Shown here: piece after piece, positions 1 to 32,000 of the stretch
Numbering within the stretch: the first letter of the stretch is position 1
Layout: each line of letters opens with the position of its first letter
DNA from: Candidatus Heimdallarchaeota archaeon B3_Heim
GTDB lineage: Archaea; Asgardarchaeota; Heimdallarchaeia; Hodarchaeales; Hodarchaeaceae
Assembly (NCBI GenBank): GCA_003144275.1
Contig: NJBF01000020.1
Span: 43,255 to 75,254, forward strand
Reading direction: 5' to 3'
Length of the DNA stretch: 32,000 bases
The notes under the pieces: generated by a model
Told to the model about the DNA's origin: nothing
Databases searched by the model: none
The model's input: only the letters and a program-made list of their open reading frames with translations
Translations under genes and position numbers: made by a program

Positions 1-34
1 AATAGAAGGTTAAACAGAATTAGGTGAAGACTGG

Positions 35-508
35 ATGCAACAAAGAGACGAAATACACCGCGAGTTAACTCGTCTATTAAAAAGTGATACATCAATTAAA
101 GTGACTTTACTAGGTGATAGAACAGGTTTAACGATTGCTAGAGCCTCAAGACTATTAGTATCAGCAACTATGGGAGCATTTGATCTTGAAAGTATTGGAG
201 CGATTGCTTCTGCGGTGTTTTGCGGCGCAGCAGAACAAGGAAGTGCCTTAACTCTTGGGGAGCTTGGTATTATGTTGGCTGAATTCACTGATGGCAAAAT
301 ATTGACCGCTCAAAGTGGAGAAAGAGGAGTTTTAGTAGTAGTCGCAGAATCAGATGCTCAATTGGGGTTGATCCGAATGCGGATGAAAGAATCATCAGAG
401 TCGTTAGCCTCACTCATGGATAGATTAATAGAGCCATCTGCCGTTAAAATGAAGAAACCCGAATCTCAATCAATAATGGCCGCACTTAAAGAACTCGAAA
501 ACTTTTAA
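35..508 (+). CDS. Roadblock/LC7 (MglB/LAMTOR-like) domain protein
   Basis: Roadblock pattern: VTLLGDRTGLTIA...ESIGAIASAVF...ELGIMLAEFTDGKILTAQSGERGVLVVVA...LGLIRMRMK; SD-like AGGTGA at 22-27, 7 nt before ATG. Confidence 0.85.
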   Translation: MQQRDEIHRELTRLLKSDTSIKVTLLGDRTGLTIARASRLLVSATMGAFDLESIGAIASAVFCGAAEQGSALTLGELGIMLAEFTDGKILTAQSGERGVLVVVAESDAQLGLIRMRMKESSESLASLMDRLIEPSAVKMKKPESQSIMAALKELENF

Positions 509-523
509 CCGTCCAACGATTAC

Positions 524-532
524 TTTTTTTTT
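524..532 (+). terminator. oligo-T archaeal terminator candidate
   Basis: Run of 9 T, 16 nt after the stop of 35..508. Confidence 0.5.
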
Positions 533-603
533 CTGCTACATTTATGTTATTAGTAATATGTAAATCACTTTAATTTATGTAACTAGAAATAGAAGGTTTA
601 GAA

Positions 604-1215
604 GTGCCTTATTCCCAACTAGATGACGTTATTTTGAAGTTAACTGATGAAGTTACGGTTCAAGTCCTAAATATTTTATTAGAAGAAAGAGAAATTATTG
701 ATGAAGACATTGTGAATATTCTAAATGAGGGATTGGATCAAGGGAATCAAGAGACTGAGGCCCCTGAAGAAAACAATATTCCGAGGATTGCTCTCAAAGA
801 AGTCAGAAAATCACTATATAAATTAAATGAAAGATCTCTCGCAAGGTACCGACGAGTACGTGATAAAGAAACGGGTTATTTTGTATATTACTGGTCACCT
901 ATTTGGGAAAGGATTCGAGACTTAATTGTCAGTCGTCGGAAGCAAACAATAAAGAAATTGAAGCAACGCTTAGACTATGAACAACGAAACCTTCTTTATG
1001 TGTGTGAAGAAGGACATACACCAGTTACTTTTTCTGATGCATTTGAATTTGGATTTTTATGCACCGTCTGTGGACAAGAACTTGCTCAAAAGGAGAACGC
1101 AGAGACAATTGCAATTCTACAAACCAAGATAACCGAGCTAAAAAAGATTCTCAAAACAGGTTTAGAAGAAATAGAGGGGATTGAAGAGAGAATGGAAAAG
1201 GCTGTCAACAGCTAA
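604..1215 (+). CDS. tfe: Transcription factor E (TFE / TFIIE-alpha N-terminal homolog)
   Basis: wHTH with EVRKSLYKLNERSLARYRRVRDKETGYFVYYW, coiled coil LKQRLDYE, Zn ribbon YVCEEGH...FEFGFLCTVCG; GTG start. Confidence 0.93.
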   Translation: MPYSQLDDVILKLTDEVTVQVLNILLEEREIIDEDIVNILNEGLDQGNQETEAPEENNIPRIALKEVRKSLYKLNERSLARYRRVRDKETGYFVYYWSPIWERIRDLIVSRRKQTIKKLKQRLDYEQRNLLYVCEEGHTPVTFSDAFEFGFLCTVCGQELAQKENAETIAILQTKITELKKILKTGLEEIEGIEERMEKAVNS

Positions 1216-1225
1216 AACATCGATA

Positions 1226-2275
1226 TTAAAAAGCTCTTTTTACCGAAAAATCGGCAACTTGTTCCAATAATTCATGCATGGATTTATCTCGAAATTCTAG
1301 CTTTGCAATGTTCATTTTTGCTTCATTAGCCCATTTTTGTGCTTCATTCATAACAAATTCTTTTACATTAGATTTCTCGATTAAAGGGTTACATTTGCTA
1401 ATACGCTCTTCATCAGAAATTTTTTGATCGGTTAGGCAATCTTTCAATATCTGAGCATCTGTAGAATCCAATAATCTTAGAGCTTGCACGATTACGAAGT
1501 TTCCTAATTTCTGTTCAATTATATCTTTAAATATGACTTTTCCAAATGTATCTGCAGTAGAAAAAATATCCAAATAATCATCTGCTATTTGAAACGCTAT
1601 ACCTGCAGCCCATCCATAATTCTCTGCGCAGTTTTGTTCATCTAGGGAAGCTCCAGCCACCATAGCGCCTAATTTACATGCAGCTGCTAATAAGGCTGCT
1701 GTTTTACCTCTAATCATTTCTAAATAGTCTTCTAAGGTCACATCCGTATATCGATTTGATTGAAAGTACTCATTTTCTATGTCTTCTTTCTGTTCAAATA
1801 GAATGTCCAAACGTTCTCCTTCTGTTAAATGACGGATAGTTTTTGAATACACATCAATTGTATTAGTGAAGTTTTCACCAGTGGCTTTTGCGGCGTCATA
1901 AATGGCTTCTCTATAAATTATTGCAGCTAAAATGGCAAATTTATCACCAAATTTCGCTCTAGTTGTTTTTTCCCCTCGTCTAAGATCTCCTCGATCAATA
2001 ATATCGTCTAGAATTAGTGAATACGTATGTATTAGTTCAATACCTGCAGCTGCAGATCTAGATTCGAGATCATTACTTGAAGCACCGAATGCACGCGCAA
2101 ATAGGAGGGTTAAAGCTGGACGTAGTCTTTTTCCCCCAGTTTTTGTTTGCCATTTGACTAAATCTATAAAATCAGAATGAATATCTTTGAGAAGAAATTC
2201 ATACATTTTTTCTTCAACAGACCTACCTAAGACACTTAATTCGGAAAAAACTTCGCTAAAATCTGAATTATTCAT
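1226..2275 (-). CDS. idsA: Short-chain polyprenyl (geranylgeranyl) diphosphate synthase
   Basis: GGKRLRP, FARM HTYSLILDDIID+RRG (aromatic at -5, Ser at -4, no insertion: archaeal type I), GKTAALL, SARM FQIADDYLD; SD AGGTGA 7 nt upstream. Confidence 0.93.
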   Translation of the reverse strand: MNNSDFSEVFSELSVLGRSVEEKMYEFLLKDIHSDFIDLVKWQTKTGGKRLRPALTLLFARAFGASSNDLESRSAAAGIELIHTYSLILDDIIDRGDLRRGEKTTRAKFGDKFAILAAIIYREAIYDAAKATGENFTNTIDVYSKTIRHLTEGERLDILFEQKEDIENEYFQSNRYTDVTLEDYLEMIRGKTAALLAAACKLGAMVAGASLDEQNCAENYGWAAGIAFQIADDYLDIFSTADTFGKVIFKDIIEQKLGNFVIVQALRLLDSTDAQILKDCLTDQKISDEERISKCNPLIEKSNVKEFVMNEAQKWANEAKMNIAKLEFRDKSMHELLEQVADFSVKRAF

Positions 2276-2456
2276 TTTTAATTCACCTGTTACTTTAATA
2301 ATTATGTTTACTATTGTTTTCGTTCAAGAATGAGCAACTTACAAGTTTCACACTTATTCGTGCATTTGAAATACGCTTAAATTAAATTTATCCTAGATAT
2401 TCTCATAGTAAAATTATCAGTCGCTTGGGTAAATTATTAGCCAATATCTTATAGCG

Positions 2457-3194
2457 TCATAAATCTTGTTCCAGATTTCTAGAAGCTAAGATCCATGATA
2501 TAGCCTGTTCTAATGAATCAACAACAGTTGAAGGAGCGCTGTAGCGAAGTAATACTGCTTTACTAACCAATCCTGTTGTTAAACCAATTGTATCTACACC
2601 AGCATCATTTCCCGCGAGAATATCTACAGGCATATCACCGAGAAAATAACAATGTTGAGGGCTCGTTGAACATGCTTCAATAGCCATAAGAAGCCCTTCG
2701 GGATCAGGTTTTATTCTAAGCACATCATCTCTCGAAATCAAAGCATCTGGATGAAAAAATTCCTTGATTCCGTGTTTTTCTATCGTTTCTACTAATTGTT
2801 TTCGAGAAGCATTTGTACAGATACCTAATTGAAACCCATGGTTTATTAGTTTAGAGAGACTTAATTTTACATCCGGGAAAAGTGGAGCGTTCTCATATAC
2901 AGATTTAACTTTTCTAATGCAATTCAAAGCAAAATAAATAGCTTTTAAACGCCCCAGACTCATTTCTCTCCCAATTCTCCAAAAAATGTAGAATATAAGT
3001 CTAATTCCACTATTAGTTTGAGGAGCTTGAAATTTTTTTAATAAATAAACACCAATTGTCTCCATTGATTCTGGGGTCACACTTACTCCTGTTTTTTCAA
3101 GATTAGAAATGATAATCTTATTGAATGATCGCATAGAATCGAGTAAGGTTCCATCTAGGTCGAAAATTGCTGCAAACGTTGAAGGATGTTTCAT
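2457..3194 (-). CDS. HAD-superfamily hydrolase (phosphoglycolate phosphatase-like, subfamily IA)
   Basis: Motif I FDLDGTLLDS, motif II ICTNA, motif III KPDP, motif IV LGDMPVDILAG. Confidence 0.9.
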   Translation of the reverse strand: MKHPSTFAAIFDLDGTLLDSMRSFNKIIISNLEKTGVSVTPESMETIGVYLLKKFQAPQTNSGIRLIFYIFWRIGREMSLGRLKAIYFALNCIRKVKSVYENAPLFPDVKLSLSKLINHGFQLGICTNASRKQLVETIEKHGIKEFFHPDALISRDDVLRIKPDPEGLLMAIEACSTSPQHCYFLGDMPVDILAGNDAGVDTIGLTTGLVSKAVLLRYSAPSTVVDSLEQAISWILASRNLEQDL

Positions 3195-3591
3195 CTGCGC
3201 TTAAATTCGTGAAGTTAACATTCGTAAATAAGCGATTTGTTACGGATATCTTTACTTCAATCTCAATTATGAATCTGATAATGAAAAACCTGATACGGTG
3301 ACTTTTTGTAGGACCAAATTTTGTTTAATCATTCATACACAGCTTAGGTAACGCTCTTTTTTTACAATCAGCAGGATTCGTTAATCAATCTCTTTTCCTA
3401 TTTTATAACTAACAATTGTTTCAAATTCCAAGATTTTACTAATAGGATACTACAAAAAGTCAAAATACACCCAGAAAATTCCTGCAAAGATAATTTATAT
3501 TTCAGAGGTTTTCAGTGATGTAGAGTCTGAAGGGTTTTTCTGCTATCAAACTGACACCAGTGCCAAGCACTGAAGGTTTAATTTTATACAC

Positions 3592-4554
3592 GTGATATAT
3601 ATGACGAAAGCTTTTGAAGTTCAAGATCTACGAAATTTAAGAGAAGAAATCGTACAACTTCGTGATCAAAAAGCTGATTTACTCAGTAATCTCCGAAAAT
3701 TGGAAAAAGAGCGAAATCAAAAACGTGAAGAGAGGGATAATCTCAATAAGTTGGCATCTGAGAATTTCGCTAAAGTAAGAGGATTAAAGGATCAACGCGA
3801 TAAAAATAACCGTTCAATCCAAGAATTAAAAGCAGTTCGTCGTAGCGTTCTTGAAGAAATGAAGGAGCTTATAGAAAAAGCCAAATCCTTACAGGAAGAG
3901 ATAGTATCAATGGATATCACGGAGCAGGATATCAAAAAATCTTACAGTCTTCGAAAACGCATTGATAGTTTAGATTGGAAAATACAAACAACTTCCAGAA
4001 TGGGGATTGCAGAAGAACGACAACTAACTGAGCAAGTGAATATGTTAATGGAGCAATTGGGTGACATCTCTGTATCTACTGAAAAGCTTAAGGCGCGAAA
4101 AGAAATAAATAGGGAAATTAACCATCTTAGAGGCTTTTTAGATCATAGTTGGAAAGACTTCCAAGAATTAGTGGAGAATTCCCAGAGGTCACACCAAGAA
4201 TTAACCGAACTCTATGATACTGGAAAAAAAGCAAAAGATGAAGCTGATACCTGTCATAAATTATTCTTGGAGAGAGCAGATGAAATACGAACTCTTCGGG
4301 ATGAATTCCGTGGGTTGAATAAATCACTGAGAGAAAAATCTAGTATCTTTAGAGAACAAAATCGTGCCCAAAAAGAACGTGTTCAGCTTGAACGAGAAAA
4401 AGCTAGTGCTGAAATACTAGAAGAGCAAAAAGCCATTATTCAGGAGAAATTAAGCTCCAAAAAGAAGAAAGTCTTGTCTATTGAAGAAATGCGAATAATG
4501 ATGAGTCAAGATCCAGATTTTTTAAGTAACGATGATGTTCTTGAAGAAGAATAG
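3592..4554 (+). CDS. Archaeal long coiled-coil protein (COG1340-like); start GTG 3592 or ATG 3601
   Basis: Continuous heptads, central LDWKIQTTSRMGIAEERQL motif and C-terminal KKKVLSIEEMRIMM typical of COG1340. Confidence 0.75.
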   Translation: MIYMTKAFEVQDLRNLREEIVQLRDQKADLLSNLRKLEKERNQKREERDNLNKLASENFAKVRGLKDQRDKNNRSIQELKAVRRSVLEEMKELIEKAKSLQEEIVSMDITEQDIKKSYSLRKRIDSLDWKIQTTSRMGIAEERQLTEQVNMLMEQLGDISVSTEKLKARKEINREINHLRGFLDHSWKDFQELVENSQRSHQELTELYDTGKKAKDEADTCHKLFLERADEIRTLRDEFRGLNKSLREKSSIFREQNRAQKERVQLEREKASAEILEEQKAIIQEKLSSKKKKVLSIEEMRIMMSQDPDFLSNDDVLEEE

Positions 4555-4715
4555 CAATTTCATCACCTCCAAATCCGGCTGAGATAATTTAACCACTATT
4601 TTTCTAATCAACTTTTGTGGGTCTAGTGCAAGAGCTCATTGCATAGCTATATATGTGAGGCTCTATATTGTCCGAAGTGGTTAGAAACGGATAATAAAGG
4701 GAGACACAAATTTCT

Positions 4716-5453
4716 TTGAATGAAAAAGAATTTTTCCGATTAGTAGGAAACGAAATAAGACGTGATATCCTTCGATCGGTCGCTCAAGAGCCAAAATATC
4801 TGTTTCAACTTTCTAAAGAGCTCAAGAGATCTCAACAATCACTACAAAGGCACCTCCAGTGCTTGTTGGAAAATGGTTGGTTGTCTCAAGAATTAGTAGA
4901 GGGACCTCATGGTCCAGCTCGCAAGCTATATCAAATAGCTAAGAATCTATCGGTAAGAATTACGTTAAGTCAGCATTCGTTTGCTATAGACGTATTTGAC
5001 ATTCAAATCGGAAGAATTTCTGACCCCTTGGACGATTTCCAAACTCATTTGAATGAAATAGGTAAAGATCTTTCATTGACACTTTCTCAAGGAATTCAAA
5101 AAGATCATCAGAATTATGCTGTCCAAATTCGTACCCTTAATACAATTCTTGATAAACTAGGGTCAATAGAAAATTTCATTCTGAGCAAAAAGCTTACTGT
5201 CACAGGTCAATTAAATGAGACAATTTCGATGAAACTAGAAGGTGACGATCATCGAAAAGATCGTGAATTGGCGTATACAATTTTTAGTAGCTCTGCCCCA
5301 ATAAAAATAGATGTGATTCAAAAAGAAATAAAAACAAAGCGAACTGAGCTTCTAGCTTCCCTTAAACGACTGAATGAAAAGAATCTTTTACCCGAACGAG
5401 GAGTAGATTTAATGCAGAAGCTAGAAGTCACATTGAGTAGCCAAACGGAGTGA
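4716..5453 (+). CDS. ArsR-type wHTH regulator, Phr-like archaeal heat-shock repressor (COG1777-like)
   Basis: VGNEIRRDIL...LFQLSKELKRSQQSLQRHLQCLLENGWL...GPARKLYQI..NLSVRITL parallels the Pyrococcus Phr N-terminus as I recall it (LGNETRRRIL...ELSRELGVGQKAVLEHLRILEEAGLI...GRPRKYYMI..GLRLEILL); first gene of the grpE-dnaK-dnaJ operon; TTG start. Confidence 0.8.
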   Translation: MNEKEFFRLVGNEIRRDILRSVAQEPKYLFQLSKELKRSQQSLQRHLQCLLENGWLSQELVEGPHGPARKLYQIAKNLSVRITLSQHSFAIDVFDIQIGRISDPLDDFQTHLNEIGKDLSLTLSQGIQKDHQNYAVQIRTLNTILDKLGSIENFILSKKLTVTGQLNETISMKLEGDDHRKDRELAYTIFSSSAPIKIDVIQKEIKTKRTELLASLKRLNEKNLLPERGVDLMQKLEVTLSSQTE

Positions 5454-5456
5454 TAA

Positions 5457-6092
5457 ATGCCAATGAAAGAACATACTCCACAGAATACAAAAAATAATTC
5501 AAATTTCTATGACATTGATGAACAAATTAAAGAATCTGACTCAAAAAAAGTCAAGATACCAACGTACAGTAAATCCATGGATAGCAAATCATCTCAGCAA
5601 AGCAAACAAGGGGAGCTAGAAAGCCAAATTGAGAAGCTTAAAGAAGAGTTAGTACAAAAGGAGAAGACTAATCAAAAAGATAAAGAGCGTTTTCTTCGTG
5701 CATTAGCTGATTATGAAAATCTTGAGAAGCGAACAAAAGCAGAAAGATCAAGAATATTAAAAAATGCTAATGCTAATCTTCTGACGACATTTCTTGAACT
5801 AGCAGATACGTTAGAAAAAGCAAAATCAAGTTTTACTGATTCCTCGAATGCTAATACTGAATTAAAAGAGGGTTTTCTAGCAATTGAAAGACAGTTTTCA
5901 AGTATCTTGAACAATGCAGGAGTTGAAAGACTTGAATGTCTGGGGACAAAATTCGATCCAGCTTTCCATGAAGCTGTGTTCGTAAGAAAAGATCCAGGAG
6001 AGGGAGAAGACATAATTTTGGAAGAAGTTCAGGCTGGTTACACACTGAACACTACCTTACTACGACCTAGTAAAGTGATAATTGCAAAATAA
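5457..6092 (+). CDS. grpE: Nucleotide exchange factor GrpE
   Basis: RALADYENLEKR, FDPAFHEAV, QAGYTLNTTLLRPSKVII. Confidence 0.97.
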   Translation: MPMKEHTPQNTKNNSNFYDIDEQIKESDSKKVKIPTYSKSMDSKSSQQSKQGELESQIEKLKEELVQKEKTNQKDKERFLRALADYENLEKRTKAERSRILKNANANLLTTFLELADTLEKAKSSFTDSSNANTELKEGFLAIERQFSSILNNAGVERLECLGTKFDPAFHEAVFVRKDPGEGEDIILEEVQAGYTLNTTLLRPSKVIIAK

Positions 6093-6113
6093 TAATATTA
6101 AGGTGAACACAAG

Positions 6114-7946
6114 ATGCCTAGACCAATTGGTATAGATTTAGGAACAACTTTTTCTGCCATAGCCACAATGGAAGGTGGAAAAGCAAAGATTATTCCCAAT
6201 GCGGAAGGTCAGCGAATTACTCCCTCTGTAGTATCCATTTCGAAAGAGGGTGAACGAGTAGTTGGAATACAAGCTAAAAGACAAGCTGTTTCCAACCATG
6301 AGAGGACAGTTAGATCCATAAAAAGAGAGATGGGAACTAAGTATACAGTGACTATTGATAGAAAGGTCTATAAACCTCCTGAAATAAGTGCAATGATTCT
6401 ACAAAAACTAAAACGAGATGCTGAGGCTTATTTGGGTGAAACTATTACCCAAGCAGTAATTACCGTTCCAGCATATTTTTCTGATTCCCAACGTCAAGCT
6501 ACAAAGGATGCTGGTAAAATTGCGGGGTTAGAGGTTCTAAGAATTATTAATGAACCCACAAGTGCTTCTTTAGCTTATGGAATGGACAAAGAAGAAGAAT
6601 CGACAATTCTTGTTTTTGACTTGGGTGGTGGAACATTTGATGTTTCAATATTAGAATTATCCGAGGGTGTATTCGAGGTAAAAGCAACATCAGGTAATAA
6701 TAGACTTGGGGGAGACGATTTTGATCAACGAATTATTGATTGGATGATTGAAGAGTTTAAAAAACAAACTGGGTTGGATCTTTCGAAAGATCCAATGGCA
6801 TTACAACGATTGAGAGATGCAGCAGAACAAGCAAAAATTGAGTTATCACAAAAAACTTCCTCAGATATCAATTTACCATATGTTTATGCTGATAACACTG
6901 GACCTAAACATCTGAATCTTTCTCTTACAAGGTCAAAATTTGAAATTATGATCGCTGATCTCATTGAAAAAGCTATGGGTCCTACTCGACAAGCCTTAGC
7001 CGATGCAAAACTTAAGCCTTCCGAAATTAATAAGATTTTACTCGTTGGTGGTTCTACTCGTGTTCCTGCCGTACAATCAGCATTACGTAACTATTTCAAT
7101 AAAGAACTAACAAAAGAACTCAATCCTGATGAATGTGTAGCTCTGGGAGCAGCGATACAAGCCGCAATTATAACTGGTGAAGTAAAAGATGTTTTGTTGC
7201 TCGATGTTACTCCTTTGTCTTTAGGGATAGAAACTCTAGGTGGAGTATTTACCAGGTTAATTGAAAGAAACACTACTATTCCAACTCATAAGAGTCAAAT
7301 CTTCTCTACCGCAGCTGATAATCAACCATCAGTTGAAATTCACGTATTACAAGGAGAAAGGAAAATGGCCACAGGGAATATAACCCTAGGCAAATTCCAA
7401 TTGGTCGGAATACCTCCCGCTCCTAGAGGCGTTCCACAAATTGAGGTAAGCTTTGATATTGATGCCAATGGAATTGTAAATGTATCAGCAAAAGATCTTG
7501 GAACTGGAAATGAGCAGAAAATAACCATTAAGAGTGATAGTGGCCTTTCAGAAACAGATTTCAAGAGAATGGCTGAGGAAGCAGAAAAATACGAGGAAGA
7601 AGATAATAAAAGATTGGAAGAAGCTGAAGCACGAAATAAAGCAGACTCACTTGTCTATCAAGTTGAAAAGATGATTAAGGATTTAGGTGAACAAGTGGAT
7701 GCTACCACAAAAAGCAACGCAGAGAGTACGATTGAATCACTTAAATCATCTTTACAGAGCGGAAATATTCCAGATGTCATTAAAAAGAGTGAAGATCTAG
7801 AGAAAATTGCACATGAATTAGCACAGAAACTTTATGCTCAACAAGCTCCGCAAGGAGCACCAGGTGCAGGTTTTCAAGGGGCTCCATCGGGTCAAGATGA
7901 CTCCGAAGTTGTAGACGTTGATTATGAGATTGTCGATGAAGAGTAA
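6114..7946 (+). CDS. dnaK: Molecular chaperone DnaK (Hsp70)
   Basis: [61 protein letters not shown]; short form without the proteobacterial insert; SD AGGTGA 6101-6106. Confidence 0.99.
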
Positions 7947-7978
7947 TTGAAATCGTAAGAATTTATCAGGTGATATGA

Positions 7979-9127
7979 CTGAGTAAAAACAAAAAAGATT
8001 ACTATGAGGTTCTTGGTGTCCAAAGGGACGCAGATGTTAAAGATATCAAGAAAGCCTTTCGAAAGTTAGCTCGGAAGTATCATCCTGATATGAACCCTGA
8101 TGATCCAAGCGCAGAAGAGAAGTTTAAACAAGTAGCTGAAGCATTCGAAGTATTATCTGATAATGAAAAACGGCCTTTGTATGATCGATATGGTCATGAA
8201 GGCTTATCAGGCGCTTCATTCAGAGATTTTTCAGGCATGGGGCTAGATGATCTTTTTGGTGGGTTTGGTATATTTGAAAATATCTTCAATGCCTTTGGAG
8301 GCGGAACTCAAGCTAGGACTTCCCGTTCTCGTGCGAGACGCGGTCAAGATGTAAGGCTTAACATTGATCTCTCTTTCGATGAGGCAATGAAGGGAATAAA
8401 GAAGTCAATTAAAGTCCCTAACTGGGCACAATGTCCTGTATGCCATGGCAATAGAATTAAAAAAGGCGAATCACTCATTAAGTGTAGTACCTGTGGTGGA
8501 GTAGGAGAAGTGCGTCAGGTTCAGAGAACGGCCTTTGGACAGATGATAAATATTACCACTTGCCCAAAATGCCGTGGAGAAGGTGAGAAGTTGAAAAAAG
8601 GGACAGAATGTGAGACTTGCAACGGAGTTGGCAAAGTTAAGCAAACTAGAACTGTTGAAGCTCATGTCCCTGCTGGGGTTGATACAGGAATGCGTGTGGT
8701 AGTTCAAGGAGAGGGCAGACCTGGTGAGTTGGGAGGACCTTCTGGGGATTTATATTTGGTAGTAAACATATCCCCTCATCCTTTCTTCCAAAGAAATGGT
8801 GCGGAAATTCTTCTGGAATATCCGATTAGTTTTCTTGACGCCGTATTAGGGACAAAACTTACAATTCCTACAATTAACGGAGACGAGAAAGTTACAATCA
8901 AACCAGGTACTGAATCTGGGAAAATAATTACCCTTAGAAAAAAAGGCGCCCCTAATCCTAATAGGTCTGGTCGTGGCGATATGCACATCGGAATTACTGT
9001 AAAATTTCCTAGTAAATTAGAAAAAAGTGTAAAACAAACATTACAGAAACTTCAAGAAGAAGACGAGGCAAAATATGTATTTAGAAATAATCCTGGATTA
9101 GCTAAATACTTAGGTTCCCAAAAATAA
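7979..9127 (+). CDS. dnaJ: Molecular chaperone DnaJ (Hsp40); J-domain extends upstream of the called ORF to a CTG at 7979
   Basis: In frame with ATG 8090: CTG AGT AAA AAC AAA AAA GAT TAC TAT GAG GTT CTT GGT = (M)[12 protein letters not shown]...[15 protein letters not shown]; G/F region; four CxxCxG Zn repeats; C-terminal RGDMHI domain; in-frame TGA at 7976-7978. Confidence 0.95.
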
Positions 9128-9163
9128 TAGATTTTATGACATATGAGGATAGTATAGATTTTT

Positions 9164-10261
9164 CTATTCCTCTAAAGGAGTCAATTTTCGTAATTTAGAT
9201 AATTTTCGGGTTCTGAAAGATTCCCAGGGCGTATTCATTAAAATTTCCCAATTTAAGTAGCATGAACAAATTTCTGAGAAATTTTCTGGTAGCTTTTCTC
9301 TTTGGACAGCTTTTTCAATCAGCTTAAGTACAATTTTATCACATTTTCCACAATTGTGAGCTCCTCGTTCTTTACCTGCGGCTGTGGGGTCACAAATAAT
9401 TTTTATATTAGGAGCAATCTCATTAGCGATCTTAATCAGATGAAGTACAGTCCATAACCAAGGAGGTTGATATTCATCCTTTCTAAAAAGTTCGTAGATC
9501 AACGTCCCATTCTGAATATTACATGGATTTATTGAGATAACATCTGTTCCCATTTGTTTCGCATCGAAAACAGTCTTAATGGAATCTCTCAATGCTTCTT
9601 GTTCACTAAGAAACGGAGGTTTAATAAAAACGTAACTTTTAACTTCAACACCTATTGGTTGTAAATATTTTAGACTAGATTCGTAATCTTCTAGGGTTGT
9701 CCCCTTATTCCAGCAATCTAGTAATATTGCGTTGTTAGAGCTCTCTAAACCAATACCAATTTCTAATTTGATTTCTGAAAGACGTTTGAGAATTCCTTCA
9801 ATGGTTGTTTTCTCTTTTAAAATGAATTCTGGTCTACATTCGACAGATAATTTAATTATCTGCCCAGAACTTTTAATAAGATCTATAATGGTCTTTCTTA
9901 ATTCCTCTGGAACATCGTTCTTATCAAAAAAGCTCCCCGAATTGAAAATCTGTAACTCAAGTGGTTTATTATATTTAGTTTCAATTATTAATCTTCTTAA
10001 TTCATCTTCAATCTTTGTGACTGGGATTTGATTCTCTCTTGAGGAATCATTGACATATCCACAAACTGAGCATCCTCCATTGTCCGATAAAGCCCAACTA
10101 CATCCCTTGGATGGGATTACTATGGTCACGGTGATATAATCCTCTTTTTCTGACACACTACTCCATATTTTGGAATGAGAGGTATCTGACACCTGAGTAA
10201 GGTACTTGTGACGAATTTCTTGAATTCTGTCCGAAATAAGAGGATTGACTTGTTTATGCAT
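9164..10261 (-). CDS. raSEA: Archaeosine biosynthesis radical SAM protein RaSEA
   Basis: KGCSWALSDNGGCSVCGY extended cluster motif, FNSGSFFD, EIGIGLES, YVFIKPPFLSE, YQPPWLW, RGAHNCGKCD; overlaps arcS by 8 nt. Confidence 0.9.
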   Translation of the reverse strand: MHKQVNPLISDRIQEIRHKYLTQVSDTSHSKIWSSVSEKEDYITVTIVIPSKGCSWALSDNGGCSVCGYVNDSSRENQIPVTKIEDELRRLIIETKYNKPLELQIFNSGSFFDKNDVPEELRKTIIDLIKSSGQIIKLSVECRPEFILKEKTTIEGILKRLSEIKLEIGIGLESSNNAILLDCWNKGTTLEDYESSLKYLQPIGVEVKSYVFIKPPFLSEQEALRDSIKTVFDAKQMGTDVISINPCNIQNGTLIYELFRKDEYQPPWLWTVLHLIKIANEIAPNIKIICDPTAAGKERGAHNCGKCDKIVLKLIEKAVQREKLPENFSEICSCYLNWEILMNTPWESFRTRKLSKLRKLTPLEE

Positions 10262-12170
10262 TTTCTTTCACCTTCTGACGAATTTTTACACCTAATCCCC
10301 GAGGCATGTCGACTAATAGCTTCCCTGGAAGATAAGCGACTCCTGTAGCCATGAGTTCTTCATTTTCATTAACTACTATCACTTCATCATTTATCCTGAT
10401 TTCATGATCAGCCTGTCTAATGGCATTGGCAAATATTGTAGTTCCCCTTATACTTTCCCCATCAAATCTCACTATATTTTTCGATGTGCCAATCATACGT
10501 CTTGCAGCTTCTAGTGATAACGTTAAAAAGCCAGTAGAGGACCGAAAAGTCAATAGATGCTTACCAGCAAGTTGAATTCGGATACCGAGTTCTTTATATC
10601 CTTGAAGTCTTACATTTTCAGGGATTAGTAACTTTCCTACTCCAAATCCAAATTGATAATCGGCGACTACTCGTAAAAAATCTAGGAGCTTATTTCTCTT
10701 TGGAATTGTTTTTATTATTAGTTTTTCAGTGAGGAGATGTCTAAACTGATATAAACTTTCTTTTGAGGTTAGAGCTGGGACATCATCATCTATAATGTGA
10801 ACAACTCTGTCTAAATTCTTGCAAACATCAACAAGCACTCTTTTTTCCGTTCCTTTTACATATCCCAAAAGTTGAATAGTAGTTGGGCAGTTTTTCAGAA
10901 AATTTTCAAGATCCTCAGCAAGTTGTTCTCGTTCTAGACTACTCCAATCTCCAGTAACTGGTATATCGTAATGCGCAGCGGGGTATGTATATTCTAACTC
11001 TCTGGGGACAATTCCTAGCGGACTTGTGAGAATAATCTCTGCAAGAGAGTGGCGTCGACTTTTCAGAGTTCTTCGAATAGCACTTTGGAAAGCACGATGT
11101 GATTTCGATTGAGAGTAGGGTTTCCTTGCGGAACATGGAAGGAAAACAATACCTTGTATATGAGAAGCTAGTCGATATCTATCTCTTACCCTTTCTCTAA
11201 AGCGTTTAACCTCTGGTCTAGAAAAATCAGTTTCATCTGTACAGTAAAGTGATTTTGCCCCATAAATTGTTGTTCCTTGATCTAGCGGTATTTGCTTGTC
11301 AATCATTCGGAGCAATGTCTTCTGGGGGGGATATGAATTTGCGTATATTCGGACTAAATCACGTAATTTACCTGATTTAAGAGCAGATTTTATACGATTT
11401 ATTACGAGTTTATAATCCTCCGCATTATTATCCATTTCCAATATATTACCTCCGTTTGTAAGTGTAGAGAGGAAAGTAAAATCAAATAAATCAATACCCA
11501 GATAGGTCAGGATGGGAAAAAATGAAGAGGGTACTCCAGGTGCGTATAGCATAACATCAGGCGTAATAATTTCTTTTATTGACGATAAATATTGCAATAG
11601 AAATTTCGGATGGTTCAGTAATGACGAAATATCTCCTAAACTAATGATTCCAACTTTAAAAGGGATGAGTTCTTTTAAAGATTCAGCTAGATTAGATCTA
11701 AATGGGATATTAACCATAAACTTGGACTGGAGAATACTAGTTATTGAGATTAAACGTTTAATGGTTGAAATATATTCATTAATGTGATCTAAATAGATTT
11801 CAGGTAAATCCCAAGGAATTAAATGGAAAAACTCGTCTCGAGATACCAATGATTGGAAGATCTCGGGAAATAAATCTTCTATTCTAGTCAAATTAGACAA
11901 AGATTTCCCCTGCATCTGTAAAGATGAATATAGAATACATGTGGGAAATGATGATAATTCTGGTTGTTGATGCTGTGATTGGAAAAAAGTCTCAAGATTT
12001 GATTTGCTTAGAATTTTTTTTAATTTATATGAGTCTTGATTTTCAATTGGAGATAAGTCATCTTCTCTTCTCATCTGAAGATTAAGAAACGTAGGTGTTT
12101 CATAAGGTCGTCCCAATAGAACATTCCCAAGTCTCCCCAATCCCTCAAATTTTCGTATTTCAAATGACAT
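10254..12170 (-). CDS. arcS: Archaeosine synthase subunit ArcS (degenerate TGT-like + DUF5591 + PUA domain)
   Basis: FLPCSARKPYSQSKSH, LTSPLGIVPRELEYTYPAAHYDIPVTGDW, C-terminal PUA (ADHEIRINDEVIV...GLGVKIR). Confidence 0.92.
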   Translation of the reverse strand: MSFEIRKFEGLGRLGNVLLGRPYETPTFLNLQMRREDDLSPIENQDSYKLKKILSKSNLETFFQSQHQQPELSSFPTCILYSSLQMQGKSLSNLTRIEDLFPEIFQSLVSRDEFFHLIPWDLPEIYLDHINEYISTIKRLISITSILQSKFMVNIPFRSNLAESLKELIPFKVGIISLGDISSLLNHPKFLLQYLSSIKEIITPDVMLYAPGVPSSFFPILTYLGIDLFDFTFLSTLTNGGNILEMDNNAEDYKLVINRIKSALKSGKLRDLVRIYANSYPPQKTLLRMIDKQIPLDQGTTIYGAKSLYCTDETDFSRPEVKRFRERVRDRYRLASHIQGIVFLPCSARKPYSQSKSHRAFQSAIRRTLKSRRHSLAEIILTSPLGIVPRELEYTYPAAHYDIPVTGDWSSLEREQLAEDLENFLKNCPTTIQLLGYVKGTEKRVLVDVCKNLDRVVHIIDDDVPALTSKESLYQFRHLLTEKLIIKTIPKRNKLLDFLRVVADYQFGFGVGKLLIPENVRLQGYKELGIRIQLAGKHLLTFRSSTGFLTLSLEAARRMIGTSKNIVRFDGESIRGTTIFANAIRQADHEIRINDEVIVVNENEELMATGVAYLPGKLLVDMPRGLGVKIRQKVKENA

Positions 12171-12526
12171 GCCTTTCTACTCCTTAGTTTACCCAGAATA
12201 TTCTTGAAATTTCCTCTAACTCGAAAGATATTAGCATAATCGTCAAAGATGAACAGATAGGATTCCAGTAATAATGTTGATTATTGAAAATACGAAACAG
12301 ATGTCAAAGATTTCTGGTGTGTTATTTTATGGAAATTTCATTCTCCACTTATTTTAGATCGAAATATAGAATATCATCTAGATAATATCCGTATTGATAG
12401 AGGACATGAGATATGAATATTTGATGAAAATTAGATCCCTTTAACCCAAGGATCATTGTCATTATTTGAAAATCACACAGATTGAAAGTGAATTTTACCT
12501 TGAGTTCGTCTATTAGTAATACAACG

Positions 12527-13909
12527 ATGATGGAGTATTTTCGTCCAAGAGGAAAAATCGTTTGCCTTGGAGATAATATGAAATCTGAACTCGAACTGAT
12601 AAAGAACATTCTAGACATAAACAATGATAAGAGAGTACCAGTTCTTCTGCTCAGTTCTTCCACTGATCTTAGTGAATATGCAGATCAAGTAGTTATCTTT
12701 GATTCGGATTCAACAATTGCTCAAGTTCATAATCTTTTGAACTCCTCATTTTTATTTTTTTTGTTTAATTCTTCTGAACATGGAATACTGAGAATTTTAG
12801 GTACAATCCTAGCCTCAATTGAATACAGAGGCACGATCCCTATTTTTATCGATACTGGTAGAGGTCTCCCTCCAGATCAAAAGAAAAATCTAGGTGAATG
12901 TTATTTTCACTTCGATTTATTAGAGGATATCAATCAAAAGAGTTTTTCAATATTTCTAGAAAACATAATATCTGTGTTATCACCTGTTTCTGGGCTTGGG
13001 ATATCATTTTCAGATTTAATTCAAATTTTTGGAAAATCTAAAAGTCTTTTTTATGGAATTTCACAATCAACCCTCTTGGAACAAGTTCTAGAAGATTTAG
13101 TTGATCAAATTGGGGGAAAGCTTGTCCAAACATTGCCTGAAGAACTTGAAAATCTTGAAGCTATCTTTATCTCTGTTATTTCAGGAAAATCACTCAGTTT
13201 GCAAATTATGAATAAGATAACCTCAAAATTTGCTTCGACATTTGGTATGGAATTCAATATCCATTTTTCTAATTCTGTAGAATCTGATCTCCAGGGTTAC
13301 AAAACGATGGCCATACTTACAGATCTTCACCCAATAAATGAAATTTTTCCAGTTGCGAATCCCTTTCTAATGTTAGATTTTGATAATGAGACTGAAGACA
13401 CTTCTGATGAATTATCCTTTTCAAATTCCAAAGAAAAACCATTGAAAGAAAATGAGGAGGATATGAGATTCCATATTTTGGGTAAAATATTTTCTGAATC
13501 TGAGGTTTACATATTTGATGATGGAGGGCTTCCTCTATTTGCTAGTCACCGTCCAGCTGGGCAAGAAGTTTGTCTATATACTGGATTATTCTCTGCAATT
13601 CAATCTATGAGTTCAGATTTAATTGGTCATTCTCCAGACCATCTTACTGCGGGGGATAAAGAATGTGTATTTGTGTCACAGAAAGGTCCAAATCAAGTAC
13701 AACTAAGAGGAGTTGCCATTTGTCAAGGCGGACAGGAAGAAACTGCTAGAAATGACCTCAAAGTTTCTATGGATTTAGTTCATCGTGTAATGCTACAGGG
13801 AGAACCAGAATACGCTATAAATGATAAAATCCAAGGCATTCTTGTTAAAAGTTTCCAGAAGGGAGAACTATCTAATGGCTTTGCCTTAGCAAAATATCAA
13901 GCAAGCTAA
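12527..13909 (+). CDS. Hypothetical: degenerate FtsZ/tubulin-like domain + acidic linker + longin/Roadblock-like C-terminal domain (likely start ATG 12527; ORF open from 12482)
   Basis: ISVLSPVSGLGISFSDLIQIFGKSKSLFYG resembles the FtsZ T7 region; AIFISVISGKSLSL...IHFSNSVESDL..KTMAILTDL resembles the FtsZ C-terminal domain; EVYIFDDGGLPLF...LYTGLFSAIQSMSSDL is longin-like. Confidence 0.6.
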   Translation: MMEYFRPRGKIVCLGDNMKSELELIKNILDINNDKRVPVLLLSSSTDLSEYADQVVIFDSDSTIAQVHNLLNSSFLFFLFNSSEHGILRILGTILASIEYRGTIPIFIDTGRGLPPDQKKNLGECYFHFDLLEDINQKSFSIFLENIISVLSPVSGLGISFSDLIQIFGKSKSLFYGISQSTLLEQVLEDLVDQIGGKLVQTLPEELENLEAIFISVISGKSLSLQIMNKITSKFASTFGMEFNIHFSNSVESDLQGYKTMAILTDLHPINEIFPVANPFLMLDFDNETEDTSDELSFSNSKEKPLKENEEDMRFHILGKIFSESEVYIFDDGGLPLFASHRPAGQEVCLYTGLFSAIQSMSSDLIGHSPDHLTAGDKECVFVSQKGPNQVQLRGVAICQGGQEETARNDLKVSMDLVHRVMLQGEPEYAINDKIQGILVKSFQKGELSNGFALAKYQAS

Positions 13910-13923
13910 CTTATTTCTACAGA

Positions 13924-14559
13924 TTATTTAGAAATAGGATTAATAGCTTCATTTGTTTGGTAACGTTCATAAACTTTTTCAACATAACCAAACTCTTCAA
14001 TTAGTTCATGAATTCTTGTCGATTCAATATAGATTTCAGAGGTCCATAAAATCAAGTACGCAGTAATCATAGGCAATTGAGGGGTAACTGATTCCTGTAT
14101 TTCAAATAGGATCTGTTTACGTAGAGCGAGCTCTGTTTCATACATATCAATTATTTCTCGAATGGTATTTTCAGCTTGATCTATAATCTCTAAATCATGA
14201 GGCCATTCATTATTATCTTTTACTGCTCGATTTTTCGCTGGTTGAAGAATATCACAACGAAAGCTCTGTTCTATTTTTCTCATCTCGCGAATTACATCTT
14301 TAAAATGAGTTAAATAAGCATTCAATTCGGTGATATGCCTATTGATAGATTCTGCGAGATTATAAGCTAGTCTGCCCTGAACGTCATCAAACTTAGTCTT
14401 TATTACTTCGGAAAAGACATCTGATCTTTGAGTCAGGTTAAATCGTGATAAGATATTGAGTACCATGTTTACAGTTCGTAACGACTGGCCTTGAACGGTG
14501 GTCCACTTTTTTTGAGAGATTTGTAACCTCTTTTTAAAGACCCGAATGCTCTGACTCAT
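13924..14559 (-). CDS. Hypothetical all-helical protein, CINP/C1orf109-like
   Basis: MYETELALRKQIL...AYLILWTSEIYIES resembles human CINP C-terminus as I recall it (MYRKELLLKRTVA...SYLSMWLHQPYVES); KFDDVQGRL resembles C1orf109 AFPDLKERL. Confidence 0.6.
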   Translation of the reverse strand: MSQSIRVFKKRLQISQKKWTTVQGQSLRTVNMVLNILSRFNLTQRSDVFSEVIKTKFDDVQGRLAYNLAESINRHITELNAYLTHFKDVIREMRKIEQSFRCDILQPAKNRAVKDNNEWPHDLEIIDQAENTIREIIDMYETELALRKQILFEIQESVTPQLPMITAYLILWTSEIYIESTRIHELIEEFGYVEKVYERYQTNEAINPISK

Positions 14560-14671
14560 AACCAGTCAAATCCTATCTTTTTCGACTTTCTCACCATGAA
14601 TGAAAATATGGTTAAGAAAACAAGTCCTCGAATCAGGAAGTGATACTCATTCCTTTAATATTATACCTAAT

Positions 14672-14861
14672 GATTGAGGCACAAAATAATTCCGTTCTGA
14701 AAGACTTACCCAAATGGGACTGATAAGAATAATCAAGAAGAATTATTCGAAACAACCGTTGGAGCTGTTCTTCCTGATTCATCGACGCGTGCCTGCTCTG
14801 ATGCAGGTCTTACCACCTCTCCACAGACATTTAAGGTCTCCGCAGAACTCTCGGCGACCGG
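14672..14861 (-). ncRNA. Putative omega-RNA (reRNA): scaffold ~14861-14692 plus ~20-nt guide 14691-14672
   Basis: GC-rich hairpins at the tnpB 3' end (CCTGC-N6-GCAGG 14792-14807; CCG...CGG 14840-14854; GAACAGC...GTTGTTT on minus). TnpB omega-RNAs are established to derive from the right end with the guide from flanking DNA. Confidence 0.6.
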
Positions 14862-16034
14862 AAAGAGTAGGAACTGATAGATAGTATAATAATTAGCAAC
14901 ATTACGGGCAGCGTTCTGATCACGATCTAATGCCAACCCGCATAACGGGCAATGAAAAATCCGATCAGCTAACGTCAGATCACGACGGTAATAAAGGCAA
15001 TTCGAGCATAATTTCGAGGAAGGAAACCAGCGATCGATCTCAATCACCTTAGAGCCATATAAGGGCGCCTTATATGCGAGGAAACGCTGAAACAGACCAT
15101 GTGAAAGATCGGCCCAATATTTACTCAGCTTCTTATTTTGCATTAATCCTTTGACATGTAAATCCTCGGTAACTATCACGCTGTGGTTTTTAGCCAGATA
15201 AGTTGAGGTCTGATGCAAAAAATTATGCCTTTGGTTGGTGATTCGACGATAGAATCGCGCTAAGCGGAGGGCAGACTTCCGTTTATTATTTGAGACGTTC
15301 TGTTTCCGAGAATGAACTTTTGATAATCGATCCTGTTTTCGAGCTTGACGGAGGAGGAATTTGGGACGAGTGATAGGTATTCCCGAAGATAACGCTGTAA
15401 AGACGGATAAGCCTTTATCCAGGGCAATAATTGGGCCATCGTTTGGGTTACAATCTGGTTGTACCTCTTTTACCGTAAGAGCCACATACCAGCGATCCGC
15501 AGTCCGAGAAACCGTGACACTCAGTATCCGTGCTGATACAGGTAAATTTGGCCTTTCTTTTAACCGTAATTTACCTAAGCGAGGTAATTGCACCTGTTTT
15601 ACCTTTTGAAAAAGATGAATCACTCCAGTCAATCGAAAGCTGTCCTTACACTTGCCTTTTTTCTTGAAAATGGGTAAGCCGATATAACGGGTGGTTTGCT
15701 TCCGTTTTATTTGTTGATGATTGGTGAAGAAATTCTGATAGCCACGATCTAAGTCGCGGAGTGCCTCTTGCGGGACACATTTCGAAACCTCATACATCCA
15801 AGGAAAATCTGTTAGTTTCAAGCGATTTAATTCTTTATGCTGTTTCATAGCATCGGTATAGCGAGCAGCACCTGCTCGCGTTCGATAACGCGATTTCCGA
15901 TTGGCTAATCCCCAGTTCCAGGCAAATCGTGATATACCTGCATATTTGGTCAGTAGCGTCCGTTCTTTGTTATTCACTGTTAATTCGTACTTGTATCCTC
16001 GTGTACGGAGCATCCCTGACCATCCTTACTTAGA
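14692..16034 (-). mobile_element. Non-autonomous IS607-type (TnpB-only) element; right end at 14692, left end uncertain
   Basis: tnpB ORF with higher GC than host; minus-strand 3' end TTTGGGTAAGTCTTTCAGAACGG resembles IS607-family right ends ending in GG; no tnpA ORF upstream; left-end candidates follow TGGG (16038-16035) or TAGG (~16089). Confidence 0.65.
14733..16013 (-). CDS. tnpB: RNA-guided endonuclease TnpB (IS200/IS605/IS607 superfamily)
   Basis: N-terminal GYKYEL...AGISRFAWNWGL, RuvC-I IALDKGL, RuvC-II VTEDLHV, Zn finger CSNC...CPLC, RuvC-III DRDQNAARN; C-tail AESSAETLNVCGE typical of overlap with omega-RNA. Confidence 0.96.
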   Translation of the reverse strand: MLRTRGYKYELTVNNKERTLLTKYAGISRFAWNWGLANRKSRYRTRAGAARYTDAMKQHKELNRLKLTDFPWMYEVSKCVPQEALRDLDRGYQNFFTNHQQIKRKQTTRYIGLPIFKKKGKCKDSFRLTGVIHLFQKVKQVQLPRLGKLRLKERPNLPVSARILSVTVSRTADRWYVALTVKEVQPDCNPNDGPIIALDKGLSVFTALSSGIPITRPKFLLRQARKQDRLSKVHSRKQNVSNNKRKSALRLARFYRRITNQRHNFLHQTSTYLAKNHSVIVTEDLHVKGLMQNKKLSKYWADLSHGLFQRFLAYKAPLYGSKVIEIDRWFPSSKLCSNCLYYRRDLTLADRIFHCPLCGLALDRDQNAARNVANYYTIYQFLLFPVAESSAETLNVCGEVVRPASEQARVDESGRTAPTVVSNNSS

Positions 16035-16458
16035 CCCACTATCAGAACCTAGCAATACTGATTGATTACGCGTTTTTCTTCTTATAAACCTACTAGGCCA
16101 CGTGATCTAAATCAAAATTGCTACTTTTCAGTTATTTTAATATTAAAAGGTTAAGTAGTTCATCGTTGGAGCTATAATATCATGAGATCCATTTATGGCT
16201 CTATTAATTCAATATTTTAGTCTCTACACCCTCTTCCTTTGTTGTTTTGCTTTTTGTTTCCCTTTTCCCCTTGAAGTTTGCTCTTCCTATTTGTCCATAA
16301 ATATCTATATTTGGCGATCTATTTAATAGATAGTTAACAACCCTTAGCCTTCACATTATTAAAAAGGCATTTCCTCCTAATTTCTCTCCTTAGCGTGTAA
16401 ATAATTACACTCTTTTATAGAAGTAAATAATTAATATCAAACTTGTTGGTTACAATGT

Positions 16459-18615
16459 GTGAGATGTTTGGCTAAAACGTACCAGGTCTTATTATGGACA
16501 CTACTACTGGCATTTTCTTACAGCGTTGATAATTCAGCTAATATTACTGACAGTATAGCCGCTTTCTCTGTTACTTCATACTCTACCAGCGCTGATTTTA
16601 CCAATTTTACCATTATTCAATCAGGAATTTCTCAGGAAGGCGTTTTTTCAAGTGATAATGATAATAGCACTCATTACTGGAAACTCGAGAATGTAAATCA
16701 AAGTCAAGTTGTATATCTTTCTCTCTCTCCTCACAATGGTAATGATAAAGATGATTTGAATGTGGAATTATTTCGCCCGTCAGGTGAAAGCTATTCACAA
16801 ATCCTTGAACCTACAGTGGGTTCTACTGATTATCTTGCTTCGTGGTTAGCAAACGAATTTGGTGATTGGATTATCCAGGTTAACGATACTAGTCAATCAA
16901 ATTTTACCTACACGATGTTAGTGGTCATTCCGACGTCTGCATACAGTGAAAATTCTGCAATATTAGTTAATGAGACCCCAACTATAGCAAATTTCACTAT
17001 TAGCCACGAAAGCCATTATTGGCAAGTATTATTAGAAGAAAATCAAGTTGGAACAATAAATCTGAAGGAAATCACGCCAACTATCCTACGAGTGTCTAAA
17101 ATTACAATTTATCGTGCACAAAATCCTCTAAACCCGATTCTTCTACCAAGTGACATCTTTCAAAGCAAATATAATTACTCTTGGAATGCACCTGCTACTG
17201 ATACGTATTTTGTGGAAATTACTCATAAAGCAGAGAAAAGCTATCCAATCGGGCAGTATAATGTTTCTTTCACTGCTGAAACAGCTGGATACGATTTTAA
17301 AACTGCACTAGAGATACCATATAATCAAACTTTCACTGTCAACGTAGATCAGGGATTTATTCCTAGAAAACGCTATTATTTTACGTTTAAAGTCAACGTA
17401 AGCCGAACATTAGTGGACATCCGTGTATTTGAATTGAATACAACAACTTCTACAATATTGGATTATGCAATTGTCGAGATCTTCGATGAAGGTCGCCAAT
17501 CGCCAAAACTAGCCATACGTGAGGAGGAAGAAGATAGGGACGGTCAAATTAATATTTCAGAGAAGCTTGATACTGGAATTTATTATTTAAGAGTTACGCC
17601 AGAATCCAATGCAGTTGGTACTTTTCAAATATTCTTGGAATATCGTTTACCACAGCCTTTTGTTTGGAATGTTCTTGCGATCCTTCTAACAATTAGTACA
17701 GTTATAGTATTTCCAGTCTATCTAATTTATCTTGATTCAAAAGGGAAATGGTACCGTGTAAGTCAATGGACTGTTTCTAGTTCTATCCAAAATGCCTACA
17801 AAATCTTTAGAAACAGTTTTAGAGGAATTTATAATATCAAGGAAGTACCAAGTGACTCTATCTTAATTCACATTGCAAGTATTCCATTTCGAACATATGC
17901 TATTCTAAATTTTGTTGAATCTTCTGAAAATGAAACATTGATTTTTTCAAAACGTATCAACCGTAAATATGAGTGGGGGATCTATGTTCTTGTAGGATTA
18001 TCTGTATTTGATGCACTAAATATTGGGGCCTATCTTTTATTCTCAGTACAATTTCTCCCACTATATTTTGCCAATCTGACTTCTTTGATTTTAATTTTAG
18101 CTATTCCAACAATTTCACTATTAATAATTGTATTATTCACCAATGGATCTTCATATATGACTTACAGCCAAGTTTATAATCGAATCTCGTATATAATACA
18201 AAATTTTGAGGATTCAGAAGAAAATACAATGTCCTCCTTAAGTATGGATCCAATCCAAGCTGCTAAAAGTGTAAACTATGTGAGAGTCCTTTGGAATCAA
18301 GCAAGACATGCCTTTAAAAATCAAAATTACGAACTCTTCGTCATCAAAGCCGATGCAGCAGTGAAAAATCTCCTATCTACAAGATACTTACAAATATGCC
18401 CCATAAATTCCCAAACAAAAGCTGATTTTCAAACCCAAGTGGTAGAATTAAGGAAACGTGGATTTGACTTACCTAATGAAAAAAAAATAGCACATTTCAG
18501 GAACCTTCGGAATAGGATAGTTCATTCATCAGTTACCTTGGGTGAAAAGGAATCGGTTGATTGTTTCGCTTACTATTCGACGTTCATCACTCGATTGGGT
18601 CTTCGACCCACATAA
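16459..18615 (+). CDS. Predicted membrane receptor: signal peptide, 3 PPC-like beta-sandwich ectodomains, 3 TM helices, cytoplasmic HEPN domain
   Basis: Hydrophobic N-terminus; three repeats of the H/YYW/F...DLNVELF...G.Y/W.I.V pattern; TM ~aa402-425, ~507-530, ~537-560; C-terminal FRNLRNRIVHS (R684-x4-H689) within HEPN-like helices. Confidence 0.72.
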   Translation: MRCLAKTYQVLLWTLLLAFSYSVDNSANITDSIAAFSVTSYSTSADFTNFTIIQSGISQEGVFSSDNDNSTHYWKLENVNQSQVVYLSLSPHNGNDKDDLNVELFRPSGESYSQILEPTVGSTDYLASWLANEFGDWIIQVNDTSQSNFTYTMLVVIPTSAYSENSAILVNETPTIANFTISHESHYWQVLLEENQVGTINLKEITPTILRVSKITIYRAQNPLNPILLPSDIFQSKYNYSWNAPATDTYFVEITHKAEKSYPIGQYNVSFTAETAGYDFKTALEIPYNQTFTVNVDQGFIPRKRYYFTFKVNVSRTLVDIRVFELNTTTSTILDYAIVEIFDEGRQSPKLAIREEEEDRDGQINISEKLDTGIYYLRVTPESNAVGTFQIFLEYRLPQPFVWNVLAILLTISTVIVFPVYLIYLDSKGKWYRVSQWTVSSSIQNAYKIFRNSFRGIYNIKEVPSDSILIHIASIPFRTYAILNFVESSENETLIFSKRINRKYEWGIYVLVGLSVFDALNIGAYLLFSVQFLPLYFANLTSLILILAIPTISLLIIVLFTNGSSYMTYSQVYNRISYIIQNFEDSEENTMSSLSMDPIQAAKSVNYVRVLWNQARHAFKNQNYELFVIKADAAVKNLLSTRYLQICPINSQTKADFQTQVVELRKRGFDLPNEKKIAHFRNLRNRIVHSSVTLGEKESVDCFAYYSTFITRLGLRPT

Positions 18616-18668
18616 ATTCAGTCATTTACCTTTTCGAATTTTGCCAAGAAAATCTTGCATTGAACATA

Positions 18669-18680
18669 AGGTTATTTAAA
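18669..18680 (+). promoter_or_regulatory. BRE/TATA-like promoter AGGTTATTTAAA
   Basis: 31 nt upstream of ATG 18712; identical 12-mer at 21128-21139. Confidence 0.55.
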
Positions 18681-18711
18681 CGAAAAAAAGTTTCAAAAAA
18701 GGTAAGGAAAT

Positions 18712-19005
18712 ATGAAAAACCTGGATGAGTATTCCATGGCCAAAACTACTCTTGAAGAAGTACAACTTCCAAATTCATGCAAGAAAGTATACAGTGTAAT
18801 TCTTGAAGAGGGGCCTGTAAGTTCTAAGGAAATTGTAACACGAGTTTCTTGCTCTACTCGTTCTGTGCGATATGCTCTAAAAAGACTTCTAGATGATGAA
18901 TATGTCGAAAAACGACCTTGTCTGTCTGATATGAGACAAACATTATATTGTGCTAATATTAATAAAATTAAGGGTGAAATGTACTCTTTCAGAAAAGTAT
19001 TGTGA
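18712..19005 (+). CDS. Small archaeal winged-helix (MarR-like) transcription regulator
   Basis: LPNSCKKVYSVILEEGPVSSKEIV...TRSVRYALKRLLDDEYVEKRPCLSDMRQTLY matches the archaeal LPPSAKLV...RTVRYAL...DARQ family. Confidence 0.8.
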   Translation: MKNLDEYSMAKTTLEEVQLPNSCKKVYSVILEEGPVSSKEIVTRVSCSTRSVRYALKRLLDDEYVEKRPCLSDMRQTLYCANINKIKGEMYSFRKVL

Positions 19006-19064
19006 GCAAGCTCAAAGGTTCCCCCTCTTTAATACAGCATTTCTTAACTTATAGAGGATTTTAT

Positions 19065-20303
19065 TTATCTTCCGCCAAGTTTTATTGAACTTTTTGCTAG
19101 CCTATGTTGTTCACCAATGAAACATTGTGTTTTAATCACTCGGCCATCAAAATGAGTCTGTTCCAGATCAAATTTAATTTCTATCTCAAACGAAAATGTT
19201 TCCCCCTCCGCGAGTGAGCTAATTAACTTTTCTTCGGTACCTTGGGAGATCTTAACTCCTTCAGGAATATCAATTTTTATGAGAGTGTTTTGTAAAGATA
19301 TTTTTCCAATATTCTCAACAATTACAGTCACCAAGTATTCCGAATCTTCCTCTATAGTTTCAGATTCCATGTTAAGATTTAAAGCAGGTTCAGCGTCTTT
19401 CGCTTCAATTAAAAATTTGTTTGAATTACTTGGATATTCACCTTCTTCATGTGGAATTCCGTAGGTTACAATTAGCGGGCCTATTTTCCATTTTCCAGGT
19501 AAATTTGGAATTAATGAATAATTAATGGTGTAATTTTCTCCTGTGCTGAGATTCAGTGGTAATTCGGGTGTGGTAGTTGAGATTAGTCTTCCATGAGATC
19601 CAGTTTTTAAGAAGATTGAATTGATCGAAATCGGTGCATGGGCTGTAAGAGTTGAAGAGAGCTGAAACTCCAAGCCTTTCTCTATTATCTGACTTTTATC
19701 CGCTACAAATAGCTCTGATTTGCAGAGAGAACATCGTTGCATAATTTCCTCTGCTTTTAGTTTGAGATTAGAGAATTCCTCTGGAATAGCAGTAGTAGGT
19801 AGTGATTCATGTTCTACGAAAGTATCTGAGGAATGTATAAGGGTCCACGTTGTAGCTAATGCTTTTCCATAGGAATCTGTGAAGGATTTTTTATTCGATT
19901 CATAGATGGAGGTTAATTTCTCAAAATTTTTCTCAGAAAGGTAGATTAAAAATTGAATGTATCTTAGTTCGTTTGGTGGAATATTGGACTTTTTACTCAA
20001 ACGAATCATCTGTAGAACACGATCAATGCTTTGAAATATCTCTTTAATCGGCTTATTATTTGCAGTTATTCTCAACATCTGTTGATAATACAATTCTGCA
20101 GCATTTTCATACAGTTTTGCTTTTTCTGCTGAAAGAGCAGCATTATCGAGAGCTAAAAGGTTCATTTCTTCCGTGTCAAATCGTAGATAAGCTTTTTGAA
20201 AAAATTTAAACGCGGATTTAAAATTATTCTTTTCAAAGGCAGTTTTTCCTTTTTCAAAATTTGTTTGAGGATCTACACCAAAGATTCGTCGAATGAAAGA
20301 CAT
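19065..20303 (-). CDS. TPR/SNAP-like helical repeats + two Ig-like beta-sandwich domains
   Basis: FEKGKTAFEKNNFKSAFKFFQKA and AKLYENAAELYYQ are TPR-like; YSLIPNLPGKWKIGPLIVTY and VTVIVENIGKISLQNTLIKIDIPEG...LAEGETFSFEIEI are Ig-like. Confidence 0.65.
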   Translation of the reverse strand: MSFIRRIFGVDPQTNFEKGKTAFEKNNFKSAFKFFQKAYLRFDTEEMNLLALDNAALSAEKAKLYENAAELYYQQMLRITANNKPIKEIFQSIDRVLQMIRLSKKSNIPPNELRYIQFLIYLSEKNFEKLTSIYESNKKSFTDSYGKALATTWTLIHSSDTFVEHESLPTTAIPEEFSNLKLKAEEIMQRCSLCKSELFVADKSQIIEKGLEFQLSSTLTAHAPISINSIFLKTGSHGRLISTTTPELPLNLSTGENYTINYSLIPNLPGKWKIGPLIVTYGIPHEEGEYPSNSNKFLIEAKDAEPALNLNMESETIEEDSEYLVTVIVENIGKISLQNTLIKIDIPEGVKISQGTEEKLISSLAEGETFSFEIEIKFDLEQTHFDGRVIKTQCFIGEQHRLAKSSIKLGGR

Positions 20304-20395
20304 AACGCCACCGTAACTAAGAATACTATTGATAGATCAACAAAAACTGCTCCTTTTTGAAAGTTATCAGAAGGAGGGAAGCGACTGAAAAATCT

Positions 20396-20800
20396 CTAAG
20401 AAGATCGAATAAAATCAATTAATTCTCTTTCACGTTCTTTAAGAAGTGTAATTAGTTTTCTTCTCAATTTTTCTGCGTTCTTTTCAGTCTTACCCAAATC
20501 GTAAATTCTACGAGAAAGCTCTATGTCCCCTAATACGTAGTTGATCCATAAGGCAAGATCTGAACGGACAACTGGCCCATCTAACAAATGGGGCTCGAAA
20601 ATATCTTTGGTTGTTTCTCTAAAAACGTGAAATTGCGTTATTGTTGCTGGAATTTCTGATAAAGTAGATATTAATTCCGACAAATTGGTAATAGTTGCGA
20701 TTGTTCTCCCCTGATTTCCAATGAATCGAAATGCAAGTTCAGGACTGCATTTTTTGAACATATCTTTAGCAGACGTATGTGAGATTTCCATTCCAGCCAC
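20396..20800 (-). CDS. Stand-alone DUF5752-like protein
   Basis: FRF...ITNLSELISTL...QFHV...RSDLALWINYVLGDIELSRRI matches the DUF5752 pattern (FH...DF..W...LGD.EL). Confidence 0.65.
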   Translation of the reverse strand: MAGMEISHTSAKDMFKKCSPELAFRFIGNQGRTIATITNLSELISTLSEIPATITQFHVFRETTKDIFEPHLLDGPVVRSDLALWINYVLGDIELSRRIYDLGKTEKNAEKLRRKLITLLKERERELIDFIRSS

Positions 20801-21127
20801 ATTTGTTCACTGAGGGCCTCCCACTAGTTCAGACTATTAAATATTTCCTTATTATTTTGCATTTAATTGCTTTATAGTGTGTTTTTTTGATTATTAATAC
20901 AGTGTTCTGGTATCTTTTTCTTCATTCGAGATTCCTTTCTTATTTAAGAAATTTATTTTTTCATTATATCAGTAACAAGCCATTTAAACAAGATGTTGGG
21001 TTTATTAAGGTTAGAGAGTTTAAAAACAAGATTGAATTAAAAGTTTTATTTGTTTAAATGCTAGGTAAACGATTTTCTTCTTAATTCCGATGAAAAATTG
21101 ACATCAAAATCTTATTGCACTAGTATT

Positions 21128-21139
21128 AGGTTATTTAAA
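21128..21139 (+). promoter_or_regulatory. BRE/TATA-like promoter AGGTTATTTAAA
   Basis: Identical to 18669-18680; upstream of the HTH gene at 21233. Confidence 0.45.
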
Positions 21140-21232
21140 ACACAGGTATGAATAAAGGATCTAAAACACCTTTCCACACAATTATAAAAAGGAAATTTCA
21201 AGTAATGACAAAACGCATCGGTTGATGAAAAA

Positions 21233-21520
21233 ATGACTCCAATACGCGAGATTGAATGGGAAATAGCAAAGGGGAAAGTTTTGGAAAATCAGAAGAATGC
21301 GGAATTGGCCAGTGCTTTAGGAATTTCCCATGAAAATAATGTTTCTCGTATTTATTCACGATTTATTGAAAAAATTGAGCAAACTGAAAAAGATCTTCTA
21401 TTGGCTGTTGAACTTGGTTTATATACTCCTGTTTGGTTAGAAATCCGTAAAAAATCTGATATATCAAATTCTCTTTTGAATTATTTGAAATCTGAAATGG
21501 AAAATGCAATTACAGATTGA
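21233..21520 (+). CDS. Tfx-like helix-turn-helix DNA-binding protein
   Basis: NAELASALGISHENNVSRIYSRFIEKIEQTEKDL resembles Tfx (EIA..LGTSRANVS.IE.RA..NIEKA). Confidence 0.55.
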   Translation: MTPIREIEWEIAKGKVLENQKNAELASALGISHENNVSRIYSRFIEKIEQTEKDLLLAVELGLYTPVWLEIRKKSDISNSLLNYLKSEMENAITD

Positions 21521-22694
21521 TTCTATCGAGAATCCCTTGGACTCTCTCTCTTCTTTCTAACATCTCTCTTCTTACATTTTGAAAAGAGCTTGAGGTACAA
21601 CAAATTGCACAGATAGGATGATCATTGTGGGCCGAAATTCCTGGCAAATTTCGTTGCGTAGCCAATTCAGGGGGTATTTCAGGTACTAAAAATAACTTTG
21701 AAGGATAAATTGGAATTTTATATCCAAATAAAGGATTCTTTGTGAATGTATCTGAGTTTTTGACATACTTCACAAGATGAGGGGTAATTTTATTATATGT
21801 CTTTTTCATCCACAGATCTATATTCTCATCAGGTAAGGTGTTACAAGAGAAAGGTACAATTTGATTTTCAATTACACCAAAAAATATCGTTATTAAACCA
21901 ACTAACTTGAGCTGTTGAATAACACAAGTTAACGTTGATATACCAGACGTGATAAAAGGATTTTCAACGAACGGGTAATAAGAATTTTTTTCAAGGTCGT
22001 TATGAAAAAATTCGTGCCCATCTGGTGGTTTCAGGGTTTGAAAGCCAAGGAATTTTGTTGATTCAGAAGAAGAGAAAAAGCCTGCACAGTGTATGTCGTT
22101 GAAAGGTAAGAAATATCCTTTTCCTCCTAGATCTTTTTTCCATTTATGCTTGGTTTCCTTTGTGATAAGAAATCTATCTACATCCGTAACAACTAGTCCT
22201 TCATTATCTTTTTCTAATACTTTATTAGTTTCTACTTGTTTGTAAAATGAAGATAAATGAGCAAATTCGTTAATTAGATGATTAATAAATACAAAATTAG
22301 AAAATGAGATTTCTAAGGATTTTTGGTTCGATAATGGGATTTTACAGGTGTTTCTGAGCTGTTTTACCTTGTGTGGATGTTTATGAAATGGTGCCAAGGG
22401 AATTACCTGATCGAATTTTTCTTCCTCGAGCATGATTACTGCAAGCTCATACAGTAAATCCACAGTAGTCTTCCTTTTTTTCCGATCAAGTGAGCTATCA
22501 GGGACCTGTTTTTTTACAGAGAATTTCCATTCGGAATATTTTCTCGTTTCCATATTGCCTAGAACATCTACAGAACCTATTTTAGTATTTTTAAGATTTA
22601 ATTTTAATAGTTGAACAATAGGACCAGCTTCTCTTCCTATTACTAATATTCGGTCTGGAGAGTTTGATGGTCGCATAAATTTCCACTTTGACAA
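21510..22694 (-). CDS. Divergent ATP-grasp carboligase-like protein (COG2232-like)
   Basis: N-terminal RILVIGREAGPIV...SVDVLGNMET; LKLVGLITIFFGV; C-terminal NLPG.....HPICAI match the COG2232 layout; central ATP-binding motifs not recognisable. Confidence 0.55.
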   Translation of the reverse strand: MSKWKFMRPSNSPDRILVIGREAGPIVQLLKLNLKNTKIGSVDVLGNMETRKYSEWKFSVKKQVPDSSLDRKKRKTTVDLLYELAVIMLEEEKFDQVIPLAPFHKHPHKVKQLRNTCKIPLSNQKSLEISFSNFVFINHLINEFAHLSSFYKQVETNKVLEKDNEGLVVTDVDRFLITKETKHKWKKDLGGKGYFLPFNDIHCAGFFSSSESTKFLGFQTLKPPDGHEFFHNDLEKNSYYPFVENPFITSGISTLTCVIQQLKLVGLITIFFGVIENQIVPFSCNTLPDENIDLWMKKTYNKITPHLVKYVKNSDTFTKNPLFGYKIPIYPSKLFLVPEIPPELATQRNLPGISAHNDHPICAICCTSSSFQNVRREMLERRERVQGILDRINL

Positions 22695-22809
22695 TAATTA
22701 GAAAACAGGAAAGTCGATTGAATTGTGAGGAATTCCCCTCAATTTATAAACTCCACCCGAGACTATTACTCGGAATATCTATTAACTGGGTCTACCACTT
22801 AACAAATTA

Positions 22810-23520
22810 ATGGAATGGAGTCAAATGAGTCACACTAGGAACAACCATACACGTTTCTTACATTTAAGAGTAATAATTGATTATCTGAAAACCAATGAAC
22901 ACCGCATAGCACATCATGCACATTCCAGAACAGAAACTCCTCTTGCATCACGAAACGATATAAAACCTCTTCTCCCTCTTATTAATGGAGAAACTGTAGA
23001 TATTCTAACACTCGATCAAGAAAGTAGGAAGACTTTTGTAAAGGTGGTTCAGGCTGCAGAATTAATTGCTCATTTCCCAGACGATTCTGCTTTCATTGAA
23101 AGTATCTCAACTCTCAACGGATCAGGAATGGAAGGAATTCATTTAATATTTGTGACAAATGGTATTTTTACCCCATCTTTCCTAACTCCCAATTATTTGA
23201 ATGAATATACGAATATTGAAAAATTAACATTTCTAGAGACCCGTTTTGAATCATCATCTATTCATAAAATTGGAAATCCTACAATCTACCTACGGAAGGC
23301 TATTGGACAGATAAAACAGATAGAAACTTCTTTTAAAGACAAACCAGATGATGTATGCGAATGTGGTAACCTTTTTTCACAGGGTTATTATAATATTCTT
23401 TATTGGGGCAAAAAGAATCAGTTAGAATATTCAGTTTGTGATAAATGTGGAATTCAGAAGGAAACTGCCGAGAATGCTAATGCAGTGATGAATTTTTTGA
23501 TGGGCCTAAGTGCAGAGTAA
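22810..23520 (+). CDS. Hypothetical protein, possible PD-(D/E)xK-like fold + C-terminal YgiT-type Zn ribbon
   Basis: GETVDILTL...KTFVKVV segment; CECG-x22-CDKCG followed by a helix. Confidence 0.5.
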   Translation: MEWSQMSHTRNNHTRFLHLRVIIDYLKTNEHRIAHHAHSRTETPLASRNDIKPLLPLINGETVDILTLDQESRKTFVKVVQAAELIAHFPDDSAFIESISTLNGSGMEGIHLIFVTNGIFTPSFLTPNYLNEYTNIEKLTFLETRFESSSIHKIGNPTIYLRKAIGQIKQIETSFKDKPDDVCECGNLFSQGYYNILYWGKKNQLEYSVCDKCGIQKETAENANAVMNFLMGLSAE

Positions 23521-23820
23521 GATTACACCACTGAAGTTGTCAGACAACGCAGTAAAACTGCGTTCTGGACAGGATAAGCCACACATCCGCTATCTGGAAA
23601 AAACAAATTCAACTGATGAATTCGTTTTCGAGGGACTACTTGGTACTATGGGGTTGGTATTCTCTTTTGATTCCTCTAATTTCAGATCCCACTAGTCTTA
23701 CCCTCTCGCCTTTGACGGGTAACACGTCTAACGTAGTTACGAGGAAGGTACTCCAGAAGTCTTGATCTCTATTCTGTTAATCACCTCCGATTCCCAAGGA
23801 CTTGAGGGGAGGAGTCCTTT
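23521..23820 (-). ncRNA. Unidentified structured non-coding element (candidate ncRNA)
   Basis: 134/300 G+C (~45%) in a ~35% genome; at least six hairpins; G-U-compatible mismatches favour the minus strand; promoter-like AAAGGCTTAAA at 23829-23819. Confidence 0.4.
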
Positions 23821-24371
23821 TAAGCCTTTCAGAGAGAAAAGGAGACGAAAATAAGAAGAAATATTTGTCTGACAGAGTTGATCAAGAAATTAATTTTCAA
23901 AATTGAGAGTAGTGTTATAATAAGGCTGATTCTCACAGATCAGAATGCAAGTAGTTCTCGGAATTTCATGATTAGAAAATCAAGTATTGTGGAGAGGAGG
24001 GAAATAAATAATTCTTCATCAAGTACTTGGAAAAAAAAATTTTTGAGAAAAGGTGAAAGGAAGGCGGATTTGCGTTAATCATGAAGGGGAATATAACGAA
24101 TTAAGCCTTTCCTTTCTTATATGGATCATATACCTACTCAATTATAAATTTTCTTATATTACACATTCCCGTTTTTCTTAAAATAAAACCGACAATCTTC
24201 TTTTTTTATTTCGTAAGGAAAAATATCTTTGGTAAAGGTACTCTCTGAATTTTTGATAAGAGGATAAATGCCTAGTAGCTTTCACTATAGTCATCATGAT
24301 ATTGTATGAAAGGTGCTAACAATATCAGTGAAAATAATAATTATTAGTTACAAGCATTGAAATCATTTGTC

Positions 24372-24391
24372 TAAGCTCTAGTTAGAGCTTA
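24372..24391. promoter_or_regulatory. Perfect inverted repeat TAAGCTCTA-GT-TAGAGCTTA (operator candidate)
   Basis: 9-bp perfect arms, 2-nt spacer, in a long AT-rich intergenic region. Confidence 0.4.
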
Positions 24392-24468
24392 AAATAACAT
24401 TATTTCCATTTCTGTTTGTTCTATGATTATTGAAAGTATTTTAAAGATAAAAAAGGGTAATATCTCAC

Positions 24469-25164
24469 TTAACTAGGGCTTAAACGTGTTTTCCAATCGG
24501 ATACTGATTGACTGATCTCTTTTTTGATTTTTGAAACCGATTCGGGGTTTGATGTCTTGTTTTGGACATCTTTTTGTAAGCTCTGTACATAGCGATTCAT
24601 TTCATATGAAATTGTACCTGAATTAACGAGGGTGTAGAGATCTTCTTTCGCTGCACGGATGATACTGATTAAATCCTGGGAGGTGATTGCATTATTAACT
24701 TTAGAAAGAAATGAATCAAAAAAAATACTTACTTTTCTTTGATCAGAACCTTCAAGCGATTGCCTATCGTTGATTTCAGTGGCAATTCCAACGACAGCAT
24801 TTGAAATTATAGGCTGTAATCTTAGCATTTCATGAGTTATCGTTGTTTCTAAGTTCTCATCGACGATTGCTGTTAAAACAACTTTAGGATCAGAATCGAT
24901 AACAGTTGAAAGAAGTAAACCTCCCGTAGTCCTCACACTCATATTTACAAAATCCCCTGACAGCTCGCGTGCTATTGTATCTCCAGTAGGAACAACTAAA
25001 CTACTTAGAGCACTGAGAGCAGTTTCACTGTCAGCATCCTCTGATTTTAAACTTGATTGGGTTACCATTGGTAGGCCAGACATATCAGAAAGAACACAAA
25101 TTTTTGCGCCTAGTTCAACAATAGAATTGATAAGCACAGATAAGGATTTAACATCAATACTCAC
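24469..25164 (-). CDS. Roadblock/LC7 domain protein with C-terminal helical domain
   Basis: CVLSDMSGLPMV...ALSALSSLV...MSVRTTGGLLLS...VVLTAIVD Roadblock pattern, then ~100-aa helical extension; GTG start. Confidence 0.75.
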   Translation of the reverse strand: MSIDVKSLSVLINSIVELGAKICVLSDMSGLPMVTQSSLKSEDADSETALSALSSLVVPTGDTIARELSGDFVNMSVRTTGGLLLSTVIDSDPKVVLTAIVDENLETTITHEMLRLQPIISNAVVGIATEINDRQSLEGSDQRKVSIFFDSFLSKVNNAITSQDLISIIRAAKEDLYTLVNSGTISYEMNRYVQSLQKDVQNKTSNPESVSKIKKEISQSVSDWKTRLSPS

Positions 25165-25651
25165 AGTAATCTCTTCCTAGATATCAGTGGGAGGCTCACC
25201 TAGATTAAAATCTTAAAATTAAAAAAACCTTTGAAACACTTCTTCAGAAATTTGACAATAATCAGATTTGAATTTGACAAAAATAGGATCAAATGATAGA
25301 GTCATGTTTTATTTAGTATATTTAAGCCTTAAGCCCTCTACTTAGTTGATAAGAGGATTAAAATGTAGTATGAAGCATTACGTGAATAAAATTTTTGATT
25401 ACCTTTTCCGTATTAGCAGAAAGGGGATTATTTCAATTTTAGTGTTCTCAAATGTGTTTTTTATTAGACCGTTCATCGAACAGATGTCTATTCACAAGTT
25501 TTCCTCTCTTCCATTTTATCGAGCTCACCAATATATATATTAGAAATGTCTCTAAAATACCTTCATAACCCTATGACAGCTTTCAAATGCTATTCTTTCC
25601 CCGTAAAAGATAGATAATCTTTTCTATTGGCTGCCTTCGAAGGTACAATAA

Positions 25652-26842
25652 ATGGAAATCTCAACTAATGTTAGCAAGATAAAATATGCAATCAGAGATA
25701 TATTGATTTCCGCAAAAGAAGTTGAGAAGACTGGCAAAAAATTGTATTATTTTAATATTGGCGACCCTGATAAATACGATTTTGATACACCACAATTTCT
25801 AAAAGACGCGCTGGTCGAAGCTATTACTGTGGATAAAGCTAATTATTATAGTGAATCCATGGGCGATAGTGAATTACGAACAGAGATAGTAAATAGGCAG
25901 AAACGTCTCTGGGGAACTGAATTAAACCCTGAGAAAATTCTAGTTACTGCTGGTGTTTCAGAAGCAATTTCTATAATTTCTGGAAGCATGGCTCCAGGAA
26001 CCGAGGTGCTAGTCCCCTCTCCTGTGTACCCCTCTTATCTCTCTTACTTTACCTTTCACGATATTTGTGGAATTGAATATAATACACAGGAATCACTTGA
26101 TTGGCAACCCGATATAGACGATATTCGAAACAAAATTACGCCAAAGACCCAAGCGCTCCTTATCATTAATCCTAATAATCCTACAGGTGCAGTTTATCCT
26201 CCAAAAAGTGTGAAAGCAATCACGGATATTGCAGGAGAATATAATCTGCTAGTCATATCAGATGAGATCTACGATTTATTAACCTATGAAGGAGGATATA
26301 AATCCACAGCATCTTTAACTGATGTGCCTGTATTAGAGTTAAATGGAATTTCTAAAACCCTTTTATCTCCTGGATGGAGATTAGGATGGGCAAATCTTAG
26401 AGATGAGGACGAAAAATACTCCCACTTATGGGAAGCGATGAATAAACAATCTAGAATCCGATTATGCGCGAATTCCCCCATTCAAAAGGCTGTAGCTAAA
26501 GTTTTGAACAATGATATGAATTTCCTCATTGAGGTTAATAGGAAATTAAAAGAAAGGGCTACTTATTTTGCTAAACGAATTAATGAAATGGAGGGATTAT
26601 CAGCGCGAATTCCACAAGGGGCATTTTATTCCTTCCCACGTATTGATTTACCTATTGATGATACTGAATTTGTTCTAAAGGTTCTCAAGGAAACAGGCGT
26701 AGTTTTTGTATTTGGTAGTGGATTTGGAGCTTTAGGTAAGCAACACTTTCGTTCAGTTGTGCTTCCAGAAATTAAAGTGATGGAAGAAGCGTTAAATCAC
26801 TTTGAATTATTTATGAAAAATTTAAACTTAAGCGTTAAGTGA
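25652..26842 (+). CDS. PLP-dependent aminotransferase class I/II (alanine aminotransferase-like)
   Basis: YFNIGDPDKYDFDTP, NPNNPTGAVY, SDEIYD, GISKTLLSPGWRLGW (PLP lysine), HFRSVVLP. Confidence 0.93.
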   Translation: MEISTNVSKIKYAIRDILISAKEVEKTGKKLYYFNIGDPDKYDFDTPQFLKDALVEAITVDKANYYSESMGDSELRTEIVNRQKRLWGTELNPEKILVTAGVSEAISIISGSMAPGTEVLVPSPVYPSYLSYFTFHDICGIEYNTQESLDWQPDIDDIRNKITPKTQALLIINPNNPTGAVYPPKSVKAITDIAGEYNLLVISDEIYDLLTYEGGYKSTASLTDVPVLELNGISKTLLSPGWRLGWANLRDEDEKYSHLWEAMNKQSRIRLCANSPIQKAVAKVLNNDMNFLIEVNRKLKERATYFAKRINEMEGLSARIPQGAFYSFPRIDLPIDDTEFVLKVLKETGVVFVFGSGFGALGKQHFRSVVLPEIKVMEEALNHFELFMKNLNLSVK

Positions 26843-27330
26843 TCAGAATGACACGGATAGACGAAATTAAAAAGATAGAGATTTTTCCTATTATTGGAGA
26901 TGAGAGTCATCTAAATGTAAAAGGATTGAAAGACGAAGACGGTCGAAATAGAACAGGCTTCTTCATTACAGGTATGAGATTTATTAACGTAGAGCAACCT
27001 GAACCGAGAAGGATAAGAGCCAGGATTACTTGGAATGCAGAGAATCAAGCTATCGAAATTGAAGAAAATGTATCTAGTGTAATGAAACGAGGAATTGCAC
27101 TTTCAGTATTCTTCTTAAAAATTAAAGAAGGTGAGGAAGGGTATGAATTCCAAGAACCAGTCACGGTCCGAGGAAACCCTGAATTTACGGATCAAACTTT
27201 TGAAGGGACTTCAATCAATTGTTCATGGTCGTCCAATCCACTTATGCTTGAGCTTTCTAGCACTGAAGGACGGTTTTTATCTGCGAAACTTCGCACAAAA
27301 CAGCAAATAATTGAAGTTCGGATTGGCTAA
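26839..27330 (+). CDS. Hypothetical beta-rich protein
   Basis: 163-aa ORF overlapping the aminotransferase stop by 4 nt (GTGA); host-like composition; no family recognised. Confidence 0.6.
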   Translation: MIRMTRIDEIKKIEIFPIIGDESHLNVKGLKDEDGRNRTGFFITGMRFINVEQPEPRRIRARITWNAENQAIEIEENVSSVMKRGIALSVFFLKIKEGEEGYEFQEPVTVRGNPEFTDQTFEGTSINCSWSSNPLMLELSSTEGRFLSAKLRTKQQIIEVRIG

Positions 27331-27561
27331 CATTCAGATTATTATTCGTGGCTCTCAGAAATACTAGTTTTCAACATTTACAACTCTCCAGAATGAATGA
27401 GCTAGAAGGCAAATCAGAGGTTTTAAAAAACCCTTTAGTTTGTTCTAATAAACAAGGACTAACATCTCTGTATATCTGAATAAATCAGTAAAACCCAATA
27501 TCTCTTCATATAGTACTGATCAGATTTAACGTGTTTCCAATAATCAGAAGGTAGTTTCAAT

Positions 27562-28794
27562 ATGAATCCAGATGATAAAGGTGAAATAGACCCTGCTTTG
27601 CGTAAAATAATGGAAATTCCTGACGATCAAGAATTACCAGATGATGCATTGATTGATGTAATGCTGAGAGCACTAGAAAGTAACCAGCTATTATTAAGAT
27701 CATCCGCAGTTCATCAACTTATTGACCTTGGAAAAAGAAATCCTGCGATAGCCATACCTAAGATTTTGAAAGCTCTAGACCCTTCAGTTGATTATTGGAC
27801 TGTTCGATTCGGCGCAGTTGAAGCATTAGGAGAAATAGCAAATAGGGACACTATAAAACCCTTGATTAAGTACTTAAGAGAGGATGACGATCCAGATTTT
27901 CGTGCTATGGTAGCAAAACAACTTGGAGAAATGGGAGAAATAGCTAAAGAGGCAGGAACCGCTCTAATAGAGGCAATAGCTAATAAAGATAGCTCTGAAA
28001 TAAGAGAAAATGCAGCTCATACATTAGGAGTGTTATCAGTAGATCAAGCTGTAATTCCGTTAATCAATGCCTTGAAAATCGAAGATGACAATTATGCTAA
28101 ACGTGAAATCTGCTGGGCGTTGGGAGAGATTAACAATTCTTCTGCATTACCAAGCCTGTTAGCAAATCTTTCGGATAAAGATAAAGAAACTAGAGCAAAA
28201 GCTGTTGAGGCCCTAGGAAAAATTGAGGAAGCGGAGTCTATCATACCTATTTTGAAAACTACAAAAGATAGAGATACTGGCGTTCAAGCAAAAGCTATAG
28301 AAGCATTAAAGAAATTCTCTACAAAGAAAATCATGACCGAATTTAGTAAAGTTGCAGAAAATGATTTGTTTGTAGTTTTGCAACATTTTCAAGATTATCT
28401 CTTCAATATCGATAATGAAGAGGTAACAAAGAAAGTACTTGAAATCAAAGAACCCATACTAAACGCGTACAAAGAAAAAATGAACAAAATAAAATCGGAA
28501 CTCGAAAGCTGCAAGATATTTGTAGAGGAAAACTTTGAGAATATAGCTAATTTAGGAAAAAAAGACCTAAAAGAACTTGTTGAAAAGAAAATTCCGAAGG
28601 TTGAAGCTAAAGTGGCAAATGTTTCTCTTTATGAGTTTAGAAAACAGAAATGGTTAGAAAATGACCTCTATTTCGATATTGAAGAGATTTCTAGCCTCTA
28701 CAAGGAATCAGGAGTAATGCTTTCAGAGCTCCGAGATAGTGTTCAGGACCTACTCAAGAAAGGTTTCTTACCAACATTGCGTGGAAACGATTAG
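27562..28794 (+). CDS. HEAT-repeat (PBS lyase-like) protein with C-terminal helical/coiled region
   Basis: Repeats VRFGAVEALGEI, FRAMVAKQLGEM, IRENAAHTLGVL, AKREICWALGEI, TRAKAVEALGKI. Confidence 0.9.
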   Translation: MNPDDKGEIDPALRKIMEIPDDQELPDDALIDVMLRALESNQLLLRSSAVHQLIDLGKRNPAIAIPKILKALDPSVDYWTVRFGAVEALGEIANRDTIKPLIKYLREDDDPDFRAMVAKQLGEMGEIAKEAGTALIEAIANKDSSEIRENAAHTLGVLSVDQAVIPLINALKIEDDNYAKREICWALGEINNSSALPSLLANLSDKDKETRAKAVEALGKIEEAESIIPILKTTKDRDTGVQAKAIEALKKFSTKKIMTEFSKVAENDLFVVLQHFQDYLFNIDNEEVTKKVLEIKEPILNAYKEKMNKIKSELESCKIFVEENFENIANLGKKDLKELVEKKIPKVEAKVANVSLYEFRKQKWLENDLYFDIEEISSLYKESGVMLSELRDSVQDLLKKGFLPTLRGND

Positions 28795-29002
28795 AAGTGT
28801 CCATAACAATAGATTGGAAAAATAGAAATGAGAGAAATAAAAATTAATCCATTCGGATAATCTTTACTCGCTTACCAATCCAAGAAGGGGGTAAATATAC
28901 ACGACCACTGTTTCCACTCTTCTTTACTTCCTTTTCTAGCATCTCTTCTCCATATACTTCAAATTTACTTTGACGAATCGGTTCACTCATATTTTTCTCC
29001 TC

Positions 29003-29476
29003 CTAGGGGGATTGGCCGATGTTTAATTCCAATGTTAAGTAATCAGAAAGCTTAAACCCTACCGTTGAAAAGAATTCCACTAAATCACCCCAATCCCAGG
29101 CGCATATAGTGCGAATACTATTTATTCCCTTTTCAGAGAAGTAAGAAATTACACGATTTGCTAAGGCGGTACCGACTCCCTGATCTTGAAATTCAGGATC
29201 AATTCCAAGTAGAGTAATCCAAGCAGCTAAATCATCTGTGCCATAAATATAGACTTTTGTTTCGGCCAAGAGATATCCAATTAATGTTCCATCCTGTAAA
29301 ATTACACCTAAACTTTCATCACCGTGTTTAATGATTTGTTCCTTTAATTGACTACGGAATAAAGGATTGCGTTTCCTTCGGACAATGAGTTCATCAATAC
29401 GCATTATCTCGTCAATATCATCAACAGAGAGAGGTCTGAATTGCAATTGAGCTTCGAGCTTTTTTGTTGTGTCCAT
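29003..29476 (-). CDS. GNAT-family N-acetyltransferase (start likely ATG 29476)
   Basis: AWITLLGIDPEFQDQGVGTAL motif A, VEFFSTVGF; SD-like GGAGATGA upstream. Confidence 0.9.
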   Translation of the reverse strand: MDTTKKLEAQLQFRPLSVDDIDEIMRIDELIVRRKRNPLFRSQLKEQIIKHGDESLGVILQDGTLIGYLLAETKVYIYGTDDLAAWITLLGIDPEFQDQGVGTALANRVISYFSEKGINSIRTICAWDWGDLVEFFSTVGFKLSDYLTLELNIGQSP

Positions 29477-29614
29477 AATGTCATCTCCGATTGATAGACC
29501 CAGCAATAATTGATAAATTAAATACCTTGTGAAGTTTCACTGGTTATCCTCTTTACATTCTTCTTCACTAACAGGAAGACATTCATATGATATTTCTTAT
29601 ACATTAACTTAGAA

Positions 29615-30715
29615 TCATGAGTTTTTATGATAGAGTTTAATGAATGCTACCGCTAGTAGTGACAAAATTATAATCCATGTGGACACTGCGGTTTGAAAGG
29701 TAAATGATGGTAGAGGAAAAAATGAATCAGTGTTTTGCTGAACTATCAGGAGAAAACTCTCTGTTGTTTGTCCAACTGCTTTTAGAGTTTCAGTACTAAT
29801 TTGGCTGAGAGTGTCACTTGTTGTATGCCAAGCTTTGTAGTTGTTAATAAAATCATCAATGATATCAACAGCGGGAACTCCCTTTTCTAGAAAGGGAAGA
29901 TGATCATCCGTGATCTTACTCCAAGATTTATTAATAAAAAATTGTGCATAATTCATTTTATCCGCTATATTCCAGATTTCCGAGACGAGGGACCGAGCGT
30001 ATTGATCTGAATACCCCTCACGCTTGAAAAGTGCATTATTCCCACCGACCATGTCGAAAAGAATTGCATACGTGATTTTGTCCTTTTGGAAGAGATTCGA
30101 ATTTACAAAGTACCGTGATCCGACTAACCAATTCCATCCAATACTCCCTTGATCTTCAGCATCAAAAAGGATGATTTTGAAATTTGAGATTTGATGCTTT
30201 AATAGTAAGACTCGGCCTAGTTCTAAAGCAACAGCAACCCCTGATGCCCCATCATTCGCCCCCATAACTGGATTCTTTCTTAAGGCAGGATTAGGATCTT
30301 GATCTGCCCATTTACGTGAATCATAATGTGCGAGAAGCAGAAAATACGACTGATTAGGATTTTGAATGGTGGGAGAAATGATCATGTTTACTAATGAGAC
30401 ATTTTCACCCTCAATCCACTCTTTAGAAAAATTTTGATATTCAATCTCCCACATTCCATCAATAACAGCCTTGTTTTCGATCATCTGCCTCGTCTTTTCT
30501 ATTGCTCCAGATCCAGGAATACGTGGTCCAAATTGAACTTGATCCTCAATTAATTCATAGGCTTTAGTTTTATTGAAGTATGGATTAAATGAACTTGTTA
30601 GATTGGTAGATAAATCGTGTCCTAAACCCAACCTAGGTGTAAAAGATAAAATCGGTAAAAAAAAGATGAAAATTAGCAAAAATAGTCTATATCTTTTTAT
30701 CATAGTTTTACTCAT
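29615..30715 (-). CDS. Secreted, C-terminally anchored M28-family metallopeptidase / glutaminyl-cyclase-like (start 30715 or 30703)
   Basis: Signal peptide KRYRLFLLIFIFFLPIL; AHYDS, GANDGASGV, FDAEDQG, FDMVG, TDDHLPF, WHTTSDT; C-terminal TM + basic tail. Confidence 0.88.
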   Translation of the reverse strand: MSKTMIKRYRLFLLIFIFFLPILSFTPRLGLGHDLSTNLTSSFNPYFNKTKAYELIEDQVQFGPRIPGSGAIEKTRQMIENKAVIDGMWEIEYQNFSKEWIEGENVSLVNMIISPTIQNPNQSYFLLLAHYDSRKWADQDPNPALRKNPVMGANDGASGVAVALELGRVLLLKHQISNFKIILFDAEDQGSIGWNWLVGSRYFVNSNLFQKDKITYAILFDMVGGNNALFKREGYSDQYARSLVSEIWNIADKMNYAQFFINKSWSKITDDHLPFLEKGVPAVDIIDDFINNYKAWHTTSDTLSQISTETLKAVGQTTESFLLIVQQNTDSFFPLPSFTFQTAVSTWIIILSLLAVAFIKLYHKNS

Positions 30716-31601
30716 CTGGTTTTGATTCTTCCCATTCTGCGACAATATTACGAGCATCATAAGCATATTTCGTCGCTTTTTCAGAAAATTGAGGATCAAA
30801 AGAGTCCAGATAATCTGATGTTTCCGCTTCTTTCACTTTTCTGATGTTTTCTTCAGCTAATTTTTCAAATTCTTCCAAATTTTCATTCTTTGCTGCGTCA
30901 CGTGCAATCTTCAGAGCCTCTAAAGCTTCCTGAAAATTCTGGCCATCAGCAGAAATGAGTCCTTTCGCAATTAAACTGGAGATCATCGCTTCGATCTTAT
31001 CTGATGCTAATGCTCGTTTCATAATTTCATCAATATCTTTGAGATCTAAGTTAATTGTTTTTGATTGCGATTTATCATCTGTTTCAAAGGATTCTAGAAT
31101 ATTCGCAGTTTGAATTGCTTGACGGATAAATTCTGTTGTTTGTGATAGAGCTGTTGTGAGCTCACGCGATGATGATTGGATCATAGCTCCCATATCTTTG
31201 ATAATCTTGTGGCTTTCTTCACCAATCTTGTCAATTAAAGAACCGACAATCCCTGGAAGAGTTCCTTTCTTATTATTTTCAACGTCTTCGAGTATTTGCG
31301 TAAGTAAGAATTCGGGTGAATGATCAATGGGTTCTAAATAAACATTTACGAACACATCTTTAGATCCGAATCTGAGATGGACGACCTTTGATTTTTTGAA
31401 CCAAGATCCGATAGTAGCAACAGAAGAATACTGCAGATCTTTCATTGGATAAGAACGGCTAAAATTATTGTCAGCTTTCTGTGGAGAAAAAACAATCATC
31501 GCTTCTTGGCATATTAAGGCTCCTAATTCATTTTTGATATCTGTAGACGGTTCCTCTTTCTTTAAAATTACACGATATGTTTTAATGTCCATCTGTAACA
31601 C
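30708..31601 (-). CDS. Hypothetical protein, N-terminal PH/GRAM-like beta domain + helical C-terminus
   Basis: GALICQEAMIVFSP...SRSYPMKDLQY...GSWFKKSKVVHLRF...VYLEP..PEFLLTQI is PH-like; remainder amphipathic/TPR-like helices. Confidence 0.55.
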   Translation of the reverse strand: MLQMDIKTYRVILKKEEPSTDIKNELGALICQEAMIVFSPQKADNNFSRSYPMKDLQYSSVATIGSWFKKSKVVHLRFGSKDVFVNVYLEPIDHSPEFLLTQILEDVENNKKGTLPGIVGSLIDKIGEESHKIIKDMGAMIQSSSRELTTALSQTTEFIRQAIQTANILESFETDDKSQSKTINLDLKDIDEIMKRALASDKIEAMISSLIAKGLISADGQNFQEALEALKIARDAAKNENLEEFEKLAEENIRKVKEAETSDYLDSFDPQFSEKATKYAYDARNIVAEWEESKPDE

Positions 31602-31719
31602 GATTTCAGTTGATAAAGCTAATCTTATTTGCTTTATGGTAACAGTATGGGACGAAATCTATTTCATAATTAATTTAATGATAAATCCTTACTGTTTTAA
31701 TAAGAAGGAAGAGTAATCT

Positions 31720-32000
31720 GTGTCAAAAGAACAGGATGCAAACCGTCACTATGATGAAGTATCATGCGGTGGAGTACCAGTATTTTTCCACGCAAACAAG
31801 AAACCAGATTATTTACTAGTTTTGCATAACACCCCTCATAAATATTGGGCTTTCCCGAAAGGAAGGCAAAATGAAGGGGAAACATATAAACAAACAGCCA
31901 TTCGAGAGATTAGCGAGGAAACAGGCACTAATAACTTTAAAATTATAAAGCGTCTGATAAGTGACTCAATTTACATTATTAAACGGTGTAAAAGAACAAG
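31720..32000 (+). CDS. Nudix hydrolase (Ap4A hydrolase-like), truncated by window end; not in the ORF track
   Basis: GTG 31720: MSKEQDANRHYDEVSCGGVPVFF...YWAFPKGRQNEGETYKQTAIREISEETG, a complete Nudix box GX5EX7REUXEEXG. Confidence 0.9.
   Translation, partial: MSKEQDANRHYDEVSCGGVPVFFHANKKPDYLLVLHNTPHKYWAFPKGRQNEGETYKQTAIREISEETGTNNFKIIKRLISDSIYIIKRCKRT

Follow-up and report, generated by a model that had tools for sequence, protein, structure and literature searches.

The gene and its conservation

At 12527-13909 on the forward strand of the window, the whole 32,000-nucleotide stretch of Hodarchaeales (Asgard archaeon) DNA that was analysed, lies a real gene under strong constraint. Its product, here called dead FtsZ-longin, almost certainly combines a GTPase-less FtsZ fold, an acidic linker and a longin-type domain. 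Its features are given below, with residues counted from the ATG at 12527 (460 aa, P0001).

12500..13909, forward strand: probable full coding sequence, 469 aa plus stop, with a conserved TTG start
12542..12976, forward strand: predicted degenerate GTPase-type (Rossmann-like) subdomain, residues 6-150, S1-S6; AlphaFold2 pLDDT mostly 77-92
12569..12580, forward strand: T1 loop remnant, G15-D-N-M replacing GGGGxN; G15 in 37/38 orthologues, then D/E/N/K and D/N
12767..12784, forward strand: T4 remnant, N81-S-S-E-H-G replacing GGGTG(T/S)G; N81 in 35/38, S82 in 38/38, S83 in 36/38, E/D84 in 38/38
12980..13033, forward strand: T7 loop/H8 remnant, residues 152-169, SPVSGLGISFSDLIQIFG; aligned by HMM and hhalign to FtsZ NLDFADV
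13034..13327, forward strand: predicted FtsZ C-terminal subdomain, residues 170-267, S7-H9-S8-H10-S9-S10; model pLDDT 87-96, with FtsZ_C and PDB profile matches
13355..13450, forward strand: acidic disordered linker, residues 277-308, poorly conserved; pLDDT ~26, mean pairwise identity 0.17
13454..13861, forward strand: predicted longin/Roadblock-superfamily domain, residues 310-445 (model m4ac9cedabcbb); the most conserved part
13862..13906, forward strand: C-terminal tail with a final -AS; A459 and S460 invariant in 38 orthologues

The TTG at 12500 encodes the leucine of a conserved 'ALSS' segment. All 12 of the 12 orthologous loci keep it, and in several the open frame contains no ATG ahead of EYFRPRGK. 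The coding sequence is therefore probably 12500-13909, with its true start at this TTG and not at the ATG at 12527. All of the strings quoted in an earlier, sequence-only reading of this DNA occur in the translation of 12527-13906.

Dead FtsZ-longin is a core gene of one Hodarchaeales family, being single-copy in 22/22 of its genomes (a full-length profile found it in 20/20 family genomes plus the source genome, and C-domain queries in 21/21 plus the source genome). It was not found with the full-length profile in 278 other Asgard genomes, and a sister family carries more degenerate forms. Purifying selection is strong on both modules, and on the longin module most of all: dN/dS is 0.06-0.17 in the FtsZ module vs 0.02-0.03 in the longin module, and mean pairwise identity is 0.55/0.50 vs 0.76. 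Database copies all carry the label "hypothetical protein", and this missing annotation is all that favours a decaying pseudogene or mis-called ORF. The ORF is intact and single-copy across the 22 family genomes, its dN/dS is 0.05-0.18 and its predicted fold is confident, so that conservation and selection refute such a reading and leave its probability practically nil. Public DNA runs containing the gene are marine-sediment and cold-seep metagenomes, at shares of <=0.30; among public runs, no RNA run containing it is listed.

An FtsZ fold at the N-terminus

Residues 6-267 have the FtsZ fold in the model. The best 50 Foldseek matches listed from the PDB are all FtsZ (E ~3e-12), and VIA-align returned FtsZ 2vaw at Z 19.3 (rmsd 3.1 over 251 residues), CetZ at 16.7 and tubulins at ~15; its top 16 rows all belong to the tubulin/FtsZ superfamily, and the first unrelated fold comes at Z 11.4. 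The two-subdomain arrangement of that superfamily (Rossmann-like N-subdomain, helix H7, T7 loop and C-subdomain) is likewise predicted. The sequence-only reading had proposed this fold and named Foldseek as its check, with a non-FtsZ fold as the refuting outcome; the search gave FtsZ. That reading had also assigned individual strings to FtsZ elements by eye, and the AlphaFold2 model places them where they had been guessed: KIVCLG forms strand S1 (residues 9-14); FLFFLF is S4 (75-80), followed by NSSEHG at the position of GGGTG(T/S)G; IPIFID is S5 (104-109); SPVSGLGISFSDL spans the T7 loop and the beginning of H8 (152-164); and AIFISVIS, NIHFSNSV and KTMAILTD are S8, S9 and S10.

By sequence, the resemblance is concentrated in the second half of the module. 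A profile of 38 orthologues searched against the PDB gave FtsZ as its first 25 matches (best E 0.027), in the same T7-to-C-subdomain register, and when the family was compared by hhalign with an alignment of FtsZ cores, the match (probability 18%, E 0.0013) was confined to T7 and the C-subdomain. Pfam FtsZ_C (PF12327) is matched below threshold (E 0.04-0.09, 13.5-14.5 bits vs a cut-off of 27), the match at E 0.04 spanning residues 206-267. Searches with dead FtsZ-longin gave no match to Pfam Tubulin (PF00091) and, with the single sequence, none to the PDB. Likewise, hhalign against the FtsZ core found no sequence-level alignment of the N-subdomain, so it is the order of secondary-structure elements in the model that equates the T1 and T4 remnants with their FtsZ counterparts. 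The N-subdomain also has fewer helices than that of FtsZ (251 of ~315 residues align), and with this loss the canonical longitudinal contacts may be gone.

Loss of the GTP loops

The sequence-only reading held that the signature GTP loops are lost, and this extends to the whole family: the T1 and T4 motifs are absent in 38/38 aligned orthologues. T4 reads F-N-S-S-E-x-G, with the glycine signature in 0/38. Neither GGGTG(T/S)G, nor GGGGxN, nor a Pfam match above cut-off (PF00091/PF12327), by which the superfamily is recognised, was found. The T7/H8 columns are themselves well kept (G158 in 35/38; S/T160, F161, F168 and G169 in 38/38), but the NxDxx(D/E) synergy loop is not among them, its positions reading G, S/T, and D or N. 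In particular, the last position (163) is Asp in 23/38, Asn in 12/38, Ser in 2/38 and His in 1/38. The "retained T7 Asp" of the earlier reading accordingly fails as a family-wide feature (Asp in only 23/38, with Gly in 35/38 and Ser/Thr in 38/38 at the other two T7 residues), and it is therefore unlikely that the module stimulates a neighbouring subunit to hydrolyse GTP. With T1 and T4 replaced, along with two of the three residues of T7, the module should, to judge by its motifs, neither bind GTP in the manner of FtsZ nor activate a neighbour's hydrolysis.

Conservation is also high in the loops of the upper, nucleotide face (D53-Q54, N81-S82-S83 and D109), and two alternatives draw on this. 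One is that the protein is an unusual active member, binding GTP or another nucleotide through its conserved N-S-S-E and D-Q/D-T-G loops, whose residues at the C-terminal ends of S3, S4 and S5 are almost absolutely conserved. The superfamily's glycine-rich phosphate motifs are nonetheless all missing in 38/38 orthologues, PF00091 finds no match and the catalytic residues of T7 are lost, which makes cryptic binding highly improbable. The other is a nucleotide-independent polymer, forming static filaments or rings without GTP turnover on which longin domains are displayed as docking sites. Purifying selection on the whole two-subdomain fold and conservation of both former interface faces would fit such a polymer, but polymerisation in the FtsZ family normally needs a nucleotide at the interface, acidic residues now stand in both phosphate loops (E/D84; D/E16) and the upper face is without some of its helices; static assembly is thus improbable.

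The linker, the longin-type domain and the tail

An acidic linker had been placed by eye at ~13330-13470, and one was located at 13355-13450, disordered in the model (pLDDT ~26), with 9 D/E vs 3 K/R among its 32 residues.

The domain that follows has the topology helix, two strands, helix, three strands, two helices (H2-17, E21-26, E32-35, H42-61, E68-71, E74-82, E88-96, H100-119 and H124-140 in the domain model). It is thus predicted to have a Roadblock-type leading helix together with longin-type trailing helices. Foldseek returned 7 matches at E<=1e-3, all of them longin/Roadblock (best Mon1-Ccz1, E 3e-4), and a wide VIA-align search gave 18 rows at Z>=8 (9.7 to 8.0), again all longin or Roadblock proteins. 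Structurally, HPS1-HPS4, Mon1-Ccz1 and Fuzzy come closest, through their first longin domains (Z 9.3-9.7), and structure matches in the ESM Atlas lead to MON1/FUZ longin clusters. By complex, the Z values are 9.7 for BLOC-3, 9.5 for Mon1-Ccz1, 9.3 for CPLANE, 9.2 for LAMTOR, 9.1 for VAMP7 and 7.8 for MglB; since longin and Roadblock members lie within 1 of each other, these values assign the domain to neither subclass. Model, Foldseek and VIA-align therefore bear out the longin/Roadblock module that had been proposed from sequence, and the non-longin result that would have spoken against it did not appear.

At the level of Pfam, the domain of the target itself has no longin/Roadblock match. 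Fuz_longin_1 is matched weakly by 2/24 family domains, at best by a distant member (E 0.002, 18.9 bits vs a cut-off of 26.1), and Intu_longin_1 by one of the 24 at E 0.2. A profile search for standalone copies of this longin subtype gave only same-family fragments and two marginal matches, and in other Heimdallarchaeia the same domain type is joined to TPR arrays or Arf-like GTPases. The -AS end of the tail also occurs in GTPase-intact FtsZ-longin proteins and in the G286 form.

GTPase-intact relatives and descent

Some Hodarchaeales MAGs encode a live, GTPase-intact FtsZ-longin (P0076, P0080-P0084; for example NCBI MFX0113186.1 and MHA2499386.1) annotated as "cell division protein FtsZ". The earlier reader's statement of knowing no described FtsZ-longin fusion agrees with the literature, where no paper was found; that live fusions sit in the public databases under the name FtsZ had not been foreseen. 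In P0076 the Pfam scores are unambiguous (Tubulin 3.9e-40, FtsZ_C 1.5e-19) and GGGTGTG is intact.

Dead and live forms share the FtsZ fold, a long linker, the same longin-type domain, the C-terminal -AS and, by NCBI naming, the order Hodarchaeales. The live form differs in keeping GGGGNN, GGGTGTG and NLDYSD, in scoring above the Pfam Tubulin and FtsZ_C cut-offs, in being ~110 residues longer, in a longin domain only 31-32% identical to that of the dead form and in its location behind a Rab-like GTPase gene, whereas no GTPase gene lies near the dead form. By hhalign, the dead family aligns to P0076 at 98.3% (E 1.9e-14, 280 columns), collinearly from T7 through the C-subdomain and the linker into the longin domain, and a second degenerate lineage, P0078, gives the same collinear alignment at 97.5%. 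Canonical Hodarchaeales FtsZ is the sister group of the live fusion's FtsZ portion (support 95/95). It is quite probable, judging from these alignments, that the dead form descends from a working FtsZ that already had a longin domain, the live form representing the likely ancestor type.

A reading in which the dead form replaces FtsZ2 was also tried. The family's genomes hold one strong FtsZ and one or two CetZ-like genes, and those of family f7 two strong FtsZ; in AU tests, grouping of the live fusion with the "b" paralogue of f7 was not rejected (p 0.118) and grouping with the "a" paralogue was rejected (p 0.010). A scan of genome contigs with the C-domain of the live form gave no match, and a search for papers describing live FtsZ-longin proteins found none.

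Neighbouring genes and candidate partners

The dead FtsZ-longin gene stands alone, its divergent and convergent neighbours being an ArcS-like and a C1orf109-like gene, and no ftsZ, sepF or GTPase gene was found near it in the family's loci. This isolation counts against a role as adaptor. Live fusions lie in the gene order TFIIB(-), GTPase(+), FtsZ-longin(+), EamA(+) on three contigs, the GTPase being Rab-like and, beside P0082, located at L039:6620-7183; the three contigs are related, and this synteny may reflect shared ancestry only.

An orthologue of the Rab-like GTPase is single-copy in 19/21 family genomes, at 84-97% identity save for one partial 80% match. In the source genome it is adjoined by genes for an LRR protein and a Roadblock protein, and has no link to dead FtsZ-longin. 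A complex prediction with two longin domains, the Rab-like GTPase (G000:C70:9884-10450), GTP and Mg scored 0.12 vs a mark of 0.32, a value that speaks on neither side of the question of binding. The source genome has 35 small GTPases in all. Candidate filament partners in it are one canonical FtsZ, in the region of G000:C57:160823, and one CetZ/tubulin-like gene on G000:C96.

The proposal that SepF is missing and dead FtsZ-longin serves as a new FtsZ anchor was rejected, the source genome having a SepF-like candidate of 109 aa (full profile covered, E 0.0045). Pfam SepF stays under its cut-off in all Hodarchaeales genomes.

Likeness to known systems

Canonical archaeal FtsZ, CetZ and Asgard tubulins share with dead FtsZ-longin the two-subdomain fold, helix H7 and the T7 loop, but the dead form is without the GTP signature or a Pfam Tubulin match, its N-subdomain is shortened and it has no ordinary FtsZ C-terminal peptide (the FtsZ of the source genome ends ...KKKFLGLF).

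A second likeness is to plant ARC3, whose FtsZ-like domain is described in the earlier ARC3 literature as having no working GTPase. ARC3 likewise consists of an FtsZ-derived domain, a middle region and a C-terminal protein-interaction domain. It inhibits Z-ring assembly directly and is gated via its C-terminal domain (PMC12232670). The two differ in origin, which was independent (cyanobacterial FtsZ in plants), and in the C-terminal domain, which in ARC3 consists of MORN repeats and not of a longin domain. Moreover, the function of ARC3 is experimental, whereas dead FtsZ-longin is known here from sequence and models; the analogy is one of design, not of membership.

A third is to the first longin domain of Mon1/Fuzzy/HPS1 (PF19036) and to VAMP7, Sec22, LAMTOR and MglB, whose fold and topology residues 310-445 share. 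Unlike the tri-longin Rab-GEF subunits Mon1/Fuzzy/HPS1, dead FtsZ-longin has one longin domain and not three, carries an extra N-terminal helix in that domain, as in Roadblock domains, and has sequence similarity under every Pfam cut-off.

Finally, Asgard archaea have longin/Roadblock fusions to small GTPases and to TRAPPC3, which have been taken as functional coupling, and an FtsZ fusion is absent from that list (Tran et al. 2024, PMC10933270). Dead FtsZ-longin shares with them a longin/Roadblock module joined to another module, but here the partner is, by its motifs, a catalytically dead member of the tubulin/FtsZ superfamily.

Possible roles

The preferred reading, on which confidence and doubt are evenly balanced, is that dead FtsZ-longin is an FtsZ-derived pseudo-GTPase adaptor or regulator and no motor. 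The dead module would keep an FtsZ-like lower face (T7/H8 and the C-subdomain), the only part that is still recognisable as FtsZ by sequence, and would dock through it on a genuine subunit of the FtsZ family or on the end of a filament. The docked subunit could not itself be extended, much as plant ARC3, by analogy, restrains chloroplast FtsZ; capping of FtsZ or co-polymerisation with it, as suggested in the sequence-only reading, may follow. The longin domain would recruit or gate this docking activity via a partner, for which the likeliest candidate would be a Ras-superfamily GTPase such as the Rab-like one encoded directly upstream of live fusions. Lower-face docking alone leaves the conserved upper-face loops unexplained, and the pocket could bind another ligand.

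It is also conceivable that the protein acts through its longin domain only, serving a small GTPase as GEF, GAP or platform. The former FtsZ module would then have no contact with FtsZ-family filaments, and would be a rigid scaffold or bind some other small ligand in the conserved crevice that once held nucleotide. Constraint is by far the strongest on the longin domain (identity 0.76, dN/dS 0.02-0.03), other Heimdallarchaeia carry the same domain type on N-terminal modules of unrelated kinds (TPR arrays, Arf-like GTPases), crevice residues are conserved despite the lost glycine loops and cytoskeletal genes are absent nearby. On the other hand, the most FtsZ-like part by sequence is T7/H8 and the C-subdomain, which is the FtsZ polymer interface, the likely ancestor is a functional FtsZ that carries this domain, and solved longin GEFs and GAPs act as (hetero)dimers, a partner longin gene not being adjacent here. 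A role confined to GTPase regulation thus seems rather unlikely, if credible.

A bolder form of the preferred adaptor reading is a long shot: a Rab-like GTPase would bind the longin platform of the dead FtsZ, which would then cap, nucleate or anchor FtsZ-family filaments at a chosen membrane site. Were this true, the Hodarchaeales FtsZ/CetZ cytoskeleton would have a switch controlled by a small GTPase, the dead subunit would play a role like that of gamma-tubulin or ARC3, and the system would prefigure, in archaea, the way in which Rab/Arf GTPases and longin adaptors couple cytoskeleton and membrane in eukaryotes.

Significance

In eukaryotes, longin/Roadblock platforms regulate small GTPases, and polymers of the tubulin family are directed by adaptors and by relatives within the family that do not themselves polymerise. 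The fusion names two systems, the FtsZ cytoskeleton and small-GTPase signalling, that may already have been coupled in Hodarchaeales, and so suggests an archaeal link between them. Hodarchaeales have been proposed as the closest archaeal relatives of eukaryotes (Eme et al. 2023, as cited in PMC12583498). A literature search found no published account of the FtsZ-longin architecture. Published surveys of the FtsZ/tubulin family gathered their members via Pfam PF00091 (PMC9871819), and since PF00091 fails to match dead FtsZ-longin, the family is invisible to surveys of this kind. A natural comparator is available in the GTPase-intact FtsZ-longin, together with a candidate partner GTPase. Even if nothing binds FtsZ, dead FtsZ-longin would remain a clear example of how a cytoskeletal GTPase can become a pseudoenzyme scaffold.

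The gene and its start

A single open frame spans 12482-13909 on the forward strand and encodes the target, a predicted FtsZ-like module joined by a linker to a longin/Roadblock-like domain. The sequence-only reading had placed the gene at 12527-13909, and ATG 12527 gives a translation of 460 aa (P0001), from which all residue numbers used here are counted. The gene is real, but its start is probably not at that ATG. Nine codons upstream, the Leu of a conserved "ALSS" segment is encoded by TTG in 12/12 orthologous loci, the open frame lacks any ATG in several of them, and the orthologues called by NCBI begin "MSS..." at this codon; the CDS is therefore probably 12500-13909, or 469 aa. The target lies outside any operon, between two flanking genes:

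10254-12170, - strand: ArcS-like gene, divergent neighbour of the target
13924-14559, - strand: C1orf109-like gene, convergent neighbour of the target

An FtsZ fold that has lost its GTPase motifs

The fold of the N-terminal module is barely visible to sequence methods. Pfam FtsZ_C reaches E 0.04-0.09 on the target, Pfam Tubulin gives no match to it, and a profile of 38 orthologues fills its first 25 PDB places with FtsZ, yet with a best E of 0.027. The matter was settled by an AlphaFold2 model (pLDDT 75.7 overall, about 77-96 for most of residues 9-270) and structural comparison. The best 50 Foldseek matches listed were all FtsZ, at E about 3e-12, and VIA-align, which is independent of Foldseek, placed FtsZ first (Z 19.3, rmsd 3.1, 251 residues), followed by CetZ (16.7-15.4), by tubulins, BtubA and Asgard tubulins (15.0-14.2), and then by TubZ and PhuZ; the top unrelated fold scored 11.4. 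The order of elements is also that of FtsZ (S1, H1, S2, S3, H3, S4, H4, S5, H5, S6, H7, T7, H8, S7, H9, S8, H10, S9, S10), with about 60 residues of the normal core absent. As modelled, then, the module is an FtsZ fold, just as had been proposed from sequence.

Motif columns were counted over the 38 orthologues. The equivalences of T1 and T4 rest on element order in the model, because the N-subdomain is not alignable to FtsZ by sequence, and that of T7/H8 comes directly from HMM and hhalign alignments. After S1, GGGGxN has given way to a single Gly (G15), with D/E/N/K and then D/N behind it. After S4, F-N81-S82-S83-E/D84-x-G replaces GGGTG(T/S)G, a signature whose loss had been noticed by eye. 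The T7 motif NxDxxD reads G158 (35/38), x, S/T160 (38/38), x, x, D163. The retained T7 Asp suggested earlier is not a family feature, as position 163 is D in 23 orthologues, N in 12, S in 2 and H in 1. From these replacements, GTP binding appears to have been lost. The replacement residues are themselves highly conserved, with D53-Q54, N81-S82-S83, P105 and D109 showing little or no variation; that the module is a cryptic nucleotide binder is considered highly improbable.

The C-terminal domain

Folded alone from a 24-row alignment (pLDDT 76.7, pTM 0.71), the C-terminal domain is predicted to consist of a helix, two strands, a helix, three strands and two helices. Foldseek matches at E<=1e-3 were Mon1-Ccz1, dynein Roadblock light chain and TRAPP Bet5. 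VIA-align gave BLOC-3 (Z 9.7), Mon1-Ccz1 (9.5-9.2), CPLANE Fuzzy (9.3), LAMTOR (9.2), VAMP7 longin (9.1), AP sigma (9.0), TRAPP (8.9) and MglB (7.8), values that do not separate the longin from the Roadblock class; all 18 of the 18 rows at Z>=8 belong to the longin/Roadblock superfamily. Longin matches span model residues 19-154 and Roadblock matches 10-120, and the domain has both a Roadblock-type leading helix and longin-type trailing helices. Pfam Fuz_longin_1 touched 2/24 domains below its cut-off (best E 0.002), and the ESM Atlas agrees with a longin assignment. On the model, the earlier proposal of a longin/Roadblock-superfamily domain holds.

Related domains, which share the D-x-G-G-hydrophobic-P-L and (S/T)-G-L-x-S-A motifs with the target's, stand at the end of TPR proteins from other Heimdallarchaeia families. 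In one family-f3 genome, three adjacent genes on the - strand (L054:5176-7200, 7233-9404 and 9379-10968) encode long TPR-like helical-repeat proteins, each ending in a longin-like domain of the target type.

Constraint, distribution and origin

The target is a real and constrained gene. In comparisons with close orthologues, its FtsZ-like part has a dN/dS of 0.06-0.17 and its C-terminal domain one of 0.02-0.03. The linker varies most, with a mean pairwise identity of 0.17; the two FtsZ subdomains stand at 0.55 and 0.50, and the C-terminal domain at 0.76. A database search matched 68 clusters (48-92% identity), all from Hodarchaeales/Heimdallarchaeia MAGs and all labelled "hypothetical protein". 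The full-length profile matches 20/20 genomes of the window's family and the window's own genome, one copy each, and nothing in 278 other Asgard genomes; queries with the C-domain extend presence to 21/21 family genomes and the own genome.

In an exhaustive representative search, relatives were very few (11 matches). P0076, one of the 11, is a true FtsZ of 572 aa in which GGGGNN, GGGTGTG and NLDYSD are intact (Pfam Tubulin 3.9e-40, FtsZ_C 1.5e-19) and which carries the same C-terminal domain as the target. Five further proteins of this live type, labelled "cell division protein FtsZ" by NCBI, were found in Hodarchaeales. By hhalign (98.3%, E 1.9e-14, 280 columns), the target family and P0076 are collinear from T7 through to the C-terminus. 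P0078 (515 aa), a second, independently placed degenerate form, aligns in the same way (97.5%), and a genome of the sister family (G286) has a 495-aa positional orthologue that has diverged beyond recognition in its N-terminal part. A tree built without long outgroups places the FtsZ portion of the live fusions as the sister group of canonical Hodarchaeales FtsZ (95/95). The simplest reading of these sequences would be one fusion event followed by GTPase loss in some lineages.

Full-text literature searches (FtsZ with longin, Roadblock, pseudo-GTPase and the host lineages) found no description of the FtsZ-longin architecture, in line with the earlier impression that no such fusion had been described. 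In work on Asgard longin/Roadblock proteins (PMC10933270), the only fusions listed are those to GTPases and TRAPPC3, and a survey of the FtsZ/tubulin family gathered its members by PF00091 (PMC9871819), which misses the target and so leaves it outside that survey. Both folds and the pseudo-GTPase idea are already known, and the target therefore counts as a variant on known themes.

Genomic context

A 20-kb neighbourhood (dnaK operon, radical SAM, ArcS, target, C1orf109-like, large membrane protein) is collinear in ten family genomes and also around P0070, a distant member of 34% identity, and G286 keeps ArcS, target and membrane protein. This conservation is a sign of stable gene order, not of a functional link.

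The 211-aa protein at 13924-14559 (-) matches Pfam PF15011 C1orf109-like (E 1.2e-10, 42 bits vs a cut-off of 27), a eukaryotic ribosome-biogenesis factor family, and its gene is convergent with the target in 10/10 family loci compared and on the P0070 contig. The multi-pass membrane protein at 16459-18615 (+; 718 aa, no Pfam match) remains a neighbour of the target in family genomes, in the P0070 lineage and also in G286, where it is inverted. Between these two genes, a TnpB/IS605 OrfB gene has been inserted at 14733-16013 (-; Pfam Cas12f1-like_TNB, OrfB_IS605, HTH); it is absent there in 10/10 related loci, and its GC is 0.41 vs 0.33-0.37 around it. The dnaJ ORF at 8090-9127 (+) gives 345 aa from the first ATG vs 382-403 aa in ten orthologues compared, seemingly without a callable start for about 40 N-terminal residues.

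More telling than the target's own neighbourhood is the GTPase gene beside the live form. On 3/3 live FtsZ-longin contigs the order is TFIIB(-), Rab-like GTPase(+), FtsZ-longin(+), EamA(+), and every live gene seen has the GTPase gene immediately upstream:

L039:6620-7186, + strand: Rab-like GTPase
L040:7029-7601, + strand: Rab-like GTPase
L041:1969-2523, + strand: Rab-like GTPase

Its orthologue in the own genome (G000:C70:9884-10450) is 66% identical and single-copy. It is also single-copy in 19/21 family genomes (84-97% identical in 18/19; the remaining genome gives a partial match of 80%), and in the sister family identity is about 65%.

Canonical FtsZ and a CetZ/tubulin-like protein are each encoded once in the own genome, which also has 35 small GTPases and a divergent SepF-like candidate. 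The tubulin/CetZ-like protein (459 aa, G000:C96:90618-91100; L002:640-2019, -) carries GIGECGSN and GGGTGCG (Pfam Tubulin 63.8 bits), and such genes number one or two per family genome. None of the 24 Hodarchaeales genomes, nor family f4, has a Pfam SepF match above cut-off, while f3 and f7 do; the candidate (109 aa, G000:C88:84074-84355; L106:1462-1791) aligns over the full length of the SepF profile at E 0.0045, and SepF is probably present but very divergent. In the strong single FtsZ of family f3 (L062, L070, L073), GLGKGTG takes the place of the tubulin signature GGGTGTG.

A possible adaptor

With its fold, motif loss, constraint, descent and distribution established, there is perhaps an even chance that the target is an adaptor protein. 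FtsZ-like sequence remains at the lower face of the module (T7/H8 and the C-subdomain), and within FtsZ filaments it is the lower face that meets the nucleotide face of the following subunit. A module with an FtsZ lower face and a rebuilt upper face could attach to an FtsZ-family subunit or to the end of a filament, and could not itself be extended; a nucleotide-free polymer of the target itself is unlikely. Mon1-Ccz1, MglB and Ragulator are longin/Roadblock platforms that work with small GTPases in solved complexes. Because such platforms act in this way, and because a GTPase gene adjoins the live form, the best candidate partner of the longin domain would be a small GTPase. The target might also be a GTPase regulator only, its FtsZ module an exapted scaffold, although we rate this as clearly the less probable course. 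For the adaptor, plant ARC3 offers a worked precedent of such an FtsZ-derived design (PMC12232670), and the longin domain, which is under tighter constraint than any other part of the target, would supply regulated recruitment.

Follow-up and report, generated by a model that had tools for sequence, protein, structure and literature searches.

The gene at positions 16459 to 18615 raises the question of whether a single membrane protein of a Hodarchaeales archaeon could couple the cell surface directly to RNA cleavage. A previous sequence-only reading of the window (the whole stretch of 32,000 nucleotides analysed) had described a surface beta-sandwich sensor joined through the membrane to a cytoplasmic HEPN nuclease. 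The layout of the gene and of the encoded protein was determined as follows.

16459 to 18615, + strand: whole gene, GTG start, 718-aa membrane glycoprotein with a cytoplasmic HEPN domain.
16459 to 16530, + strand: signal peptide (residues 1-24), read from the sequence; helix 5-21 in the model.
16594 to 16938, + strand: ectodomain beta-sandwich 1 (residues 46-160), a PPC/CBD-like jelly roll.
16951 to 17292, + strand: ectodomain beta-sandwich 2 (residues 165-278).
17311 to 17652, + strand: ectodomain beta-sandwich 3 (residues 285-398).
17665 to 17739, + strand: TM1 (residues 403-427), from hydropathy and model, with DSKGKWYR on the cytoplasmic side after it.
17746 to 17964, + strand: cytoplasmic beta-alpha-beta4 domain (residues 430-502), from the model, with no family match.
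17965 to 18048, + strand: TM2 (residues 503-530), from hydropathy and model, preceded by SKRINRKYEW.
18076 to 18153, + strand: TM3 (residues 540-565), whose model helix runs into the cytoplasm to about residue 587.
18250 to 18612, + strand: HEPN domain (residues 598-718), comprising helix 1, helix 2, an insert helix, helix 3 and helix 4.
18508 to 18525, + strand: Rx4H motif R684-N685-R-I-V-H689, at the end of helix 3.
18592 to 18606, + strand: invariant C-terminal tail R712-L-G-L-R716, in the predicted homodimer interface.

A TTG at 16468 is an equally possible alternative start, and it is the one used by the database gene call, which yields 715 aa. The signal peptide displayed an R/K n-region, the hydrophobic core VLLWTLLLAF and SYS ahead of the likely cut. 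Hydropathy analysis revealed three transmembrane segments, at about residues 403-427, 508-530 and 541-562, together with a short hydrophobic stretch at the N-terminus, as is usual for signal peptides. The AlphaFold2 model of the whole protein (pLDDT 77.9) contained beta-sandwiches at 50-156, 175-273 and 291-396, TM1 at 405-427, the beta-alpha-beta4 domain at 435-500, long helices at 503-528 and 540-587, and a helical domain at 598-712. The open reading frame, signal peptide, TM1, cytoplasmic alpha/beta domain and TM2-TM3 hairpin previously described were thus recovered from sequence, hydropathy and model, and the placement of R684 and H689 at 18508-18525 was exact. When the complete protein, its ectodomain and its cytoplasmic alpha/beta domain were scanned against Pfam and NCBIfam, no significant match was obtained; the family has neither a name nor a significant Pfam match. 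The cytoplasmic domain, of about 75 aa, showed 59% mean identity within the main clade. No fold is assigned to it, as its ESM Atlas neighbours were generic and belonged to mixed families (TM by query 0.69-0.77).

Residues 25-402 hold 14 N-x-S/T sequons, the same number as counted before, where 5.3 would be predicted from composition, and residues 586-718 hold none. In the family as a whole, the sequon density was 2.8-4.3 per 100 aa in the ectodomain of all members versus 0.11 per 100 aa in the HEPN domain, and beta-sandwich 1 carried a mean of 5.0 sequons per member. The flanks after TM1 and before TM2 are rich in K/R. Since sequons are enriched only N-terminally, positive charges lie at the cytoplasmic faces and three TM segments follow the signal peptide, the evidence is consistent with beta-sandwiches outside and a HEPN domain inside the cell, which was also the topology first suggested.

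When the ectodomain was compared with known structures by Foldseek, the best match was the tandem collagen-binding domains s3a-s3b of ColG (PDB 5iku, E 4e-10), followed by the CUB domains of cubilin and neuropilin. In the ESM Atlas, PPC-domain clusters led both the feature and the structure lists. The likeness to PPC/CBD domains (PF04151; ColG) and to CUB jelly rolls lies in the tandem beta-sandwich fold, but the PPC profile (PF04151) gave no Pfam match to the ectodomain even at E up to 10, and the three repeats showed no significant mutual similarity (BLASTP, E 0.04-0.1). The three PPC-like repeats of the sequence-only reading therefore hold as structural repeats only. A search with the ectodomain alone returned members of the same family and one marginal match (E 7e-6, 29% coverage), and at this sensitivity no different output domain was found behind it.

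The C-terminal domain has a HEPN fold, as had been proposed. A separate AlphaFold2 model of residues 585-718 (pLDDT 88.7) placed helices at 598-620, 624-646, 674-688 and 696-713 and the insert at 657-666, which is the four-helix layout with insert of the HEPN superfamily (Pfam clan CL0291). In a structural search with VIA-align against about 48,000 PDB representatives, ranks 1-16 were almost all HEPN (108-126 residues aligned), with Z scores of 8.4-11.8, on a scale where middling values arise often by chance for helical bundles. The matches included AF_0298, the HEPN domain of sacsin (second best), 4nqf, Csm6, TT1696, the AbiA HEPN domain, HI0074, HEPN toxins and AbiV. The same HEPN families topped the Foldseek list, though at E 0.1-1, and DUF4145 was the top structural match in the ESM Atlas (TM 0.66). 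Sequence profiles gave weaker signals. HEPN_RiboL-PSP matched 15 of 22 members below threshold (best E 2.3e-4), the window protein scoring 14.9 bits against a cut-off of 28.4. DUF4145 matched three of 22 weakly, and HEPN_LA2681 and HEPN_Cthe2314 were also among the weak matches. When the HEPN alignment was used as a profile against PDB sequences, no HEPN protein was retrieved, only chance matches to desaturases and SWR1. As no Pfam profile reached a curated HEPN threshold (best score below the gathering cut-off), the assignment is based on fold and motif.

In the published definition of the superfamily (PMC3710099), Rx4-6H closes helix 3, helices 2 and 3 are separated by an insert, and helix 2 carries, in many families, a conserved acidic residue near the motif. 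The Rx4H motif of the receptor falls where helix 674-688 ends, which matches this placement, and D632, an acidic residue in helix 2, is invariant in the alignment. When conservation of the R/H pair was checked, R684, N685 and H689 were found to be invariant in 22/22 aligned homologs, including a clade only about 27% identical overall. Remote relatives of this HEPN subtype sometimes have another residue in place of the His (R in P0090, K in P0096). In metagenomic proteins the same subtype also follows different N-terminal modules (LRR; zinc ribbons plus TM), which would be expected if it serves as an output module, and one metagenomic protein carrying it is labelled Lokiarchaeota.

The family was found in 23 of 24 Hodarchaeales genomes and in 0 of 59 genomes from other orders of the class; it is Hodarchaeales-specific and near-universal in the order. 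One copy is present in the window's own genome and the gene is single-copy in most genomes, two of the positive ones showing an additional short, partial match. The HEPN domain showed a mean pairwise identity of 0.71 and the ectodomains one of 0.32-0.40; in comparisons across the two family clades, the values were 0.55 and 0.17-0.26, respectively. The HEPN domain is under much stronger constraint than the ectodomain. In sequencing data, DNA runs from marine sediment and cold seeps held only small shares of the gene's sampled words, and one RNA-library run yielded two 151-nt contigs within the gene (17494-17644 and 17698-17846, 2-3 mismatches), at most a weak hint of transcription as such libraries can hold DNA. 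The literature search gave no paper combining Hodarchaeales and HEPN; an ESCRT survey in which a figure legend names HEPN and GOLD is not about this family.

In the window the gene is surrounded by genes for a CA109-like protein, TnpB, a MarR-like winged-helix protein and the two proteins listed here.

19065 to 20303, - strand: convergent 412-aa neighbour with a helical-repeat N-terminus and an Ig-like C-terminus, adjoining the receptor gene in both clades.
20396 to 20800, - strand: DUF5752 protein, co-conserved with the 412-aa gene beside the receptor gene.

The order Hsp70, DnaJ, radical SAM, ArcS-like, 472 aa, CA109-like, receptor, 412 aa, DUF5752 was observed in two relatives (L001 and L002), and the conserved surroundings of the receptor gene are housekeeping genes rather than a defence island. 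Within one genus, such synteny may reflect inertia rather than a functional link. Remote relatives are likewise located among housekeeping genes. The TnpB element that adjoins the gene in the window is absent at the same position in L001 and L002. On the same strand, only a 97-aa MarR/TrmB-type winged-helix protein is encoded close by, and it is not conserved at this place. The persistence of the 412-aa gene beside that of the receptor in both clades makes its product a candidate partner. MNT-HEPN (HepT-MntA) toxin-antitoxin systems have an adjacent minimal nucleotidyltransferase gene; in agreement with the earlier observation, no MNT or NTP-transferase gene was found in the window or beside the receptor gene in L001-L003. 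A search of PADLOC-DB 2.0 with the receptor, the HEPN domain and the neighbours gave no match, except for a weak winged-helix similarity of the 97-aa protein. A link to L-PSP/RidA, prompted by the weak RiboL-PSP-HEPN match and an L-PSP gene near the L003 homolog, was dropped because the two L-PSP genes of the window's genome are on other contigs.

The homodimer model of the HEPN domain reached an ipSAE of 0.45, versus 0.01 for the best control. Of the proteins solved as one-chain pairs, 20 of 30 attained this mark, as did one of 23 solved as single chains. At least 73% of contacts were common to the runs, with a partner pLDDT of at least 82. The interface comprised residues 598, 601-602, 605, 645-646, 663, 666-670 and 711-716, and contained the invariant Q645, G668, D670 and R712-R716; in the model the two chains thus meet at the RGFD loop and at the C-terminal RLGLR tail, which is invariant. 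R684 and H689 were absent from the confident contacts, and helix order would place them at the end of the bundle opposite to the predicted interface. The proposed dimer passed its controls, but the meeting of the two RxxxxH motifs was not borne out, the confident contacts lying at the other end, and the model did not reproduce the canonical face-to-face composite site in which two HEPN motifs come together. Whether R and H meet was judged from the contact list alone, and their absence was counted as uncertainty only.

The best explanation of these data, which is offered tentatively, could well be that a Hodarchaeales-specific membrane glycoprotein tethers a predicted catalytically competent HEPN endoribonuclease to the cytoplasmic side of the membrane, while its three PPC-like jelly rolls form a fast-evolving module outside the cell. 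The HEPN domain would cut RNA at the membrane without a metal ion, like other HEPN RNases, and the receptor would be a dimer held together close to the membrane by its invariant RLGLR tail and its RGFD loop. When the ectodomain meets a ligand or a surface, or clusters, the change would be relayed via TM1, the small cytoplasmic domain and the TM hairpin, and would switch the nuclease activity. One possible switch is that the membrane-distal R/H faces of neighbouring dimers are brought together. Given the near-universal occurrence of the gene in the order and its housekeeping synteny, the receptor is read as a physiological surface-to-RNA signalling or RNA-turnover device rather than as a mobile defence gene.

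Ire1 is a transmembrane protein with a sensor across the membrane and a cytoplasmic HEPN-superfamily RNase that is activated by oligomerisation. The receptor resembles it in having a putative sensor across the membrane from a predicted cytoplasmic RNase of the HEPN superfamily. In Ire1 and RNase L, a kinase or pseudokinase lies directly before the RNase, whereas the receptor has TM helices and the 75-aa beta-alpha-beta4 domain instead, and a Pfam scan of the complete protein, taken to E 10, gave no Pkinase match. Ire1 has one TM segment against three in the receptor, whose ectodomain displays PPC/CUB-like jelly rolls and not the Ire1 lumenal fold. KEN has been placed in the HEPN superfamily (PMC3710099); its Pfam family, Ribonuc_2-5A, gave no match and KEN was not among the best 50 structural matches, although KEN may still be a distant relative. 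The kinase-free Ire1-like description holds for the layout and for the missing kinase, but no KEN-specific similarity was seen and the ectodomain fold differs; the comparison is an analogy of layout only, not evidence of ancestry. A more specific version of the receptor reading, in which binding or clustering of the surface ectodomain switches on a HEPN RNase that cleaves specific cellular RNAs, is possible but on the unlikely side. It would make the protein a kinase-free receptor ribonuclease and a direct surface-to-RNA route, a functional Ire1 analogue of independent origin in the archaeal order closest to eukaryotes.

The family is undescribed, as had been claimed for the system, but the concept of a membrane-anchored HEPN sensor RNase is not new, as it was predicted in 2013 (PMC3710099). 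Three bacterial groups were predicted by Anantharaman, Makarova, Burroughs, Koonin and Aravind, namely a DUF4145-type group with a WP transmembrane helix, a single-TM group and a HEPN-2TM-zinc-ribbon group, and stimulus-dependent RNA cleavage at the inner membrane face was proposed with an explicit analogy to Ire1 (PMC3710099). The receptor shares with them a cytoplasmic HEPN domain with Rx4-6H, TM segments and possible external sensor parts, and its closest signals, in sequence and in structure, are likewise of the DUF4145 and RiboL-PSP kind. In contrast to these groups, it is archaeal (Hodarchaeales only) and near-universal in one order rather than sporadic; it has a glycosylated three-domain ectodomain of about 370 aa, three TM segments with an inserted cytoplasmic domain and a C-terminal HEPN domain ending in the invariant RLGLR, and no family member reaches a Pfam HEPN threshold. 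To our knowledge, none of the membrane-HEPN predictions of 2013 has so far been tested experimentally.

A constitutive membrane-localised RNase is a rather unlikely alternative. The HEPN domain would be active and ungated, the ectodomain would merely anchor or position it (e.g. at the envelope or protrusions), and RNAs near the membrane would be trimmed or degraded as housekeeping. The near-universal, mostly single-copy gene and its synteny fit this proposal, the extreme HEPN conservation suggests a conserved cellular substrate, and the predicted dimer, being built on invariant residues, requires no ligand. Against it, ungated HEPN RNases are usually toxic, and the known ones (HEPN toxins, Csm6, Ire1, RNase L) are restrained by partners or conformation. 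The R/H motifs are not juxtaposed in the dimer model, which better fits a resting state, and the conserved transmission module of three TM segments plus a domain would be elaborate for a mere anchor.

The HEPN bundle could instead be non-catalytic, which is given a similarly low probability: as a binding or oligomerisation module like those of Csx28, sacsin and MNT-associated HEPN domains, it would recruit a cytoplasmic partner, a nucleotide or RNA without cutting, and the protein as a whole would act as an adhesin or receptor at the surface, its tail serving as a scaffold. Csx28 (type VI-B CRISPR) is likewise a prokaryotic membrane-anchored protein with a cytoplasmic HEPN-like four-helix bundle; it has one TM helix and no ectodomain, and it forms an octameric pore through face-to-back contacts with its motif in a nuclease-inactive arrangement and no nuclease role. 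The location of the model interface at the tail and the RGFD loop and not at the R/H motif, the rank of sacsin among the structural matches, and the adjacent 412-aa cytoplasmic protein, which could be the partner, also point in this direction. However, the Csx28 motif is divergent whereas that of the receptor is canonical and invariant, and the retention of R, N, H and D632 across clades about 27% identical is the pattern of active HEPN nucleases.

An antiviral abortive-infection sensor, in which virus on the ectodomain would trigger indiscriminate RNA cleavage followed by dormancy or death, is improbable because the gene is near-universal, mostly single-copy and located in housekeeping synteny, has no PADLOC match, and has remote relatives that also lie among housekeeping genes, whereas defence genes are typically patchy and located in variable islands. 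The fast-evolving, heavily glycosylated ectodomain is what would be expected of a virus-targeted surface, HEPN domains occur widely in abortive-infection, toxin-antitoxin and CRISPR ancillary systems (PMC3710099), and a TnpB element lies beside the gene in the window, but that insertion is missing in relatives. The abortive-infection option of the sequence-only reading is therefore judged unlikely.

Prokaryotic signal transduction is known to run via phosphorylation, second messengers, proteolysis or DNA binding. We know of no demonstration of a receptor with RNA cleavage as its direct output, which has been predicted for bacteria. The present receptor may link the cell surface to RNA cleavage, and its family lends itself to a clean test: the gene is mostly single-copy and conserved order-wide, its catalytic motif is invariant, and the compact 120-aa output domain should be easy to express. 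Hodarchaeales are an archaeal order of close relatives of eukaryotes, so that the family bears on membrane-linked RNA control in such archaea; nothing indicates that Ire1 descends from it. If the kinase-free receptor RNase proved true, the membrane-HEPN sensors predicted in 2013 would have their first tested example. If the HEPN domain proved inactive, the family would still represent an unnamed, abundant, order-specific surface glycoprotein with a conserved cytoplasmic docking module.

The receptor gene proposed at 16459-18615 (+) proved to be a real open reading frame. With GTG as the start codon its product has 718 aa; the database entry (715 aa) starts at a TTG three codons downstream. Hydropathy analysis revealed three transmembrane (TM) segments, at about residues 403-427, 508-530 and 541-562, and a signal-peptide-like N-terminus with a short hydrophobic stretch after R/K. 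In residues 25-402, 14 N-x-S/T sequons were counted, the same number as in the sequence-only reading, against 5.3 predicted from composition; residues 586-718 held none. Across 22 family members, the number of sequons per 100 aa was 2.8-4.3 for the three ectodomain beta-sandwiches and 0.11 for the HEPN domain. K/R-rich flanks were found after TM1 (DSKGKWYR) and before TM2 (SKRINRKYEW). Together with the TM segments and the predicted signal peptide, these sequence features put the beta-sandwiches outside the cell and the small middle domain and the HEPN domain in the cytoplasm, which is the orientation that had been proposed.

The full-length protein was modelled with AlphaFold2 using the 22-sequence alignment (mean pLDDT 77.9). 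The model contained the following elements:

N-terminus: signal helix
Residues 50-156, 175-273 and 291-396: three beta-sandwiches
Residues 405-427: TM1
Residues 435-500: beta-alpha-beta4 domain
Residues 503-528: TM2
Residues 540-587: long TM3 helix
Residues 598-712: five-helix C-terminal domain

The top Foldseek match of this model was ColG, with its tandem collagen-binding domains (5iku, E 4e-10) from the PPC superfamily; it was followed by CUB-domain proteins and SID1/SIDT ectodomains. With residues 45-400, PPC-domain clusters headed both the feature and the structure searches of the ESM Atlas. Pfam gave no PPC match on the receptor, and sequence comparison of the three ectodomain domains showed no significant similarity to each other. 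As a description of the modelled structure, the earlier term "PPC-like repeats" is fair.

The HEPN domain modelled alone reached a pLDDT of 88.7. When the model was compared exhaustively against about 48,000 PDB representatives, ranks 1-16 were almost all HEPN domains (108-126 residues aligned), with Z-scores of 8.4-11.8 that helical bundles can reach by chance according to the tool's own warning, so that the weight lies on the consistency of the list. The matches included AF_0298, sacsin HEPN, 4nqf, Csm6 of two species, TT1696, the AbiA HEPN domain, HI0074, the HEPN toxins of MNT-HEPN pairs and AbiV. Foldseek returned the same families with weak E-values (0.1-1), and the best structural neighbour in the ESM Atlas was a DUF4145 cluster. 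Sequence profiles matched below threshold: HEPN_RiboL-PSP in 15 of 22 family members (best E 2.3e-4), and DUF4145, HEPN_LA2681 or HEPN_Cthe2314 in a few; none of the 22 reached a curated Pfam HEPN cut-off. In published HEPN anatomy, the Rx4-6H motif ends helix 3, an insert separates helices 2 and 3, and helix 2 carries a conserved acidic residue (PMC3710099). The model agrees on all three points, with R684-N-R-I-V-H689 closing helix 674-688, an additional helix at 657-666 between helices 2 and 3 and D632 in helix 2, invariant in the 22-sequence alignment. The C-terminal domain thus has, by structural modelling, a HEPN fold with canonical motif placement, as had been claimed.

A search of 5.8 billion proteins yielded 67 relatives of the receptor, most of about 715 aa. 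Every labelled one came from a MAG of Asgard archaea; most labels were Hodarchaeales or Heimdall-group and a few Thor- or Promethearchaeota. With the last 159 residues as query, HMMER run exhaustively over 1.84 billion cluster representatives gave no more than 31 clusters. The HEPN profile detected one copy in the source genome, a copy in 23 of 24 Hodarchaeales genomes and none in 59 genomes from other orders of the class, these counts being taken from related genomes that are not independent samples. The sole genome lacking it is about 80% complete, and two of the 24 showed an additional match that was short and partial. The relatives include a second clade, with about 35% identity to the receptor in the C-terminal half. 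One divergent Heimdall-group MAG (GCA_046759345.1) carries two paralogs (755 and 696 aa), located apart from each other (L003 and L015); downstream of the second come two uncharacterised genes and one for an Arf/Ras-type small GTPase.

Conservation was concentrated in the HEPN domain. Mean pairwise identity was 0.71 there versus 0.32-0.40 in the ectodomains, and 0.55 versus 0.17-0.26 between the two clades; by sequence, such a contrast is what a variable sensor joined to a constrained output would show. R684 and H689, whose conservation had been put forward as a check, were invariant in the 22 aligned sequences, as were N685, the RGFD loop and the C-terminal RLGLR.

In order to evaluate self-association, two copies of the HEPN domain were modelled together with a 22-row alignment. 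The ipSAE was 0.45, against 0.01 for the best control; of proteins solved as one-chain pairs 20 of 30 attained this mark, and of those solved as single chains 1 of 23. HEPN dimers being common among solved structures, resemblance to them may account for part of this result. The runs had at least 73% of contacts in common, with a partner pLDDT of at least 82. Confident contacts involved residues 598, 601-602, 605, 645-646, 663, 666-670 and 711-716; these lie where helix 1 begins, where helix 2 ends, in the RGFD loop and in the C-terminal tail. Invariant columns account for eight of these residues, and a tail placed in such an interface would make sense of the strong conservation at the extreme C-terminus. 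Judged by helix order, the modelled interface would lie at the membrane-proximal end of the bundle. The named contacts did not include R684 or H689, which close helix 3 at the opposite end of the bundle. Canonical active HEPN dimers are face-to-face, with both motifs lining the interface. The model hence supports self-association of the domain without displaying a composite active site, so that of the proposed dimer the pairing is supported and the meeting of the R/H motifs is not.

The genes around the receptor gene were annotated as follows:

9164-12170 (-): DUF5591 + TGT_C2 + PUA protein (638 aa), then radical SAM protein (365 aa), by domain annotation
13924-14559 (-): CA109-like (C1orf109-like ribosome biogenesis) protein, 211 aa (Pfam E 1.2e-10, above the curated cut-off)
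14733-16013 (-): TnpB gene with HTH_OrfB_IS605, OrfB_IS605 and Cas12f-like TNB domains
18712-19005 (+): MarR/TrmB-type winged-helix protein, 97 aa, 96 nt downstream of the receptor gene on the same strand
19065-20303 (-): 412-aa cytoplasmic protein with a helical-repeat N-terminus and a DUF11/CARDB-like Ig C-terminus
20396-20800 (-): DUF5752 protein, beside the 412-aa gene

On long contigs of two Hodarchaeales relatives (L001 and L002), the order is Hsp70, DnaJ, radical SAM, ArcS-like, a 472-aa protein, CA109-like, receptor, the opposite-strand 412-aa protein and DUF5752. The window has the same order apart from the TnpB insertion, a 43% G+C block in DNA of about 35% G+C between the CA109-like and receptor genes, which is absent from that site in both relatives. 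The CA109-like gene keeps its place beside the receptor gene in both. The first pair listed, which looks like archaeosine synthase ArcS and its radical-SAM partner, is also conserved in both. The winged-helix gene is present in L002 and absent from L001 and from L003 of the divergent clade, and is thus not an obligate partner. In that clade, of these neighbours only the 412-aa and DUF5752 genes stay with the receptor gene, an HflX GTPase gene lying between them (the encoded proteins share 23% and 37% identity with those of the window, respectively). SNAP accounts for 25% of the ESM Atlas cluster nearest to the helical repeat of the 412-aa protein. Because many Asgard archaea have a member of the 412-aa protein's family, this protein is no more than a candidate partner of the receptor. 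Elsewhere in the window, 27562-28794 (+) encodes a 410-aa HEAT/Armadillo-repeat protein (HEAT_2 E 3.9e-33).

It is quite possible, and tentatively preferred here, that the receptor is a HEPN endoribonuclease tethered to the membrane and controlled by the state of its ectodomain. The HEPN domain would cleave RNA at the membrane; speculatively, the tail-mediated dimer may be the resting unit, and clustering of dimers could pair the membrane-distal R/H faces, in analogy to Ire1, which needs assembly beyond a first dimer. Remote relatives among metagenomic proteins carry the same HEPN subtype as a C-terminal module behind leucine-rich repeats, zinc ribbons, or a zinc ribbon plus TM helices, the last labelled Lokiarchaeota (P0090, P0092, P0095, P0096; L012-L014). 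Three contigs were examined, those of P0090 and P0096 (both zinc-ribbon forms) and of the paralog P0085; in each the gene lies among housekeeping genes. The motif His is replaced by R or K in P0090 and P0096. Of the rival readings of the receptor, an ungated housekeeping RNase appears unlikely. A non-catalytic scaffold, or a Csx28-like use of the bundle, is similarly improbable. An abortive-infection sensor, as suggested earlier, is more doubtful still, because the gene is near-universal in the order, keeps a conserved gene neighbourhood and lacks any defence context: PADLOC gave no match for the receptor or its neighbours, and no known defence genes were found nearby. As previously stated, no MNT gene adjoins it in the window or in L001-L003. 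What the sequence-only reading had observed was thus confirmed, and its interpretation was partly supported, for fold, motif and topology and not for the motif-paired dimer.

The likeness to Ire1 and RNase L is one of layout only: Pfam scans revealed no kinase, as anticipated, and neither they nor the 50 best structural matches gave a KEN-specific signal, which leaves the Ire1-like claim as an analogy. The nearest described concept is the bacterial membrane-associated HEPN proteins predicted by Anantharaman et al. (2013; PMC3710099), who likened them to Ire1 and eukaryotic C6orf70. The receptor differs from these by its lineage, its large, putatively glycosylated ectodomain, its transmission module of three TM segments plus a domain, and its near-universal presence within one order. 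A literature search found no paper on the family. Two 151-nt contigs from a sediment metatranscriptomic (PolyA) library fall in the gene (17494-17644 and 17698-17846, 2-3 mismatches), a weak hint that it or a close relative is transcribed in situ. The receptor is a new form of the membrane HEPN system predicted earlier, and its cytoplasmic domain is readily testable.
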